Notes: generated by a model not told the origin, from the sequence alone. Shown: positions 1 to 64,000, counted from the first letter of the stretch. The stretch: 64,000 nucleotides of DNA from an uncultured Bacteroidia bacterium (GCA_902768985.1 CACXNA010000003.1:58675-122674); one strand, 5' to 3'. Numbers and translations: made by a program.

Positions 1-108
1 CGGCGTGACGTCCAGGCGGGCGAGGAAACGAGCCTCGTGGCCGCCGGCGGGCTCCGCCGTGTCGAATTCCGCCGCGTGGTCGCGGATGTATTCTTCTAAA
101 TCTTTCAT
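1..108 (-). CDS. 5' part of a gene coupled to the ECF sigma gene (putative anti-sigma or membrane partner), cut by the window edge
   Basis: The ATG at 108-106 overlaps the sigma stop (ATATGA). It reads MKDLEEYIRDHAAEFDTAEPAGGHEARFLARLDVTP to the edge. A position directly downstream of an ECF sigma is typical of anti-sigma partners. Confidence 0.4.
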   Translation of the reverse strand, partial: MKDLEEYIRDHAAEFDTAEPAGGHEARFLARLDVTP

Positions 109-617
109 ATCGTATGATTCAGCATCTCTATCAGTTTGCTCCTTCCGCGGGAGTACAGGGAGCGAAGCGTCGTTTCCTTCTTGCCGGTCAGCTCAGCGAT
201 TTCGCCGTAGTCCAGCCCTTCGATGAGCACGAGGTCCAGGATCAGGCCGTACGGCTCGGGCAGGCGCTCCATCGCGGCCTTGATCTGCCCAATGGACGGG
301 AGGGCGGGAGATTCGCCGGACGAGCCGGCGAATGACGTATCGGTCCCGTCTGCTTCCTCCCGACCGTACTCCTCCAGGAAGGCCTCGCGGCGTTCGCGGC
401 GGCGCAGCCGGTCGATCGAAGCGTGGATGCAGGTGCGGGCCAACCAGGCCGAGACCTGCTCGGGCGAGGAGAAATTTCCCGGCGCGGTGACGAATTTCAG
501 GATCGTATCCTGCATCACCTCCTCCGCCTCGTCGGAATCCCGGAGAATCCGCAGGCTGATGTTGTACAGCCGCCGGTGGTGCTCCTGGTAGAATTCCGTA
601 ATCTCCTGTCGTGTCAT
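105..617 (-). CDS. RNA polymerase ECF-type sigma-70 factor
   Basis: 170 aa with a region-2-like segment (EEVMQDTILKF, ARTCIHASIDRLRRR) and a region-4 HTH (LIEGLDYGEIAELTGKKETTLRSLYSRGRSKL). Confidence 0.9.
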   Translation of the reverse strand: MTRQEITEFYQEHHRRLYNISLRILRDSDEAEEVMQDTILKFVTAPGNFSSPEQVSAWLARTCIHASIDRLRRRERREAFLEEYGREEADGTDTSFAGSSGESPALPSIGQIKAAMERLPEPYGLILDLVLIEGLDYGEIAELTGKKETTLRSLYSRGRSKLIEMLNHTI

Positions 618-644
618 TTTTGCTTGCTCTGTCTATATAACGCA

Positions 645-676
645 GAACGAACCGGATTGTTGCAGTCCGGTTCGTT
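645..676. other. Hairpin at the rsmD 3' end (GAACGAACCGGA / TCCGGTTCGTT)
   Basis: An 11-bp stem overlaps the rsmD stop codon. The T-tract lies only on the + strand, so terminator function for the minus-strand gene is uncertain. Confidence 0.3.
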
Positions 677-1209
677 TATTTTTCAAAAAAGGAGAAATGT
701 ACGCGCCCGTAGGTCTTTTCCTTCTTGAAATTCGGGTGGCCGGTGAAGGAATATTCATCGCCGTGCTCCAGGATGAAATAGCAGCCCGGGTGGAGCAGGT
801 CCCGACTCAGCACCTTGTCGGGGAGGGTGTCCAGTCCCTCCAGCGCATAGGGCGGATCGGCGAAGATGAGGTCGAACTTCTCGCGGCAGATGGGCAGGAA
901 GTCGAAGACGTTGTCGTGCACGGCCGTGACGGCCGGCAAGCCGAGCCGGGCGGCCTCGCGGCGGATGAAGGCGGCGTGGTCGCGGTTCATCTCCACACAA
1001 TACACGCGACGCGCGCCGCGCGAGGCGAATTCGTACGACACGGCGCCGGTGCCGCCGAAGAGGTCGAGCACCTGCAGGTCTTCGAATTCGTATTCGTTGT
1101 TCAGGATATTGAACAGGCCCTCCCGGGCGAAATCCGTGGTGGGCCTGGCGCCATAGCCCATGGGGGGCTGGATGGGTTTGCCTTTGAGGCGGCCGCCGAT
1201 AATCCTCAT
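676..1209 (-). CDS. rsmD: 16S rRNA (guanine966-N2)-methyltransferase RsmD
   Basis: 177 aa with RPTTDFAREGLFNIL, the DLFGGTGAVSYEFASRGA SAM motif and the DPPY motif (FADPPYA). Confidence 0.9.
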   Translation of the reverse strand: MRIIGGRLKGKPIQPPMGYGARPTTDFAREGLFNILNNEYEFEDLQVLDLFGGTGAVSYEFASRGARRVYCVEMNRDHAAFIRREAARLGLPAVTAVHDNVFDFLPICREKFDLIFADPPYALEGLDTLPDKVLSRDLLHPGCYFILEHGDEYSFTGHPNFKKEKTYGRVHFSFFEK

Positions 1210-1667
1210 AGGTTGATGACGGCCTTGAAATAGCGGTACAGGGACATCTCGTCCTCGGCGTCCAGCGGCGTACGCCAGCAGATGGTGGAGATCTCCGGGT
1301 TGAGCTGAAGCGACTTCAGCGCCAGGAAGATGTAGTATTCCGCCGTGGTGAAGTCCTGGACCTGGAAACTGTTGGCCAGCTTGAGGCTGTCGCCCTGCGC
1401 GATGGCCAGGAAGAGATGGTCTTCCGCGAGACTGCAGAGGATCTTGTTATACTCCGGGCAGTCGGGCAGCTGCTGGAGCAGCTTATAGATTTCGGGGGTG
1501 CCGTCAACAACGACACTGTCCTCGCCTACGGAGTAGACAAGGACAGCGTCATATGACGGTATATCGAGGTGATCGACGACATCCGCCTCCTTCAAATCAA
1601 CCACGTCGGCCAACGCTTGACGCGCCGTCGCAGGGTCGAAAAAACGGGAGGGGACGAGCGTAAACAC
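1206..1667 (-). CDS. Hypothetical protein, DUF3822-like (short form)
   Basis: 153 aa with a GTG start overlapping the upstream stop (TAGTG). It sits upstream of rsmD, as DUF3822 genes do in Bacteroidales. It is shorter than I remember for that family. Confidence 0.5.
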   Translation of the reverse strand: MFTLVPSRFFDPATARQALADVVDLKEADVVDHLDIPSYDAVLVYSVGEDSVVVDGTPEIYKLLQQLPDCPEYNKILCSLAEDHLFLAIAQGDSLKLANSFQVQDFTTAEYYIFLALKSLQLNPEISTICWRTPLDAEDEMSLYRYFKAVINL

Positions 1668-2368
1668 TACTCCCAGTTACCTGCGTTGTTGTTCGGGGCG
1701 GTGATGGAACCGACCTGGAGACCTTCGTAGCGGTTGAGGTCGCGGCTCTCGGCGTTCAGGTTGATGATCAGCTGACGATCCATACCCTTGAGGAGGGCCT
1801 TCCAGGGGATGCGGGCCTCAAAGAGGGGCACGGGCACACCGGACACCATCTTGATCGCGGACTCCATCTCGATCGGGGTCTTGCCGGAGAACGGGATGTA
1901 CTTGAGGGAGTCGGCGCAGAAGTCCGGGCGGTTGTTGAAGAGCGTGTCGCGCACCGGGATCTTGGTGACGGTGGAGAACACGACCTTCTGGCCGGCGGCA
2001 TAGGCCTCCTGGAGCTTCTCGGTCAGCTGCTCGGGCTTGAGCTTCTTGTTGGCCTTCTTGATGGCCTCGGTGTTCATCACGGCGAGGGAGTCGTCCATGG
2101 AACCGATCTGCATCACGATCTCCATCTGGCCAGCCTCGTAGAACTGCTTGAGGGAGTCAATCGAGGAGTTGAACTTGCCGGTGACGGACTTGAAGGCGAC
2201 CTGCAGGGTACGGATATCCTTCAGGCGCTGCACGGCGACAGCCTGCCGGGTTTCCTTCTCTTTGTTGAAGTTGACCGGCTTCATGATGTTGCTGTACAGC
2301 AGATAAACAAGGCCGCAGATGAGCGCCAGCAGGGCGATCTCAATGATAATTTTAGTTCCTTTGTTCAT
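1667..2368 (-). CDS. Hypothetical membrane-anchored protein
   Basis: The internal start MNKGTKIIIEIALLALICGLVYLLY gives one N-terminal TM helix followed by a soluble domain. A TAACTTTG box lies 36 nt upstream. Confidence 0.6.
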   Translation of the reverse strand: MNKGTKIIIEIALLALICGLVYLLYSNIMKPVNFNKEKETRQAVAVQRLKDIRTLQVAFKSVTGKFNSSIDSLKQFYEAGQMEIVMQIGSMDDSLAVMNTEAIKKANKKLKPEQLTEKLQEAYAAGQKVVFSTVTKIPVRDTLFNNRPDFCADSLKYIPFSGKTPIEMESAIKMVSGVPVPLFEARIPWKALLKGMDRQLIINLNAESRDLNRYEGLQVGSITAPNNNAGNWE

Positions 2369-2404
2369 TGTATGGGTTAATTTTATTTGATATCCAAAGT
2401 CCCA

Positions 2405-2412
2405 CAAAGTTA
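2405..2412 (-). promoter_or_regulatory. Bacteroidota -7 box TAACTTTG for the 1667-2368 operon
   Basis: Exact TAnnTTTG match on the minus strand in the divergent intergenic region. Confidence 0.5.
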
Positions 2413-2444
2413 GGAAATTGATTTATCAAATGCAATATTCTTAT

Positions 2445-2452
2445 TAAATTTG
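2445..2452 (+). promoter_or_regulatory. -7 box TAAATTTG for the DHH phosphoesterase gene
   Basis: Exact TAnnTTTG match, 10 nt before the TTG at 2463 and 19 nt before the ATG at 2472. Confidence 0.5.
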
Positions 2453-2462
2453 CACAGTTTTT

Positions 2463-3512
2463 TTGGAAGACATGCAAGCGCTTGTTCCATCGGATATCCT
2501 GCAGTTGGAGGCGTACTTCGCAGCCGCGAAACGCGTTTCCATCGTCGTCCACGTGCATCCCGACGGGGATGCGCTCGGGAGCGGCACGGCCATGCTGACC
2601 TATCTCCGCCAGTGCCGGGGGCTGGAAGCCCGCCTGCTGCTGCCGGAGGCCGGGCCGGCGTCGCTCGACTTCGTGCTCCCCGCCGACGGCTGGATCGACG
2701 CCGCCGGCGAGCCGGAGGCCGCAAGGGCCTGGATCGCCGGGAGCGACCTGATCGTCTGCCAGGACATGAACGAATTCAAGCGCGCGGAAGCGCTGGCCCC
2801 GGCCCTGACGGCCTCCGGCGCCCGCAAGGTCCTGATCGACCATCACTTGAATCCAAACCGCGAGCTCTTCGACCTGCTGTTCAGCGAAACGGAGATCTCG
2901 TCCACCTGCGAGCTGCTTTACTGGGTGCTGCTCGCCCTGCCGGGCGTCGGCGAGGCGGCGAAGCTCCCGATGCCGGTGCTCGACGCCCTGATGACGGGCA
3001 TGACCACCGATACGAACAATTTCGCCAACTCCGTCTTCCCCTCCACCCTGCAGATGGCCTCCGAGCTGCTGGCCGCCGGCGTGGACCGGAACGCGCTGCT
3101 GGGCCATCTTTATCAGAACTACCGCGAGAATCGCTTCCGCGCCATGGGCGCCGTCCTGGCCGAGCGCATGGTCGTCCGCCCGGACGGCGTCGCCTACATC
3201 ATCCTGGACCGGGCGTTCCTGCAGCGTTTCGAGATCCAGGAAGGCGAGACCGAAGGCTTCGTCAACCTGCCGCTGGGCATCGGCAACGTGCGGATCAGCC
3301 TGCTGCTGCGCGAGGACGATGGGCACTTCCGCGTGTCCATCCGTTCCAAGGCGGGCGTTTCCGCCAACCGCCTGGCCACGGAGGTCTTCCACGGCGGCGG
3401 ACACGAGCAGGCGGCGGGCGGGAAGCTCCACTTCCCGCAGGATATTGCAACCCCCGCCGATGCGGAGAAATTCGTCTCCGACGTGACGGCACGATTTATG
3501 CGGAATCAATGA
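2463..3512 (+). CDS. nrnA: DHH/DHHA1 family phosphoesterase (NrnA-like oligoribonuclease / pAp phosphatase)
   Basis: Motifs HVHPDGDALGS, DHH (LIDHHLN) and GGGHEQAAGG (DHHA1). The real start may be the ATG at 2472. Confidence 0.85.
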   Translation: MEDMQALVPSDILQLEAYFAAAKRVSIVVHVHPDGDALGSGTAMLTYLRQCRGLEARLLLPEAGPASLDFVLPADGWIDAAGEPEAARAWIAGSDLIVCQDMNEFKRAEALAPALTASGARKVLIDHHLNPNRELFDLLFSETEISSTCELLYWVLLALPGVGEAAKLPMPVLDALMTGMTTDTNNFANSVFPSTLQMASELLAAGVDRNALLGHLYQNYRENRFRAMGAVLAERMVVRPDGVAYIILDRAFLQRFEIQEGETEGFVNLPLGIGNVRISLLLREDDGHFRVSIRSKAGVSANRLATEVFHGGGHEQAAGGKLHFPQDIATPADAEKFVSDVTARFMRNQ

Positions 3513-3519
3513 ACCGATT

Positions 3520-4596
3520 ATGAAGAAAACCATCCTATATCTGAGTTTGGCGGCGCTTGTGCTGGCCGGCTGCGCCAAGGCCCCGAAGAAGGGCACGAAT
3601 GAAGACGCCAAACGCTATTTCGAAGCGTGGAAGCAGGTGTATTATCCCAACGCCACCCGCACCCCGCTGGGTGCCTATATCCTGGAGGAGACGCCCGGTA
3701 CGGGCGCTTCCGCCGGCACCACGACCGCCAATCCCTTTGTCCGGATCAATTATACGGTCCGCTCGCTGGACGGCACGGTCCAGATCTCCACGAGCGAAGC
3801 CATGGCCAAGCAGTTGGGCAACTTCGAGAAGAATGAGGGCAAGAACCCGTACTACGGTCCGGTCGTCCTGGCCCGCGGCTCGGCCGGACAGGCTGCCGGC
3901 GTGGAAGAGTCCCTGGCGGCGATGAGCGTCGGCGGAAGCCGCACGGTCGCGATCCCCGGCTGGCTGCTGGGCAAGGACTCCAGCAGCGGCGTCCCTATCC
4001 TGTACAGCACGGCTGAAGATTATGAGCAGAAGGTTTCCGGCCCCACGCCGCTGATCTATGAACTGGAACTGATGGATGTCATTCCCGACATCAAGCAGTG
4101 GCAGATCGACTCGGTCGGACGCTATATCGCGGCCCAGTTCCCCAAAAAGAGCGTCACGGATTCCATCAAGCTCGGCTTCTACTACTTCATGACCGACCAC
4201 CCGTCGACGCCGGACAAGTTTAAGCCCGATACGACGATTTACATCAACTACATCGGCCGCCGCCTGGACGGCACGGTGTTCGACACCAGCATCGCCGACA
4301 CCGCCAAGTACTACGGCATCTATTCCGCCTCCCGCACCTATGGTCCCTGCGCGATCAACTGGTACACTACGGATGAAACCTATGCCGACATCACCATGAC
4401 CCTGCCCGACGCGAAAAGCGGCTCCAGCGTGATCAGCGGATTCTCCTTCGCCCTCGACCAGATGCATCCGCACGAGAAGGGTTCGGCCATCTTCATCTCG
4501 AACTGGGGCTACGGCGCCAAGGGGTCCAGCCCCGCAATCCCGTCCTACTCCCCGCTGCGCTTTGATTTCGAGATCGTCGACAAACCTGCTTCCTAG
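3520..4596 (+). CDS. FKBP-type peptidyl-prolyl isomerase lipoprotein (two FKBP-like modules)
   Basis: Lipoprotein signal MKKTILYLSLAALVLAGCAK. FKBP-like INYTVRSLDGTV and INYIGRRLDGTVFDTS motifs occur twice. Confidence 0.75.
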   Translation: MKKTILYLSLAALVLAGCAKAPKKGTNEDAKRYFEAWKQVYYPNATRTPLGAYILEETPGTGASAGTTTANPFVRINYTVRSLDGTVQISTSEAMAKQLGNFEKNEGKNPYYGPVVLARGSAGQAAGVEESLAAMSVGGSRTVAIPGWLLGKDSSSGVPILYSTAEDYEQKVSGPTPLIYELELMDVIPDIKQWQIDSVGRYIAAQFPKKSVTDSIKLGFYYFMTDHPSTPDKFKPDTTIYINYIGRRLDGTVFDTSIADTAKYYGIYSASRTYGPCAINWYTTDETYADITMTLPDAKSGSSVISGFSFALDQMHPHEKGSAIFISNWGYGAKGSSPAIPSYSPLRFDFEIVDKPAS

Positions 4597-4599
4597 GCC

Positions 4600-6006
4600 A
4601 TGGCAGAAGCAATGGCAGGTGCAGCTCCGACCGAGCTCGGATCCGAGAAAATCGGCAAACTTCTGAGACAGTACGCCGTCCCGGGCATCATCGCCCAGAC
4701 GGCGGCTTCTTTGTACAATATGGTGGACAGCATCTACATCGGGCACATTCCCGGTGTGGGTTCAGCCGCCATCAGCGGCCTGGCCGTGACCTTCCCCCTG
4801 ATGAACCTGTCCATCGCGATGGGTACGCTGGTCGGCGTGGGCGCCATGACGCTCATCTCCGTCCTGCTGGGGCAGCGCAACTACGATGCGGCGCAGAAGG
4901 TCCTGTCCAACGTGTTGACGCTCAACGTCATCATCGGCGTCGTCTTCACGGCCATCACCCTCCCGTTCCTGGACTCGATCCTGCGTTTCTTCGGGGCCAG
5001 TGACACGACCCTGCCCTTCGCACGGGACTACATGTTCATCATCCTCGCGGGCAATGTCTTCACGCATCTATACCATGGTTTCAACGGGCTCATCCGCTCG
5101 TCCGGCCACCCCAAGGTGGCCATGGGCCTGACGCTCTTCACCGTGGTCTCCAACGCCATCCTGGACCCGATCTTCATCTTCGTGCTCGGGATGGGCATCC
5201 GCGGCGCCGCCCTGGCGACCATTCTCTGCCAGCTCGCGGCCCTCGCCTATACCCTCCGCTTCCTGTCCGACAAGCGGCGCCTGCTGCATTTCACCCGTCC
5301 GCTCTTCCAGCTGGACTGGCGCATTGCGAAGCAGTCGCTCGCCATCGGCGTCGGCCCCTTCCTGATGAACGTGGCCGCCTGCCTGGTGGCGCTGTTCATC
5401 AACCAGCAGCTGGGTAAGTACGGCGGCGACATGGCCATCGGCGCCTACGGCATCCTGAACCGCCTGACCATGCTCTTCGTGATGGTTAACATGGGCTTCA
5501 GCCAGGGCCTGCAGCCGATTGCCGGCTACAATTACGGCGCGCGGCAGTACACCCGCGTCCGGGAAATCTTCGTCCTCACGGCCAAGTGGGAGGTGCTCGT
5601 CACGACGCTCTGCTTCCTGATGTCGGAGCTGATCCCCCGCCAGGCGGTGAGCCTGTTCACCAACGACCCGCAGCTCATCGAGCTGGCCGCCCGCGGCCTG
5701 CGCATCATGAACTGCGCCTTCGCCCTGGTGGGCTTCGGCATGGTCACGGGCAACTTCTTCCAGTGTCTCGGCATGGTCCGCAAGTCCATCTTCCTGTCGC
5801 TGTCGCGCCAGCTGCTCTTCCTGCTGCCGCTGATCTACACCCTGCCGCTGTGGCTGCAGGAGACGGGCGTCTGGATCAGTTTCCCGATTTCCGATACCCT
5901 GAACGTGATTATCTCCGCCATCCTGATCGTCCGGCTGTTCCGCAAGTTCGACCGGCTCAAGGACGGCGAGAGCGCCGATATCCTTGGCAGTAACATCCAA
6001 TCCTAG
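4600..6006 (+). CDS. MATE family efflux transporter
   Basis: 468 aa with about 12 predicted TM segments and the typical N-terminus KLLRQYAVPGIIAQTAASLYNMVDSIYIGH. Confidence 0.9.
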   Translation: MAEAMAGAAPTELGSEKIGKLLRQYAVPGIIAQTAASLYNMVDSIYIGHIPGVGSAAISGLAVTFPLMNLSIAMGTLVGVGAMTLISVLLGQRNYDAAQKVLSNVLTLNVIIGVVFTAITLPFLDSILRFFGASDTTLPFARDYMFIILAGNVFTHLYHGFNGLIRSSGHPKVAMGLTLFTVVSNAILDPIFIFVLGMGIRGAALATILCQLAALAYTLRFLSDKRRLLHFTRPLFQLDWRIAKQSLAIGVGPFLMNVAACLVALFINQQLGKYGGDMAIGAYGILNRLTMLFVMVNMGFSQGLQPIAGYNYGARQYTRVREIFVLTAKWEVLVTTLCFLMSELIPRQAVSLFTNDPQLIELAARGLRIMNCAFALVGFGMVTGNFFQCLGMVRKSIFLSLSRQLLFLLPLIYTLPLWLQETGVWISFPISDTLNVIISAILIVRLFRKFDRLKDGESADILGSNIQS

Positions 6007-6012
6007 CCACAT

Positions 6013-6627
6013 ATGGACGAGAAGCACATTCTGATCAACATCGGGCGCCAGTTCGGCGCCGGCGGCAAGGGCGTTGCCGACCTGCTCGGCAAGCGCCTGG
6101 GCATCCCGGTCTACGACAACGAGCTCCTGCAGAAGGCAGCCGCCGAGAGCGGACTCAGTCCGGCCTTCTTCAAGAAGAACGACGAGAAGCGCCGCCTCTT
6201 CCGCTTCGGGTCGCTGTTCGGCCTGAACCGCGCCAGCTCGTACGCCCCCTCGGGAATCGACGAGACGGAGCTGTTCAAGTACCAGAGCGACGCCATCCGT
6301 AAGATTGCGGAGCAGGGAAACGCCATCTTCCTGGGCCGTGCCTCGAACTACGTCCTGCGCGACATGGAGTGCCTGGACGTGTTTATCTGTGCCCCGATGG
6401 AGGACCGCGTGGCCCGCGTCTGCCAGCGGACGGGGATGACCGCCGAAGAGGCGGAGAAGTTTATCGTCAAGAAAGAGCGGGCGCGCCGGGACTATTATAA
6501 TTTCTTCACGCTCGGCAACTGGGGCGTCGCCTCCAACTACGACCTCTGCCTCGACTCCTCGCTGGTCGGCCTCGAGGGCTGCGTCGACATCATCGTCGAC
6601 TTCGGCCGAAAAGCCGGCCTGCTGTAG
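6013..6627 (+). CDS. Cytidylate kinase-like family protein (AAA/P-loop)
   Basis: 204 aa with N-terminal INIGRQFGAGGKGVADLLGKRLGIPVYD, typical of the cytidylate-kinase-like family of Bacteroidales. Confidence 0.8.
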   Translation: MDEKHILINIGRQFGAGGKGVADLLGKRLGIPVYDNELLQKAAAESGLSPAFFKKNDEKRRLFRFGSLFGLNRASSYAPSGIDETELFKYQSDAIRKIAEQGNAIFLGRASNYVLRDMECLDVFICAPMEDRVARVCQRTGMTAEEAEKFIVKKERARRDYYNFFTLGNWGVASNYDLCLDSSLVGLEGCVDIIVDFGRKAGLL

Positions 6628-6647
6628 CCGTCCGTCTCTTTTGACCG

Positions 6648-6692
6648 GTGGGCTAACCCCCCGGACCCCCTGCGTCGCAAAGCTCCGACCCA
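6648..6692 (-). repeat. G-module repeat copy (GTCGGAGC...GCGAC..AGGGGGT..CGGGG)
   Basis: The reverse complement aligns at about 75% by eye with 53303-53347. A partial third copy lies at 10276-10300. Confidence 0.4.
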
Positions 6693-6693
6693 C

Positions 6694-6718
6694 GTCATTC
6701 CGGGCTTGACCCGGAATC
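6694..6718 (-). repeat. 25-nt palindromic element P25, copy 1 (GTCATTCCGGGCTTGACCCGGAATC)
   Basis: It is the exact reverse complement of the copies at 20677-20701 and 32787-32811, with an internal 8-9 bp stem ATTCCGGG/CCCGGAAT. Confidence 0.85.
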
Positions 6719-6720
6719 CC

Positions 6721-6852
6721 AGACAGGTGTCCACGAAATCGCCATTCTACGCGTTATTTCTGGACACCTGTCGGCATTTTGGGCTGTTTTCGGCTGTTTT
6801 GCGTGGGAGGTGTCCACTTTTATTGCACCAGAGGCCGATTTTGTGGACACCT
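6721..6852 (+). repeat. Four-arm double-hairpin element, family DH-1, copy A (REP/REPIN-like)
   Basis: GGTGTCCAC/GTGGACACC arms at 6723-6734, 6761-6771, 6808-6817 and 6843-6852. It aligns in reverse orientation with 9906-10038. Confidence 0.8.
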
Positions 6853-6973
6853 ATTCGTCCCGGGATTCGCGCGGTTTTTCCGCCGGGCATTAAAATTTCA
6901 CAATTTCTTTCTTACAAATCTTACAAGCCCTTGGACTTCCCAAAATCTGTTTTCATCTTTACGGAAATAGATA

Positions 6974-7927
6974 ATGACTATGAAACAACTTTACCACTTC
7001 TGTATTACCTGTCACGAGGAGGTCCTGTTCCGGGACGACGAAGACATCCGCAACATCACCAACATCCTTGCGCTTGAAGCCTTCGGTAGCCAGGTTGAGC
7101 TTTGGGCGGACGCGATTATGTCCACCCACATCCACGGCATTGCATTCGGCGAAGCGGATGCGGTCATCCGCTTTTGCCGCACACTGAAGATGCGCATCAC
7201 CAAGTATCACCGCTACCGCCACCGGGGATCCGGCCCGCTGTTTGACGATGGTCACTTCCTACTACGCCTGGATGGCAACAACCATATCCTTGCGGCCGTC
7301 AGTTACGTTCTCCGGAACGGACTGCATCACGGGCAGAGTGCCACGCCATTCAGCTATCCCCATTGTTCGGCCAATCATTTATTCTGTAAAGAGCTCGGAA
7401 AGACGCCCCAGGAAGGCGTCATCACCTCCCGGCGGGACATCGCCCGGCACCTGCCGCGGCGCTCGGAGTTCCCGGACCACTTTGCGATGGACCGGAACGG
7501 GATGCTGGTCCGCCATTCTTTCGAACAACTGGCACGCGTGGAGCACTGCTACCGGACGCCACGCTGCTTCGAATATTATATGAGTCGCCTGTCCGGCGAG
7601 GAATGGCAGCGGGAGCAGCGGGAAGACGGCGTGGTGGATGCGCCGATCACACTCGAGTCGCTGGAACAGCCCAGCCAGTACGAGCCGATAGCGAAGATGC
7701 TCGCCAGCGAAAAGGGATACAACTATTCTCCCTCGCAGCGCTCGGATATGGATCTATGCCAAGTCATCGACAGAGAGTATGTCCGGAGTTATGGCAGGAT
7801 CTCCGTCTATCAGCTGACCGCCGAACAGCGGCGCCGAATCGCCGGCGACCTGGCCCGGCGCCTTCACGCCCCCGCCGCCCAGATTCTTCGCTGCCTGGCA
7901 CTGGCGGATCATCCCGCCGGATACTGA
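6974..7927 (+). CDS. HUH/Y1 (IS200-like, RAYT-like) transposase-like protein with a C-terminal HTH-like extension
   Basis: 317 aa with an HUH-like motif STHIHGI and a tyrosine motif AAVSYVLRNGL (Y-x-x-x-N, as in REP-associated tyrosine transposases). The C-terminus (LTAEQRRRIAGDLARRLHAPAAQILRCL) looks HTH-like. The gene is adjacent to hairpin element A. Confidence 0.7.
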   Translation: MTMKQLYHFCITCHEEVLFRDDEDIRNITNILALEAFGSQVELWADAIMSTHIHGIAFGEADAVIRFCRTLKMRITKYHRYRHRGSGPLFDDGHFLLRLDGNNHILAAVSYVLRNGLHHGQSATPFSYPHCSANHLFCKELGKTPQEGVITSRRDIARHLPRRSEFPDHFAMDRNGMLVRHSFEQLARVEHCYRTPRCFEYYMSRLSGEEWQREQREDGVVDAPITLESLEQPSQYEPIAKMLASEKGYNYSPSQRSDMDLCQVIDREYVRSYGRISVYQLTAEQRRRIAGDLARRLHAPAAQILRCLALADHPAGY

Positions 7928-8530
7928 TTATATCGCCAGGCCGAGGTGTAAGCCAATGGACGGACCGATAGTTGGGCCAAGGAAAAGATTTGACTTGCCC
8001 CATAGCCGGATGGAAAGCCCCGGTTCCCAGGAGAAGTACCATCTGCAAACTCCGGCCACTGGAGCACCGTCAATGATATATCCAAAAGCCTTATAGACAT
8101 ATGACCCTCCGACCATCAAGTCACTGTAGATAGAAAAGCGGCGTTTCCGGTCCAGCGGGATGTAATGCCGGTGATAAAGGAAGAAGTCTATGTTATATGC
8201 TTTGGCAGGATTGGCATCGTAAAACACCCAACTGTGTCCCAGGCCCAATCCAAACACCTTGTTGGGACTGGTTCGGATGCCTCCGGTCAGGGTTATCGAT
8301 TCATGGTAAATCATTCCCACGCCCCGCACGCTGAACTCCGGCTTCCAGTTCTTGCGACCCTCGGCCGACAAGTGCGACTTGACTTCCTCGAAATAGTCCT
8401 TGGCCACGAAATTGGGTGATTCGAAGTCCAGTTTATTGCCGACCACCGTGGACGTCGTGTCGACCTGCTGGGCGACGGCTGGGAAAAAAATCAGAAAAGC
8501 GGATAGTATCGTTATCAGGTATTTCATCAT
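7928..8530 (-). CDS. Hypothetical secreted protein, possible small outer-membrane beta-barrel
   Basis: Signal peptide MMKYLITILSAFLIFFPAVAQQ with alternating aromatic/glycine-rich segments. GC is noticeably lower and codons are often A/T-ending. Confidence 0.55.
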   Translation of the reverse strand: MMKYLITILSAFLIFFPAVAQQVDTTSTVVGNKLDFESPNFVAKDYFEEVKSHLSAEGRKNWKPEFSVRGVGMIYHESITLTGGIRTSPNKVFGLGLGHSWVFYDANPAKAYNIDFFLYHRHYIPLDRKRRFSIYSDLMVGGSYVYKAFGYIIDGAPVAGVCRWYFSWEPGLSIRLWGKSNLFLGPTIGPSIGLHLGLAI

Positions 8531-8532
8531 AC

Positions 8533-8976
8533 TTATTGTTTGTCGAACATGGAACGGAGGTCCTCCAGGGTGGCGGTGCCCTCCAGGTACAGGATGGTGA
8601 TGACCCAGGCGGGCCCGACCGGTCGGGCCTGGTAGCAGAGGTAGCGGTGGGTCTTGCCCCGCTGGGCGGGCTGGATCAGGGCGTAGGTCAGCAATTTCCC
8701 GATCACTTCCGTCTCGGCGGACACCGCCGCATCTGCGTCGGCTTTCACCAACGCAGCCACCTCCAGCGCCTCTTTCTCATCGACCTGGAACTGGACGCTG
8801 CGATAAAAATCCAGTTTGTACGTGGTCATGCTGCTGCCGCGGACTTCCGTCCGGATCATGCGGTCGGAGGAGATGACCCGCCCGCGAAAGATCGCGTTGC
8901 AGCTCAGGCCCCGCTGGGCAAAGGCCGCTCCGGAGGAAAGGAGCAGCGCCAGTATGCAAAGGAGTATCTTTTTCAT
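8533..8976 (-). CDS. Hypothetical secreted protein associated with the sigma/anti-sigma module
   Basis: Signal peptide MKKILLCILALLLSSGAAFAQ. It overlaps the upstream gene by 4 nt, which suggests an operon. Confidence 0.55.
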   Translation of the reverse strand: MKKILLCILALLLSSGAAFAQRGLSCNAIFRGRVISSDRMIRTEVRGSSMTTYKLDFYRSVQFQVDEKEALEVAALVKADADAAVSAETEVIGKLLTYALIQPAQRGKTHRYLCYQARPVGPAWVITILYLEGTATLEDLRSMFDKQ

Positions 8977-9389
8977 CGCCGGAACATTTCTATGAGGGTT
9001 GTTTCAGCGGGCGTTTCGCCCGCAAAAAAGTCCGCCAGCGAGGCATCCACAGACGCCATGATCTGCTCGCTGTCGGTAGAAGCCTCTCCGTAAGAATAAC
9101 GGACGCACACGTCGCGTTCCGCTCCCTTGAATCGGGGGAACAACCCGACGGAGAGAAGGATGACCAGGGCGGCCGCGACGGCGGCCCAGGAATACGCCCA
9201 GCGGGCGGGTGCCCGGCGGGACGTCTGCGCCCGGCCCAGGGACAGGTAGCCCAGCACGCCCCGCAGTTCTTCGAACGCGGGGTCGTCCGTGCGGGCGGCG
9301 TACCGGGCGAGCCGGCGCTCCTCGGCCGGCGTGGTCTCCGCCTCCCAGTAGCGCTGCATCAAGGCTGTATATTTCTCTTTATCTGTCAT
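8973..9389 (-). CDS. Putative anti-sigma factor (single-pass membrane protein)
   Basis: 138 aa with one TM helix (WAYSWAAVAAALVILLSVGLF). It overlaps the ECF sigma gene 3' end by 11 nt. Confidence 0.55.
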   Translation of the reverse strand: MTDKEKYTALMQRYWEAETTPAEERRLARYAARTDDPAFEELRGVLGYLSLGRAQTSRRAPARWAYSWAAVAAALVILLSVGLFPRFKGAERDVCVRYSYGEASTDSEQIMASVDASLADFFAGETPAETTLIEMFRR

Positions 9390-9858
9390 CTTTCAGTGTG
9401 TTTCTAAGTGTTTTGCGGGCGCGGGAGAGTTGCATCCTCACCGCGGCCGGCTCCATGCCGAGCTCCCGCGCTATTTCTTCCAGGGTTCGCCCGCCGTATT
9501 CCTTCTCTTCCAGGATGTATCGCTGCGTCTCCGTCAGTTCCGATTCGATCTTGCGATGCATGGCGGCGTAGGCTTTCTCCCTGTCTTCGACGTCGGGCGG
9601 CGCCTCCGCGACATCCGCTTCCAGCGGGACCAGGCGCCGTCGTCGCCGCTCATTCAGGCTGGCGTTCCGGACCGTCCGGGCCAGCAGGGCCTCGGCTTCC
9701 TGCTCGGACTGCAGCGGATACCGCTTTTGCCAAAGCCGCACGAAGCTGTCCTGCAGGATATCCTCGGCGCCGGTCGGATCGGGCAGCACGCGCACGGAGA
9801 TCCCCTTCAGCTTCTGCCGAAGCCTGATAAATGCATCAGTCAGGAAATCGTTTGCCAT
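9379..9858 (-). CDS. RNA polymerase ECF-type sigma-70 factor
   Basis: 159 aa with region 2 (EDILQDSFVRLWQKR, ARTVRNASLNERRRRR) and a region-4 HTH (GRTLEEIARELGMEPAAVRMQLSRARKTL). Confidence 0.85.
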   Translation of the reverse strand: MANDFLTDAFIRLRQKLKGISVRVLPDPTGAEDILQDSFVRLWQKRYPLQSEQEAEALLARTVRNASLNERRRRRLVPLEADVAEAPPDVEDREKAYAAMHRKIESELTETQRYILEEKEYGGRTLEEIARELGMEPAAVRMQLSRARKTLRNTLKDDR

Positions 9859-9885
9859 CCTACTCTATATAACACGGCCGCTACT

Positions 9886-9893
9886 CAAATGTA
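9886..9893 (-). promoter_or_regulatory. -7 box TACATTTG for the ECF sigma operon
   Basis: Exact TAnnTTTG on the minus strand, 27 nt upstream of the ATG at 9858 and 12 bp from repeat element B. Confidence 0.5.
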
Positions 9894-9905
9894 ACAACTA
9901 TTTTT

Positions 9906-10038
9906 GACAGGTGTCCACAAAATCGGCCTCTGGTGCAATAAAAGTGGATACCTCCCCTGGAAAATAGGCGAAATAGGCCAAAAATGCCGACAGGTGTCCA
10001 GAAATATTGCGTAGGATGGCGTTTTTGTGGACACCTGT
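9906..10038 (-). repeat. Four-arm double-hairpin element, family DH-1, copy B (inverted relative to A)
   Basis: Arms at 9909-9918, 9944-9953, 9990-10000 and 10027-10038. The reverse complement aligns with 6721-6852 at about 85% by eye. Confidence 0.8.
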
Positions 10039-10104
10039 CCGAAGAATACACCGCGCCCGCCGATGCGGGGGCTGTGCGGGGGCCTGAGCACGTTTGCCCG
10101 TGCG

Positions 10105-10231
10105 GTCGGGGGCCGTGCGAGGGGTGCGTGGGGGGCGGCGGGCGCTATAGGCTGGTGGCGGGAAGGCGGCAGGGTGCTGGCGGACGGGCATTTTGTTGCC
10201 CGGACGTCAGCAGCCCTGTCGCCTCCGCCGG
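10105..10231 (+). repeat. GC-rich structured repeat E125, copy 1
   Basis: It aligns with the reverse complement of 53092-53216 (GTCGGGGGCCGTGCG.GGGGTGCGT ... GGCAGGGTGCTGG..CAGCAGCCCTG). It contains a long imperfect hairpin at 10169-10218. Confidence 0.7.
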
Positions 10232-10240
10232 ATGGAAAAC

Positions 10241-10270
10241 GAGATTCGCCGGTCGGAGCCGGCGAATCTC
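10241..10270. repeat. Perfect 12-bp-stem hairpin GAGATTCGCCGG-TCGGAG-CCGGCGAATCTC
   Basis: The palindrome is visible directly. Its 3' arm shares 11 of 12 nt with the hairpin arm at 58938-58949. Confidence 0.6.
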
Positions 10271-10434
10271 GTACGGTAATACGTTCAGAGCGAAGCGAAG
10301 TCGGCACCAGCCGACCGGCCGGCCCCGGGTATTTGGCCAATTTGGCCAAATACGGAAAGGGGTTTATGGCCGCAAGGGGTTACAGGGGGCGGAGCCCCCT
10401 TCATGGATAGGTCTGGGGGGAACGCCCCCCAGTC

Positions 10435-10470
10435 ATAAAAAAGCCGCTGCGCGGGATCGTGCAGCGGCTT
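10435..10470 (-). terminator. Rho-independent terminator of pta
   Basis: On the minus strand, AAGCCGCTGC-loop-GCAGCGGCTT is followed by TTTTTAT. Confidence 0.7.
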
Positions 10471-10475
10471 TCATA

Positions 10476-10510
10476 GGCTATGGATGCAAAGCTACTTTGC
10501 ATCCATAGCC
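10476..10510 (-). terminator. Perfect 16-bp palindrome overlapping the last 5 codons and stop of pta
   Basis: GGCTATGGATGCAAAG-CTA-CTTTGCATCCATAGCC. It is the first of two tandem hairpins after pta. Confidence 0.5.
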
Positions 10511-11499
10511 TGGCAGGCGGTGATGGCGATCATCTTATAGACGTCGTCCACCGAGCAGCCGCGGCTGAGGTCGTTGACCGGCCGGGCGATGCCCTGCAGG
10601 ATGGGGCCGATGGCGTCGGCGTTGCCGAGGCGCTGGATCAGCTTGTAAGCGATGTTGCCGACCTCGAGGTTCGGGAAGACGAGGACGTTGGCGTTGCCGG
10701 CGATGTCGGAGCCGGGGGCCTTCTTCTTGCCCACGGACGGCACCAGGGCGGCGTCGGCCTGGAGCTCGCCGTCGACCTTGAGGGTCGGGTCGAGCTGCTT
10801 CGCGAGGGCGGTGGCCTCAATGACCTTGTCCACCACCTCGTGCTTGGCGGAGCCCTTCGTGGAGAAGGAGAGCATCGCCACGCGCGGGTCGGCGAAGCCG
10901 GCCACGCTCTTGGCGGTCTGCGCCGTGCAGACGGCGATCTGCGCGAGCTGCTGGGCGTCGGGGGCCGGGGTCACGGCCACGTCGCCGACCACCAGCACGC
11001 CGTTCTCGCCGTACTGCGGGGTCTGGGTGATCATCAGCATGGCGCCGCTCACGCAGGTGATGCCGGGGGCGCACTTGATGATCTGCAGGGCCGGGCGGAG
11101 GGTCTCGCCGGTGGTGGAGAGGGCGCCGCTGATCTGGCCGTCGGCGTCGCCGCTCTTGATGATGAGGCAGCCGAAGTACAGCGGATCGAGCACCGTCTTG
11201 GCCGCAACCTCGGGCGTCATGCCTTTGTTCTTGCGCAGCTCATAAAGCAGATTCGCATACTCGGCGGTCTTCTCGCTGGTCTCAGGATCGATGATGGTGG
11301 CCTGATCGATGTGCTTCAGACCGAGCTCAGCGGCATAGGCGAGAACCTTCTCGCGGTTGCCGATGAGGATGATATCGGCGAGGCCGTCGGCGATGGCGCG
11401 GTCGGCCGCCGTGATGGTACGCTCCTCGAAGGATTCCGGGAGCACGATGCGCTGCTTGTTGGACTGGGCGCGCGCAATGATCTGGTCAATGAGGGACAT
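10492..11499 (-). CDS. pta: Phosphate acetyltransferase
   Basis: 335 aa recognisable along its length as the Pta catalytic domain (IVLPESFEERTI, LSFSTKGSAKHE, NVLVFPNLEVGNIAYKL). Confidence 0.95.
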   Translation of the reverse strand: MSLIDQIIARAQSNKQRIVLPESFEERTITAADRAIADGLADIILIGNREKVLAYAAELGLKHIDQATIIDPETSEKTAEYANLLYELRKNKGMTPEVAAKTVLDPLYFGCLIIKSGDADGQISGALSTTGETLRPALQIIKCAPGITCVSGAMLMITQTPQYGENGVLVVGDVAVTPAPDAQQLAQIAVCTAQTAKSVAGFADPRVAMLSFSTKGSAKHEVVDKVIEATALAKQLDPTLKVDGELQADAALVPSVGKKKAPGSDIAGNANVLVFPNLEVGNIAYKLIQRLGNADAIGPILQGIARPVNDLSRGCSVDDVYKMIAITACQAMDAK

Positions 11500-11505
11500 A
11501 TGCAG

Positions 11506-12723
11506 TTAGTTTTCGAGTTCGGTGACAATGTGCATGGTGTCGCGGGCGATCACCAGCTCCTCGTTGGTCGGGATGAGGGCCACCTTGACGGTGGAATCCG
11601 GCAGGGAGATGATGGTCTCGGCACTGCGGGCGCCGTCGTTGGCGTCGATGTCGATCTTGACACCCATGTAGGAGAGGTTCTCGCAGATGTGGCGGCGCAG
11701 GCGCGGGTTGTTCTCGCCGATGCCGGCCGTGAAGACGATGAGGTCCACGCCGTTCATCTCGGCGATGTAGGCGCCGACGTTCTTGATGGTGTCGAAGGTG
11801 AGCTTCTTGAGCACGATCTTGGCGCGGGCGTCGCCGGCCTTGGCCGCGGCGTCCATGTCGCGCAGGTCGGAGCTCTTGCCGGACAGGCCGAGGAAGCCGC
11901 TCTTCTTGTTCATGATGTTCGTCATCTCGTCAGGCGTCAGGCCCTCCTTCTTCATGATGTAGGGAACGATGTTGGCGTCGATGTTGCCGCAGCGCGTACC
12001 CATGATCATGCCCTCGAGCGGGGTGAAGCCCATGGAGGTGTCCACCACCTTGCCGTCCTTGATGGCGGTCACGGAGCTGCCGTTGCCGAGGTGGCAGGTG
12101 ATGATCTTGGAATGGTTGATGTCCAGGCCGGCGAGCTTGGCGCCGCGCTGGGAGACGTATTGGTGGGACGTGCCGTGGGCGCCGTAGCGGCGGACGCGGT
12201 ACTTCTCGTAATACTCATAAGGAAGGGCGTACATGTAGGCGTACGGCTCCATCGTCTGGTGGAAGGCGGTGTCGAAGGTCACGACCTGCGGCACATCCGG
12301 CAGCACGTGCGAGACGGCCTCGATGCCGAGCAGGTGGGCCGGGTTGTGGAGCGGGGCGAAGTCGCAGCAGATCTCGATCTTCTTCAGCACGTCCTCGCTG
12401 ACGAGGGTGCTCCCGGAGAAGAAATCCGCGCCCTGCACGATGCGGTGGCCGACGGCCTCGATGTCGTCGAAGCTGGAGAGCACGCCGTGCTCGGGATCCA
12501 CGAGGGCGTCGAGCACGAGCTTCATGCCGACTTTGTGGTCCGGAATGGCCTGGGTCACGGTGTAAGGCTCTTTGCCGGTAGGTTTATGGGTAAGGCAGCC
12601 GTCGGGCAGGCCGATCTTCTCGACCAGGCCTTTCGCCAGCAGATCATAGACATCGTCGTTCTTCATGTCCAGCAACTGGTACTTGACCGAAGAGCTGCCG
12701 CAGTTGATAACCAGGATAATCAT
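11506..12723 (-). CDS. ackA: Acetate kinase
   Basis: The start MIILVINCGSSSVKYQL lies at 12723; the ORF-track extension upstream is spurious. Motifs GHRIVQGADFF, RRYGAHGTSHQYV and FTAGIGEN are present. Confidence 0.95.
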   Translation of the reverse strand: MIILVINCGSSSVKYQLLDMKNDDVYDLLAKGLVEKIGLPDGCLTHKPTGKEPYTVTQAIPDHKVGMKLVLDALVDPEHGVLSSFDDIEAVGHRIVQGADFFSGSTLVSEDVLKKIEICCDFAPLHNPAHLLGIEAVSHVLPDVPQVVTFDTAFHQTMEPYAYMYALPYEYYEKYRVRRYGAHGTSHQYVSQRGAKLAGLDINHSKIITCHLGNGSSVTAIKDGKVVDTSMGFTPLEGMIMGTRCGNIDANIVPYIMKKEGLTPDEMTNIMNKKSGFLGLSGKSSDLRDMDAAAKAGDARAKIVLKKLTFDTIKNVGAYIAEMNGVDLIVFTAGIGENNPRLRRHICENLSYMGVKIDIDANDGARSAETIISLPDSTVKVALIPTNEELVIARDTMHIVTELEN

Positions 12724-12750
12724 AATGAAAGTTTCTATTTCTTTGAGGCG

Positions 12751-12758
12751 CAAAATTA
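12751..12758 (-). promoter_or_regulatory. -7 box TAATTTTG for ackA-pta
   Basis: Exact TAnnTTTG on the minus strand, 27 nt upstream of the ackA ATG. Confidence 0.5.
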
Positions 12759-12794
12759 CGAAATATTGCGTATTTTGGCAAAAATTCGATTGAA

Positions 12795-13865
12795 ATGGTC
12801 GTGCGGAGAGACATGGTGGCGATTTCAATCCCTTTTTCAGCAGGAGTGGCCATGGCGGCATACGTGTCGCCCGGGGGAGATGCGCTGTTTCTGACCGCCG
12901 CGGGGAGCTGCCTCGCGGCGACGGTCCTGCTGGCGCTCGCCTGCGGCCGGGGGCCGCGCATGCCCGTTTTCCTGCTGCTCTTCTGGGCCCTTGGCATCTT
13001 CTGTCACTGCTCCGCCGCCCTGTCCGTGCCGCTCCGGCCGGGCCCCTGGCCCCCGGCGGAGCGCGCCCTCGGGCGGCTGCTGGGCGCCATCGACGCGGCG
13101 GGCTTCCCCCACGGGAGCACGACCGCGCTGCTGAAGGCCCTGCTGACGGGGCAGCGCGACGGGCTCGACCGGGCCACCGTGTCCACATTCCGCGCCGCCG
13201 GCGCGTCCCACATCCTCGCCCTGTCGGGGCTGCACCTGGGGATGCTGTACGGCCTCCTGCACCTGCTGCTGCGCTGGCTGGGCCGCAGCCGCGCGGCCAC
13301 GCTCGTGCGCAGCCTGCTGCAGGTGGGCTTCGCGGCAGGGTACGTCGCCATGACGGGCGCCTCCCCCTCGCTCGTCCGCGCGTTCCTGTTCATCCTGCTC
13401 AACGAGCTCGCGCGCCTGCTCCCGGGACGCCGGCGCAGCCCGCTGAACCTCTTCTGCACGGCGCTGACCATCCAGCTGGCGGTCTCCCCAGGCGTCATCA
13501 CGAGCCTGGGCTTCCAGCTCTCCTACCTCGCGATGCTCGGCATCGTGCTGGTCTTCCCGCGGCTCGACGCCTGGTACCCCCGCGGCCCGCGCTTCGACCC
13601 GCTCCGCCGCATCTGGAGCGGCGTCGCGCTCACCCTCTCCTGCCAGCTGTTCACGGCGCCGCTGGTGTGGCTGCGCTTCCGCCAGTTCCCGAAATACTTC
13701 CTGCTCACCAACCTCGGCGCGCTGCCGCTCACCGAGGCCTTCATCTGGTGCTCCCTGCCCGTGCTGGCGGCCGGGCGGCATTGCCCGGAGGGCATAAAAA
13801 AGCTGGCCGATGCACTCGGCCAGCTCCTATTGCAATTCCTGGAAACGGTGGCGTCTATTCCCTGA
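12795..13865 (+). CDS. ComEC/Rec2 family competence protein (core channel domain only)
   Basis: Multi-TM protein with the competence-domain motifs AGASHILALSGLHLGML, SPSLVRAFLF and GFQLSYLAMLGIV. At 356 aa it has no beta-lactamase-like domain. Confidence 0.8.
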   Translation: MVVRRDMVAISIPFSAGVAMAAYVSPGGDALFLTAAGSCLAATVLLALACGRGPRMPVFLLLFWALGIFCHCSAALSVPLRPGPWPPAERALGRLLGAIDAAGFPHGSTTALLKALLTGQRDGLDRATVSTFRAAGASHILALSGLHLGMLYGLLHLLLRWLGRSRAATLVRSLLQVGFAAGYVAMTGASPSLVRAFLFILLNELARLLPGRRRSPLNLFCTALTIQLAVSPGVITSLGFQLSYLAMLGIVLVFPRLDAWYPRGPRFDPLRRIWSGVALTLSCQLFTAPLVWLRFRQFPKYFLLTNLGALPLTEAFIWCSLPVLAAGRHCPEGIKKLADALGQLLLQFLETVASIP

Positions 13866-14862
13866 CGCAGCGCACCGGAGCGACGAAATCCGTCTTCGAC
13901 ATGAGGCCGCGGTAGAGGATGTCCTTGTCCTGATAAATGTAGCGGCAGACGCCCAGACCGCCCTCCTCGTCGGAGGTCCAGAACACGGCGTACTTGAAGT
14001 CGCCCTGGAAAGCCAGGCTGCTTCCGGAGCCCACGCCGTAGCCAACAGGCATCGCGGAGAAGCACAGCTCGTCGGTGATCTTGACGTCACGCCAGTATTC
14101 CCACATCTTGGTGCCGTTGAAATAGAGGTCGGCCATCATCTTGCCGGCCAGGCCGGGAATGTCGGAAGAGGCATCGGCGCCCAGCTGGAGCGCGGCCACC
14201 TCGGCGTCGGTCGGCAGGCGCCAGCCCGGCGGGCAGGCCGTCTGCGCTTCCTCCCAGGTGTAGTAGCGTCCGAACACGTCCGTCATGGCCGAACAACCCT
14301 TGAACGGAACGCCGGCGCCGGTCCAGGCCAGGTTCTGGCGCATCCACTCCAGGTCGCCGTTATACGAGGAATAATAGCGCTTGCTGTCGCGGTAATCCAC
14401 GAAAGAGAAGGAGCCCTCCTTGTCGAAATTGGTGATGGAGCCGGTGCCGGAGAGGCCGGGATACACCACGGTCGTGGTAGACAAGACCCGGAAGCCCGAA
14501 TACTGGGAATCTTTCCCCATGTATCCGCCCAGGGTCAGCGTCGCCGCGCCGGTACGGTTCGGGACCGTGTAGGTGTAATAATGATTATGGATCACGCCGT
14601 CGGCCGTGACGAGGGTATCCGCGAGGTTCGTCTCCGCATCGAGGAAGAAATAACCGATCGGCTCGTCGTCCGGACAGATCAGCGTCATCAGGGTATCGAT
14701 CATGAAGGTCTTGGTATCGCCTCCGGTCATGTATTCAGGCAGCTCGAGGTAGAGATATCCGTCCAGCGTCTTCGTGGACGTCTCTTCTTTCTTGCAACCC
14801 GGCACGGTCGCCAGCAGCGCGGCGACCAAAACGGCAGGGAGCAGGATTCTGTTCAACTTCAT
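13855..14862 (-). CDS. FISUMP-domain lipoprotein (Fibrobacter succinogenes major paralogous domain)
   Basis: The internal start MKLNRILLPAVLVAALLATVPGCKK gives a lipobox. The C-terminal motif is FGRYYTWEEAQTACPPGWRLPTDAEVAAL. Confidence 0.8.
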   Translation of the reverse strand: MKLNRILLPAVLVAALLATVPGCKKEETSTKTLDGYLYLELPEYMTGGDTKTFMIDTLMTLICPDDEPIGYFFLDAETNLADTLVTADGVIHNHYYTYTVPNRTGAATLTLGGYMGKDSQYSGFRVLSTTTVVYPGLSGTGSITNFDKEGSFSFVDYRDSKRYYSSYNGDLEWMRQNLAWTGAGVPFKGCSAMTDVFGRYYTWEEAQTACPPGWRLPTDAEVAALQLGADASSDIPGLAGKMMADLYFNGTKMWEYWRDVKITDELCFSAMPVGYGVGSGSSLAFQGDFKYAVFWTSDEEGGLGVCRYIYQDKDILYRGLMSKTDFVAPVRCVRE

Positions 14863-14914
14863 ACGTATCTTACTTACAATTTGCAAATATGCGCAAAAAT
14901 GCGCGAAAAACCGC

Positions 14915-14922
14915 TAACTTTG
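14915..14922 (+). promoter_or_regulatory. -7 box TAACTTTG for apbE
   Basis: Exact TAnnTTTG, 21 nt upstream of the ATG at 14944. Confidence 0.5.
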
Positions 14923-14943
14923 TGCAAATACTTTGCCGAACAG

Positions 14944-15915
14944 ATGAAATACAGGATATTTTTCGCCATCTTTCTGACCGTCTGCGTCCTGGCCGGATGC
15001 CAGCGCGGCCGGTACTACACTTTCACGGGCTATGCCCAGGGTGGCACCTATACCGTCAAGGCCGACCTCGAGGGGGTCGAAGTCCCCGCGGAGCAGATCC
15101 AGCAGCGGATCGACGCCATCCTCGACTCGATCGACTTCAGCCTGTCGGGCTACAACAAGAATTCCCTGCTCTCCCGCTACAACGCGGGCGAGGAGATCGT
15201 CCCCGACCGCTTCTTCCGCGAGGTCCGCGCCCTGTCGGAGCGGTACCGCGCGCTGACCGGCGGCGCCTTCGACGTGGCGGCCGGCCCGCTCTTCGACATC
15301 TGGGGCTTCGGCTTCACCTCCGACAGCCTCCCCGACCCGGCGCGCGTCACCGCCGCCCTGGCCGCCTGCAAGGAGGAGAAAGTGTTGAATTTCAACGCCA
15401 TCGCGCAAGGATACACCTGCGACGTCGTGGCGGATTACCTGCACGGCATCGGGGTGCACAACATGCTCGTGGACATCGGCGAAATCTATTGCGAGGGCCT
15501 CAATCCCGCCGGGAAAGGCTGGACCATCGGCGTGGACAATCCCGTGGACGGCAACGACACGCCCGGCCAGGACCTCCGCGGCATCTGGCAGTCGGACGGG
15601 AGCGCCTGCGGCATCGTCACCTCCGGCAACTACCGCAAATTCTACGTGAAAGACGGGAAGAAATACGCCCACACGATCGACCCGCGGACCGGCTACCCGG
15701 TCCAGCACGACCTGCTCAGCGCCACGATCGTGGCGCCGACCGCCGCCGAAGCGGACGCGCTGGCAACCGCCTGCATGGTGATCGGGACGGAGCAGGCGCG
15801 CGCCCTGATCGAGTCCCGTCCCGACCTGGAAGGCTATCTGATTACCGCCGACACGATCTGGATGTCGGACGGCTTCGCCGAGCGCGCGCGGGGCACGTAC
15901 TTTCCGCAAAAATGA
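14944..15915 (+). CDS. apbE: FAD:protein FMN transferase ApbE (lipoprotein)
   Basis: The start MKYRIFFAIFLTVCVLAGCQ gives a lipobox. The sequence is ApbE-like (FDVAAGPLFDIWGFG, VTSGNYRKFY, HTIDPRTGYP, ADALATA). Confidence 0.9.
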   Translation: MKYRIFFAIFLTVCVLAGCQRGRYYTFTGYAQGGTYTVKADLEGVEVPAEQIQQRIDAILDSIDFSLSGYNKNSLLSRYNAGEEIVPDRFFREVRALSERYRALTGGAFDVAAGPLFDIWGFGFTSDSLPDPARVTAALAACKEEKVLNFNAIAQGYTCDVVADYLHGIGVHNMLVDIGEIYCEGLNPAGKGWTIGVDNPVDGNDTPGQDLRGIWQSDGSACGIVTSGNYRKFYVKDGKKYAHTIDPRTGYPVQHDLLSATIVAPTAAEADALATACMVIGTEQARALIESRPDLEGYLITADTIWMSDGFAERARGTYFPQK

Positions 15916-15916
15916 T

Positions 15917-15924
15917 TAACTTTG
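15917..15924 (+). promoter_or_regulatory. -7 box TAACTTTG for the DUF4290-ftsK operon
   Basis: Exact TAnnTTTG, 23 nt upstream of the ATG at 15948. Confidence 0.5.
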
Positions 15925-15947
15925 TAGTCTATTGACTATTTATCGCC

Positions 15948-16622
15948 ATGGAATATAACGAACCCTCCCATACCCTGGATTACAATACCACCCGCGAGAA
16001 ACTCGCCATGCCCGAATACGGGCGCAACGTGCTCAAAATGGTGGAGCAGCTGAAAGCCATTCCCGACAAGGACAAGCGCACCGAGCAGGCCCGCGCCATC
16101 GTGAAGGTGATGGAGCTCCTCAACCCGCAGGTGCACAGCCAGGACAATTTCGAACACAAACTCTGGGACCACCTCTACATGATCGCAGGCTTCGACCTGG
16201 ACGTGGACTCCCCCTATCCCTGCCCCGTGGCGGAGACCTTCAACACCGATCCCGTGCCCATCCCGATGAAGGGCTCGAAGATCCGGGCCTTCCACTACGG
16301 CCGCAATATCGAAAGCATCATCAACCTGCTCTGCGAGCAGCCGGACGGCGAGGTCAAGACGGAAATGATCCGCTCGCTGGCCATCTACATGCGCACGCAG
16401 TACCTCATCTGGAACAAGGACAGCGTGGCCGACGAGACCATCTTCGCTGACATCGAAAAGATGTCCGACTACCGCCTCCGGGTCCCCGAGGGGCTGAGCC
16501 TGAGCAAGATCGCCGGCGACGCGAATTTCTCGCGCCCCGGCATGGGCATCAACGTCGGGCAGCCCGGCTCCGGCCAGCGCAAGCGCAAGAATAACTACAA
16601 ACGACCGTTCAAGAAGAAATGA
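15948..16622 (+). CDS. DUF4290 domain-containing protein
   Basis: 224 aa with an N-terminus (YNTTREKLAMPEYGRNVLKMVE...DKDKRTEQARAIV) as I recall for DUF4290. The tail is basic. Confidence 0.75.
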   Translation: MEYNEPSHTLDYNTTREKLAMPEYGRNVLKMVEQLKAIPDKDKRTEQARAIVKVMELLNPQVHSQDNFEHKLWDHLYMIAGFDLDVDSPYPCPVAETFNTDPVPIPMKGSKIRAFHYGRNIESIINLLCEQPDGEVKTEMIRSLAIYMRTQYLIWNKDSVADETIFADIEKMSDYRLRVPEGLSLSKIAGDANFSRPGMGINVGQPGSGQRKRKNNYKRPFKKK

Positions 16623-19036
16623 GAATCTGGCGAACCTGGGACGAAGAAGAGCGGGCCGCAGCCGTGCGGATCGCGGGTCTGTGCGTCGCCGCGCTGACTC
16701 TCTTCATCTTTATTTCCACTTTCTCCTATCTTTTCCACTGGCAGGAAGACATGAGCCTGCTGAGCGACCCGGACGCCATGGACGCTGGGCGCGCCGTGGG
16801 CAACGCCGCCGGCAAGCTCGGCTTCAAGACCGGATACCTGCTCGTGTGCGACCTCTTCGGCCTGGGCAGCTTCTCGCTGCTCATCATCCTGACCGCCGTC
16901 TCCGGGCGCCTGCTGGCGCACCGCTGGATGAATTCGCTGGTCAAGACCACGCTCATCGCGCTTTTCGGCGCCTTCTTCTCCTCGCTGGTGCTCGCCTACG
17001 TGGGCAAGCGCGTCGGGCTGGGCCTCCTGTTCGGCGGCGGCCTGGGCGGACGCTGCGGCGCCTTCGTCGTGGACTGGGCGGAAAATCTCTTCGGACCCAT
17101 CGTCACGGGGCTTTTCCTCGTGATCCTCGTGGCCGCCTTCCTCTTCTTCTCCTCCAAGCGCTTCAACCGCTGGTTCGCCGCCCTCGGCACGAAGAAGCCG
17201 AAGCCGGAGGTCCCGGAGGCACCCGTCGACGTTCCGGACGCCCCCGTGGACGTTCCGGACGCCCCCACAGTCATTCCGGACGAAGATCCGGAATCTCAGA
17301 TCCCCGATCAGGACGACCTCATTATCCCTGAGGTCGCGCTGGCGGAAGATTCGCCGGTCGAGCCGGCGAATGAGGGACAGGCCCCGACCACCGAAGGCAA
17401 CTTCGAGATTGTCGCGGACACCGGCCTGGAGGCCGAGCAGGTCGTGGACCTGACCCCGATCGACAACCGCCTCGACCCCCCGGACGGCCTCCCGAAATAC
17501 CAGTTCCCCTCGCTCGACCTGCTGGAGAGCTACGCCAGCGGCCGCCGGGAAGTGTCCACGGAAGAGCTCACGCGCAACAACAACAAGATCCGCGCGGCGC
17601 TCGCCAACTACAAGATCCAGGTCAACGACGTCAAGGCCATCGTGGGCCCGACCGTCACCCTGTATAAGGTCTACCCCGCCCCGGGCGTGAAGATCGCCGA
17701 CATCAAGAAACTCCAGGAGGACATCGCCCTGTCGCTGAACGCCAAGGGCGTGCGCGTCGTCACCCTGTCCGACTCCGTCGGCATCGAGGTGGCCAACGAC
17801 TACGCCTCCATCGTGCCGCTGAAGGCGCTGCTCAACGACGACGCCTTCCGCAACAGCAAGGCCGACCTGCCCGTCGCCATCGGCTACACGATCACGCAGA
17901 AGGTCCGCGTGTTCGACCTCGCCGACGCGCCGCACCTGCTGATCGCCGGTGCCACTAAGCAGGGTAAGTCCGTGGGCCTCAACGTCATCGTGTCCTCGCT
18001 CCTGTACAGCAAGCACCCGTCCGAGCTGAAGTTCGTCTTCATCGACCCGAAGATGGTCGAATTCTCCGCCTACGGCTCGCTCCTGAAGCACTACCTCGCC
18101 GTGCTGCCCGACGCCGCCGACGAGGACGAGGAGAAGAACAACGCCATCGTCAAGAAGCCCAAGGACGCCGAGAAGATCCTCCGCTCGCTGTGCACCGAGA
18201 TGGACGACCGCTACGAGCTGCTCAGCAAGGCGGGCGTGAACAAGATTACCCTCTACAACGAGAAATACAAGGAGCGCAAGCTGCGGCCGGACCACGGCCA
18301 CCGCTACCTCCCCTACCTGGTCGTGGTCGTCGACGAGTACGCCGACCTCACCATGACCACCGGCGCGTCGCCGGACGCCCGCGCGGCGAGCCGGAGCATC
18401 ACCAATTCCATCATCCGCCTGGCCCAGAAGGGCCGCGCGGCCGGCCTGCACGTGATCCTCGCGACGCAGCGCCCGTCCGTGGACGTCATCTCCGGTATCA
18501 TCAAGAGCAACTTCCCGATGCGCATCGCCTTCCGCGTGGCGTCCCGCGTGGACTCGATGACCATCCTGGACGCCCCGGGCGCCGAGAAGCTGATCGGCCG
18601 CGGCGACATGCTGTTCTCCGCCGGCATCGATTCCGAACGCATCCAGTGCGGCTTCATCGACGGCAAGGAGATCGACGCGATCACCGACTTCATCGGTGGG
18701 CAGATTGGCTACGGCCGCTGCTACAACACGCCCTACTACCTCCCCGCCCCGGAAGAGCCGGGCGCCGAGGGTGGCGAAGGCGGCGGTATGGTCGACATGT
18801 CCAAGGTGGACGATCGCTTCGAGGAGGCCGCCAAGATGGTGGTCCTGAGCCAGCGCGGCTCCACCTCCGACCTCCAGCGCAAGCTCGGCATGGGCTACGC
18901 CAAGGCGGGCCGCGTGATGGACCAGCTCGAGGCCGCCGGCATCGTGGGCCCGCAGGAGGGCTCCAAGCCCCGGCAGGTGCTCATCGCCAGCCTCGACGAC
19001 CTCCAGCCGATTTTGGACGCCTTCCTGCACCGCTAG
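16619..19036 (+). CDS. ftsK: DNA translocase FtsK
   Basis: 805 aa with N-terminal TM segments and a proline/acidic linker. It has Walker A GATKQGKS, Walker B VVVVDEYADL and a C-terminal gamma domain (GSTSDLQRKLGMGYAKAGRVMDQLE). Confidence 0.95.
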   Translation: MRIWRTWDEEERAAAVRIAGLCVAALTLFIFISTFSYLFHWQEDMSLLSDPDAMDAGRAVGNAAGKLGFKTGYLLVCDLFGLGSFSLLIILTAVSGRLLAHRWMNSLVKTTLIALFGAFFSSLVLAYVGKRVGLGLLFGGGLGGRCGAFVVDWAENLFGPIVTGLFLVILVAAFLFFSSKRFNRWFAALGTKKPKPEVPEAPVDVPDAPVDVPDAPTVIPDEDPESQIPDQDDLIIPEVALAEDSPVEPANEGQAPTTEGNFEIVADTGLEAEQVVDLTPIDNRLDPPDGLPKYQFPSLDLLESYASGRREVSTEELTRNNNKIRAALANYKIQVNDVKAIVGPTVTLYKVYPAPGVKIADIKKLQEDIALSLNAKGVRVVTLSDSVGIEVANDYASIVPLKALLNDDAFRNSKADLPVAIGYTITQKVRVFDLADAPHLLIAGATKQGKSVGLNVIVSSLLYSKHPSELKFVFIDPKMVEFSAYGSLLKHYLAVLPDAADEDEEKNNAIVKKPKDAEKILRSLCTEMDDRYELLSKAGVNKITLYNEKYKERKLRPDHGHRYLPYLVVVVDEYADLTMTTGASPDARAASRSITNSIIRLAQKGRAAGLHVILATQRPSVDVISGIIKSNFPMRIAFRVASRVDSMTILDAPGAEKLIGRGDMLFSAGIDSERIQCGFIDGKEIDAITDFIGGQIGYGRCYNTPYYLPAPEEPGAEGGEGGGMVDMSKVDDRFEEAAKMVVLSQRGSTSDLQRKLGMGYAKAGRVMDQLEAAGIVGPQEGSKPRQVLIASLDDLQPILDAFLHR
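17219..17281 (+). repeat. 21-bp x3 in-frame tandem repeat in the ftsK linker (APVDVPD APVDVPD APTVIPD)
   Basis: The three units are read directly from the sequence. Confidence 0.8.
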
Positions 19037-19058
19037 AACCAATTATTTGTCAACCCAT

Positions 19059-19943
19059 ATGAAGAAAGCTTCGTTGATCCTCCTGCTGGCTGCCCTCTTC
19101 GCGGCAGCGCCGATGACGGCGTGCGGGCAGGTCGTCTATATCCCGCAGGAAACCCAGTTCGTCGCGCCGAAGGTGCCCGCCTTCATCGAGTTCGCCGGGC
19201 AGACCTACCGCTTCGACCGGCCCGACCTCTACGAGCGCATGGACCGCGAGCTGGTCGCCTTCACCTACGGGCACACCAATTCCGTGCTGATGCTCAAGCG
19301 CGCGGAGCGCATGTTCTCCCGGATCGTCCCGATCCTGAAGAAGAACGGCGTCCCGGAGGACTTGAAATACCTGATGGCCATCGAGTGCAACCTGGATCCC
19401 AAGTCCGTCAGCTCGGCGGGCGCGGCCGGTCCGTGGCAGTTCCTGAAGGCCACCGGCCGCGCCTACGGCCTGGAGGTCGCAGACGAGGTCGACGAGCGCT
19501 ACAACATTGAGAAATCGACCGAGGCCGCCTGCAAGTATCTCAAGGAGGCCTACGAGAAATACGGCGACTGGATGACCGTGGCCGCGAGCTACAACGCCGG
19601 TCAGAACGGCATCACCCAGCGCATCGCCAACCAGCGGCAGCCGCATGCCATGGACCTGTTCCTGCCCACGGAGACCTCCCGCTACATGTTCCGCATCCTG
19701 ACGGCCAAGTATTTCCTGGAGAATCCGGAGGAATTCGGCTTCCACGTGGAGCCGGAGGAGGCCTACACCTACCCGGCGGTGAAGGAGACCGTCACCGTCA
19801 GCAGCGCCATCCCCAGCCTCACGGACTTCGCCGAGGAGCACGGCACCACCTATTTCTTCCTGAAGGAAGCCAACCTCTGGCTCCGCAGCGACAAGCTGAC
19901 CAACAAGGCCGCCAAGACCTACAAGATCGTCATCCCGGAGTAG
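19059..19943 (+). CDS. Lytic transglycosylase (SLT) domain-containing protein
   Basis: Signal peptide MKKASLILLLAALFAAAPMTACG and SLT motifs (ECNLDPKSVSSAGAAGPWQFLKATG, AASYNAG). Confidence 0.85.
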   Translation: MKKASLILLLAALFAAAPMTACGQVVYIPQETQFVAPKVPAFIEFAGQTYRFDRPDLYERMDRELVAFTYGHTNSVLMLKRAERMFSRIVPILKKNGVPEDLKYLMAIECNLDPKSVSSAGAAGPWQFLKATGRAYGLEVADEVDERYNIEKSTEAACKYLKEAYEKYGDWMTVAASYNAGQNGITQRIANQRQPHAMDLFLPTETSRYMFRILTAKYFLENPEEFGFHVEPEEAYTYPAVKETVTVSSAIPSLTDFAEEHGTTYFFLKEANLWLRSDKLTNKAAKTYKIVIPE

Positions 19944-19975
19944 GTTCCGGAATCTCGGAACCAATATCGGCCAAA

Positions 19976-20038
19976 ATCGGCGCTGACCCCACTTTTTAAA
20001 CCCGGGTCGGCGCCGATTTCGCCATTTTTCGGCGCCGA
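19976..20038. repeat. Hairpin cluster with CAAAATCGGC / GCCGATTT motifs and two copies of the palindromic 10-mer TCGGCGCCGA
   Basis: ATCGGCGCTGACCC (19976-19989) pairs with GGGTCGGCGCCGAT (20004-20017). TCGGCGCCGA occurs at 20007-20016 and 20029-20038. Confidence 0.55.
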
Positions 20039-20130
20039 CATTCCGCCTGGGGCAAAAACAGTCTATTTCGCCCCTGGCAGAAGAGGGATTAGCCGACATT
20101 CTGCCAGCTTCAGGCGAAAACGGGGTGTGC

Positions 20131-20210
20131 TGTCCTCAAAAAAGGCTTGTTTTGAGGATAAGTGACGGAAAAAGTGGCGTTCGTCCTCACCAGCACCCCA
20201 TTTTGAGGAT
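20131..20210 (+). repeat. Double-hairpin element, family DH-2, copy C
   Basis: Arms TCCTCAAAA / TTTTGAGGA (20134-20142, 20150-20158) and TCCTCA / TGAGGA (20184-20189, 20204-20209). It aligns in direct orientation with 28897-28977. Confidence 0.75.
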
Positions 20211-20214
20211 TCGG

Positions 20215-20646
20215 TTATCTGAGGTCGGTGACGACCCAGGCGGGGCCGAGGGAGGCGGTGTCGAAGCGGAAGGGCGAGAGGTCGTCGGAGAGGGGCAGGT
20301 ATTTCAGCTCGGAAATCTTCAGCTCGGAGAGCGAGTCGCGGTATTCCAGCAGCTCGGCGAGGCCGTTCGCCGGCTCGATATAGACTTCTTTCGAGGCGGG
20401 GTCGACGCTCCAGCGCGTGGCCCCGTCGCAGTAGATCTCCATGCCGTTGCCGACGGCCCGGTAGCAGTCGCCCTGGATGAGCAGGACGCCCGAGAGTTTG
20501 ACAGGGGTGTCCTCCGTGTAGGTGCAGTCGTAGCGCAGGGAGATGCGGTCGGTCTGCAGGTGCGCGGCAATCTCGCCGAGCTGCGGCTGGGCAGCCGCCG
20601 TCAGCGACAGCAGCAGGGGCAGTAGGAGCTGGATAAACTTTTTCAT
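20215..20646 (-). CDS. Small secreted LolA-like protein
   Basis: The start MKKFIQLLLPLLLSLTAAAQ gives a signal peptide. The segment LLIQGDCYRAVGNGMEIYCDGATRWSVDPASKEVYIE resembles the LolA fold signature. Confidence 0.5.
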   Translation of the reverse strand: MKKFIQLLLPLLLSLTAAAQPQLGEIAAHLQTDRISLRYDCTYTEDTPVKLSGVLLIQGDCYRAVGNGMEIYCDGATRWSVDPASKEVYIEPANGLAELLEYRDSLSELKISELKYLPLSDDLSPFRFDTASLGPAWVVTDLR

Positions 20647-20676
20647 ACTTGCTTCGATTGAAAACATTATGCCAGA

Positions 20677-20701
20677 GATTCCGGGTCAAGCCCGGAATGA
20701 C
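20677..20701 (+). repeat. 25-nt palindromic element P25, copy 2
   Basis: GATTCCGGGTCAAGCCCGGAATGAC is identical to copy 3. It overlaps the last four codons (SFRA) and the stop of the addA-like gene. Confidence 0.85.
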
Positions 20702-23487
20702 TCTACCGGTACGACCTTATCCTCCTCAACATACCAGATAAATGAGCCGGCGACTTCGTAGCCCAGGTCGCGGTAGAGGCGGGCGTAGCGCTTGAGCTGG
20801 TGGCGGTAGACGTCCAGCTCGACGCCGAATTTGTAGTCCACGATCGTGGCCGTCCGGCCGCGCACGATCACGCGGTCCGGCCGCTCGACCCGGCCGTCGG
20901 CGTCGTACAGGTCCATTTCGTTGCAAATCTCCACCCCGTCCGGCGCGGCCGGGAACCACTCCAGGTGCGCGGCGATGCGCTCGCGCAGGAGCCGCCGCGC
21001 CTTCTCCGCCTCGGCGGCGTCCAGCCGGCCGTCGCGCAGGGCGGCGTCGACCGCGGCGTCCAGTTCGTCCGCCGTGCGGACTTCCGAGAGGATGTCGTGC
21101 AGGACGATGCCCCGCAGGCGCGGGGAAGATTCGGCGCCCACGGTGCCGTCTTCGTTGAAGAAATCGTGGGCGTCCTGCGAGGGGGCGAGCCGCCCGCCGA
21201 GCGGGATGGACGGATAGGCGGCGGGGAAGTCCTCCTCGCGCTGCTCCACCTTGCGCTCCATCCGCGCGAAATCGTAAGCCTTGCCCGCCTCGAAGGTCTC
21301 CTGTCCGCCCAGGAAGGCGAACAGGATCTCGGAGAAATTGCCGTACTGCACGGGGCCCTTCTTCAGGGACTCCCGGCACTTCTTGGTGGGCTGCTTCGCG
21401 ATGATATGCAGACTCTTGCCGGCGCGGGTCAGCGCGACGTAGAAGAGGTTGATGTTGTCGACCAGCTGCAGGCGCTGCTCGCGCAGCACGGCGTCCTCGA
21501 AGAGGCTCTGCCCCGCCAGCGCGCCGAGCGGGACCGGGTAGATGCCGGACAGCTCGGCCCCGAGGGGCGTGCGGGCGGCGTCGAGCGGGCTCCAGTGGGT
21601 GCCGCTCTTGTACAGGCCCACCTTCTCCGCGAAGGGGAAGATGACGTGCGGGAACTCCAGCCCCTTGGATTTATGGATGGTCAGCACGCGCACGGACGCG
21701 GCGTTCTCGGGCGAGCCGATGAAGATTTCCTCCTTCTCGTCCCAGAATTTCAGGAAGTTGCGGAGGTTGTTGCCGTTGATCTGCACCCAGTTCTGGAGCT
21801 GGTCCATGAAGGCCTGCACGAAGAGGACCTGGCCGTCGAACGAGGCCGGGTCCCAGGCCTTCATGGCGCGCAGGAGCTCTTCGCAGAAGTCGATCAGCGA
21901 ATGATATTCCTCCGGGAAAGTGAAATCCATCGCATCCGCCAGGAAACGGCCGATGCGGTCGTCGGGGTTCTCGTAGCAGCTGAGCAGCGACACCAGCCGG
22001 CGAACGAGCGGCGAGCTCTTGAGGTTGAGCGAGTCGTCGGAGATGACGGGAATGCCGTGCGCGATCAGCTCGGCCGCCACGGCGGCGCCCTCCTTCTTGT
22101 TGCGCACCAGCACGGCGATGTCCGACCACTGCGCGCCGCCGCGCCGGACGTCCTCGATGGACGCGACGATGGCGGCGAGCTGGTCGTCGCAGAAGTCCAC
22201 GCGCACCTGGCCGTCCTGCGCCTCCTCCAGCTTCGGGTCCTGCCGCACGTCGGCGTAGATGTCCTGCAGGCCCAGCAGCTCCGCCGCGTAGGCGAAGAAA
22301 CGGTTGTTGAAGCCGATCACCGCGCGGGTGCTGCGCCAGTTGCCCTGCAGCGGCAGCACCTCCGCGCCCGGGAAGGCGCGTTCGACTTCGCTGCCGAGCA
22401 GCTCCCAGTCGGAATCGCGGAAGCGATAGATGCTCTGCTTGACGTCGCCCACGATGAGGTTGCCGCCCTGCTGCGATTCGCTCTCCCGCAGCAGCGGGAG
22501 GAAATTCTCCCACTGGATGTGGGACGTGTCCTGGAACTCGTCCAGCAGGAAATGCTCGTAGCGCACGCCCAGCTTCTCATACACGAAGGGCGCGTCGGAG
22601 CCGCCGATGATCTTGCGCAGCAGCGTGTTGGACTCGTCCAGGCAGAGGACGTTCTTCTCCGCCGCCAGCGCGTCGAATTCCTTATAAAATTCGCCCGCCA
22701 GGCCAAGCTGGAAGAGCAGCTTGTCCAGCAGCAGGGCGGTGCAGTAAGTCTTGTAGGGGAGGTCGAAGAGCTCCTGGACCTCCGCGGGGGCCTTGGCCAG
22801 CTTGGTCGGCGCGAGCTTCTTGACCTCTTCGCCCGGGACGGCCTCGATGCCCAGCGCCACCGCCTGCGCGCAGAAGTCCTGCATCACCCGGCGGCAGGCC
22901 ACGCGGATGCGGCCCAGGCGCTCCTTGCCGAAGGCCTCCCGGCCGGAAATGCCTTCCCGCTCCGCGAGCTCGCGGAATTCATCATTTTTGAGCAGGCGGC
23001 CGATCTCCAGCAGGCCCTCGTCCACCTGGTAGCGCCGTCCCTGCTCGAGCGTGTCCGCGAGGCTCTCGCGGATCCAGTCGAGCAGCTCGCCGCTGTCCTC
23101 GGTCAGCGAATCGAGGATGCGGTCCATCGTCTCGGCGATCAGCGAATCCTTGTCCAGCTCGACCTGGTAGTCGGCGAACTGCCCGATCTCGCGGGAGAAC
23201 GCCTTCAGCGCCTGCTGGAAGAAGCGGTCGATGGTGCTGATGGAGAAGGCGCCGTAATCGTGGAGCATGTCCGTCAGCAGGACCTTCGCCCGGGAATCGG
23301 TCTCGGCGAGCTTCGCGAGATCCCGCAGGATGCGGGCCTTCATCTCGCCCGTGGCCTTGTTGGTGAAGGTCACCGCCAGGATGTGGCGATACGGGTGCGG
23401 CTCCCGGCTGTCGAGCAGCAGGTCGATGTAGGTGTGCGAAAGCGCGTATGTCTTGCCGGATCCGGCGCTGGCTTTCAGGATCTTCAT
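20686..23487 (-). CDS. UvrD/Rep-type helicase with C-terminal PD-(D/E)XK nuclease (AddA/RecB-like)
   Basis: 933 aa with Walker A ASAGSGKTY, helicase motifs (LLDEFQDTS, VGDVKQSIYRFR, TIHKSKGLEF) and a C-terminal nuclease motif (IVDYKFG). Confidence 0.85.
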   Translation of the reverse strand: MKILKASAGSGKTYALSHTYIDLLLDSREPHPYRHILAVTFTNKATGEMKARILRDLAKLAETDSRAKVLLTDMLHDYGAFSISTIDRFFQQALKAFSREIGQFADYQVELDKDSLIAETMDRILDSLTEDSGELLDWIRESLADTLEQGRRYQVDEGLLEIGRLLKNDEFRELAEREGISGREAFGKERLGRIRVACRRVMQDFCAQAVALGIEAVPGEEVKKLAPTKLAKAPAEVQELFDLPYKTYCTALLLDKLLFQLGLAGEFYKEFDALAAEKNVLCLDESNTLLRKIIGGSDAPFVYEKLGVRYEHFLLDEFQDTSHIQWENFLPLLRESESQQGGNLIVGDVKQSIYRFRDSDWELLGSEVERAFPGAEVLPLQGNWRSTRAVIGFNNRFFAYAAELLGLQDIYADVRQDPKLEEAQDGQVRVDFCDDQLAAIVASIEDVRRGGAQWSDIAVLVRNKKEGAAVAAELIAHGIPVISDDSLNLKSSPLVRRLVSLLSCYENPDDRIGRFLADAMDFTFPEEYHSLIDFCEELLRAMKAWDPASFDGQVLFVQAFMDQLQNWVQINGNNLRNFLKFWDEKEEIFIGSPENAASVRVLTIHKSKGLEFPHVIFPFAEKVGLYKSGTHWSPLDAARTPLGAELSGIYPVPLGALAGQSLFEDAVLREQRLQLVDNINLFYVALTRAGKSLHIIAKQPTKKCRESLKKGPVQYGNFSEILFAFLGGQETFEAGKAYDFARMERKVEQREEDFPAAYPSIPLGGRLAPSQDAHDFFNEDGTVGAESSPRLRGIVLHDILSEVRTADELDAAVDAALRDGRLDAAEAEKARRLLRERIAAHLEWFPAAPDGVEICNEMDLYDADGRVERPDRVIVRGRTATIVDYKFGVELDVYRHQLKRYARLYRDLGYEVAGSFIWYVEEDKVVPVESFRA

Positions 23488-26306
23488 CGTCCGCAGATAT
23501 TTTTGAAGTCACACCATTCACAGGTCTTCGCATCCTCCGTCCGCGCGAAGGGGACGGCCGGGTCGGCGATCCGGGCGAGCAGGCCGTGGAGCCGCTCTTC
23601 CATCAGGGTCACAAACTGCCCGCCGACGGCCACGCTCTCCACTTCCTTGACGAAGAGGCGCGAGGGCTGGTAGATGGAATTGACGATCCGGTTCCCCCGC
23701 AGGGCGGCGTCGCCCGCGACGAAACGGTCGTACAGATAGAGCTGAAGCGCGATCTTGGGGCGCTTGGCGTTGTCGTCGCCGAAGAGCTTGTCCACCACTT
23801 CTTCGGCGTTGCTGTCGTTGATCAGGAAATCCTCGTCCGTGACCTTGCCGGTCTTGTAGTCCACCACGCGGACCTCGCCGGGACGCAGGCTGTCCAGTCG
23901 GTCGATATAGCCGACGAAGCGGAAGCCGTCGAACTCCATGTGCCGTTCCTGTTCCAGGCCGAGGATGCGGAAGCGCTCGCTGCCGGCCGCGGCGAGCAGC
24001 TCGATGTCGCGCTGGATGACCTTGCGGACATAGTGGCAGATCTGGTCTTCGAAGATGATGTTGCGCCCGCTCACCTCGAAGCTATGGAGCTTCTCGAGCA
24101 TGCGCTCGCGTACGGCATCCTTGATCCGGGTGCCCTCCAGCAGCGATTTCAGGTAGTCGCGGGAGACTTCCGGACGGTCGTAGAGCCGCTGCATCGTCTC
24201 GTGGAAGACGTTGCCGATGTCGTTCGCCTCCAGCGCCTCGGTCACTTCCTCCTGCTCCTTGAGCCCGCAGACGACCTTATAATAGAACTTTGCCGGGCAG
24301 GAAAGGTAATCCTGCAGGGAGGAGGCCGAGAGATGCTTGCTGCGGATCTTCTCGAGGTGCTCCGCCGTCTTGGCGATTTCGGGCGCCTCTTCCTGCCCCC
24401 GGGCGATGTCCGCGCGGAGCGTGAAACGCCGGATGTCGGCGTGGAAGTGCAGCTCCAGCTGCTTGATGTAGCGACTCTCTTCGCCGCCCCGCACGCCTTC
24501 GGTGCGGGAGTCGAAGAGCAGCCACACCTCGCCGGCGCGCTGGATCATGCGATAGAAGTAGTACGCCCAGACGGCGTCCTGGTATTCGTAGGTGGGCAGG
24601 CCGAAACCCTTGCGCAGCTCCGCCGGCACGAAGGAGGAGGCGACGCTGCGCCGCGGGAACATGCCCTCGTTGCAGCTCAGCACGATCAGTTTCTCGAAAT
24701 CGAGGGCGCGCGTCTCCAGCGGGCCCATCACCTGCAGGCCCTTCAGCGGCTCGCCCCGGAACGGGACCGCCGCCGCGCCGAGCAGCTTGCCCAGCAGGCG
24801 GAAATAGGTGGCGGGAAGGATATCCAATTTGCAGTCGCGCAGGCGCCCCACGGCGAGGTAGTACTCGCGGGCGAAATCCTGCTCCAGCGCCATGCCGGGC
24901 GCGTCCTTGAGCCGCGCGCCCAGCTCGCCGAGCAGCTCTTGCTGGTAGTCCTCCAGCGCGCGGACGACCGCTTCCCCGGCCACGCCGGGATCCCGGACCA
25001 CCGGCCGGAAAATGAGGTCGAAGAGCGGCAGGCCGTTCAATTCAGCCTGCGGGATATAGTAACGGGCGCCTTTGCGCACGGCGGCGGCTTTCTCGCGCCC
25101 CGCCTCGCCCGTCAGGGTCTTGAAAATGCTGTTGGAGAAGATGCTCCAGACCTGCCGGTGGTAGAAGTACCACTGCCCGTCCTTTTCGCGCAGATGCATC
25201 TGCAGGGCGGCCACGTCGTCCATCAGGGCGCTCAAGGCGCTGCCCGACATGGGGTAGCCCATGGTCACGTTGATGTCTTCGATGCGCTCCGGCAGGGAAT
25301 TCAGCACCGGGATCAACAGGCTCTCGTCCGGCAGGACGACGGCCGTCTCGATGCCGCCCGCGCCCATCCCGTCCAGGATGGCCGGGATCTGCTTGGCCTG
25401 GCCCACGCCCGAGGGGACGCTCAGGACGTTGATCTTCGGCTTGCCGAGGCCCTCCGGGTCGGGTTTGAAGGCCTGGGGGAATTCGGTGACGTTGTCTGCG
25501 AGGAACTTGGCGGACTTGTTGTGCGGATCGCGGATCCATTCGCTGCTGAAGTCCCAGCAGAACTCCGCCAGATGCGCCTTGTGCAGGCGGCGCATCAGCC
25601 GCTTCTCGCATTCGTTGAGGGCGTTCAGCCCGACGAAGACGAATTTCTTCACCTTCGGGAAACGCTCCGCCATCAGGTCCGCGGCGGACGTGTCCTGCAG
25701 GCGCTCGGCCAGCTCGCGGTAGACCTGGCCCTCCGTGGCCATGCACTTTTCGCGTAGCCGCGCGTGGAAATTGCGGTAGAGCGGCAGCAGCAGGTTCCAG
25801 ATGCGCCGGAAGGCGTCCTTGTATTCGCCGCCCGTGTGGAAATGCTTCAGGAACTGGCGGATGGCCGCTTCCTGCGTCTCGTCCAGGTAGTCGAAGCTGT
25901 CCTGGATGCTGCGGAAGTCGGCGATGTTGGTGAAGAGCTTCTCGGGATCGACGAGGTACTTGTCCACGTCGGCGAAGTCCGACAGCAGCACGCCGCCCCA
26001 GAAGATGAAGTTGTCGAGCGACTCCGCCTCCGCTCCGTCGCGCTCGTAGAGCGGCTTGTAGCAGTCGTAGAGCTCGAGCAGCAGGTGCACCTGGTCCGTC
26101 TGGCGGGCGTCCGCGAGGCGGTAGAAGAAGTCGTTCATCGTGTACAGGGCCGGCACGCGCATCGGCTTCTTCCGCCGGGCGACGCATTCGCCCAGGTACT
26201 TGCGGAAGAACGCCACCGCGCGCCGGTTCGGGAGGATGAAGCACAGGTCTTCAACCCCTCCGGCGGCCTCGTAGTGCCGCGCCACCTGATCGAGGAACGG
26301 AGTCAT
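23484..26306 (-). CDS. PD-(D/E)XK nuclease family protein (AddB-like partner)
   Basis: The start MTPFLDQVARHY lies at 26306. There is no intact Walker A (LPNRRA). It has the nuclease motif VRVVDYKTGK and terminal cysteines CEWCDFKNIC. The stop overlaps the addA-like start by 4 nt. Confidence 0.8.
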   Translation of the reverse strand: MTPFLDQVARHYEAAGGVEDLCFILPNRRAVAFFRKYLGECVARRKKPMRVPALYTMNDFFYRLADARQTDQVHLLLELYDCYKPLYERDGAEAESLDNFIFWGGVLLSDFADVDKYLVDPEKLFTNIADFRSIQDSFDYLDETQEAAIRQFLKHFHTGGEYKDAFRRIWNLLLPLYRNFHARLREKCMATEGQVYRELAERLQDTSAADLMAERFPKVKKFVFVGLNALNECEKRLMRRLHKAHLAEFCWDFSSEWIRDPHNKSAKFLADNVTEFPQAFKPDPEGLGKPKINVLSVPSGVGQAKQIPAILDGMGAGGIETAVVLPDESLLIPVLNSLPERIEDINVTMGYPMSGSALSALMDDVAALQMHLREKDGQWYFYHRQVWSIFSNSIFKTLTGEAGREKAAAVRKGARYYIPQAELNGLPLFDLIFRPVVRDPGVAGEAVVRALEDYQQELLGELGARLKDAPGMALEQDFAREYYLAVGRLRDCKLDILPATYFRLLGKLLGAAAVPFRGEPLKGLQVMGPLETRALDFEKLIVLSCNEGMFPRRSVASSFVPAELRKGFGLPTYEYQDAVWAYYFYRMIQRAGEVWLLFDSRTEGVRGGEESRYIKQLELHFHADIRRFTLRADIARGQEEAPEIAKTAEHLEKIRSKHLSASSLQDYLSCPAKFYYKVVCGLKEQEEVTEALEANDIGNVFHETMQRLYDRPEVSRDYLKSLLEGTRIKDAVRERMLEKLHSFEVSGRNIIFEDQICHYVRKVIQRDIELLAAAGSERFRILGLEQERHMEFDGFRFVGYIDRLDSLRPGEVRVVDYKTGKVTDEDFLINDSNAEEVVDKLFGDDNAKRPKIALQLYLYDRFVAGDAALRGNRIVNSIYQPSRLFVKEVESVAVGGQFVTLMEERLHGLLARIADPAVPFARTEDAKTCEWCDFKNICGR

Positions 26307-27676
26307 TATTCTTCTCCGAGGAACATCGGGTCCCAGGCGGGGAGGAGGATGGGCTTCTGTTCGAGCATCTTCAGGACGTCGGCGGGCACGAACTGCTTCT
26401 CCACCACGAGGCGGAACATGTATTCGTTGAACCACTCGTCAGTCATGATGATGTTGCCCTGGTAGCCGGAGGCGGCGCCCCAGCTGTTCTCCACCATCCA
26501 CTTCTGCGGAACCCCGTCCTTGAGGTCCACCGCGATGAGGGTCATCGCGTGGGAGGAGCCGCTCGCGTGCGTCATCACGCGCTCGCGCTTGTTCATGGAG
26601 AGATTGACGCCCAGCAGGGACTCGTAGTCGAAGTTGTTGAGGTCGGCCACGCCCTTGGTGCGGTCGAGGAACTTGTTCACGTCGCAGGAGAAGTACATGG
26701 CCTTGTTCGCCTTGATGGAGGCGATGGCCATCTCCTTGATGCGCTCGATGGGGAGGTTGACGTAGAGCCAGTTCTGGCCGTCGTAGAGGTGGCGGTCGTA
26801 CTGGATCTCATAGACCTTGCCGTACTCGCGGCAAGGGTCGTTCATCAGCATCACGTAGTTGTTCTCCAGGTCGTAGCCCAGCAGTTCCTGATAGAAGGAC
26901 TGCGGGGTGTAGGTCTTGCCCTTCCACTCGAACTCCGTCGGCGGGACGCCGAGGCAGAGGGCGAGGACGTGGTAGACCTCCTTGAGCATTTCGGTCTTCT
27001 GCTTCTCCAGGAAGGCCGGCAGGTCCTTCGCCTTGACGCCGGTGGGCGTCTGGCGCAGCTTCAGGCCGTCGCGGCGCAGCAGGGTCTTGATCTGGGTGGC
27101 CATGGCGGAGGTGTTATTCGCCGAAAGGCTTTCGGGCATCACGTTCGCGGGCACGACGCCGTATTTCATCACCAGGTTGGCTACGCCCGTGAAGGTGCCG
27201 CCGTCGCTGATGGGGTTGCTGAACAGCCAGTCGACCTCGCGGTCGTCGAAGGACTTGTCGCGGGTGTCGATGACCGCCTGCAGGAAGAGGTTCGCCTTCT
27301 CGAGCTGGTCGTAGAAGAAGTTGTAGTTCTGCGAGAAGCGGAAGTCGCCCAGGCCGTGCTTGTCGGCGGCCGCGGCGCGCAGGACGTTCAGGCCCGTGAA
27401 GAGCCAGCAGCGGCCGGAGGATTTCTGGTCGGTGATGCCCCAGGTCTTGACGCGGTCGGAGAATTCCGTGTCGATCATCGCGGCGTTCTCGGCATTGGCC
27501 GAGAGGACGGTGATGGAGGTGGTGTTCAGCGCGTTGCGGATGGCCTTGTCGGAGGAGGTGCCTTCATAGCCCCTGCGGATTTCGGAAATCATCTGCGGGG
27601 TGATGGCGCCTTTCGGCTGCGCGGCGGCACCGACGCTGAGCAGCGCCAGTGCGAGCAGGGAGAGAGTCTTCTTCAT
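26306..27676 (-). CDS. pepC: C1-family aminopeptidase (PepC / bleomycin hydrolase-like), secreted
   Basis: 456 aa with a signal peptide, the catalytic Cys context QKSSGRCWLF and the C-terminal His context SHAMTLIAVD...MVENSWG. Confidence 0.9.
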   Translation of the reverse strand: MKKTLSLLALALLSVGAAAQPKGAITPQMISEIRRGYEGTSSDKAIRNALNTTSITVLSANAENAAMIDTEFSDRVKTWGITDQKSSGRCWLFTGLNVLRAAAADKHGLGDFRFSQNYNFFYDQLEKANLFLQAVIDTRDKSFDDREVDWLFSNPISDGGTFTGVANLVMKYGVVPANVMPESLSANNTSAMATQIKTLLRRDGLKLRQTPTGVKAKDLPAFLEKQKTEMLKEVYHVLALCLGVPPTEFEWKGKTYTPQSFYQELLGYDLENNYVMLMNDPCREYGKVYEIQYDRHLYDGQNWLYVNLPIERIKEMAIASIKANKAMYFSCDVNKFLDRTKGVADLNNFDYESLLGVNLSMNKRERVMTHASGSSHAMTLIAVDLKDGVPQKWMVENSWGAASGYQGNIIMTDEWFNEYMFRLVVEKQFVPADVLKMLEQKPILLPAWDPMFLGEE

Positions 27677-27689
27677 ATCTGGTTATTAA

Positions 27690-28808
27690 TTATTTGCGAA
27701 GGATGATGCGCTCGATGCGGCGGGGCACCGAGGTCAGGATTTCGTACGGGATGGTCCCGAGGATTTGCGCGAGCTCCCCGACGGTCGGGTCCTCGCCGAA
27801 GATGGTCACGGTGTCGCCGACCTGCACGCCCGGGATGTCCGTGACGTCGATCATGCACATGTCCATGCAGATGTTGCCGATGGTGGGGGCGCGGTGGCCG
27901 CGGACGCTGAACGAGGCGGCGCCGCAGCCGAAGTGGCGGTCGAGGCCGTCGGCGTAACCCACCGGGATGGTGGCGATCACGCTGCCCGTGGGGGCCACGT
28001 GGCCGTGGCGGCCGTAGCCGATGGTGCCGTCTTCCGGCGCGAGGGTCTTGATCTGCAGGACCTTGACCTTCAGCGAGGCCACAGGGGCGAGCTGCACGCC
28101 GGGCAGGGCGCTGATGCCGTAGATGCCGATGCCCAGGCGCACCATGTCATGCTGGTGCTCCGGGAAGCGCTCGATGCCAGCGGAGTTGAGGATGTGCCAC
28201 ATCGGCTTGTAGCCGAGGGCGTCGGTGACCGTCTGCGCGTTGCGCTCGAACATCGCGATCTGCCCGTGGGTGAAGTCGTCCTCGGCGGGATCCTCCGCCG
28301 CGGCGAGATGCGAATAGATGGACTGCACGCGCACTTCGTCGTGCGCGGCCAGGAACTCCAGCAACGCGGGCAGCTCCGCCGTCATGAAGCCGAGGCGGTG
28401 CATGCCGGTGTCGAGCTTGATGTGGATGGGGAACTGCTTCAGCCCGCGGCTGCGCAGCTCGGCGCACAGGGCCTCCAGCGTGTAGAGGTTGGGGATGCCC
28501 GGCTCCAGGTGGTTCTCGATGATTTCGGGGAAGAAGTCCGTCCCGGCGGTGAGCACCAGGATGGGCAGGGAGATACCGTTGCGCCGCAGCTCCATGCCCT
28601 CGACGGGCAGGGCCACCGCCAGGTAGTCGGCGCCTTCCTGCTGCATCATGGAGGCAAACTCCACCGCGCCGTGGCCGTAGGCGTTCGCCTTGACGAGCAC
28701 AAGCAGCTTCGTCGTCGGCTTCAGCAGGCCGCGGAAATAGCGGTAATTGCTCCTGCACGCAGGCAGTCGCAGCTCCAGGCGCGAGAAATCGTTTTCCCCT
28801 TTTTGCAT
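27690..28808 (-). CDS. alr: Alanine racemase
   Basis: PLP-lysine motif VLVKANAYGHGA and C-terminal GYADG. I chose the ATG at 28808 (MQKGEN) because the ORF-track TTG lies inside the -7 box. Confidence 0.9.
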   Translation of the reverse strand: MQKGENDFSRLELRLPACRSNYRYFRGLLKPTTKLLVLVKANAYGHGAVEFASMMQQEGADYLAVALPVEGMELRRNGISLPILVLTAGTDFFPEIIENHLEPGIPNLYTLEALCAELRSRGLKQFPIHIKLDTGMHRLGFMTAELPALLEFLAAHDEVRVQSIYSHLAAAEDPAEDDFTHGQIAMFERNAQTVTDALGYKPMWHILNSAGIERFPEHQHDMVRLGIGIYGISALPGVQLAPVASLKVKVLQIKTLAPEDGTIGYGRHGHVAPTGSVIATIPVGYADGLDRHFGCGAASFSVRGHRAPTIGNICMDMCMIDVTDIPGVQVGDTVTIFGEDPTVGELAQILGTIPYEILTSVPRRIERIILRK

Positions 28809-28814
28809 ATCATG

Positions 28815-28822
28815 CAAAGATA
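28815..28822 (-). promoter_or_regulatory. -7 box TATCTTTG for alr
   Basis: Exact TAnnTTTG on the minus strand, only 6 nt before the ATG at 28808. Confidence 0.5.
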
Positions 28823-28896
28823 CTACTTTTTCCGGGAAAAGTATCCGGACGCTTGGAGCAGGCAGGGACCGGCTTCCGCACGGAAAAGGGGCGGTC

Positions 28897-28977
28897 TATC
28901 CTCAAATTGGGCCGATTTTGAGGATAAGTGGCGGAAAAACCGGCTTCCGTCCTCATTTTAGCCTCATTTTGAGGATA
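28897..28977 (+). repeat. Double-hairpin element, family DH-2, copy D
   Basis: Arms TATCCTCAAA / TTTGAGGATA (28897-28906, 28917-28926) and TCCTCA / TGAGGA (28950-28955, 28970-28975). The loop contains GGCCGATTTTG. Confidence 0.75.
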
Positions 28978-28999
28978 TACTTGGAAAAAGGCTCGGGCC

Positions 29000-29027
29000 G
29001 TGCACAAAATCGGCCTGTTTTGCGCAC
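29000..29027. repeat. Related single hairpin GTGCACAAAA-TCGGCCTG-TTTTGCGCAC
   Basis: The loop carries CAAAATCGGCC, the same 11-mer found next to arms in families DH-1 and DH-2. Confidence 0.55.
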
Positions 29028-29073
29028 GGAAAACAAAAATCCGCCGGCCCTGGGGGTCGGCGGATTTTGTTCC
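29028..29073 (-). terminator. Long hairpin terminator downstream of rpmH
   Basis: On the minus strand, GGAACAAAATCCGCCGACC-CCCA-GGGCCGGCGGATTTTTGTTTTCC begins 21 nt after the rpmH stop and ends in a T-rich tail. Confidence 0.55.
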
Positions 29074-29094
29074 GGGAAGACCGGGCTGGTTCTA

Positions 29095-29247
29095 CTACCA
29101 GCGGTCCTCGGAGGAAACGGTGAGCTTCTTGCGGCCGTGGGCGCGGCGGGACGCGAGGACCCGGCGGCCGTTCGGCGTGCTCATACGCTCGCGGAAGCCG
29201 TGCTTGTTGACACGCTTGCGGTTGGAAGGTTGATAAGTCCTTTTCAT
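29095..29247 (-). CDS. rpmH: 50S ribosomal protein L34
   Basis: Hand translation gives [50 protein letters not shown] (50 aa), the canonical L34 sequence. It is below the ORF-track length cutoff. Confidence 0.9.
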
Positions 29248-29266
29248 ATCTTCTATTTTTTAGTTT

Positions 29267-29959
29267 TCAGAATTTGGGAGGGCAAAGGTAATCTTTTCCG
29301 ATTTCAATTACAAATTTTTCTGCAAAATATTCATCTTTCAGCCATTCATCGACCCGCCAAGTCCGGATTTTTCCGGGTTCGACCCGGCATTTTCGGGTCA
29401 GCTCGGAGATTTCCGCATTCACGTCGCCGCCCTTGAGATAGAGGATGCTGCGGCGGAATTTGCCCTTGACCCAGGGGTAGAAATTGTCCAGCGAGGTCAC
29501 CGCGCGGGAGACGACCCAGTCGAAGGGACCGGCCAGGCTCTCGGCGCGGGCGTTGATACAGGTCACGTTCTGCAGGCCGAGCCCGTCGGCGACCGCCTGC
29601 GCGACCTTGATCTTCTTGCCGATCGAATCGCAAAGCGTGAAATGAGCGGTCGGGAACTCGGTCGCAAGGGGGATGCCGGGAAAACCACCGCCCGTGCCCA
29701 GGTCCAGGATCTGGGCACCTGGGGCCTTCACCCCCTGCACCCCCTCAAGGGGGATGGCCGGATAATCGCTGTCGCGATCCGGCGCCCACGCACGATACTC
29801 GGCAGGATAGTACCGGCGCAAGTACTCGGCGATGGTGAGCGAATGGAGGATATGGTGCTCGTAGAGCGCGTCGATGTCCTTGCGGGACACGACGTTGATC
29901 CGCTCGTTCCATTCGCGGTAGAGCGCCACCATCGGAGCATATTCTGCGGCTGGTTTCAC
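29267..29959 (-). CDS. rsmG: 16S rRNA (guanine527-N7)-methyltransferase RsmG, with an insertion of about 30 aa
   Basis: It has a GTG start, NVVSRKDIDALYEHHILHSL and the SAM motif ILDLGTGGGFPGIPLA. Extra residues lie between these two motifs. Confidence 0.9.
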   Translation of the reverse strand: MKPAAEYAPMVALYREWNERINVVSRKDIDALYEHHILHSLTIAEYLRRYYPAEYRAWAPDRDSDYPAIPLEGVQGVKAPGAQILDLGTGGGFPGIPLATEFPTAHFTLCDSIGKKIKVAQAVADGLGLQNVTCINARAESLAGPFDWVVSRAVTSLDNFYPWVKGKFRRSILYLKGGDVNAEISELTRKCRVEPGKIRTWRVDEWLKDEYFAEKFVIEIGKDYLCPPKF

Positions 29960-29963
29960 GCTG

Positions 29964-29971
29964 CAAAGTTA
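29964..29971 (-). promoter_or_regulatory. -7 box TAACTTTG for rsmG
   Basis: Exact TAnnTTTG on the minus strand, 4 nt before the GTG start at 29959. Confidence 0.45.
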
Positions 29972-29981
29972 AGAAAAATCG

Positions 29982-29989
29982 TATATTTG
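29982..29989 (+). promoter_or_regulatory. -7 box TATATTTG for the mscS-family gene
   Basis: Exact TAnnTTTG, 6 nt before the ATG at 29996. It lies back-to-back with the rsmG box, 10 bp away. Confidence 0.45.
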
Positions 29990-29995
29990 TAGTCT

Positions 29996-30928
29996 ATGAT
30001 GCACTGGATCCTTCAATCTGTCCCCATCCCCGCCGAAGAAATCATCGAGCGGGCGGATTCCGCCAAGGCCGCCGCGAGCCAATTCAAGGATAAGCTGATC
30101 ACAGACCCGGCCGCGGCCCTGCAGGACCTCGGCCGCGACGCCCTGCAGTTCGGCCTGAAAGTCCTGGTGGCCCTCATCCTGTACTTCATCGGCGCCTGGC
30201 TGATCAAGCGCGCCAAGCACGCGCTCGAGCGCTACTTCAGGCGCAAGAACACCGACCGGGCGATGGCCACGTTCATCTCCAGTTTCGTGTCCATCACCCT
30301 GACCGTCCTGCTGATCATCGTGCTCGTGGGCACGCTCGGGATCAACACCACCTCGCTGGCCGCCCTGCTGGCCGCGGGCGGCATGGCCCTCGGCATGGCG
30401 CTGAGCGGCACGGTGCAGAACTTCGCCGGCGGGCTGATGCTGATGATCTTCAAGCCCTTCAAGGCCGGCGACTACATCGAGGCCCTGGGCTACGCCGGCA
30501 TCGTCACCGAAGTCACCATCGTGGGCACGCACCTGACCACCATCGACAACCGCCGCGTGGTCCTGCCCAACGGCGCCCTCTCCAACGGGAACATCGTCAA
30601 CTACAGCAGCTTCCCACTGCGCCGGATCGACCTCCCCGTGAACGTGGAATACGGCACCGACGCCGCCGCGTGCAAGGAGAAGCTCCTGGGGATCATCCGC
30701 GAGGATGCCCGCATCCTGGATGCCCGGACACCGGGCGCCGCCGATCCGTTCGTGGCGGTGCAGAAGCTTGCCGACAGCGCGGTGACCTTCATCGTCCGCG
30801 TATGGGTGGCGGGAGCCGATTACTGGCCCGTCCAGTTCGACCTCAACGAGCGCATCTACACGGAGCTTCCCCAGGCCGGGATCCATTTCCCCTTCCCGCA
30901 ACTGGACGTCCACATGCACCATGAATAG
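29996..30928 (+). CDS. Mechanosensitive ion channel family protein (MscS-like)
   Basis: 310 aa with three TM segments followed by the MscS beta-domain motif FKPFKAGDYIEALGYAGIVTEVTIVGTHLTTIDNRRVVLPNG. Confidence 0.9.
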   Translation: MMHWILQSVPIPAEEIIERADSAKAAASQFKDKLITDPAAALQDLGRDALQFGLKVLVALILYFIGAWLIKRAKHALERYFRRKNTDRAMATFISSFVSITLTVLLIIVLVGTLGINTTSLAALLAAGGMALGMALSGTVQNFAGGLMLMIFKPFKAGDYIEALGYAGIVTEVTIVGTHLTTIDNRRVVLPNGALSNGNIVNYSSFPLRRIDLPVNVEYGTDAAACKEKLLGIIREDARILDARTPGAADPFVAVQKLADSAVTFIVRVWVAGADYWPVQFDLNERIYTELPQAGIHFPFPQLDVHMHHE

Positions 30929-31949
30929 ACTCCTTCAACTCTACCGCGAGTGGTCCGGCGCCGAGCCGGACACAACTGAGCTTCTTCCCCTGTCGGGCAG
31001 CGCGCGGAAGTATTACCGGATGGCCGGCGCGGGCGGCACCGCGATCGGCTGCATCGGCACGAATCCGGCGGAGAACCGCGCCTTCCTCACGCTCGACGCG
31101 CAGTTCTGCGCGCACGGGCTCCACGCCCCGGCCGTCTACGGCGTGTCGCCGGACGGGATGGCCTATCTGCAGGAGGACCTGGGCGACGGCCAGCTCTTCG
31201 AGCTCCTGAAGCCCGCCCTCGCGGACGGTTCCTTCACGCAGGAGCAGCTGGACTGGCTGCACGACACCGTGGCCCTGCTGCCCGCCGTGCAGTTCAAGGT
31301 GGGCGAAGGGATGGACTGGAGCGTCTGCTTTCCCGACCGGGAGTTCAACGCCCGGATGGTGGACTTCGACCTGAATTATTTCAAATACGATTTCCTCAAG
31401 CTCACGGGCCTGGAGTTCAACGAGATCCGCCTGCAGGACGACTTCGACCGCCTGCGCGCGGACGCGCTCGACTTCGAAGGGGACACCTTCATGTACCGCG
31501 ACTTCCAGGCGCGCAACGTGATGATCCGGGACGGCGAGCCCTGCTTCGTCGACTTCCAGGGCGGCCGCCGCGGGCCGGTGCAATACGACCTCGCGTCGTT
31601 CCTCTGGAACGCGGGTACGCATTTCTCCGCCGCGCTGCGGCGCGAGCTGGAGGGCGTCTACCTGCGCGCGCTCGACGCTTTCCGTCCGGTGGACGAAAAG
31701 GACTTCTACCGCCGCTACCGCCTGCTCACGCTGGTGCGCCTGCTGCAGGAGACGGGCGCCTACGGCTTCCGCGGCCTGATCGAGCGCAAGCAGCTCTTCC
31801 TCGACTGCATCCCCACGGTGCTGGGCTGCTTCCGCGAGCTGACCGCCGAACCATTTGAACGCTACCCGTACCTGACGGAGACGCTGCAGCGGCTCGCGAA
31901 CGACTGGGACGGCCGGACCATCCTGCCCGGCATGGAGGTGGCGCTATGA
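30921..31949 (+). CDS. Aminoglycoside-phosphotransferase-fold kinase (AmgK-like anomeric MurNAc/GlcNAc kinase)
   Basis: APH-fold motifs (YRDFQARNVMIRDGEPCFVDFQGG). It is translationally coupled to a MurU-like nucleotidyltransferase, as in the AmgK-MurU recycling pair. Confidence 0.65.
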   Translation: MNRLLQLYREWSGAEPDTTELLPLSGSARKYYRMAGAGGTAIGCIGTNPAENRAFLTLDAQFCAHGLHAPAVYGVSPDGMAYLQEDLGDGQLFELLKPALADGSFTQEQLDWLHDTVALLPAVQFKVGEGMDWSVCFPDREFNARMVDFDLNYFKYDFLKLTGLEFNEIRLQDDFDRLRADALDFEGDTFMYRDFQARNVMIRDGEPCFVDFQGGRRGPVQYDLASFLWNAGTHFSAALRRELEGVYLRALDAFRPVDEKDFYRRYRLLTLVRLLQETGAYGFRGLIERKQLFLDCIPTVLGCFRELTAEPFERYPYLTETLQRLANDWDGRTILPGMEVAL

Positions 31950-32674
31950 AAGCGATGGTCTTCGCCGCCGGGCTCGGGACCCGGCTCCGCCCGCTGACGG
32001 ACACGATGCCCAAGGCGCTCGTCCCCGTGCGGGGCGTGCCGATGCTCGGGCGCGTGCTCGCCAAGCTGCGCGGCGCGGGGATCGACGCCTTCGTCGTGAA
32101 TGTGCACCATTTCGCGGAGCAGATCGAGCAATACCTGTCGGAAAATGATTTCGGCGCGCCCGTGGCCGTCTCCCGCGAGCCGGGCGAGCCGCTGGAGACC
32201 GGCGGCGGCATCAAGCACGCCGCGCCGCTGCTCCGCTCGCCCGAGGGCCGCTTCCTCGTCCACAACGTGGACATCCTCAGCGACCTCGACGTGCGCTGGT
32301 TCCTCGCGCAGGACGACCCGTCGGCGCTGGCGACCCTGCTGCTGATCGACGCCCCCGCCGACCGCTGCCTGCTCTTCGACGACGACATGCGCCTCGTGGG
32401 CTGGATGCGCACGAGCACCAGCGAGGTCAAGAGCCCGTACCTGCCGGACTTCGACCCGGCGAAATACCGCCGCTACTCCTTCTGCGGCATCCACATCGTC
32501 TCAGAGGCCGTTTTCGAGAAGATGGCCGCCTGGCCGGACCAATTCTCCATCATCGATTTCTATCTCTCCGAGTGCGCCGCCGGCACCATCCGCGGCGTCG
32601 TGGCTCCGGACCTGCAGCTAATCGACATCGGCAGTCCGGAGAAGCTGGCGGAGGCCCAGGAGGCCACTTTTTGA
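31946..32674 (+). CDS. Nucleotidyltransferase family protein (MurU-like)
   Basis: N-terminal MVFAAGLGTRLRPLTDTMPKALVPV sugar-nucleotidyltransferase motif. The ATGA start overlaps the upstream stop. Confidence 0.7.
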   Translation: MKAMVFAAGLGTRLRPLTDTMPKALVPVRGVPMLGRVLAKLRGAGIDAFVVNVHHFAEQIEQYLSENDFGAPVAVSREPGEPLETGGGIKHAAPLLRSPEGRFLVHNVDILSDLDVRWFLAQDDPSALATLLLIDAPADRCLLFDDDMRLVGWMRTSTSEVKSPYLPDFDPAKYRRYSFCGIHIVSEAVFEKMAAWPDQFSIIDFYLSECAAGTIRGVVAPDLQLIDIGSPEKLAEAQEATF

Positions 32675-32692
32675 GAATCCCCCAAAAGTGGT

Positions 32693-32700
32693 TAACTTTG
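32693..32700 (+). promoter_or_regulatory. -7 box TAACTTTG for the putative porin gene
   Basis: Exact TAnnTTTG, 6 nt before the in-frame GTG at 32707. Confidence 0.45.
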
Positions 32701-32706
32701 TGGGTT

Positions 32707-35280
32707 GTGAATCTTTTGTCACGCATAGCGTTTCCCGTGGCCGTGACGGCTTTCGCCGCCACCGGGATTTTCGGACTCGGACAGGGGATTCCGGGTCAAG
32801 CCCGGAATGACTACCATGCAGCCGGGAATCCTTATGTGAATCCTGTGCAGGACACGGTCATCTATCCCGTGGCGGGGTACAAGCTGCGGCGCACGCTCTC
32901 GCTCGAGGAGATCACGGTGCGCGACACGTCCGGTTTCGAGGAGCTCGCGGACACGCTCGCCCTCGCCACCGACACGCTCCCCCCGCGCCTGAGCCCCCGC
33001 GACTCCCTCAAGGCCCTGCTGGACAGCACGATGTGGGACAAGCTCGACTCCATCTACCTCGCAGACTCCACGGCCAAGGCCAAGGCGGCCTTTGAGGCCT
33101 GGTACGCCGGACTCTCCAAAGCGGAACGCAAGAAATATGACACCGAGCAGCGTATCCAGCTGAAGATGGCACGGACTGACTCGCTGAAGAAAGCCAAGGA
33201 TGAACGCAAGAACATCCGCGACAGCATCGCAGAGACGACCCCGCGCATCCTCGAGACCTACGCGCTCCCGGATTCGCTCCACTACAAGCGCCTCGTCACC
33301 TGGACGCGCGACCCGGACTTCGGCAAGATGAACGCCGCCGTCCCCGACACCACCTACAACTTCCGCTTCCACGACTACGCCTTCCAGCGCAGCGACGTCA
33401 ACGCCACCTGGCTGGGCGTGGCCGGCTCGCCGGTCCAGCACTACAACTGGTTCCAGCGCAAGAGCGACGAAGGCGTGGAATTCTACGACGCGCAGGAGTC
33501 CTGGAGCTACTCGCACCGCACCCTGCCGCACTACAACACCAAGGTCCCCTACACCGAGCTCGCCTACTTCGGCACCCTCTTCGCCAAGTCGGCCAAGGAG
33601 TCGGACAACCTCCACCTCTTCACCACCCAGAACATCACCCCGGCTTTCAACTTCGCCCTGCTCTTCGACCGCTACGGCGGCGGGGGCATCCTGGACCGGG
33701 AAGAGACCGTCAACAAGACGGGCGTCGTGCAGGCCAACTACCTGGGCAAGCGCTACACCCTGCACGCCGGCTACATCTACAACATGGTCCGGCGCCAGGA
33801 GAACGGCGGCATGCGCGACATCGGCATGATCCGGGACACGACCGTGGACTCCCGCGACATCCGGATCAACCTCCTGAACGCCCAGTCCAAGATCAAGAAG
33901 AACACCGTCTTCCTCGACCAGCAGCTGCGCATCCCGTTCACCTTCATCGAGCGGCTGCGCGCCCGCCGCGACAGCACCTACGAGTATGACCCCGAGGGGC
34001 TCAACCGCGACATCACGACGGCCTTCATCGGCCACAGTTCCGAATTCTCCACCTACACCCGCATGTATACCGACGCCATCAACGACGAGTTCGGCGCCGC
34101 CCTGTACAACAACGTCTTCCGCTACGGGCAGTCGAGCGCCGACTCGCTGCGCGTGATGCGCCTGGACAACAAGGTCTACCTCCGGCTGCAGCCGTGGTCC
34201 AGCGAGGGCGTGGTCTCCCGCCTCGACGTGGGCGTGGGCGACTACCTCAAGCACTACTACGACAGCTCCGCCGTGCGCCCGCTCAAGCACGTCGAGAACT
34301 CCTTCTACGTCTACGCCGGTGCGGAGGGACAGATGTTCAAGACGGCCTGGTGGGACGCCAAGGCGCGCTTCGTCGTGCTCGGCCACGACGCCGGCGACTT
34401 CGGCGTGGAGGCCAACGCCGGCTTCCGCTTCTTCCCCTTCCGACGCGCCCGCAAGAGCCCGATCAGCGTGAGCGCCCATTTCGAGACCACGCTGGAGAAT
34501 CCGACGTACTACCAGCAGCACATCAACCTCAACCACTACATTTGGGACAACGCCTTCAGCAAGATCTCCACGACCCGCATCCAGGGCCGCCTGGACATCC
34601 CCTACTGGCGCATGTCGGCCGACGTGGGCTACGCCCTGCTGGCCGGCAACCTCTACTACGGCACGGACGGCGTCATCCGGCAGAACAGCACCGCCATGAG
34701 CGTGCTTTCCGCGCAGCTGCGCAAGGAATTCAAGATCGGCCCCGTGCACCTCGACCACCGGGCGCTCCTGCAGTTCTCCTCCAATTCGGATGTCCTGCCG
34801 CTGCCCCTGGCCGCCTTCAATTTCCGCTACTACGTCGAGTTCGTGGTGCAGCGCAACGAGCAGCGCCAGAACGTCATGACCATGCAGATAGGCGCGGACG
34901 CCTATTACAATACGCCCTGGCATTCCCCTGCCTGGAATCCCAACCTGGGCGTCTTCCACAACCAGACCGACCGGCTCTACACCAACGGCCCCTGGTTCGA
35001 CGTGTTCGTCAACGTGCAGTGGAAGCGCGCCTGTGTCTTCATCAAGTACCAGAACGCCGGCGTGGGCTGGCCCCTGCTGCATCCTGACTACTTCAGCGCC
35101 GACCGTTACATCATCACGCAAAACGGCATGGACGGCCTGAAGTTCGGTGTGTTCTGGCCCTTCTACACCCAGCCCCGCAACAGGAGCGCCTCCTCCTCGT
35201 CGTCGGGCAGGGCTTCCCAATCCGGCAGCAACCCGGCCGGAGGCGGGAACCGACCCAATCTCAGATCCAACTCCCGATGA
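32707..35280 (+). CDS. Large outer-membrane protein of the Bacteroidota 'putative porin' type
   Basis: About 857 aa from the GTG at 32707 (TTG 32716 is an alternative) with a signal-like N-terminus. The aromatic-rich beta-strand pattern continues to the C-terminus and ends in a Ser/Gly-rich tail. The start codon is uncertain. Confidence 0.65.
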   Translation: MNLLSRIAFPVAVTAFAATGIFGLGQGIPGQARNDYHAAGNPYVNPVQDTVIYPVAGYKLRRTLSLEEITVRDTSGFEELADTLALATDTLPPRLSPRDSLKALLDSTMWDKLDSIYLADSTAKAKAAFEAWYAGLSKAERKKYDTEQRIQLKMARTDSLKKAKDERKNIRDSIAETTPRILETYALPDSLHYKRLVTWTRDPDFGKMNAAVPDTTYNFRFHDYAFQRSDVNATWLGVAGSPVQHYNWFQRKSDEGVEFYDAQESWSYSHRTLPHYNTKVPYTELAYFGTLFAKSAKESDNLHLFTTQNITPAFNFALLFDRYGGGGILDREETVNKTGVVQANYLGKRYTLHAGYIYNMVRRQENGGMRDIGMIRDTTVDSRDIRINLLNAQSKIKKNTVFLDQQLRIPFTFIERLRARRDSTYEYDPEGLNRDITTAFIGHSSEFSTYTRMYTDAINDEFGAALYNNVFRYGQSSADSLRVMRLDNKVYLRLQPWSSEGVVSRLDVGVGDYLKHYYDSSAVRPLKHVENSFYVYAGAEGQMFKTAWWDAKARFVVLGHDAGDFGVEANAGFRFFPFRRARKSPISVSAHFETTLENPTYYQQHINLNHYIWDNAFSKISTTRIQGRLDIPYWRMSADVGYALLAGNLYYGTDGVIRQNSTAMSVLSAQLRKEFKIGPVHLDHRALLQFSSNSDVLPLPLAAFNFRYYVEFVVQRNEQRQNVMTMQIGADAYYNTPWHSPAWNPNLGVFHNQTDRLYTNGPWFDVFVNVQWKRACVFIKYQNAGVGWPLLHPDYFSADRYIITQNGMDGLKFGVFWPFYTQPRNRSASSSSSGRASQSGSNPAGGGNRPNLRSNSR
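32787..32811 (+). repeat. 25-nt palindromic element P25, copy 3 (inside the porin CDS, encodes IPGQARND)
   Basis: It is identical to copy 2 and lies in frame in the N-terminal region of the porin ORF. Confidence 0.85.
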
Positions 35281-36311
35281 TCCGCAAAGAGACCGTCTGT
35301 CTGATTGTCGCCACCGCGCTGATAGCCGGAGCGGCAATCACCGCCCGTTTTGCCCACCGTCCGGAGCCGCGCGTGAAGCCGGAGCACATCCGGGGCGTGC
35401 TGGAGCTCGCCCCGCTCGCGGACACGTCCAGGGCCCTCATCATTGGCTACCATTATCATTTGCTGAAGCGCTTTGCCGCCGACAACGGCCAGGACATCGA
35501 CATCTGCCTGACTGAGCGCAACAACACCTACCTCGACTCGCTGCGCGCCGGAGTCGTGGACATCGTCGTCGTCCCCTGGGGCGACAGCCTGGCCGTGGAC
35601 AGCGTGCTGATCTCCGTCCCCGTGGACAGCATGAGCGTCTGGCTGATGCGCCACGACGAGCATGCGGGCATGCATGAACTCAACGAGTGGATCGACAGCT
35701 GGCACGCTTCCGCGGAATACGCCCCCACGCGCGAGGTCTTCCTGCGCCGCTTCAACCCCTACCGGAGCCGTCCCCGCGCGTACGTCAGCCCCTACGACAG
35801 CCTGATCCGCCTCCACGCCGACTCCGTCGGGGTGGACTGGCACCTGCTGGCCGCCGTGATGTACCAGGAGTCACGCTTCCACATCGAGGCCCGCTCGTCG
35901 CGCGGCGCGATGGGCCTCATGCAGATGATGCCCAAGACCGCCGCGAGCTACGGTGTCACGGATCCGCTGGATCCGGACATGAACATCCGCGCGGGCGCGC
36001 TCTCGCTCGCCTCGCTCATCAAGCGCTACTACAGCGTCTCGGACGACCGCAACGAACGCTACAAATACGCCCTGGCGGGCTACAACGCCGGCATCGGGCG
36101 CATCGACGACGTCATCAACCTCGCACGCCACCTGGGCGTGGACACTAACAGCTGGGACAACATCGTGAACGAGGTGCTGCCGCAAATGGGAGATGAAACT
36201 TTCGTGGAAAACGAAATCGTGAAAATAGGCCCCTTCCGGGGCACGGAAACCTGCGTGTACGTGGAGCGGACGATGGAGGTGTTCAATCACCTTTACCGGA
36301 TCTGCCCCTGA
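35277..36311 (+). CDS. MltF-like lytic transglycosylase (solute-binding-like N-domain plus SLT domain)
   Basis: SLT motifs YQESRFHIEARSSRGAMGLMQMMPKTA and LAGYNAG. The ATGA start overlaps the porin stop. Confidence 0.85.
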   Translation: MIRKETVCLIVATALIAGAAITARFAHRPEPRVKPEHIRGVLELAPLADTSRALIIGYHYHLLKRFAADNGQDIDICLTERNNTYLDSLRAGVVDIVVVPWGDSLAVDSVLISVPVDSMSVWLMRHDEHAGMHELNEWIDSWHASAEYAPTREVFLRRFNPYRSRPRAYVSPYDSLIRLHADSVGVDWHLLAAVMYQESRFHIEARSSRGAMGLMQMMPKTAASYGVTDPLDPDMNIRAGALSLASLIKRYYSVSDDRNERYKYALAGYNAGIGRIDDVINLARHLGVDTNSWDNIVNEVLPQMGDETFVENEIVKIGPFRGTETCVYVERTMEVFNHLYRICP

Positions 36312-36999
36312 GCAGGGCCACCAGCGGGTCCGTCAGGCGCATCATCGCGCCCGGCAGGATCGCGAGCAGGAGCGTACCCAGGCCGATGACGATGCCCGGC
36401 GTGCGCGCCAGCAGCAGGTCCGCCCAGCCGGTGAATTTCCCGGCGCCGAACAGGTCGCCGAAGAAGAGCAGGCAGAGCAGCGCCGCGATCACCACCATCA
36501 GCGAATCCATCACCACCTTGACCGGGCCGAAAGGCTTCTTGAACACCTGGCTGAACGCCGCCACCGTCATCTCGGCCGACAGCATCCAGGCGTTCGCCGC
36601 CACTTCGATGCTCACGCCAAAAGCGGTCACCAGCCCGGCCAGCACCGTCAGGCCCAGGCGGGCGCCGAAGGTCGCCGGGTGCAGCCACGACAGCGCCCAG
36701 AGGCTGGCGTCGATCAGGTAGCCGAACAGCGCTGAAGCCACAATCTGCATCAGGAAGCGGGCCTGGAAAGCCCGGCGCCACAGCGCCAGCTGGATGATGA
36801 TCAGGGAAGTATTCACCAGGAGCGTGAACGTCCCCACGGAGAGGGCCGGCCAGCGCAGGTTGAGCACGTAGGCCGGACACGACAGCGGGGCCGTGCCGAG
36901 GTTGGAGATGATCGACAGCGCCACGCCGAGCGCCACGAAGATCAGGCCCACGGTCGCCACGCTGTATCGGCGGACTATATCGATTGCTTTCTCATTCAT
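36283..36999 (-). CDS. YczE/YitT-like integral membrane protein
   Basis: 238 aa with about 6 TM segments and N-terminus VATVGLIFVALGVALSIISNLGTAPLSCPAYVL. Confidence 0.65.
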   Translation of the reverse strand: MNEKAIDIVRRYSVATVGLIFVALGVALSIISNLGTAPLSCPAYVLNLRWPALSVGTFTLLVNTSLIIIQLALWRRAFQARFLMQIVASALFGYLIDASLWALSWLHPATFGARLGLTVLAGLVTAFGVSIEVAANAWMLSAEMTVAAFSQVFKKPFGPVKVVMDSLMVVIAALLCLLFFGDLFGAGKFTGWADLLLARTPGIVIGLGTLLLAILPGAMMRLTDPLVALLRGRSGKGD

Positions 37000-37069
37000 T
37001 TACGCAGCAAATATCGGAAATTTCCTTAAATTCGCAGTCTGTTTTGCAATGAACTAATAATATATTGAT

Positions 37070-39085
37070 ATGAAAAAGTTTTTGGCAGTTATGATTCCTG
37101 TGATGATGCTGGCGGCCTGCCAGCCCAAGGAAACGAAGGCGCCGGCCCTGGATCCGACCGACATGGACCTGACCGTGGCGCCCGGTGCGGATTTCTTCCA
37201 GTACGCCAACGGCGGCTGGATGGCAAAGAACCCCCTGAAACCCGAATACGCCCGCTTCGGCTCCTTCGACGTGCTCCGCGAGAAGAACGTCGAGGACCTG
37301 AACGCCCTGTTCTCCGAGATGACGAACATGAACCCGGAGCCGGGTTCCATCGACCAGAAGATCGTTGACCTGTACAAGCAGGGCCTCGATTCTACCCGCC
37401 TCAACGAGGAGGGTGCCGCCCCGATCAAGAAGTACCTCGACGAGCTGTACGCCGTCGCGGACAAGAAAGCGCTCGCCGCGCACCTCGGCCAGCTGAACCT
37501 CGTCGGCGAGGGCGGCTTCTTCGGGGGCGGCGTGGACGCCGACCTGATGGACAGCAAGACCCAGGTCTTCTACCTGGGCCAGGGCGGCCTCGGCATGGGC
37601 GACCGCGACTACTACGTGGACGCGGCCAACGCCGAGCTGCGCAAGGGCTATGAAGCGATGCTCGCCAAGCTCTTCGCCCTCGCGGGCCTGGACAACGCCG
37701 AGCAGCGCGCCGCCAACGCCGCGGGCGTCGAAGACAAGCTGGCGCAGTTCTCCTGGACCAGCGTCCAGAACCGCGATGTCGAGAAGCTCTACAACCCGAT
37801 GAGCTCCGCCCAGATTTTCAAGGCTTACCCGGGCTTCGACTTCAAGACCTTCTGCGAGGCGATGAACATCCCCACCGACCTGGACAAGATCATCGTGGAG
37901 CAGCCGTCCTACTTCCAGGGCTTCAGCAAGCTCTTCAAGGACACCAAGATCGAGGTCCTCAAGGACTACCTCGCCGGCCAGCTGCTCCGCAGCGCCGCCG
38001 GCTCCCTGTCCGACGACTTCTATGCCGCCAGCTTCGACTTCTTCAGCACCCAGATGAGCGGCATCACCGAGCAGAAGCCGCGCTGGAAGCGCGCCATGAG
38101 CGTTCCTAACAGCATCCTCGGCGAGGCCGTCGGCCAGATGTACGTCGCCAAGTTCTTCCCCGAGACCTCCAAGCAGAAGATGCTCGACCTGGTGAAGAAC
38201 CTGCAGGTCTCCCTCGGCCAGCACATCGACTCCCTGGAGTGGATGTCCGACGCCACCAAGGCCAAGGCCCGCGAGAAACTCGCCGCCTTCACCGTGAAGA
38301 TCGGCTATCCTGACAAGTGGAAGGACTACAGCACCCTCACCGTCGATCCGACCCTGAGCTACTACGAGAACCTGCGCGCCGCCAGCGCCTGGTACGTGGC
38401 CGACAACCTGTCCAAGCTCGGCAAGCCGACCGACCCGACCGAGTGGGGCATGACTCCGCAGACGGTCAACGCCTACTACAACCCGACGACCAACGAGATC
38501 TGCTTCCCGGCCGGTATCCTCCAGCCGCCGTTCTTCAACCCGGAGGCGGACGACGCCGTGAACTACGGCGCCATCGGCGTGGTGATCGGCCACGAGATGA
38601 CCCACGGCTTTGACGACCAGGGCAGCCTGTTCGACAAGGACGGCAACATGAACAACTGGTGGACCGCCGAGGACCGCGCCGCCTTCGTGGAGAAGACCAA
38701 GGTGCTGGTGGACCAGTTCAACGAGGTGGAGATCGTGCCGGGCCTGATGGCCAACGGCGCCCTGACCCTCGGTGAGAACATCGCCGACCACGGCGGCGTG
38801 AGCGTGGCCTGGACGGCCCTGCACAACGCCCTGAACGGCGAGGTGCCCGCCCCGATCGACGGCTTCACCGCCGAGCAGCGCTTCTTCCTCGGCTACGCCC
38901 GCGTCTGGGCGCAGAACATCACCGATGAGGAGAAGGCCCGCCTGACCAAGCTCGACGTCCACTCGCTGGGCAACAACCGCGTGAACGTGACCCTGCGCAA
39001 CTTCGGCTACTTCTTCGATGCTTTCGGCATCCAGGAAGGCGATGCGATGTGGCGTCCGGAGGCCGAGCGCGTCCATATCTGGTAA
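37070..39085 (+). CDS. pepO: M13 family metallopeptidase (PepO / endothelin-converting-enzyme-like) lipoprotein
   Basis: 671 aa with a lipobox (MLAACQ), zinc motif VIGHEMTHGFD and downstream ENIADHGG. Confidence 0.95.
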   Translation: MKKFLAVMIPVMMLAACQPKETKAPALDPTDMDLTVAPGADFFQYANGGWMAKNPLKPEYARFGSFDVLREKNVEDLNALFSEMTNMNPEPGSIDQKIVDLYKQGLDSTRLNEEGAAPIKKYLDELYAVADKKALAAHLGQLNLVGEGGFFGGGVDADLMDSKTQVFYLGQGGLGMGDRDYYVDAANAELRKGYEAMLAKLFALAGLDNAEQRAANAAGVEDKLAQFSWTSVQNRDVEKLYNPMSSAQIFKAYPGFDFKTFCEAMNIPTDLDKIIVEQPSYFQGFSKLFKDTKIEVLKDYLAGQLLRSAAGSLSDDFYAASFDFFSTQMSGITEQKPRWKRAMSVPNSILGEAVGQMYVAKFFPETSKQKMLDLVKNLQVSLGQHIDSLEWMSDATKAKAREKLAAFTVKIGYPDKWKDYSTLTVDPTLSYYENLRAASAWYVADNLSKLGKPTDPTEWGMTPQTVNAYYNPTTNEICFPAGILQPPFFNPEADDAVNYGAIGVVIGHEMTHGFDDQGSLFDKDGNMNNWWTAEDRAAFVEKTKVLVDQFNEVEIVPGLMANGALTLGENIADHGGVSVAWTALHNALNGEVPAPIDGFTAEQRFFLGYARVWAQNITDEEKARLTKLDVHSLGNNRVNVTLRNFGYFFDAFGIQEGDAMWRPEAERVHIW

Positions 39086-39089
39086 TTTC

Positions 39090-40247
39090 ATGCAGGCCGA
39101 AGGCTTCATCGCCCGGCGCCTGCGCGTCAAGGAGAAGATGGCGGTCACGGCGATCGCCATCTCCTTCTTTGTTATTATTATCGCTGTCGCCATCTCCGCC
39201 GGCTTCCGCCGGGAGATCCGCGGCGGCGTCTCGGCGGTCACGGGCGATGTCCTGCTGACCAATTCCACCGCCGACCTGACCGGCGGCGCCGATCCCGTCC
39301 GCACCCCCTCCTGCCTGAAGGACCTGGAGGGGGTGCGCGGCGTGGAGCGGATCGAGCCGGTGGTCTACAGCGCCGGCATCCTCCGGCTGGGCGACGACAT
39401 CCAGGGCGCCATGTTCAAGGGCACGGCGGCCGACACCGTCTCGATGGGCGTGCGCATCCCCGCCACGCTCGCCGGCCGCTTCGACCTCAGTGTCGGGGAC
39501 GACCTGGTCGCCTACTACGCCGGCGAGAAGACCAAAATCCGCCGCTGGCACATCATAGAAATCTACGAGAGCCCCATGGCCACGGAGGACGGGCAGCTGC
39601 TATATGTCCCAATCGGGGACCTGCGGCGCCTGCACGAGTGGGACGAGGACGAATCTTCCCTGCTGGAAGTGAATCTGGCGCCGCGCCTGCGCAGCCGCAA
39701 GGCCCTCGCGGAGAAGACCGCGGAGCTGGGCTGGCGCGCACACATGGGCGCGGCGGACAGCGAGGAGCCGCTGCGCGCCGTCGCGGCCACCGAGCGCTTC
39801 CCCCAGCTGTTCGACTGGCTGGACCTCATTGACTTCAACGTGTATGCGATCCTGCTGCTGATGACCGTCGTGGCGGGGTTCAACATGATTTCCGGGCTGC
39901 TGATCCTGCTCTTCCGGCACGTCTCCACGATCGGCACCCTCAAGACCCTCGGCATGGGCAACCGCGCCGTCGCCGGCGTCTTCCTGCGCGTGGGCGCCCG
40001 CTCGGCCGCCATCGGCATGGCCGCGGGCAACGCGCTCGCGCTGCTCTTCTGCCTGGTCCAGGGCACGACGCACTGGATCAAGCTGAATCCGGAGAATTAC
40101 TTTGTGTCTTTCGTGCCCGTGCACGTGAACCTGCCGGGCATCCTGCTGGCGGACGCCGCCGCTTTCGCGGGGATCTTACTTCTGTTGCTGATTCCGACCC
40201 TCTTTATTTCGAAGGTCGATCCCGCCGAGACCGTCAAGGCGGAATAG
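39090..40247 (+). CDS. FtsX-like ABC transporter permease (LolC/E family)
   Basis: The start is MQAEGFIARRL. It has an N-terminal TM, a periplasmic domain and a C-terminal FtsX domain with three TM segments. Confidence 0.85.
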   Translation: MQAEGFIARRLRVKEKMAVTAIAISFFVIIIAVAISAGFRREIRGGVSAVTGDVLLTNSTADLTGGADPVRTPSCLKDLEGVRGVERIEPVVYSAGILRLGDDIQGAMFKGTAADTVSMGVRIPATLAGRFDLSVGDDLVAYYAGEKTKIRRWHIIEIYESPMATEDGQLLYVPIGDLRRLHEWDEDESSLLEVNLAPRLRSRKALAEKTAELGWRAHMGAADSEEPLRAVAATERFPQLFDWLDLIDFNVYAILLLMTVVAGFNMISGLLILLFRHVSTIGTLKTLGMGNRAVAGVFLRVGARSAAIGMAAGNALALLFCLVQGTTHWIKLNPENYFVSFVPVHVNLPGILLADAAAFAGILLLLLIPTLFISKVDPAETVKAE

Positions 40248-40251
40248 ATTG

Positions 40252-41085
40252 CTATTTTTTCGCAGCCGCCTGCTTGCGCTCGATGAGGCGCAGATTCTGC
40301 GTGGCGGCGTAGTCATTGGGGTCGAGCTTCAGGGCCTTCTGGTAGTATTTGGCGGCCTGTTTGTCGTTGCCCTTGGCGGCCCGCCACCAGGACCCGATGT
40401 TGTCCAGGAAGACGGGGTTCTTGGGATAGAGCTTGTTCATCCGCTCGGAGATCTCGCGGAAATAATCGTATGCGCCGGTGTTGCCGATCTGGAAGAGGCT
40501 GGCGCAATACTCGGCCACGCCCTGCTGGAAAAGGTCCTCGTCGGCGGGCTCGCCGGCCATCGTCCAGGCGGGGTGCGACTTGGCGTTGCGCTCGATCAGC
40601 GCCTTGATCGCGGCGGCGGCCATGTCGGGGCTCTCCTTCTCGTAGGCGAGCAGCGCCGTGATCTTGAGGTACTGCCAGCGGAGCTCGTTGGGCTGGGCGG
40701 CGATCTGCGCGTCCACCACCTTCATGGCTTCGCCGAAGAGCTCCTCGTCGTAGAAATTCTCCTCGAAATAGTTGACGTCGTTGCCGTTGGCGTCCTTGAG
40801 GGTGACGGTCGGCGCGTTGCCGAGGAATTTGCGCTGGCTGCCTTTGGGCACGATCTCCGTGCGCTGCGCCTTGTGGAACCAGTAGTTAAAGCGGGCCACG
40901 GGCACGTCAGTGCTCTCCGGGAAGGCTTCCTCCCAGCGGTCGAGCAGGGTCTCCACGCCCACGCCGGCGTAGCCGACATTGCGGACCAGGCGCTCGTAGC
41001 GCGCCTGAAATTCTTCCGGGGTGGTCTGGGCCGCAGCGGCGGCGCAGGCGGCCAGGGCCGCCAAGAGTATCATCAGTTTCTTCAT
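40252..41085 (-). CDS. Secreted TPR-like repeat protein
   Basis: The start MKKLMILLAALAACAAAAAQ gives a signal peptide. The C-terminus (AAKYYQKALKLDPNDYAATQNL) is TPR-like. Confidence 0.6.
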   Translation of the reverse strand: MKKLMILLAALAACAAAAAQTTPEEFQARYERLVRNVGYAGVGVETLLDRWEEAFPESTDVPVARFNYWFHKAQRTEIVPKGSQRKFLGNAPTVTLKDANGNDVNYFEENFYDEELFGEAMKVVDAQIAAQPNELRWQYLKITALLAYEKESPDMAAAAIKALIERNAKSHPAWTMAGEPADEDLFQQGVAEYCASLFQIGNTGAYDYFREISERMNKLYPKNPVFLDNIGSWWRAAKGNDKQAAKYYQKALKLDPNDYAATQNLRLIERKQAAAKK

Positions 41086-41089
41086 ATTC

Positions 41090-42220
41090 CTATACATTCA
41101 TCAGGATCCGGCGGTCCTTGGGCAGCAGGTTGTTGCATCGGTTGCCGATGTTCTTGACAAAGCCCAGGGGGTGTCCCAGATACGTGACTGCGTTGTAGCC
41201 GGGAGCGGCCTGCGGCAGCACGAGCGCGTCCCGGTGAAGGAAGCGCAGGGCCGTCTGCCGGTCCACGTCCACGCAGTGGTAGTCATTCCTATCAAATATT
41301 ATGCTCAACGCGTAGTCCGCGTCCGGCACGAAATCCTTGCCTTTCAGTTCGCCCTTCCGCAGGCCGCCGGGGCGCAGCGGGCGCAGGACGCCCAGGTCCG
41401 CCTTCTTCGCCGCGGGCTGCGGCGCGGTCTTGCGCAGCGCGCCGGCCCACTGCCCCTCGCCCGGCACGACGCCCGCTTCCAGCAGGTGTCCGTGGGGCGT
41501 GCGGCGCACGCCGGATTCCTCGAATTCCGCCTCCGGCGCGAGGATCTCGCCGCCCAGCTCGGCGGCCGCCCAGGCGAGGTTGTCGTCATTCTCCGCGGCC
41601 TCGTAGGTGCAGGTGCTGTAGAGCAGCCAGCCGCCTTCGCGCAGCGCCGGCCACACATCCGCGAGGATGCGCTTCTGGCGCGCCGCGCACAGGTCCACGA
41701 CCGCCGGGCTCCATTCCTCGCGGGCCCGCGGGTCCTTGCGGAACATGCCCTCGCCGCTGCACGGCACGTCGGCGACGATGATGTCAAAGTAGCCGCGCAG
41801 CTGCGCGAACGCCGCCGGGTCCACGCTGGTCACGACCACGTTCGGGTCGCCCCAGCGGGCCACGTTGTCGTCCAGCACGCCCACGCGCGCCTTCATCACC
41901 TCGTTCGCCACCAGCACGAAATCATCCCCGCACACCTCCCGCAGCGACGCCGCCAGATCTGTCGTCTTCCCTCCGGGAGCCGCACACAGATCAAGAACTC
42001 TTGTTGTATTTTTTGTAATTAGTTTTCGGAAGAGATGACCTACGTACATGGCGGAAGAGTCTTGTACATAGTAGCAACCGGCATGGAAGAGGGGGTCGAG
42101 GGTGAAAACGGGCCGCTCCGACAGGATGCGGCCGTACGGCGACCAGGGGACCGGCGTACCGGCCGGCCCGTCAAGTCCCTTGAACGGATTGAGTCGAATC
42201 GAGACGGAAGCCTCCTCCAT
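41090..42220 (-). CDS. RsmB/RsmF-type rRNA cytosine-C5 methyltransferase
   Basis: Motifs VLDLCAAPGGKTT, DVPCSGEGMFRK and LLYSTCT. Confidence 0.85.
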   Translation of the reverse strand: MEEASVSIRLNPFKGLDGPAGTPVPWSPYGRILSERPVFTLDPLFHAGCYYVQDSSAMYVGHLFRKLITKNTTRVLDLCAAPGGKTTDLAASLREVCGDDFVLVANEVMKARVGVLDDNVARWGDPNVVVTSVDPAAFAQLRGYFDIIVADVPCSGEGMFRKDPRAREEWSPAVVDLCAARQKRILADVWPALREGGWLLYSTCTYEAAENDDNLAWAAAELGGEILAPEAEFEESGVRRTPHGHLLEAGVVPGEGQWAGALRKTAPQPAAKKADLGVLRPLRPGGLRKGELKGKDFVPDADYALSIIFDRNDYHCVDVDRQTALRFLHRDALVLPQAAPGYNAVTYLGHPLGFVKNIGNRCNNLLPKDRRILMNV

Positions 42221-42663
42221 CAGCCCTTCAGATCATCCGGCATCTGCGGCATGCGCCCCTCGGAGGCGTCCACGAGACTGTCCACCATCTTGTCGATCGC
42301 CTGCTGCAACTTGTTGCCCAGCATCGTCTTCATCATGAAATTCAGATTGGCATCCAGATCGATCCAGAAATCGGTCCGGCCCGGAATCTGCGACGGCTCG
42401 AAATGCAGCACCGCCACAAACTCCACCGGCGACTCGCTGCTGCCGATGCGGATCAGCCGGTACGGCTGCCGCTCGTCAATGCGCACCCCGATCCGGAAGC
42501 CCTGGACCGTGGCCGTCAGGCTGTCGTAGTCAGCCGTGATCTCGGCCTTGACCTTGTCCTGCGGCACCATCTGCGCGAACGTGCGCATGTCCGTGAAAGC
42601 CATGAACAACTCCTCGGGACGCTTGGCCACCTGGCCGTGTTTGCTGGTATAATGTGCTGTCAT
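42220..42663 (-). CDS. Hypothetical protein, SRPBCC/START-like
   Basis: 147 aa whose size and secondary-structure pattern suggest a polyketide-cyclase-like fold. It is coupled to the downstream methyltransferase gene. Confidence 0.45.
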   Translation of the reverse strand: MTAHYTSKHGQVAKRPEELFMAFTDMRTFAQMVPQDKVKAEITADYDSLTATVQGFRIGVRIDERQPYRLIRIGSSESPVEFVAVLHFEPSQIPGRTDFWIDLDANLNFMMKTMLGNKLQQAIDKMVDSLVDASEGRMPQMPDDLKG

Positions 42664-42668
42664 AGTCT

Positions 42669-43331
42669 ATGAAAAATGATTACATTTGTACGATCGAATG
42701 CAAAGATAGCAAAATTCTGATGCACAGGATATATTTCGAACGACGCTGCATCATCATCTGCAGCCCCGATGAACAGGCGCTCTCCGACCCCAACGCCGTG
42801 GAGTTCCACTTCGGCGAGCGCATCGACATCCACACCCTCGTGGCCATGTTCGAAGCGTCCGAATCCCTGTCCCGCATCTACATCCCCACCGACAACACCG
42901 CCTGGATGTACCGCCGCGTCTGCGCGGAATTCCGCGAAGTCGACGCCGCCGGCGGACTCGTCTCCAACCGCCGCGGCGACTACCTGCTGATCCAGCGCAG
43001 CGGCCTCTGGGACCTCCCCAAGGGTCACCGCGAAGCGGGCGAGGACATCGAGGTCACGGCCCTGCGCGAAGTGCAGGAAGAGACGGGCGTGGACCAGTTG
43101 GAGCTGCGCGACCTGATCTGCGTCACGGACCATTGCTACCTGCGCGACGGCATCTGGCACCTCAAGCACACCTGGTGGTACGACATGCTCTACACCGACC
43201 CGGTGGACCTCACCCCGCAGCGCGAAGAAGACATCTCCCGCGCCGCCTGGGTGGCCCGCTCCAGCCTGCCCCCCTTCCTGAAGAACACCTATCCTTCTAT
43301 CCAGGAAGTCTTCCGCGAAGCGAAAGTATAA
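42669..43331 (+). CDS. NUDIX hydrolase
   Basis: Nudix box GLWDLPKGHREAGEDIEVTALREVQEETG. Confidence 0.85.
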   Translation: MKNDYICTIECKDSKILMHRIYFERRCIIICSPDEQALSDPNAVEFHFGERIDIHTLVAMFEASESLSRIYIPTDNTAWMYRRVCAEFREVDAAGGLVSNRRGDYLLIQRSGLWDLPKGHREAGEDIEVTALREVQEETGVDQLELRDLICVTDHCYLRDGIWHLKHTWWYDMLYTDPVDLTPQREEDISRAAWVARSSLPPFLKNTYPSIQEVFREAKV

Positions 43332-43461
43332 GGAGATTCACAACTCATTTATCACACCTACCAATCCTCAGGCGGAAGAAGAGTTCGCCGACGGAGAAAT
43401 CCGTATTGCTATTCCTTTTATCCGCAAGTAGAACACCGGCCAGGTTTTCCCGGCTTTTGCT

Positions 43462-43501
43462 GGCAGGTTCCCCGGAAATACAGGGGACCTGCCTGTTTTT
43501 T
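43462..43501 (+). terminator. Rho-independent terminator 130 nt downstream of the NUDIX gene
   Basis: GGCAGGTTCCCC-GGAAATACA-GGGGACCTGCC is followed by TGTTTTTT. Confidence 0.7.
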
Positions 43502-43573
43502 GCGGGTTATCCTGGCCGGTGGATTCTGATCAGGTCCGGAATGAAGAAATAGTCTGAAACTTTTTACCTCATT

Positions 43574-43608
43574 GTTCCGTATATAAGAAAGTTTTGTCAA
43601 TACGGAAC
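43574..43608. promoter_or_regulatory. 8-bp inverted repeat GTTCCGTA / TACGGAAC bracketing the queA promoter region
   Basis: The arms lie at 43574-43581 and 43601-43608. The loop holds a near-consensus -7 box (AAGTTTTG), and the 3' arm ends 2 nt before the queA ATG. Confidence 0.35.
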
Positions 43609-43610
43609 GC

Positions 43611-44681
43611 ATGAAACTTTCTCAATTCGATTTCGAACTCCCGCAGGAGAAAATCGCCACTGAGCTGATGCCCGAAGTCAACGGGCACGTGCAGTGGCGT
43701 GACGAGTGCAAGCTGATGGTCCTCCACAAGGACACCGGCGAGATCGAGCACCGTCAGTTCAAGGACATCATCGAGTACTTCGGCAAGGGCGACCGCTTCG
43801 TGCTGAACGACACCAAGGTCTTCCCAGCCAAGCTCTTCGGCAAGAAGGAGAAAACCGGCGCCGACATCATGGTGTTCCTGCTGCGCGAGCTCAACCGGGA
43901 GCAGCGCCTGTGGGACGTGATCGTGGATCCGGCCCGCAAGATCCGCATCGGCAACAAGCTCTATTTCGGCGATGACGAGAGCATGGTGGCCGAGGTCATC
44001 GACAACACGACCTCCCGCGGCCGCACCCTGCGTTTCCTGTATGACGGACCGTACGACGAGTTCAAGGCGGCCCTCTTCGCCCTCGGCCAGACGCCCGTCC
44101 CCGAGTGGGTGAAGCAGACCCCGACCGAGCGCGACGCCGAGGAGTTCCAGACCATCTTCGCGACGCACGAAGGCGCCGTGTCCGCCCCGGCGGCCGGTCT
44201 GCACTTCAGCCGCGAGCTGCTCAACCGCATGATCCTGCACGATATCGACAAGACCTTCATCACCGTGCACATGGGCATCGGCCACTTCCGCACCGTAGAT
44301 GTGGAGGACCTGTCCAAGCACCGCATGGACGGCGAGCGCATCATCATCAACGAGCAGGCGGCCGACGAGATCAACCGCACCAAGCGCAGCGGCCACAAGA
44401 TCTGCGCCGTGGGCGTGACCGTGATCCGGGCCCTGGAGACCTATGTGACCACGAACCACGAGGTGCGCGCCACCGACACCTGGACCAACAAGTTCATCTT
44501 CCCGCCTTACGACTTCTCCGTCCCCGACGCCATCGTGTCCAACTTCCACCTGCCGGAGTCCACGATGCTGATGTCCGTGGCGGCCTTCGGCGGCTACGAG
44601 AAGGTGATGAACGCCTACCAGAGCGCGCTGGAGAACGACTACCGCTTCGGCCCCTACGGCGACGCCATGCTGATCGTGTAA
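43611..44681 (+). CDS. queA: tRNA preQ1(34) S-adenosylmethionine ribosyltransferase-isomerase
   Basis: 356 aa with MKLSQFDFELPQEKIA and recognisable QueA motifs throughout (PAAGLHFS, GVTVIRALE). Confidence 0.95.
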   Translation: MKLSQFDFELPQEKIATELMPEVNGHVQWRDECKLMVLHKDTGEIEHRQFKDIIEYFGKGDRFVLNDTKVFPAKLFGKKEKTGADIMVFLLRELNREQRLWDVIVDPARKIRIGNKLYFGDDESMVAEVIDNTTSRGRTLRFLYDGPYDEFKAALFALGQTPVPEWVKQTPTERDAEEFQTIFATHEGAVSAPAAGLHFSRELLNRMILHDIDKTFITVHMGIGHFRTVDVEDLSKHRMDGERIIINEQAADEINRTKRSGHKICAVGVTVIRALETYVTTNHEVRATDTWTNKFIFPPYDFSVPDAIVSNFHLPESTMLMSVAAFGGYEKVMNAYQSALENDYRFGPYGDAMLIV

Positions 44682-44702
44682 ACAAAAAAATACGAATTTT
44701 AC

Positions 44703-44741
44703 AGGATCCGGTTGACATTGTCGGCCGGATCCTTTATTTTT
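44703..44741 (+). terminator. Rho-independent terminator of queA
   Basis: AGGATCCGG-loop-CCGGATCCT is followed by TTATTTTT. The T-tract overlaps the dprA -7 box. Confidence 0.65.
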
Positions 44742-44742
44742 G
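44735..44742 (+). promoter_or_regulatory. -7 box TATTTTTG for dprA
   Basis: Exact TAnnTTTG, 26 nt upstream of the ATG at 44769. Confidence 0.45.
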
Positions 44743-44768
44743 TCTCCGACTTATAAACACTATGAGAA

Positions 44769-45938
44769 ATGGACGACAAAACTTCTTCCGTCGTGAGCGC
44801 GATCGCGCTCAACGCCATCTTCGGCAATGAGCCGAAATTTTCCCACCACCTGATCGACGCGCTCGGCTCCGCCAGCGCCGTTTTCTCCCTCTCCGAGCAG
44901 GAGCGGCTCGAGCTGTTCGGGCCGTACAACGCCCGCGCGGCGCAGATCACGCCGGCGGCGCTGGACGCCGCCCAGGCCGAGTACGAGCAGCTCTCCGCGC
45001 GGGGCTGCCAGTTCCTGGACATCTTCGACGAACATTACCCGGAGGCCCTCCGGGAATGCCCCGACGCGCCGCTGCTGCTCTACGTGCGCAGCAGCACCCC
45101 GGCCACGGAGCTGTTCGGCGACCGGCCCGCGGTCGCCATCGTCGGCACGCGCGACCAGAGCCTGTACGGCCAGGACAGCTGCCGGCGCATCGTGCGGGCG
45201 CTCGCCGAGGCGCCCGCCAAGCCGATGGTCGTCAGCGGGCTCGCGCTCGGCGTCGACATCACCGCGCACGCCGCGGCGCTGGAAGGGGGCCTGCCCACCG
45301 TCGGCGTCAGCCCGGTGGGCGTGGACGACGTGTACCCCCACCGGCACGCCGCCTTCGTGGAGCGGATGTGCGCCACGCCCGGCTGCGCCCTGGTCACCGA
45401 TTACCCGCCCGGGACCTTCCCGGCGGCCTTCAGTTTCATCCGCCGCAACCGCATCATCGCCGGCCTCGCGGGCGCGACCGTCCTCATCGAGTCGCGCATC
45501 CGGGGCGGCGGGATGATTACGGCGCGCCTGGCCGCCGGCTACGGCCGGGACGTCTATGCCGTCCCGGGGCGCATCGACGACGTCCGCTCGCAGGGCTGCA
45601 ACCAGCTGCTCAAGGAGCAGGTGGCCGCGCCCGTGGCGTCGCCCGAAACGCTGCCCGTCTCGCTCGGGCTGGGGCGCCTGAAGCGCACCCGCAGCGAGGA
45701 CCTCGGGGCCGCCGTGCGCGCCCGCTTCGCCACGGCGCTCCCGGCGGAGGAGGTGGATCGACTGGTGCGCCTGGCGCAGCTGATCCGCGCCCAGCGCGGC
45801 CTCCAGTTCGACGAACTCTGCCGCGAGACGGGCTTCGGCTATGCCGACGTGGCCCGGCTGGCGGGGCAGCTGGAGGAGGAGCGTTTCATCAACATCGATC
45901 TCCTCCAAAGGTGCACCATCAATGTAAAAATTGGTTAA
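44769..45938 (+). CDS. dprA: DNA-processing protein DprA (Smf)
   Basis: 389 aa with AIVGTRDQSLYG, SGLALGVDITAHAAAL and RRNRIIAGL, plus a C-terminal winged-helix-like tail. Confidence 0.9.
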   Translation: MDDKTSSVVSAIALNAIFGNEPKFSHHLIDALGSASAVFSLSEQERLELFGPYNARAAQITPAALDAAQAEYEQLSARGCQFLDIFDEHYPEALRECPDAPLLLYVRSSTPATELFGDRPAVAIVGTRDQSLYGQDSCRRIVRALAEAPAKPMVVSGLALGVDITAHAAALEGGLPTVGVSPVGVDDVYPHRHAAFVERMCATPGCALVTDYPPGTFPAAFSFIRRNRIIAGLAGATVLIESRIRGGGMITARLAAGYGRDVYAVPGRIDDVRSQGCNQLLKEQVAAPVASPETLPVSLGLGRLKRTRSEDLGAAVRARFATALPAEEVDRLVRLAQLIRAQRGLQFDELCRETGFGYADVARLAGQLEEERFINIDLLQRCTINVKIG

Positions 45939-45943
45939 CTTTG
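45936..45943 (+). promoter_or_regulatory. -7 box TAACTTTG for tatD (overlaps the dprA stop codon)
   Basis: Exact TAnnTTTG, 6 nt before the ATG at 45950. Confidence 0.45.
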
Positions 45944-45949
45944 TGGAAT

Positions 45950-46720
45950 ATGTTAGAATACATCGATACGCACACGCACGCATACGACGAGGCCTTCGCG
46001 GGCTGCGAGGATGAGATCGTCGCGCGCGGCGTCGCCGCGGGGGTGACCGTCCAGCTGCAGGCGGACGTAGACTCGCGCGAGCGGGAGCGGATGTTCGCCC
46101 TCGTGGAGCGGCATCCCGGCGTGCTGCGTCCGATGCTCGGGCTCTATCCCGGCTCCGTCGACAAGGACTGGCGCCGGGAGATCGACGCCCTGGAGGCCTG
46201 GCGCGGCCGCGGCATCGTGGCCGTGGGCGAGATCGGCCTCGACTACCACTACGGCGCCGATTTCAAGGAGGAGCAGAAGGAAGCCTTCCGCGTCCAGCTG
46301 GAGCTCGCCGCCGCCTGGGGGCTGCCCGTCAACATCCACCTGCGCGAGGCCACGGAGGACTTTTTCGACATCGTCGAAGATTGCCGCCACCTCGGCCTGC
46401 GCGGCAACCTGCACGCCTTCAGCGGCAGCGCCGAGACCTTCGCGCGCCTGCAGCGCCTAGGCGACTGGTACGTGGGGATCGGCGGGGTGCTCACCTTCAA
46501 GAAGGCGTCCCTCGCCGAGACCGTCAAACGCATCCCGCTGGAGCGGATCGTGCTGGAGACCGACGCCCCCTACCTCACCCCCGCGCCGCACCGCGGCGAG
46601 CGCAACGAGAGCGCGTACATCCCCCTGATCGCCGCCTTCCTGGCCCAGCAGAAAGGCGTGAGCCTGGAGGAAGTCGCCGCCACGACCACCCAAAACGCCA
46701 AAAGACTGTTTGCGATATGA
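45950..46720 (+). CDS. tatD: TatD family metal-dependent hydrolase
   Basis: 256 aa with YIDTHTHAY, AVGEIGLDYHY, PVNIHLREA, NLHAFSGS and VLETDAPYLTP. The upstream part of the ORF-track ORF is spurious. Confidence 0.9.
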   Translation: MLEYIDTHTHAYDEAFAGCEDEIVARGVAAGVTVQLQADVDSRERERMFALVERHPGVLRPMLGLYPGSVDKDWRREIDALEAWRGRGIVAVGEIGLDYHYGADFKEEQKEAFRVQLELAAAWGLPVNIHLREATEDFFDIVEDCRHLGLRGNLHAFSGSAETFARLQRLGDWYVGIGGVLTFKKASLAETVKRIPLERIVLETDAPYLTPAPHRGERNESAYIPLIAAFLAQQKGVSLEEVAATTTQNAKRLFAI

Positions 46721-47784
46721 AGTTGAAATTCAACCTGTTCCAGGAAAGCAACACCCCGACCTCCGTCCTGCTCATCTACACAGGCGGCACCATCGGCATG
46801 AAGGCGGACCCCGCCGACGGCACCCTCAAGCCATTCGATTTCAGCGGCATCCTGGAGGAAGTGCCCGAGCTTCGCAAGTTCGCGATGAAGATCGACGCCT
46901 ACACCTTCAACCCGCTCATCGACTCCTCCGACGTGGAGCCCTCCCTGTGGCAGTCGCTCGCCACGCTGATCCGGGACCGCTACGACGACTACGACGGCTT
47001 CGTGATCCTGCACGGCACGGACACCATGGCCTACAGCGCCTCGGCCCTGAGCTTCATGCTGGAGAACCTGGGCAAGCCCGTCATCTTCACCGGCAGCCAG
47101 CTGCCCATCGGCGAGCCGCGCACCGACGGCAAGGAGAACCTCATCTCCGCCGTGGAAATCGCCACGGCGAAGGACTCCAACGGCCATCCGATGGTCCCGG
47201 AGGTGTGCATCTGCTTCAATTCGCAGCTGCTGCGCGGCAACCGCAGCATCAAGGTCAACGCCACGGGCTTCGACGCCTTCAAGTCGCCCAACTACCCCCT
47301 GCTCGCCACCGCTGGCATCAGCATCAACTACAACAACAGCTTCATCCACTACGGCCACGACCGCCGCAAGGGGCTGACCATCCACACCGACCTGGACACC
47401 CGCGTGTCGGTGCTCAAGCTGCATCCCGGCATCACGGAGCAGGCCGTGCGCGACATCCTGCTCGGCGACGGCTCCCGCGCCGTCATCCTGGAGACCTACG
47501 GCTCGGGCAACGCGCCCTGCCGTCCCTGGTTCCTCGCCCTCGTGCGCGAGGCCGTCTCGCGGGGCAAGATCCTGCTCAACGTGACCCAGTGCCAGAGCGG
47601 CGACGTGGACATGGACATCTACGCCACCGGCCGCACCCTCAAGGACGCCGGCGTCATCTGCGGACACGACATCACGACCGAGAGCGCCCTCGGCAAACTG
47701 TTCCACCTGATGGGCGAACACGCCGACAACGGGCAGGTCAAGGCCCTCTTGGAGAAGAATCTCAAGGGCGAAATCTCAAAATAA
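46717..47784 (+). CDS. ansA: Type I L-asparaginase
   Basis: 355 aa with LLIYTGGTIGM and ILHGTDTMAYSA motifs. The ATGA start overlaps the tatD stop. Confidence 0.9.
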   Translation: MKLKFNLFQESNTPTSVLLIYTGGTIGMKADPADGTLKPFDFSGILEEVPELRKFAMKIDAYTFNPLIDSSDVEPSLWQSLATLIRDRYDDYDGFVILHGTDTMAYSASALSFMLENLGKPVIFTGSQLPIGEPRTDGKENLISAVEIATAKDSNGHPMVPEVCICFNSQLLRGNRSIKVNATGFDAFKSPNYPLLATAGISINYNNSFIHYGHDRRKGLTIHTDLDTRVSVLKLHPGITEQAVRDILLGDGSRAVILETYGSGNAPCRPWFLALVREAVSRGKILLNVTQCQSGDVDMDIYATGRTLKDAGVICGHDITTESALGKLFHLMGEHADNGQVKALLEKNLKGEISK

Positions 47785-47880
47785 TTGTTGAATTATGGAT
47801 TTTTTTTGCTAAATTGCACCGCTTTTAGATGATTAATTGCGCATAGAATATATCACAACTAATACATTATCAAATTCATT

Positions 47881-48627
47881 ATGAAAAAGTTTTTCAGGTT
47901 TTTGGCAGTTGCAGGCGCTATGGCCTTCTCTGCAAACATCGCATTCGCCCAGGACGAGATGAGCGCAGCTGACCTCCTCAGCGGCAGCGAGCAGCCCCTC
48001 AACCAGGCTCTCAAGCAGAAGTTCATCGAAGGTGGTCCTGCCTTCATGTCCCTGATCATCATCTGCTTGATCATCGGTCTTGCCCTCGCTATCGAGCGCA
48101 TCCTCTATCTCTCCTTCTCCAAGATCAACACCAAGAAGCTCGTTGAGAACGTCGAGGAAGCTCTTAAGGAAGGCGGTATCGAGAAAGCGAAGGAAGTCTG
48201 CCGCGACACCCGCGGTCCCGTCGCCAGCATCTTCTACCAGGGTCTCCTCCGTTACGACCAGGGTCTCGATGTGGTCGAGAAGACCATCGTCTCCTACGGC
48301 AGCGTGCAGCAGAGCCAGCTGGAGAGCGGCCTGAGCTGGATCTCCCTGTTCATCGCCATCGCCCCGTCCCTCGGATTCCTCGGTACGGTTATCGGTATGA
48401 TCAACGCCTTCGACGCCATCCAGGCTGCGGGTGATATCTCCCCGAACGTTGTTGCCGGTGGTATGAAGGTCGCCCTTATCACGACGGTCGGCGGTCTCAT
48501 CGTCGCTATGATTCTCCAGGTCTTCTACAACTACATCCTTGCGAAGATCGAGTCCATCACCATCGACATGGAGGATTCCTCCATCAGCCTGATCGACGTG
48601 CTGACCAAATACGGCCAGAAGAAATAA
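47881..48627 (+). CDS. exbB: MotA/TolQ/ExbB proton-channel family protein
   Basis: 248 aa with a signal-like N-terminus, three TM segments and the motif APSLGFLGTVIGMINAF. Confidence 0.9.
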   Translation: MKKFFRFLAVAGAMAFSANIAFAQDEMSAADLLSGSEQPLNQALKQKFIEGGPAFMSLIIICLIIGLALAIERILYLSFSKINTKKLVENVEEALKEGGIEKAKEVCRDTRGPVASIFYQGLLRYDQGLDVVEKTIVSYGSVQQSQLESGLSWISLFIAIAPSLGFLGTVIGMINAFDAIQAAGDISPNVVAGGMKVALITTVGGLIVAMILQVFYNYILAKIESITIDMEDSSISLIDVLTKYGQKK

Positions 48628-48655
48628 GTCCAATGCCGGTTTAAACCACTGAATA

Positions 48656-49096
48656 ATGAAACTTAACAAGATATTCAAATTGGGAATGGTGGTGCTGATC
48701 CTCATCAGCGTCGCGATCCTGGTTTGGGGCTTCAGCGCAGGCTTCGCCAATGGTAGCGAAGCGCTTCCTGCCACGAACGTCCTCCTGACCTGGGCTGCGA
48801 TCATGATCGGCATCGCTCTCTTCTGCTGGATCGTGATCGGCCTGATCATCAGCGTCAAGAACGACCCGAAGTCCATCGTCAAGATGGGCATCGTGCTGGT
48901 CGGCATCGCTGTGGTCTGCCTGCTCGCGTATCTCCTCGCGAAGGGTGATCCCGTTCCGGGCGCAGCCGTCACCGCTACGGCTGGCGAGCTCAAACTCACT
49001 GATACCATCCTGAACCTCACCCTCATCGCCGGTGTCGGCGCCATCGTCGCCATCATTGTCGGTGAGATTCGTCTGGCACTTTCTAACAAGAAGTAA
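48656..49096 (+). CDS. Hypothetical four-TM membrane protein within the exbB-exbD cluster
   Basis: 146 aa and strongly hydrophobic. It occupies the position seen in Bacteroidota ExbBD clusters. Confidence 0.6.
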   Translation: MKLNKIFKLGMVVLILISVAILVWGFSAGFANGSEALPATNVLLTWAAIMIGIALFCWIVIGLIISVKNDPKSIVKMGIVLVGIAVVCLLAYLLAKGDPVPGAAVTATAGELKLTDTILNLTLIAGVGAIVAIIVGEIRLALSNKK

Positions 49097-49098
49097 TC

Positions 49099-49683
49099 AT
49101 GGCAAAGAAAACACCAGCAATCAATTCGAGTTCTACGGCCGATATCGCGTTCCTGTTGTTGTGCTACTTCCTGATGACCACGACGATGGGCTCCCACTTC
49201 GGACTTTCCCGTCGTCTCCCTCCGATGCCTGATCCCAATCAGAAAATCGAGGACCAGAAGGTCAATCGCCGCAACATCATCGTGGTGAAGATCAACTCTG
49301 CCGATAGGATTCTTGCCGGTACCGATGCCATTGATGTCTCCCAGCTCAAAGACAAGATCAAAGAGTTCCTCAGCAACCCTGCCAACGACCCGAACCTTCC
49401 TGAGAAGGAGGTGAAGGAGATCGAAGGATACAGCAAGGGCACCTATCCCGTGTCCAAGGGCGTTATCTCCCTGCAGAATGACCGTGGTACCAGCTACCAG
49501 GCCTACATCGCCGTGCAGAACGAGCTTGTGAAAGCCGTCAACGAACTTCGTGACGATTTCTCCACCAAGGAGTTCGGCAAGAAGTACGCTATGCTCGACG
49601 AGGATCAGCAGAAGATCGTCCGCGACTGTATCCCGCAGAACATTTCCGAGGCAGAGCCTAAGGACGTCGGTAAAAGAAGATAA
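49099..49683 (+). CDS. exbD: ExbD/TolR family biopolymer transport protein
   Basis: N-terminal INSSSTADIAFLLLCYFLMTT is the ExbD TM signature. Confidence 0.85.
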   Translation: MAKKTPAINSSSTADIAFLLLCYFLMTTTMGSHFGLSRRLPPMPDPNQKIEDQKVNRRNIIVVKINSADRILAGTDAIDVSQLKDKIKEFLSNPANDPNLPEKEVKEIEGYSKGTYPVSKGVISLQNDRGTSYQAYIAVQNELVKAVNELRDDFSTKEFGKKYAMLDEDQQKIVRDCIPQNISEAEPKDVGKRR

Positions 49684-49697
49684 TAGGAGGTAAGATT

Positions 49698-50165
49698 ATG
49701 TCAAGATTTAAGAAAGGCGACAAGAAGGAGATGCCGGGTATCACCTCGAGCTCTCTCTCCGATATCGTGTTCATGCTCCTGTTCTTCTTCATGGTGACCA
49801 CGCAGATGCGTGAGACCGAGAATAAGGTCAAAGTCACCACGCCGGAGGCCTCCGAAGTTGTCAAACTGGAGCGCAAGGACCTCAACGCTTACATCAACAT
49901 TGGTTCCCCGACCCTCGCCTACCAGGCGCAGTACGGTACCGATGCCCGTATCCAGTTGAACGACTCCTTCCGCACCACGGACGACATCCGCGACTTCATC
50001 GCCGCGGAGCGTGACTCCAAGAGCGAGGCTGACCGTCAGCTCATGACCGTGTCTATCCGGGCCGACCAAGATGTCAGAATGGGTATCGTGACCGATGTGA
50101 AGCAGGAGCTGCGACGCTGCTCCGCGCTGAAGATCATGTACTCTGCAAGAAAGCCTGCGAAATAG
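49698..50165 (+). CDS. exbD: ExbD/TolR family biopolymer transport protein (second copy)
   Basis: N-terminal ITSSSLSDIVFMLLFFFMVTT is the ExbD TM signature. Confidence 0.85.
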   Translation: MSRFKKGDKKEMPGITSSSLSDIVFMLLFFFMVTTQMRETENKVKVTTPEASEVVKLERKDLNAYINIGSPTLAYQAQYGTDARIQLNDSFRTTDDIRDFIAAERDSKSEADRQLMTVSIRADQDVRMGIVTDVKQELRRCSALKIMYSARKPAK

Positions 50166-50187
50166 GCTTAAGCAGTATTGAATACGA

Positions 50188-50216
50188 GCAGCCCCCTTCA
50201 ACGAGGGCTGCTTTTT
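50188..50216 (+). terminator. Rho-independent terminator of the exbBD operon
   Basis: GCAGCCC-CCTTCAACGA-GGGCTGC is followed by TTTTT. Confidence 0.7.
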
Positions 50217-50231
50217 AAATAAAAAGAAGAA

Positions 50232-51635
50232 ATGAAGGAAATACTTCGTACCAAGGTGAAGGACCTGCTGCAGATGAAGGCAGGTCAGGAAGTGCTGGCC
50301 AAAGGTTGGGTCAGGACCAAGAGAGGGAATAAGGAAATCGCATTCATCGCGCTGAACGACGGCTCGACCATCAAGAACGTGCAGATCGTCGTGGACAAGA
50401 ATGCCGAGACGGAGCCGGTGCTGGCACAGATCAGCACGGGCGCCTGCATCTGCGTGCGCGGCAATCTCGTCGAATCCGTGGGCAGCGGCCAGGCGGTTGA
50501 GATCAAGGCGGCGGAGATCGAGGTGTACGGCACCTGCGATCCGATGCGCTATCCACTCCAGAAAAAGGACACTTCCTTCGAGTACCTGCGCACGGTCGCG
50601 CACATGCGCCCGAGGACCAATACCTTTGGTGCCATCTACCGCCTGCGCAGCCAGATGGCCTTCGCCATCCACGAGTATTTCCACAGCAAGGGCTTTGTGT
50701 ACCTGCACACGCCCCTCATTACCGAATCCGACTGCGAAGGCGCCGGCCAGATGTTCCAGGTCACGACCCTCGACCTCGAGAACGTACCGCGCGACAAGAA
50801 GGGCCGTATCGACTACGGCAAGGACTTCTTCGGCAAGCAGACGAGCCTGACCGTCAGCGGCCAGCTCGAAGGCGAGCTCGGCGCCACCGCACTCGGTGAG
50901 ATTTACACCTTCGGCCCCACGTTCCGCGCCGAGAACTCCAACACCCCGCGTCACCTCGCGGAGTTCTGGATGATCGAGCCCGAGATGGCGTTCTACGACA
51001 TCAAGGACAACATGGACCTGGCCGAGGACTTCATCAAGCACCTCGTCTCCTACGCCCTGGAGCACTGCATGGATGACATCCAGTTCCTCAACGACCGCTA
51101 CGATCCCGAGCTGGTCGAGCGCCTGCGCGGCGTCATCGGCACGGAGTTCGTGCGCCTCGAGTACACGGAGGGCATCCGCATCCTCGAGGAGGCTGTCAAG
51201 AACGGCGTCCAGTTCGAGTATCCGGTGGCCTGGGGCATCGACCTGCAGAGCGAGCACGAGCGCTATCTCGTGGAGAAGCATTTCGGCAAGCCGGTCATCC
51301 TGACGGGCTATCCCAAGGACATCAAGGCCTTCTACATGAAGCAGAACGAGGACGGCAAGACCGTCCGCGCCATGGACGTCCTCTTCCCGAAGATCGGCGA
51401 GATCATCGGCGGTTCCGAGCGTGAGGCCGACCTCGGCAAGCTCGAGGCCCGCATCGACGAGCTCGGCATGAGCCGCAAGAACCTGGAGTGGTACATCGAC
51501 ACCCGTCGCTTCGGCAGCTGCCCGCACAGCGGCTTCGGCCTGGGCTTCGAGCGTCTGCTGCTCTTCATCACCGGCATGCAGAACATCCGCGACGTCATTC
51601 CGTTCCCGAGAACGCCGAAAAATGCCGAGTTCTAA
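50232..51635 (+). CDS. asnS: Asparagine--tRNA ligase
   Basis: 467 aa, a class II aaRS with [45 protein letters not shown] and [10 protein letters not shown]. Confidence 0.97.
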
Positions 51636-51636
51636 C

Positions 51637-51669
51637 GAACTCCGCATTTTTGCCGTTCGCGTTTTTTTT
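51637..51669 (+). terminator. Weak hairpin plus T8 tract after asnS
   Basis: CGAAC-loop-GTTCG is followed by CGTTTTTTTT. The stem is short. Confidence 0.35.
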
Positions 51670-51738
51670 CGATCACCCCTCCTCCTGTCCTCCCCTAACC
51701 GTAGGGGAGGATGAAACAGAGGAAAAAACGATAGCAAT

Positions 51739-52359
51739 ATGCTAGTAATCGGCATCGCCGGCGGCTCAGGCTCCGGCAAAACCACGGTTGTCAAGGCCAT
51801 CACCGAGAACCTTAAGGGCAAGAGCGTGGTGGTCATCCCCCAGGATTCCTATTATAAGGATTCCAGCGACCTCTCCGACGAGGAGAAGCGCGTCCACAAC
51901 TTCGACCATCCGGATGCGATCGAATGGGACCTGTTGTGCAGCCAACTCAACGACCTCAAGCACGGCAAGGCCATCAAGCAGCCCGTCTATTCCTTCATTT
52001 CCTGCACCCGCTCCAAGACCGAGACCAAGTTCGTGGAGCCGGCCGACGTGATCATCATCGAGGGTATCCTCATCTTCACGTGCAAGGAGCTGCGGGAGCA
52101 GATGGACATCAAGATCTTCGTGGACGCAGACGATGACGACCGCCTGATGCGCGTGATGGCGCGCGACATCAGCGAGCGCGGCAAGGACGTGCACTGGGTC
52201 ATCGAGCGCTATTCCCGCACCGTCAAGCCGATGTTTCTGCAGTTCATCGAGCCGAGCAAGCGCTACGCCGATATCATCATCCCGCAGGGCGGACACAACA
52301 AGGTGGCGATCGACGTGATCACCGCCACCGTCGAGAAATCCCTGGAGGAACACGTTTAA
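51739..52359 (+). CDS. udk: Uridine kinase
   Basis: 206 aa with the P-loop GIAGGSGSGKTT and DSYYKD motifs. Confidence 0.95.
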   Translation: MLVIGIAGGSGSGKTTVVKAITENLKGKSVVVIPQDSYYKDSSDLSDEEKRVHNFDHPDAIEWDLLCSQLNDLKHGKAIKQPVYSFISCTRSKTETKFVEPADVIIIEGILIFTCKELREQMDIKIFVDADDDDRLMRVMARDISERGKDVHWVIERYSRTVKPMFLQFIEPSKRYADIIIPQGGHNKVAIDVITATVEKSLEEHV

Positions 52360-52362
52360 CAT

Positions 52363-53091
52363 ATGCGCCGGCTCTCCCAGGAAGAAAAGGCAGGCATCTA
52401 CACCACCGTGATCGTTCATCTCGCGGTGGTGATTGTGTTATTGCTTGCCGGCCTGGATTGGAGCATCCGGAGGGAGAATACTTTTGTGCTGGATTTTTCC
52501 GCGCTGGAGGAGAAGGAGCGGCTGCAGGAGGAGATCGAGAAGCTGGAGCAGGAGGCCGCTTTCAAGGAGCGTATCGCGCAGTTGCTGGAGCAGGAGCTGG
52601 AGGCGACGCCTTTGCGCGGCGTTGCGGTCGATCGCGGGGCGTTGAAGGACGACCGCGGGACAGATGCCGAGCAGCTTTATAAGGACGCTCAGCGGCTGCA
52701 GGAGGAGCTCGAAAAAGGCTTTACCGTGCCGGAGGAGGATGTCGCCGATCCGGGGCCGGTGATTCCCGAGAAAAAGGAGGAGAAGAAGCAGGAGGAAAGT
52801 GTCTACAGCGGGCCGTCCGTCGTGTCTTATTTCCTGGAGGGCCGCAAGGCCAGCCACCTGCCCATTCCGGCGTACCGTTGCCTTGGCGCCGGGCAGGTTA
52901 CCGTTCTCATTACCGTCAATCCCGGCGGTACTGTCATTGACGCCAAAGTCGATGACGCCGTCTCATCTAAAGACGGCTGTCTGCGCAATTTCGCCGTCCG
53001 CGCCGCCCGCCTTTCCAAGTTCTCCGCCAAGGCGGACGCCCCCGCCAAGCAGCAAGGCAACATCGTCTACGAATTCGTCGCACAATACTAA
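52363..53091 (+). CDS. TonB-like energy transducer (N-terminal TM, Glu-rich linker, C-terminal TonB-like domain)
   Basis: TM segment IYTTVIVHLAVVIVLLLAGL and a charged coiled linker. The C-terminal roughly 80 aa resemble a TonB_C fold, and the gene lies 2 kb from exbBD. Confidence 0.6.
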   Translation: MRRLSQEEKAGIYTTVIVHLAVVIVLLLAGLDWSIRRENTFVLDFSALEEKERLQEEIEKLEQEAAFKERIAQLLEQELEATPLRGVAVDRGALKDDRGTDAEQLYKDAQRLQEELEKGFTVPEEDVADPGPVIPEKKEEKKQEESVYSGPSVVSYFLEGRKASHLPIPAYRCLGAGQVTVLITVNPGGTVIDAKVDDAVSSKDGCLRNFAVRAARLSKFSAKADAPAKQQGNIVYEFVAQY

Positions 53092-53216
53092 CGCCGGAAG
53101 CGGCAGGGCTGCTCGCGTCCGAACAAAAAAATGTTCGTCCTCGAGCACCCTACCGCTTTTCCGGCAAAGCATTGTAACGGCAGCCTACCCGACGCACCCT
53201 CCGCACGGCCCCCGAC
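53092..53216 (-). repeat. GC-rich structured repeat E125, copy 2 (reverse orientation)
   Basis: The reverse complement aligns with 10105-10231. It begins 1 nt after the tonB-like stop, and its long hairpin lies at about 53102-53153. Confidence 0.7.
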
Positions 53217-53302
53217 AGCACTGGCCAACGTCCACAGGCTCGCGCGCACCCCACACACCGGCTGCCGTAATCTTGCACAAACGTGAACGGTCCCGCCTGG
53301 CA

Positions 53303-53347
53303 GTCGGAGCGAAGCGACCGAGGGGGTTTCGGGGATTCTTCCCCGTC
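53303..53347 (+). repeat. G-module repeat copy
   Basis: GTCGGAGCGAAGCGACCGAGGGGGTTTCGGGG aligns with the reverse complement of 6648-6692. Confidence 0.4.
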
Positions 53348-53386
53348 AAAGCGAAAGCGATGGGTCCCTTCTTGGCCCGACAGGGC

Positions 53387-53417
53387 AAAAAAAGGGACCC
53401 TTCCTGGTAGGGTCCCC
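53387..53417 (-). terminator. Orphan rho-independent terminator on the minus strand
   Basis: On the minus strand, GGGACCC-TACCAGGAA-GGGTCCC is followed by TTTTTTT. No annotated minus-strand gene lies upstream of it. Confidence 0.5.
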
Positions 53418-53481
53418 GAAAAACCAATTATTAACCGTTAGTATCCAGGATATTGTTTAAGGATAGGATTGCCTTGTCTTA
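53387..53481 (-). ncRNA. Candidate small RNA of about 95 nt (prediction only)
   Basis: A minus-strand TACCTTTG -7 box at 53488-53495 lies about 100 nt upstream of the orphan terminator. The interval is an AT-rich intergenic segment with no plausible ORF. Confidence 0.25.
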
Positions 53482-53540
53482 GTATTTCAAAGGTAGCAAG
53501 AGAGGGGGAAATTTATGTTGCCTATCGTCCCGAATAAGTG

Positions 53541-53548
53541 TATTTTTG
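53541..53548 (+). promoter_or_regulatory. -7 box TATTTTTG (distal copy) within the direct repeat GTGTATTTTTGTA
   Basis: This is the first of two identical 13-mers (53538-53550 and 53567-53579). Confidence 0.4.
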
Positions 53549-53569
53549 TATTTTGAAGCTAAAAAAGTG

Positions 53570-53577
53570 TATTTTTG
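53570..53577 (+). promoter_or_regulatory. -7 box TATTTTTG (proximal copy) for the AraC-type sensor gene
   Basis: This is the second 13-mer copy, 20 nt upstream of the ATG at 53598. Confidence 0.45.
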
Positions 53578-53597
53578 TACGAAATAAGCTCCAAAAT

Positions 53598-56432
53598 ATG
53601 CGACTATTCCGGCTAATCGGGTGCATCTTCCTGTTTTTGCTGTCTGCGGACGTTTTTGCGCAGCCGCCCCATTCTTTTACCCGCTACGGGCGGGAAAATG
53701 ACTTCAGCGGCACCACCGTGGAGGACATGGCGCAGGACAGCCACGGGCAATTGTGGCTGGCCACCTGGGGCGGACTCTATGACTTTGACGGGCGGAACTT
53801 CCGGAATTACCGGACCGACAATCCGGAGGATCGCAACAATCCCCGCAGCAACCATTTCGTCAACGTGGAAGCGCTCTCGAACGACGAGATCCTGGCGCTC
53901 TCCTATGATAATTGCCTGTACCGCCTCAACCCGGTCACCCGGGTCCTGGATCCCGTCGGGAGCAAAGGGACGGGGATCCAGGCGATCTTTCGCCCGGCGG
54001 GCGACGAGCTCTATTTCCTGACGGCGGACAACGAAGTGCTGGACGCTACTTTCTCCCGCTTCTGCCGGGTTGCCGAGGACGCCACCGTGTACGCGATTAT
54101 CAGCAACCCCGACCTGGATACCTGGATCCTGACTGACAAGGGCATCTACCGCAACCGCCTGATGACGACGGACACCCCCGCCTTCTGTGCCGAGACCACG
54201 GACGGCGCCCTGTACGTCGGCTCCGCCGGCGGAGCGCTGCTGCGCTTCCAGGAGGGCCAGCTCAGCACGCTCCCGACCCGCCTGCGCGGCAACATCACCT
54301 TTATCACCCGCGTCCCGGAACGGCGGGAGCTGCTCCTCGGATCGGACCGGCTCGGCATCGTGGCGCTCGACCTGGACAACGGCACGCAGTACACCGTCGT
54401 CCAGGAGGACTACAACGGCGAGAGCCGCACCTACGCCAGCCGGCGGGACGACAACGGCAACCTCTGGGTCTTCCCCCAGCAGGGCAGCCTCTCCTGGTAT
54501 GACAAGGACGCCCGGCGGCTCTACCCCTTCCTGGGCACGGACACCCGCCAGGGATGGAACTCGGAGACGGGCATCACCTCCTTCCTCGTCGACCGGCAGG
54601 GCAACCTCTGGCTCGGATCGAACTGGGGCGGCCTGGAGCGCATCATCTTCCACCGGGACAATTTCAACCTCCATTCCCTCGACGGCAGCGGGCAGGTGGC
54701 GCAGGAGAACAGCGTCCGCGCCCTGCTGCAGGACGAGAGCGGTCGGATCTTCGCTGCCACGCGGGACGGCCGCATGCACGTGCTGGACGCATCCCTACGC
54801 GAGCGTGCCTCCTGGCGCCTGGAGCGACCGGCCTATTCCTTCGTGCGCACGCACGACGGCAAGCTCTGGGCGGGCACCCGCGGCGCCGGTCTGCTGGAAA
54901 TGAGCCTGCAGGAGGACGAACAGATGCGCTACAACATGGTCCGCTACCCCAAGGACGACCTCTTCTACGGCCCCAACAGCAATGATATCTTCTCGCTGCT
55001 CGAGGACGCCTCCCACCGCCTCTGGATTGGCACCTTCGACGACGGCATCGCCTACGTGGACCTCGACAAAACGGAGCGGATGTTCATCAGCAAGCGCAAC
55101 CGGCTCAGCTTCCCGACCGACCGGCGCAACCGCATGCGCTGCCTGGCGCTCAGCCCGGACGGCCGGCTCTACGCCGGCGGCCAGATGGGCCTCTTCGTCT
55201 GCGACCATCCCTTCGGCGAGCCCGAGAATATGCATTTCGAGCGCTTTTCGGAGATCATCGACTACGACATCCAGTACATCCTCTTCACGAAGGACGGGAG
55301 CCTGTATGCCTGCTCCTACGGCGCCGGCCTGCTCAAGCTGGACAGCGGCGACGCCGACAGCGACTACCGCGCCTGGACCGTCAACGACGGCCTGCTCTCC
55401 AATTACGTCCTCTCCGCGATCGAAGACGACGCGGGCAATCTCTGGATCGCCACGCAGGCCGGCCTCAACCGCCTGAATCCCCAGACCGGGAGCCTCATCG
55501 GCTTCCCGTACGACCGGCTCGGCCATGCCCTGCGCTTCAACGAAGGCGCCCCCAGCCGCCTGCAGGACGGCAGACTCTGCTTCAACACCTCGGCCGGCAT
55601 CCTCTATTTCGACCCCCGGGAGATCTCGAACGACGACAACATCCCGGAGCTCCTCATCAAAGGCTTCTATGTATCCGGCGTTCTCTGCGAAGTGGACGAG
55701 GCCACGCCCATACACATCCTGCCCACAGACGGTATCCGCGTCCAGATGGCGGCCGTGGACCTGACCGCCCCGGAGCAGATCTTATATTCCTATAAATTGG
55801 AGGGGCTGGACGACGACTGGGTCCACCTGGGTCACCAAGCGTCGCTGAGCATCGATCCGCTGCTTCCGGGGCGCTATACGCTGCGCCTCCGCTCGACCAA
55901 CGGAGGCGGCCTGGAGGTGGACAACGAGCGGAACTTCACCATCATTGTGCGGCGCAATCTGCTGAAGTCCGGCTGGTTCGCCCTCTTCACCCTGCTGTTT
56001 GTCGGGCTCATCGTCTTCCTGCTCACGCGCCGCTGGCAGAAAAAGCGTCCTGCGCAGGAAGAAGGAAGCGAGAATCCGATCCTGCGCGGCCTGCACGGCG
56101 AAGACCGCCGCTTCGTGGAGGAATTCACGTCCTATCTGGACGCGCACCTGGATGACGGCAACCTGGACGTACCGCAGATGTGCGAAGGGCTGGGCGTCAG
56201 CCGCTCCGTGCTGTTCGGCCGCTGCCGCGGCCTGCTGGGAACGACACCGGCCACCTTCCTGCGCCACCAGCGGCTCGAGCGCGCGCAGGCACTCATCCGC
56301 GAAGGCGGGCGGTCGATGACCGATATCTCCTATGCCGTGGGATTCAACGATCCCCACTATTTCAGCAAGATCTTCAAGAAGGAATTCGGCATCACGCCGA
56401 GCGAATTCAAGCAGCAGACGCCCGATCAGTGA
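53598..56432 (+). CDS. Transmembrane one-component regulator: HTCS-like periplasmic beta-propeller/Y_Y_Y sensor, one TM and an AraC-type HTH (no kinase or receiver modules)
   Basis: Signal peptide [22 protein letters not shown] and repeated propeller-like segments ([34 protein letters not shown]). It has a Y_Y_Y-like region ([12 protein letters not shown]), a TM ([17 protein letters not shown]) and an AraC HTH ([23 protein letters not shown]). Confidence 0.85.
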
Positions 56433-58888
56433 GCCGCGCGCAGGGTGATCACCTGCCCCGGCTCCGTCGCGATGTCGTAGAGGTGCGCCTGCGGCGCGAT
56501 GAAGCCGCGCATCGGCGCGCGCTCGCTGATCATCGGACGGGAGATCTCCTGCACCGCGAAGAGCGGGTTGGGATTGGCCCCTTCGGCTTCGCTCAGGGTG
56601 ACATCGGACGCCAGCGCGTCGTAGGAGCGCACGCGGAGATTGCCGCCGATCGTGGAGCGCAGCCGCGCCTCGACGATGTGGCCGTCCTTCCATTCCAGGT
56701 GCTCCAGCACAAAGCCGCCGCGGGCGCGGAGGCCCTCCACGAAGCCGTCCTTCAGCGCTTCCGGCAGGGCCGGCAGCAAGTGGACGGCCTCGTCGTGGCT
56801 CTGGAGGAAGAGCTCGGCGATGCCGGCCGTGCAGCCGAAGTTACCGTCAATCTGGAACGGCGGATGGGCGTCGAAGAGGTTGGGATAGGTGCCGCCCGCC
56901 ATGCTGAAGCGGCGGCCGGGCGTGACCAGCGTGAGCTGGTCCGTGATCAGCTTGAAAGCGTGATCACCGTCCAGCATGCGCGCCCAGAGGCAGACCTTCC
57001 AGCCCATCGACCAGCCCGTGGAGGGGTCGCCGCGCTGGATCAGCGTGTTGCGCACGCCCTCCGTCAGCACGGGCGTGCGGTACGGGGAGATCTGGTAGCC
57101 GGGATAAAAGCCCCAGAGGTGCGAGACGTGGCGGTGGTTGTCGGTCGGGCTGTCCCAGTCCTCAAACCACTCCTGCAACTGGCCGTACTGGCCGACCTGC
57201 ATCGGCGGCAGGCGGCGGCGCATCGTCGCGAGCGTGTCGGAGAAGGCCGCGTCGCAGCCGAGGATGCCGGCCGCGCGCTCCGTATTGGAGAAGAGGTCGG
57301 TCACGAGCTGGTTGTCCATCGTGATGCCCGCGAACATGTTGGTCTTCAAGTGCGCCGGACGGTTCTCCGGCGAGTCGGAAGGCGTCACCACGAGGTAGCC
57401 CGTGTTCGGATCTTCAACTAGGAAATCCACGAAAAACTCAGCCGCGCCCTTCATCAGCGGGTACACCTCGGCCAGGTAGGCCTGGTCCCCGCTGTACAGG
57501 TAGCGGTCCCAGAGGTGTTGGCACAGCCAGGCGGCGCCGCTGGGCCAGAGGCCGCAGTAGGCGTAGTCCAGCGCGCCCGTAATGCGCCACAGGTCAGAGT
57601 TGTGGTGCACCACCCAACCCCGGCAGCCGTACATGTTGCGGGCGGTGTTCGCGCCCGTCACAGCCAGCTCGCGTATCATCCGCAGGAGCGGCTCGTGCAG
57701 CTCCGGCAGGTTGGTCAGCTCCGCCGGCCAATAGTTCATCTCGGTATTGATATTCGTCGTGTAATTCGCGCACCAGGGCGCCATCAGGCTGGCGTTCCAG
57801 ATGCCCTGCAGGTTGGCCGCCTGCGTGCCCGGCTGCGAGCAGCTGATCAACAGGTAGCGGCCGAACTGGAAGTAGAGCGAGACCAGCTGGGCGTCGCGCG
57901 TCTGCGCGAAATCGCGGATGCGCTCGTTGATGGGGGCGTCCGGCACGCCGGAGGGCGCAAATTCCAGCTTCACGCGGCCGTACTGCTTCTGATAGGCGGC
58001 CACGTGCGCGGCCAGCGCCTGGGCGTACTTCTTCGAAGCGTTCTTCAGGCTCGCGGCGTTGCGGGCGTACGGGTCGGCGTTCACCGTCCGGTAATCCACG
58101 AAATTGGTGGCCATCGCGATGTGCAGCAGCAGCTCCGTGGCGCCTTCGACGCGCAGCGTGGAGTCCGTGGCCGCCACCTTGCCGCCCCGGGCCGTCGCCC
58201 GGAGGTCGTTGACATAGTGGATCGCGCCCGGGATGCCGCCCTTCTCAGCCCCCTGCCCTTCCAGGCGGAGCTGATTCTTCGCGGGCACGCTCACCTTCGT
58301 GTCCTTCATCGGGGTGGTGAAGCTGAGTTCGCAATTCAGCGCCTTCGGCTGTGAGACGGCCAGGCGCACGATGACCAGGTTGTCGACGAAGGAGGAGAAC
58401 ACCTCCTCGACGTACTCCACGCCGTCCACCCGGTAGCGGGTGGTCACCACCGCGCGGTCGAGGTCGAGCTCGCGGCGATAGTCCGTCACCGCGCCGCTGC
58501 GAGCGGAAAATGCGATCTTCACGGAGCCGGCGGTCTGGTAGGACATCTCCTCGCCCACGGGCGAGAGGAAATTCGCCTCCGCGAGATCCTGCGCCTCCTC
58601 GTACGCGCCCGCGAAAATCAGGTCGCGCACCTTCTGCAGGTTCTTCAGGCCGTTCGGATTCCAGTTCTCGTACGGGCCGCCCGTGGAGATGGTCTCCTCG
58701 TTGAGCTGGAGCTCCTCCGTGTCCGTGCCGCCGAACACCATGGCGCCGATGCGGCCGTTGCCGACCGGCAGCGCTTCCTCCCAGTAGGAGGCCGGCTTAT
58801 CGAACCAGAAGACGTTGGAAGAGGGTTGGGCAGATGCCGACACGGCGGCGAGCAGGCCCAGCAGCAGGGTGGTTAAAGGCTTGATCAT
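56426..58888 (-). CDS. Glycoside hydrolase family 95 (alpha-L-fucosidase-type), secreted
   Basis: 820 aa whose N-terminus after the signal peptide ([28 protein letters not shown]...[10 protein letters not shown]) is typical of GH95. It is convergent with the regulator and overlaps it by 7 nt. Confidence 0.9.
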
Positions 58889-58922
58889 ATTGAATTGGTT
58901 TTCCTGTTATTGCGGTTCCGCC

Positions 58923-58946
58923 ATTCGCCGACACCAATCGGCGAAT
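58923..58946 (-). promoter_or_regulatory. Hairpin in the predicted GH95 5' UTR (ATTCGCCGA / TCGGCGAAT)
   Basis: A 9-bp stem lies between the -7 box (58952-58959) and the ATG at 58888. One arm resembles the 10241-10270 hairpin. Confidence 0.4.
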
Positions 58947-58951
58947 CTCTA

Positions 58952-58959
58952 CAAATATA
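58952..58959 (-). promoter_or_regulatory. -7 box TATATTTG for GH95
   Basis: Exact TAnnTTTG on the minus strand, 63 nt upstream of the ATG. Confidence 0.45.
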
Positions 58960-58974
58960 AGAAAAAAGACGGAA

Positions 58975-59385
58975 CTACAACTGCTGCTGCTCGATCTTGA
59001 GCTGCTGGATCTTGTAGGATTTGCCCTTGGAGCTCACGAAGATGGTGACGGAGTAGTTCTCCCCGCCGGCGTTGAGCGTCCCGAGGGCATATTTCATGTT
59101 GTCGCGTCCCGCGGTATGGTTCACCTCGAAGGAACGCGGCGTGTGGCTCTCGAAGAAGCTCTTGACGATCTGGCGGGCCTGGGCCTTGCTGGCGTTGCTG
59201 CTCTGGCTGGTCACGGCGATCTCCAGATTGTCGTCGAACCAGGCGGAGAGGTTGTCGGCGTTGCCCTGCACGATGTATTTGCAGATCGGGATGAATACAT
59301 CATACCCCGCCGCGGGCTGGGCCGAGAGGCGTCCGCAGAAGAGCAGGGGCAGGAGCACTGCCGCTATGGTGAGCAGTCGTTGCAC
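58975..59385 (-). CDS. DUF4783 domain-containing secreted protein
   Basis: 136 aa with a signal peptide. The core (LSAWFDDNLEIAV...SKAQARQIVKSFF) matches what I recall for DUF4783. Confidence 0.7.
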   Translation of the reverse strand: MQRLLTIAAVLLPLLFCGRLSAQPAAGYDVFIPICKYIVQGNADNLSAWFDDNLEIAVTSQSSNASKAQARQIVKSFFESHTPRSFEVNHTAGRDNMKYALGTLNAGGENYSVTIFVSSKGKSYKIQQLKIEQQQL

Positions 59386-59419
59386 GTCCGCAAAGATTGC
59401 AAAATTCGAGCCACGTTAT

Positions 59420-59427
59420 TATATTTG
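59420..59427 (+). promoter_or_regulatory. -7 box TATATTTG for rlmH
   Basis: Exact TAnnTTTG, 7 nt before the ATG at 59435. Confidence 0.45.
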
Positions 59428-59434
59428 TACTTGT

Positions 59435-59908
59435 ATGCGAATCACTTTGCTCACGGTCGGCAAGACGGATATTGCCTGGGTTCGGGCAGGTCTGGAGATG
59501 TATGTTTCCCGGCTGGAGCACTACGTACCCTTCTCCCTGAAGGAGCTGCCGGAGCTGAAAGGCGTGTCCGCGCTGACGCGCGAACAGATCAAGCAGCGCG
59601 AAGGGGAAATGATCCTGCGCCAGGTGGCGCCCGCGGACGAAGTGGTGCTGCTCGACGAGCACGGCCGCGAGTACCGCTCACTGGAGTTCGCGGACTGGCT
59701 GGGCGGCCGTATGGCGCGGTCGGGCCGGGACCTGGTATTCGTGATCGGCGGGGCGTACGGCTTCTCCGACGCGGTGTACGCCCGCGCCGACGGCAAGCTG
59801 TCCCTCTCGAAAATGACTTATTCGCATCAGCTGGTGAGAACGATTTTTGCAGAACAACTATACCGGGCTTTCACCATTTTGCGCGGTGAGCCCTATCATC
59901 ACGAATGA
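59435..59908 (+). CDS. rlmH: 23S rRNA (pseudouridine1915-N3)-methyltransferase RlmH
   Basis: 157 aa with MRITLLTVGKT, FVIGGAYGFS and SLSKMTYSHQLVR...EQLYRAF. Confidence 0.95.
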   Translation: MRITLLTVGKTDIAWVRAGLEMYVSRLEHYVPFSLKELPELKGVSALTREQIKQREGEMILRQVAPADEVVLLDEHGREYRSLEFADWLGGRMARSGRDLVFVIGGAYGFSDAVYARADGKLSLSKMTYSHQLVRTIFAEQLYRAFTILRGEPYHHE

Positions 59909-62900
59909 CTTGGGGAAGACATAGCCGGGAATGGTTCGCCGTGGTCTCGCTTGTGGCCGGGGCGGCGCTCTTCATCGCTTCGCTGAACGACACCCGTTCG
60001 CCGGGCGACACGGGCCGCGAGGCGCGGCGCGTGGAGCGCGTGCTGGAGCGCCGTGCCGCGCAGCTGGACGCGTACGCCGCCAAGGCGCTCGCGCAGAACC
60101 CGTCCGACTGGATGCAGCTGGAGGACCTGCCGCAGGACTTCGTGGTCTACCGCTATTGCAGCGACACGCTGCAGTCCTGGTGCCATGAGTTCCCCGTCTC
60201 CAACGACAACATCAACCGGCGCGTGTATGTGCCTTTCGTCGCGAATCCGCGCATTTCGGCGGAATCGCCGTTGCTGCAGGTCACGGACTCGCTGGGATTC
60301 CATAACCTCGGGCCGTACTGGTACCTGGCCAAATGGTTCGGGGACGGCGACGTCCGGGTGCTGGCCGGCCTGGAGGTGCAGAACCGCAGCCTCCGCCTGC
60401 AGCGGGACTTCATGATCCGGCCGCTGTCCGTCAGCGGCGGCTCGGTCGTCACCGTGCAGGGACGGCCGCAGTTCAAGATCCTGCTGGAGTCGCTGACCGC
60501 CTCCGGGCGGGATGCGAGCCCGCTGCTGTGGATCTCCATCGCCGCCATTCTGCTGGCCTTCCTACTGTTCCTGTCGGCCAAGCGCACGCCGCGCCGCTTC
60601 GCCTGCGTGACGCTGGGTGTGCTGTTCCTGCTGGCGGGCCTGTATTTCTGGGGCCGTTTTTCGGGCAGCCGTGTGCTGGTGTTCTCGCCGATGCTCTATG
60701 CGGGCGGCGACGTGCTGTACTCGCTGGGCGCGGTGATCCTCATCAACCTCGCCATCCTGATGTGCGCCGCCTGCGCCTACATGGTGCGGCGCAAGCTCTG
60801 GGCCTGGATGAACACCCGCTCCCGCCGGATCGGCGTGCTGGTGACAGTGATCGTCCTGGCGATCGGCGTCATCGTGTACTCCCAGTCCGCCCTGCGCAGC
60901 ATCGCGCTCAACTCCGGCTTCTCGCTCGAAATCTATAAGCTGGGACAGCTCTCGCCGTTCTGCATCATCGTATACCTGTCCTTCATCTCGATGCTGATCA
61001 GCGTGCCGCTGCTGGTGCAGCTGGCCGCCCCGGCCCTGCGGCGCCCGGACGGCCGCACCTTCGACGCCTTCTCGCTGACCGGGCGCGTGGTGTACGCGGC
61101 GCTCGTGGCGGCCTACCTGGTCGTGACGGCCGGCGTGCTGGGCTTCCAGAAGGAACAGGACCGGCTGGGCCTGATGGCGAACCGCCTTTCCTTCGACCGG
61201 GACATCGCGCTGGAGCTCCGCCTGCGGCGGGTGGAGGCGCAGATCGCCGACGACATGATCCTGTCCGCACTCTCGCATTTCGAGGGCACGGAACAGTCCA
61301 TCCAGAGCCGTATTTCCGACTACTACCTTTCCGGCATCGACCGGGACTACCTGGTCTCGACGCGGGTGTTCAATGAATATAACAACACGCGCGAGGCGGC
61401 CGCCGAGTTCAGCTCGATGCTGCGGGACGGCGTGGCCATCGCTGAAAACTCCCGCTTCCTGTACGCGCGCCACGAGAACGGCCGCCCGTACTACGTGGGC
61501 GTGTTCTTCTACATGGCGGAGGACGGGACCATGTCGCGCGTGCTGGTGCGCCTCGAGCAGCGCGAAAGCCGCGGCGGCCGCGGCTACGCGGGCATCTTCG
61601 GCTTCTCGACGCCCGGCCAGGTCACCCTCCCGTCCGGCTATTCCTACGCCCGCTATTCCGGACGCGACATCAAGGCCTACAAGGGCAATTACCCTTATCC
61701 GACGCGCGTGGACGACGACCTCTACGTCCTGCTGTACGCGTCCGAGAGCGGACACCTCCAGACCGAGGGCTACACGCACTTCATGTACGTGGTCGGCGAA
61801 GGGGAAGCCGTTGTGATTTCACGCGCCAGCGTGGGGGTCCTGTCCTACATCATGGCGGGCGTGCTCGTGGGCCTGATCGCCTTCCTGGCGCTCTCCGTGG
61901 CCCTGCTGCGCCGGCCCAAGCCGAAGGTGTTCCGGCAGTCCTACTTCAAGTCGCGGATCTCCGGCGTGCTGCTCACCTCGCTGCTCCTCACCCTGCTGGT
62001 GATGGCGCTCGTGAGTGTGCTCTTCGTGTACTCGCGCAACAACAGCAACCGCCAGACGGTCATGTCCGACAAGATCGGCTCCATCGTCGCGATGATGGAT
62101 GCAGGCCTGCAGGATGCGGAAAACGTGAGCGCGATCAACTGGCAGTCGCTGCGCGTGCTGATGGAGCGCGTGGGCAAGGAGACCGGCTCGGACATCACGC
62201 TCTACACGCCTTCCGGCGTGCTGATGATGACCACCACCCCGATGGTCTTCGAGCAGCTGATGGTCACGGAGCGCATGAACGGAACGGCCTACTACAACAT
62301 CATGTACCGCAACCGTCGCCACTACATCCAGGAGGAGCGGCTCGGCAGGCAGAAGTTCTACAGCATGTACGCTCCGCTCTTCGCCTCGGACGGTTCGATG
62401 GTGGCCATCCTCTGCTCTCCGTACAATGAAGATACCTACGACTTCGAGGAAGACGCCGTGATGCACTCGGTGACGATCCTCTCGCTCTTCCTGCTCTTCC
62501 TGCTGATGGCGCTCTTCATGGTGGCGCGTATCGTGGACCGCATGTTCAAGCCGCTGAGCGAAATGAGCTCCAAGATGGCCAGCGCCGACCTGAACAGCCT
62601 CGAATACATCGACTACGACCGGGACGACGAGATCTCTTCCATCGTCCAGGCCTACAACCGCATGGTCTCCGAGCTGTCCGAGAGCTCGCGCAAGCTGGCG
62701 CAGGCCGAGCGCGACAAGGCCTGGAGCGGCATGGCGCGCCAGGTGGCGCACGAGATCAAGAACCCGCTGACCCCGATGAAGCTGCAGCTCCAGCGGGTGA
62801 TCCGCCTCAAGGAAAAGGGCGACCCGGCCTGGCAGACGCGCTTCGAGGAGGCGAGCCAGGTAATCCTCGACCATATTGATATCCTGACCGACACGGCCAA

Positions 62901-63381
62901 CGAATTCTCCACCTTCGCGAAGCTCTATACCGAGGAGCCGACGACCATTGTTCTGGACAAGCTGCTCCGGGAAGAGATCTCGATGTTCGACAACAAGGAG
63001 AACATCAGCTTCGACTACTTGGGCCTTTCCGACGTGCAGATCCGCGGCCCGAAGCCGCAGCTCACGCGCGTGTTCGTGAACCTGCTCGGCAACGCCGTGC
63101 AGGCCATCGGCGACGCGCCGGACGGCCGCATCGTGGTGTCGCTGCGCAAGAGCAGCACGGACGGCTTCTGGGACGTCGTCGTGGAGGACAACGGCCCCGG
63201 CGTCTCCGACGAGAATATCGAGAAGCTCTTCACGCCGAACTTCACCACCAAGAACGGCGGTTCCGGCCTCGGTCTCGCCATCAGCCGGAGCATCCTGGAG
63301 CGCTGCGGCGCCACGATCTCCTACTCCAGGTCCTTCACGCTCGGCGGCGCCTGCTTCACGGTCCGCTATCCGAAGGACTAG
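59905..63381 (+). CDS. Large multi-TM sensor histidine kinase (NtrY-like HisKA/HATPase core)
   Basis: 1158 aa with many N-terminal and central TM segments. It has the H-box ARQVAHEIKNPLTPM, the N-box NLLGNAVQA and the G-box GGSGLGLAI. The ATGA start overlaps the rlmH stop, and no response regulator is adjacent. Confidence 0.85.
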   Translation: MTWGRHSREWFAVVSLVAGAALFIASLNDTRSPGDTGREARRVERVLERRAAQLDAYAAKALAQNPSDWMQLEDLPQDFVVYRYCSDTLQSWCHEFPVSNDNINRRVYVPFVANPRISAESPLLQVTDSLGFHNLGPYWYLAKWFGDGDVRVLAGLEVQNRSLRLQRDFMIRPLSVSGGSVVTVQGRPQFKILLESLTASGRDASPLLWISIAAILLAFLLFLSAKRTPRRFACVTLGVLFLLAGLYFWGRFSGSRVLVFSPMLYAGGDVLYSLGAVILINLAILMCAACAYMVRRKLWAWMNTRSRRIGVLVTVIVLAIGVIVYSQSALRSIALNSGFSLEIYKLGQLSPFCIIVYLSFISMLISVPLLVQLAAPALRRPDGRTFDAFSLTGRVVYAALVAAYLVVTAGVLGFQKEQDRLGLMANRLSFDRDIALELRLRRVEAQIADDMILSALSHFEGTEQSIQSRISDYYLSGIDRDYLVSTRVFNEYNNTREAAAEFSSMLRDGVAIAENSRFLYARHENGRPYYVGVFFYMAEDGTMSRVLVRLEQRESRGGRGYAGIFGFSTPGQVTLPSGYSYARYSGRDIKAYKGNYPYPTRVDDDLYVLLYASESGHLQTEGYTHFMYVVGEGEAVVISRASVGVLSYIMAGVLVGLIAFLALSVALLRRPKPKVFRQSYFKSRISGVLLTSLLLTLLVMALVSVLFVYSRNNSNRQTVMSDKIGSIVAMMDAGLQDAENVSAINWQSLRVLMERVGKETGSDITLYTPSGVLMMTTTPMVFEQLMVTERMNGTAYYNIMYRNRRHYIQEERLGRQKFYSMYAPLFASDGSMVAILCSPYNEDTYDFEEDAVMHSVTILSLFLLFLLMALFMVARIVDRMFKPLSEMSSKMASADLNSLEYIDYDRDDEISSIVQAYNRMVSELSESSRKLAQAERDKAWSGMARQVAHEIKNPLTPMKLQLQRVIRLKEKGDPAWQTRFEEASQVILDHIDILTDTANEFSTFAKLYTEEPTTIVLDKLLREEISMFDNKENISFDYLGLSDVQIRGPKPQLTRVFVNLLGNAVQAIGDAPDGRIVVSLRKSSTDGFWDVVVEDNGPGVSDENIEKLFTPNFTTKNGGSGLGLAISRSILERCGATISYSRSFTLGGACFTVRYPKD

Positions 63382-63392
63382 GCCTTCCTATT

Positions 63393-63432
63393 AGAAAAAG
63401 AATGGCCCGGCTGCGTGTGCAGCCAGGCCATT
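63393..63432 (-). terminator. Rho-independent terminator of efp (shared convergent hairpin)
   Basis: AATGGCCCGGCTGC-GTGT-GCAGCCAGGCCATT carries a T-tract on the minus strand (CTTTTTCT). Confidence 0.6.
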
Positions 63433-63452
63433 AATCTGTATGGATCGTTCGC

Positions 63453-64000
63453 TTACGCGCGGCCGCCGTAGGAGCGGTCAGCGGTGTTGACGTTGATCTT
63501 CTCGCCCGTCTCGATGAAGAGCGGAACCATCACCTTGGCGCCCGTCTCGAGGGTGACCTCCTTGAGGGCGGAGGTGGAGGCGGTGTTGCCCTTGACGGCC
63601 GGCTCGGAGTACGTGACCTCGAGGGTGACGTAGGTCGGGAGCTCGCAGGTCAGGCAGCGCTCCTCGCCCACGACGAACATCATTTCGACGTGCTGGCCTT
63701 CCTTCATCAGGTCGGCGTTCTCGACGAGGTCCTTCTGGAGCAGGATCTGCTCGTAGGTCTCTTCGTGCATGAAGTTGAAACCATCCTCCTCAGCGTAGAG
63801 GAACTGGTAGGGACGACGCTCGACTTCGATCGTCTCGATCTTCATGCCGGCGGTGAACGTATTCTCCAGGATGTTGCCGTTCTCCAGGTTGCGGAGCTTG
63901 GTCTTCACGAAAGCGGGGCCCTTGCCCGGCTTCACGTGCTGGAACCAGACGATCTGGCACGGCTTGCCGTTGTACTTGAGGAAAAGTCCGTTCTTAAAAT
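63453..64000 (-). CDS. efp: Elongation factor P (5' end beyond the window)
   Basis: It reads ...FKNGLFLKYNGKPCQIVWFQHVKPGKGPAFVKTKLRNL..., the canonical EF-P sequence. The ORF continues in frame to the window edge. Confidence 0.95.
   Translation of the reverse strand, partial: FKNGLFLKYNGKPCQIVWFQHVKPGKGPAFVKTKLRNLENGNILENTFTAGMKIETIEVERRPYQFLYAEEDGFNFMHEETYEQILLQKDLVENADLMKEGQHVEMMFVVGEERCLTCELPTYVTLEVTYSEPAVKGNTASTSALKEVTLETGAKVMVPLFIETGEKINVNTADRSYGGRA

Follow-up and report, generated by a model that had tools for sequence, protein, structure and literature searches.

Between a cmk-like and a pta gene of an uncultured Bacteroidia bacterium, two inverted copies of a repeat of about 130 nt, elements A and B, enclose a gene for a RAYT-like HUH/Y1 protein and an operon headed by an ECF sigma factor. 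The locus therefore raises the question of whether A and B bound a mobile or invertible cassette with the operon as cargo, or are repeats cognate to the RAYT-like gene that lie around resident genes. It was addressed by analysis of the window, the whole 64,000-nt stretch of DNA containing the locus, and by comparison with homologous loci in relatives.

Structure of elements A and B and of the enclosed interval

A repeat search recovered an inverted repeat (6722-6852 and 9909-10039) of 131 nt with 89% complementarity and a gap of 3056 nt, and a MAFFT alignment was concordant; the inverted repeat of about 130 bp described in the sequence-only reading is thus real. Each element consists of two 45-nt hairpin modules, AGGTGTCCA-N27-TGGACACCT, starting exactly 83 nt apart, and its four arms follow the + - + - order originally assigned to them. 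The 13-mer GACAGGTGTCCAC (up to 2 mismatches) occurs seven times in the 64-kb window, every time within A or B, against a shuffle expectation of 1.2 and with seven reached in 0 of 100 shuffles; A and B are the only copies of the element seen there. Alignment of 25-34 copies placed the true ends at GAC directly before AGGTGTCCA and GTC directly after TGGACACCT, the inner end of A being degenerate (ATT where GTC is expected). The feet before AGGTGTCCA are GAC or GGGGG, and the guide tetranucleotide GT[AG]G is absent from the 5′ foot of the hairpin. A tandem 9-mer noted earlier in the spacer of A, GGCTGTTTT, is present twice. Both of the folds that had been envisaged, two hairpins or one alternative hairpin, were obtained when minimum-free-energy structures were computed for single-stranded DNA: A adopts two local hairpins (-29.5 kcal/mol, z -5.9) and B a single long one (-31.3 kcal/mol, z -6.75), with z-scores across elements of -5.3 to -6.75. 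Module a and the reverse complement of module b share 73% identity. Within the clade the arms are almost invariant, and neither of the two folds is favoured by covariation, which is no higher than in shuffles for either; different clades have different arms, but these remain palindromic.

Table 1. Features of the locus and of an unoccupied site elsewhere in the window.
Feature	Position	Strand	Remarks
21-nt palindrome ATTCCGGGCTTGACCCGGAAT	6697..6717	.	belongs to a further, small family of REP-like repeats; 4 nt beyond the end of A
Element A	6722..6855	-	134-nt double hairpin (REPIN-like); module b 6725-6769, module a 6808-6852, order a to b on minus strand
RAYT-like HUH/Y1 gene	6974..7927	+	317 aa; adjoins A; HUH and Tyr motifs, Y1 fold
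Four-gene operon	7928..9858	-	between RAYT-like gene and B
200-aa signal-peptide protein	7928-8530	-	no family match
DUF6108	8533-8976	-	Pfam
Putative anti-sigma	8973-9389	-	no family match
ECF sigma	9379-9858	-	Pfam
Candidate -7 box (Bacteroidota) TACATTTG	9886-9893	-	consensus match only; upstream of sigma gene, 12 nt from B
Element B	9906..10039	+	same element as A, reversed; module a 9909-9953, module b 9992-10036
Uninterrupted ("empty") junction	26303..26308	.	PDDEXK_1 start codon abuts stop codon of next gene

The operon had been read as encoding a sigma factor, an anti-sigma factor and two secreted proteins. Pfam supports the ECF sigma factor and a DUF6108 protein, and the 200-aa product has a signal peptide, whereas the anti-sigma factor, which matches no family, is putative. 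The -7 box reported 12 bp from B is found as TACATTTG, a candidate by its match to the consensus; the stretch where the -33 box of the sigma gene would fall lies inside B. One relative (L131) carries the same promoter stretch without the element. The flanking genes were correctly named, matching Cytidylate_kin2 and PTA_PTB in Pfam. The lower GC content reported for 6.9-8.5 kb was upheld in part: GC3 is 0.73 in the RAYT-like gene, 0.64 in the gene for the 200-aa protein and 0.75-0.82 in the other operon genes, against 0.83-0.93 in the flanking genes; in windowed GC the dips lie at 6.6-7.2 kb and 8.0-8.6 kb.

The RAYT-like protein and the distribution of its flanking repeats

The assignment of the gene next to A as RAYT-like was supported. 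Across 27 homologues of 38-90% identity, H52-I-H54 and Y111-x3-N115 are invariant, as is R114, so that the protein has both parts of the catalytic signature, HUH and a tyrosine followed four residues on by a polar residue (Y-x3-N/Q). For the AF2 model (pLDDT 90.7), the best Foldseek match was 4er8_A, the structure of a RAYT in complex with a REP hairpin (E 1.5e-5, TMt 0.69); IS608, ISDra2 and IS200 TnpA came next. In the predicted structure the N-terminal ∼150 aa form a Y1 transposase fold, and a C-terminal extension of ∼170 aa is conserved and without known fold. The NCBIfam model REP_Tyr_transpos (NF047646) matches residues 4-131 (E 3e-7) with 30.4 bits, below its cut-off of 80, and likewise matches 13 of the 27 family members below the cut-off; Pfam Y1_Tnp (PF01797) does not match the window protein and finds 1 of the 27, at E 0.097. 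The clade comprises ∼185 clusters (50% identity, E<=1e-30). The final 9 codons in the window are unlike the usual ...RCLAL end of the family, an effect of the operon directly adjoining them. On sequence and predicted structure, the 317-aa protein is probably a deeply divergent member of the RAYT/TnpA-REP branch of HUH-Y1 transposases, extended by a C-terminal domain and with a predicted activity.

All homologues examined with enough flanking sequence had 45-nt long-loop hairpin modules alongside, in a phase of 73-84 nt. The modules flank all family members examined, from 38 to 97% identity, and their arm sequence shifts with protein lineage: AGGTGAACA beside a protein with 53% identity to that of the window (L125), TGTCAACACGGC at 42% (L126) and AGAGGTGTGGAAAGA at 38% (L122). 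Doublets flank the gene in the window and in L003, L049, L080, L019/L063, L128, L129, L148 and L160; the flanking elements are direct repeats in L003, L019/L063 and L122. Their description as REPIN-like holds, and in relatives they are multi-copy. In the closely related MAG RGIG9685, doublets number at least 12, spread over 10 contigs, alongside a single RAYT-like gene, and several further MAGs hold at least 2-5 doublets each; the gene is present as one or two diverged copies per genome. Canonical copies (n=25) are nearly all a+b+ with a spacing of exactly 83 nt. They are extragenic, between ORFs, and some lie directly beside palindromes of a second, short family. At 26 copies with unrelated flanks the ends were sharp and no target-site duplication was found. 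Since these copies are uniform, at 134 nt, in unrelated surroundings, the doublets probably replicate as a unit. The gene thus has on its flanks palindromes of a family dispersed through the genome, the arrangement that defines a REPtron, with dispersal judged from relatives and the genome of the window itself seen over 64 kb.

Alleles at the cmk-pta junction and occupancy of other sites

Many metagenomic contigs stop inside the repeats, which interrupt assembly of this locus. The comparison suggested for the cmk-pta junction concerned presence or absence of the cassette in relatives; all four combinations of presence and absence of operon and gene-plus-elements were seen. One relative (L130) has neither operon nor gene-plus-elements. 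Two (L131 and L149) have the operon alone, with no element and no RAYT-like gene and with boundaries and orientation unchanged, at 79-89% and 97% nucleotide identity to the window, respectively. L049 has gene and elements and lacks the operon, and the window and L148 have both. Because operon and gene-plus-elements come and go independently, the proposal of a cassette enclosing cargo fails. By sequence comparison, the sigma operon appears to be a resident of the cmk-pta junction, neither cargo nor a component of the repeat system. The comparisons come close to the other arrangement that had been considered, two independent REPIN-like insertions, here with resident genes between them.

The interval had also been suspected of being invertible, and the inverted form does occur, in a single 4.5-kb metagenomic contig (L127). 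At its inversion junction an A-like element is fused to the inner flank of B, with the crossover in the longest identical stretch, and two deletions have left the RAYT-like gene of the contig degraded. A deletion is represented by L129 and duplications by L148, L160 and L165; in L160 the same slot is filled by a different ECF sigma/anti-sigma operon. As inverted 131-nt repeats sharing an identical stretch of ∼50 nt, A and B allow ordinary homologous recombination to flip or delete the interval, which explains why strain-level alleles are so many. The two elements make the cmk-pta locus a recombination hotspot, unusually prone to rearrangement between strains.

Gene and elements together occupy three sites among otherwise collinear relatives: the cmk-pta junction (site Y; window, L049 and L148), a position beside PDDEXK_1/UvrD genes (site X; L003 and L019/L063) and one between AcCoA-hydrolase and DUF2807 genes (site Z; L080 and L128, with a remnant in L142). 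Window junction 26305/26306 is the exact site of the RAYT-like gene with flanking elements in two relatives, and unoccupied sites are uninterrupted, in the window at this position and in L130 and L001. L128 carries two paralogues of the gene. In MAG_197, 3.9 kb separates the gene from the distal element, and 45-57 nt extra lie outside the elements compared with the empty junction. In the relatives compared, no other site yielded a further A-to-B unit.

Competing readings and relation to known systems

Taken together, these data make it probable that A and B are non-autonomous REPIN-like double hairpins, copies of a dispersed element that accompanies this divergent gene in rumen Bacteroidales, that the adjoining 317-aa gene encodes their cognate single-stranded DNA endonuclease/ligase, and that the two form a REPtron-like unit around a resident sigma operon. 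The RAYT-like protein would bind modules folded in single-stranded DNA, such as that at replication forks, cut at the hairpin feet, and copy or move the doublets. In the lineage of the window the unit lies around the resident ECF sigma operon in the cmk-pta spacer, where homologous recombination between A and B can flip or delete the interval.

An unlikely alternative is that element, gene and element form an autonomous IS200/IS605-type insertion sequence that transposes whole, with the doublets as its left and right ends and solo doublets as MITE-like derivatives. It would account for the occupation of three sites, the uninterrupted empty sites, the paralogues in L128, the absence of target-site duplications and the divergence of the gene region between the window and L049 (86.6% identity, against 93-96% in the flanking genes). 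IS200/IS605 ends, however, are distinct and strand-specific, and here both ends are the same element, inverted or direct; moreover, the gene never occurs in many identical copies, solo doublets outnumber it at least 10:1 in RGIG9685, the extra nucleotides in MAG_197 lie beyond the elements, and relocation is equally possible by recombination with imported DNA. A programmed switch, in which A and B serve as site-specific inversion sites that re-orient the sigma operon and RAYT-like gene relative to neighbouring transcription, is very unlikely. The two orientations are both represented in natural populations (window, L001 and L148 against L127), and in the flipped state the sigma operon runs in the direction of MatE and cmk, and the RAYT-like gene in that of ackA-pta; yet this state is found in only 1 of ∼7 informative contigs, the one with the degraded gene. 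The sigma promoter lies within the invertible segment, so that inversion leaves it coupled to its operon, no tyrosine or serine recombinase gene was found nearby, the direct repeats of other lineages cannot invert, and the position of the crossover is that predicted by homologous recombination.

A transposable unit bounded by the inverted elements and carrying the sigma/anti-sigma operon as cargo has become barely credible and is already largely refuted by the relatives that have operon or gene-plus-elements alone and by the lack of the A-to-B unit at a second site, even though the operon exactly fills the space from the RAYT-like stop codon to B, GC3 is lower within the interval, and both the exchanged operon of L160 and the distance to the distal element in MAG_197 would suit it. 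Close to negligible, finally, is the probability that the repeats are independent of the gene, as host structural or regulatory palindromes (terminators or protein-binding sites) or as MITEs of an unrelated transposase. Their extragenic positions, some beside the second palindrome family, are compatible with this, as is the core CAGGTGTCCA, common to repeats in Chloroflexota, Poribacteria, Betaproteobacteria and Saccharibacteria; but every family member examined is flanked and the arms co-vary with protein lineage, the lack of target-site duplications speaks against MITEs of the DDE type, and on a Saccharibacteria contig an unrelated RAYT-like ORF is also flanked by palindromes with the CAGGTGTCCA core.

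The favoured reading, a REPtron-like unit with non-autonomous doublets, has counterparts in several systems. The E. coli TnpA-REP (RAYT) gene with flanking REP/BIME sequences constitutes a REPtron (Ton-Hoang 2012; Messing 2012, PDB 4ER8; both via PMC6006769), and in the account given there it too is a one-copy HUH-Y1 gene whose flanking palindromes are also dispersed in extragenic DNA. The window protein shares the HUH and Y-x3-N motifs of E. coli TnpA-REP and has 4ER8 as its best structural match, but is about twice as long owing to its conserved C-terminal ∼170 aa, has no Pfam Y1_Tnp match and has a conserved W replaced (LF). Unlike E. coli REPs, the repeats here are 45-nt modules with conserved 27-nt loops and no GTAG foot, paired in a fixed 83-nt phase. 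In common with the REPIN-RAYT systems of Pseudomonas and Enterobacteria (Bertels & Rainey 2011, PMC3116915; Bertels 2017, PMC5581495), the doublets are non-autonomous, the gene is single-copy, and two inverted related modules can fold into one long hairpin of ∼130 nt. They differ in that copies apparently number tens (a lower bound) rather than hundreds, the host belongs to the Bacteroidales and the protein to another clade, and each module is itself a hairpin, hence the two alternative folds.

A version enclosing cargo genes in a Bacteroidota-type genome had earlier been matched to nothing described, but comparable systems are on record for this phylum: TnpA-Y1 subclasses 2.4 and 2.6 occur in it, flanked by atypical secondary structures of which further copies lie at other genomic positions (Quentin et al. 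2018, PMC6006769). Subclass 2.6 (Bertels group 5) has a median of 179 aa and the motifs NH[LIV]H / WQ / YIH[QN]NP (Table 1, PMC6006769), whereas the window family has ∼308 aa and STH[IL]H / LF / SYVLRNG; PF01797, which together with a TnpAREP-like profile defined the core-domain set of that study, fails to detect it. By motifs, length and the missing Pfam match, the family is placed outside subclasses 2.4 and 2.6. TIRYTs, the proteins of TIRtrons (Di Nocera et al. 2013, PMC3733652; roughly TnpA-Y1 subclass 2.1), are similar in being Y1 proteins with a C-terminal extension and in having long inverted repeats around the gene; some TIRtron repeats are self-complementary or double-palindromic and some moderately abundant families occur as dimers, as here. 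The window protein, however, is missing the motif GGGGWSAS and, by Pfam, the Bac_DnaA_C/HTH tails that subclass 2.1 combines with NH[VYF]H / Y[IV]xLNP, and its flanking repeats are sometimes direct. With IS200/IS605 elements (IS608, ISDra2) the unit shares the Y1 fold, hairpin-bearing ends, lack of target-site duplication and presence or absence at several sites, but not multiple identical copies, distinct LE and RE or tnpB, and solo hairpin doublets dominate.

Knowledge of REP/RAYT systems comes almost wholly from Proteobacteria, in which the gene is considered domesticated and immobile. The present case is set apart by a distinct protein clade, invisible to Pfam Y1_Tnp and with an extra domain, by a different hairpin architecture, and by population-level evidence that a gene-plus-repeats unit changes chromosomal site. 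In addition, the repeats promote inversions, deletions and duplications among neighbouring host genes. A stronger version, in which an active self-mobilising REPtron with core CAGGTGTCCA relocates whole between sites, and in which the slot from the 3′ end of the gene to the distal doublet repeatedly captures or exchanges small ECF sigma/anti-sigma operons, is distinctly unlikely; if true, it would be the first RAYT-family element shown to be both unit-mobile and shuffling host regulatory genes. Abundant rumen and gut Bacteroidales offer a tractable natural system for studying how HUH enzymes recognise long-loop hairpins, and for asking whether "domesticated" RAYTs still move.

Elements A and B and the adjoining RAYT-like gene

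The inverted hairpin repeat noticed at elements A and B was recovered by a repeat search, with which alignment agreed. A and B are each built of two 45-nt modules, a and b, of the form AGGTGTCCA-N27-TGGACACCT, whose starts lie exactly 83 nt apart. Allowing up to two mismatches, the 13-mer GACAGGTGTCCAC has seven matches in the 64-kb window, all within A or B, where shuffles lead one to expect 1.2, and no other copies or fragments of the element were seen elsewhere in the window. As single-stranded DNA, A folds locally into a pair of hairpins (-29.5 kcal/mol, z -5.9) and B into a single long one (-31.3 kcal/mol, z -6.75), and the sequence-only reading, which had described two hairpins or one alternative hairpin, was therefore apt. 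Covariation counts over 34 copies did not separate the two folds, since the arms barely vary within the clade. An Rfam search of the elements gave no family match.

As had been proposed, the gene adjoining A is RAYT-like; it encodes a divergent HUH/Y1 enzyme. Its product is one of a family of proteins of ~308 aa whose alignments span the full length even at 38% identity; in 27 members, H52 and H54 (STHxH) and Y111, R114 and N115 (SYVLRNGLHHG) are invariant, as are many positions of the C-terminal region of ~170 aa. An AlphaFold model from the 27-member alignment was confident (pLDDT 90.7, pTM 0.90), and its top structural match in the PDB was 4er8_A, E. coli TnpA-REP with a REP hairpin (E 1.5e-5, TMt 0.69), followed by the IS608, ISDra2 and IS200 transposases. 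Pfam and PDB sequence searches with the protein and the family profile gave nothing useful. Pfam Y1_Tnp matches only one of the 27 members (E 0.097), and NCBIfam REP_Tyr_transpos matches 13, every one under cut-off, the match to the window protein (residues 4-131, E 3e-7) being well under it. The C-terminal 167 aa alone were modelled at pLDDT 56 and returned no Foldseek match. Searching 1.84 billion representatives with a profile identified 185 proteins at E<=1e-30 and, at the looser threshold of E<=1e-10, 854; a search of IMG/VR viral contigs yielded no member of the family. A distant paralogue lies beyond cmk in three contigs whose hosts have cmk-like proteins 78-83% identical, 6 kb away in L135 and L142 and 4.6 kb away, on the opposite strand, in L144; this genome group therefore contains several sub-lineages of the protein.

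Dispersed copies were sought genome-wide in one genome per species, with a permissive pattern that gives many chance matches, and per-genome copy numbers are lower bounds. Among the matches listed, full 134-nt doublets occur at many loci of rumen Bacteroidales MAGs, with at least 12 on at least 10 contigs of RGIG9685 and at least 2-5 in each of five other MAGs; the protein is encoded at only one RGIG9685 locus among those matches. The doublets sit between ORFs and have sharp ends, falling between GAC and AGGTGTCCA and between TGGACACCT and GTC, with unrelated flanks, and no target-site duplication was found at the aligned copies. Nearly all read a then b, with ~73% identity between a and the reverse-complemented b; this geometry and the dispersal in relatives support the REPIN-like character first suggested.

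The repeats also accompany the gene elsewhere. A homologue with 74% identity (P0006; loci L003-L006) lies in another gene neighbourhood and is tightly flanked by two direct ~138-nt element copies. Around more divergent homologues, the flanking modules keep this design but have other arms: AGGTGAACA with an 84-nt phase at 53% identity (L125); TGTCAACACGGC with an 83-nt phase at 42% identity (L126), with two modules upstream and five downstream; and AGAGGTGTGGAAAGA with a 73-nt phase at 38% identity (L122), within direct repeats of 300 nt with 99% identity. The strongest evidence that enzyme and hairpin are probably a cognate pair is this change of arms with the protein, the palindrome being kept. 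Integron attC sites and DDE-type MITEs were considered and both rejected, there being no integrase and no target-site duplication, and the repeats being consistently linked to the HUH gene. Among gene-bearing contigs, such as L002 (Logan, 3113 nt) and numerous ones of 1.2-3 kb with homologues, it is common for both the start and the end to fall within the flanking elements; short-read assemblies are systematically broken here by the repeats.

Occupants of the cmk-pta spacer

The gene calls were borne out, with an ECF sigma factor and DUF6108 inside the interval and the Cytidylate_kin2 gene and pta as flanks. GC3 is lower in the interval, at 0.64-0.82, against 0.83-0.93 for the flanking genes. 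The interpretation of the interval as a cassette enclosing cargo genes did not hold. The contig of RGIG9685 (L049) is collinear with the window from MatE to ackA and lacks the entire sigma operon, only 16 nt separating the stop codon of the RAYT-like gene from element B. When cmk-pta junctions were compared among 40 loci that the cmk-like protein retrieved from metagenomes, all four combinations of operon and repeat system were seen, each being present or absent independently of the other. The sigma operon is therefore a resident of the spacer, which the repeat system occupies independently.

Other alleles depart further from the window. In L129 part of the interval is missing and a piece of the pta-side spacer is inverted on the cmk side, and in L160 a different small operon lies between the gene and a copy of B, after which comes another, second 3' fragment of the gene. 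In L148 and L165, B and the A of the window share 97% identity, suggesting gene conversion, and beyond B lies a 159-nt duplication of the 3' end of cmk. The cmk-pta spacer is thus an unstable spot. The sequence just outside B, GC-rich ~140 nt with a terminator-like hairpin (ACGAGATTCGCCGG...CCGGCGAATCTCGT), is itself repeated, on both sides of the unit and inverted in RGIG9685 and with a solo doublet in L046, suggesting longer composite repeat variants as well as substrates for nested inversions.

Coordinates and distribution of features in the window and in other loci (L-numbers)
Feature	Locus	Position	Details
Inverted arms of A and B	window	6722-6852, 9909-10039	131 nt, 89% complementary, 3056 nt between
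Neither operon nor repeat system	L130	replaces window 6637-10409	90-nt spacer; 88% nt identity
Operon only	L131	retains just window 7928-9852	79-89% nt identity
Operon only	L149		97% identity; without A and RAYT-like gene
Gene and elements only	L049	lacks window 7903-9905	operon absent
Both	window, L001, L148		window-type arrangement
Partial deletion	L129	lacks window 8528-9885	
Operon in the window operon's slot	L160	1580-3049	149-aa membrane protein, 162-aa ECF sigma, 102-aa anti-sigma-like protein
Repeated outer-B sequence	window	10040-10272	
Repeated outer-B sequence	L049	2559-2624, 4205-4307	
Repeated outer-B sequence	L046	4264-4405	
Site X	L003's genome; Candidatus Cryptobacteroides MAG_197 (L019 plus L063)		beside PDDEXK_1/UvrD genes; MAG_197 87-93% nt identity to window
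Site X, uninterrupted	window	26305/26306	
Site Y (cmk-pta)	window, L049, L148		occupied
Site Z	L080, L128; L142; L135		between acetyl-CoA hydrolase and DUF2807 genes; gene copy; remnant; solo doublet
ORF-poor stretch	MAG_197	L019 4400-8000 plus L063 1-343	3.9 kb
RAYT-like paralogue	L135	14148-15071	~41% identity
RAYT-like paralogue	L142	13976-14896	~41% identity
RAYT-like paralogue	L144	7700-8620	~41% identity
GTCATTCCGGGCTTGACCCGGAATCTC-type palindromes	window	6697-6717, 20678-20698, 29370-29390, 32788-32808	
GTCATTCCGGGCTTGACCCGGAATCTC-type palindromes	L001	1661-1679	
GTCATTCCGGGCTTGACCCGGAATCTC-type palindromes	L052	5949-5967	
GTCATTCCGGGCTTGACCCGGAATCTC-type palindromes	L129	980-998, 2996-3014	
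Shared-core hairpins	L020, L023, L028, L078, L087, L089, L117		Chloroflexia MAGs
Shared-core hairpins	L016, L064, L066, L104, L107, L120		one Chloroflexota MAG
Shared-core hairpins	L027, L032, L058, L081, L098, L109, L110, L113		Massilia/Telluria
Shared-core hairpins	L037, L092, L103, L119		Poribacteria
RAYT-like ORF	L007 (1-1100)	195-866	Candidatus Saccharibacteria MAG contig; 223 aa, NHFH motif

Inversion and possible movement between sites

The suggestion that the interval can invert found support in the flipped order of one contig, L127 (95% nt identity), where an assembly error is possible. Its order is cmk, element, sigma(+), anti-sigma, DUF6108, the 200-aa gene and minus-strand remnants of the RAYT-like gene, which has two internal deletions. 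The element combines the outer flank, b-module and spacer of A with the inner flank of B, and the exchange therefore lies within module a, in a ~50-nt stretch identical in A and B; this crossover position is the one that homologous recombination predicts. No additional contig bearing on orientation came from looking up exact matches to the sigma protein. The flanking elements of other lineages are direct repeats, which makes inversion impossible there, and no recombinase gene was found near the interval. Since the crossover falls in an identical stretch, direct repeats occur elsewhere and no recombinase is nearby, the inversion is read as a by-product of the repeats rather than a designed switch.

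Among relatives the gene-plus-elements unit uses three chromosomal sites. At site X, the window has the start codon of one gene abutting the stop codon of the next; L128 has gene copies at both site Z and the cmk-pta spacer, and L001, which encodes the window's exact protein, has site Z empty. Transposition of gene and elements as a whole between these sites would be compatible with this distribution, but so would loss followed by re-acquisition through recombination, and we regard movement as a unit as rather unlikely. In MAG_197, a stretch of 42-50% GC without an ORF above 115 aa sits between the RAYT-like gene and the distal doublet, in a neighbourhood of 60-65% GC; no match to it was found in Rfam or among plasmids.

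Related repeats and known systems

A second family of short REP-like palindromes, with a consensus of ~GTCATTCCGGGCTTGACCCGGAATCTC, has four copies in the window versus 0.05 expected. Its members abut doublet ends at A, in L052 and in L129 (both ends) and mark the empty site Z in L001; they may be sites into which doublets insert, or else a REP family in its own right that has a separate enzyme. Multi-copy hairpins AGGTGTCCA-N25-29-TGGACACCT were also observed in other phyla, with lineage-specific stem extensions and with arms fixed by the scan pattern, a selection bias; the loop of one Chloroflexia hairpin is similar to the Bacteroidales a-loop. The RAYT-like ORF of L007 matches the family profile weakly (E 6e-6) and has on its flanks at least six copies of the mini-palindrome GTCAGGTGTCCAACACCTGAC, whose core, CAGGTGTCCA, is as in the Bacteroidales arms.

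TnpA-Y1 subclasses 2.4 and 2.6 of Bacteroidetes, with atypical flanking structures, are already on record (PMC6006769). Subclass 2.6 proteins have ~179 aa and the motifs NH[LIV]H, WQ and YIH[QN]NP, whereas the window family has ~308 aa and STH[IL]H, LF and SYVLRNG. PF01797, which with a TnpAREP-like profile defines the core domain (PMC6006769), misses the window family. The window system shares the logic of the REPtron, or REPIN-RAYT, paradigm (PMC3116915, PMC5581495, PMC6006769) and matches that of a related idea, the TIRtron or TIRYT (PMC3733652). Because its length, its motifs and the failure of PF01797 to detect it set it apart from the described subclasses, the family is filed as one that works like a REPtron and is only remotely related to the described RAYT subclasses, belonging to none of them.
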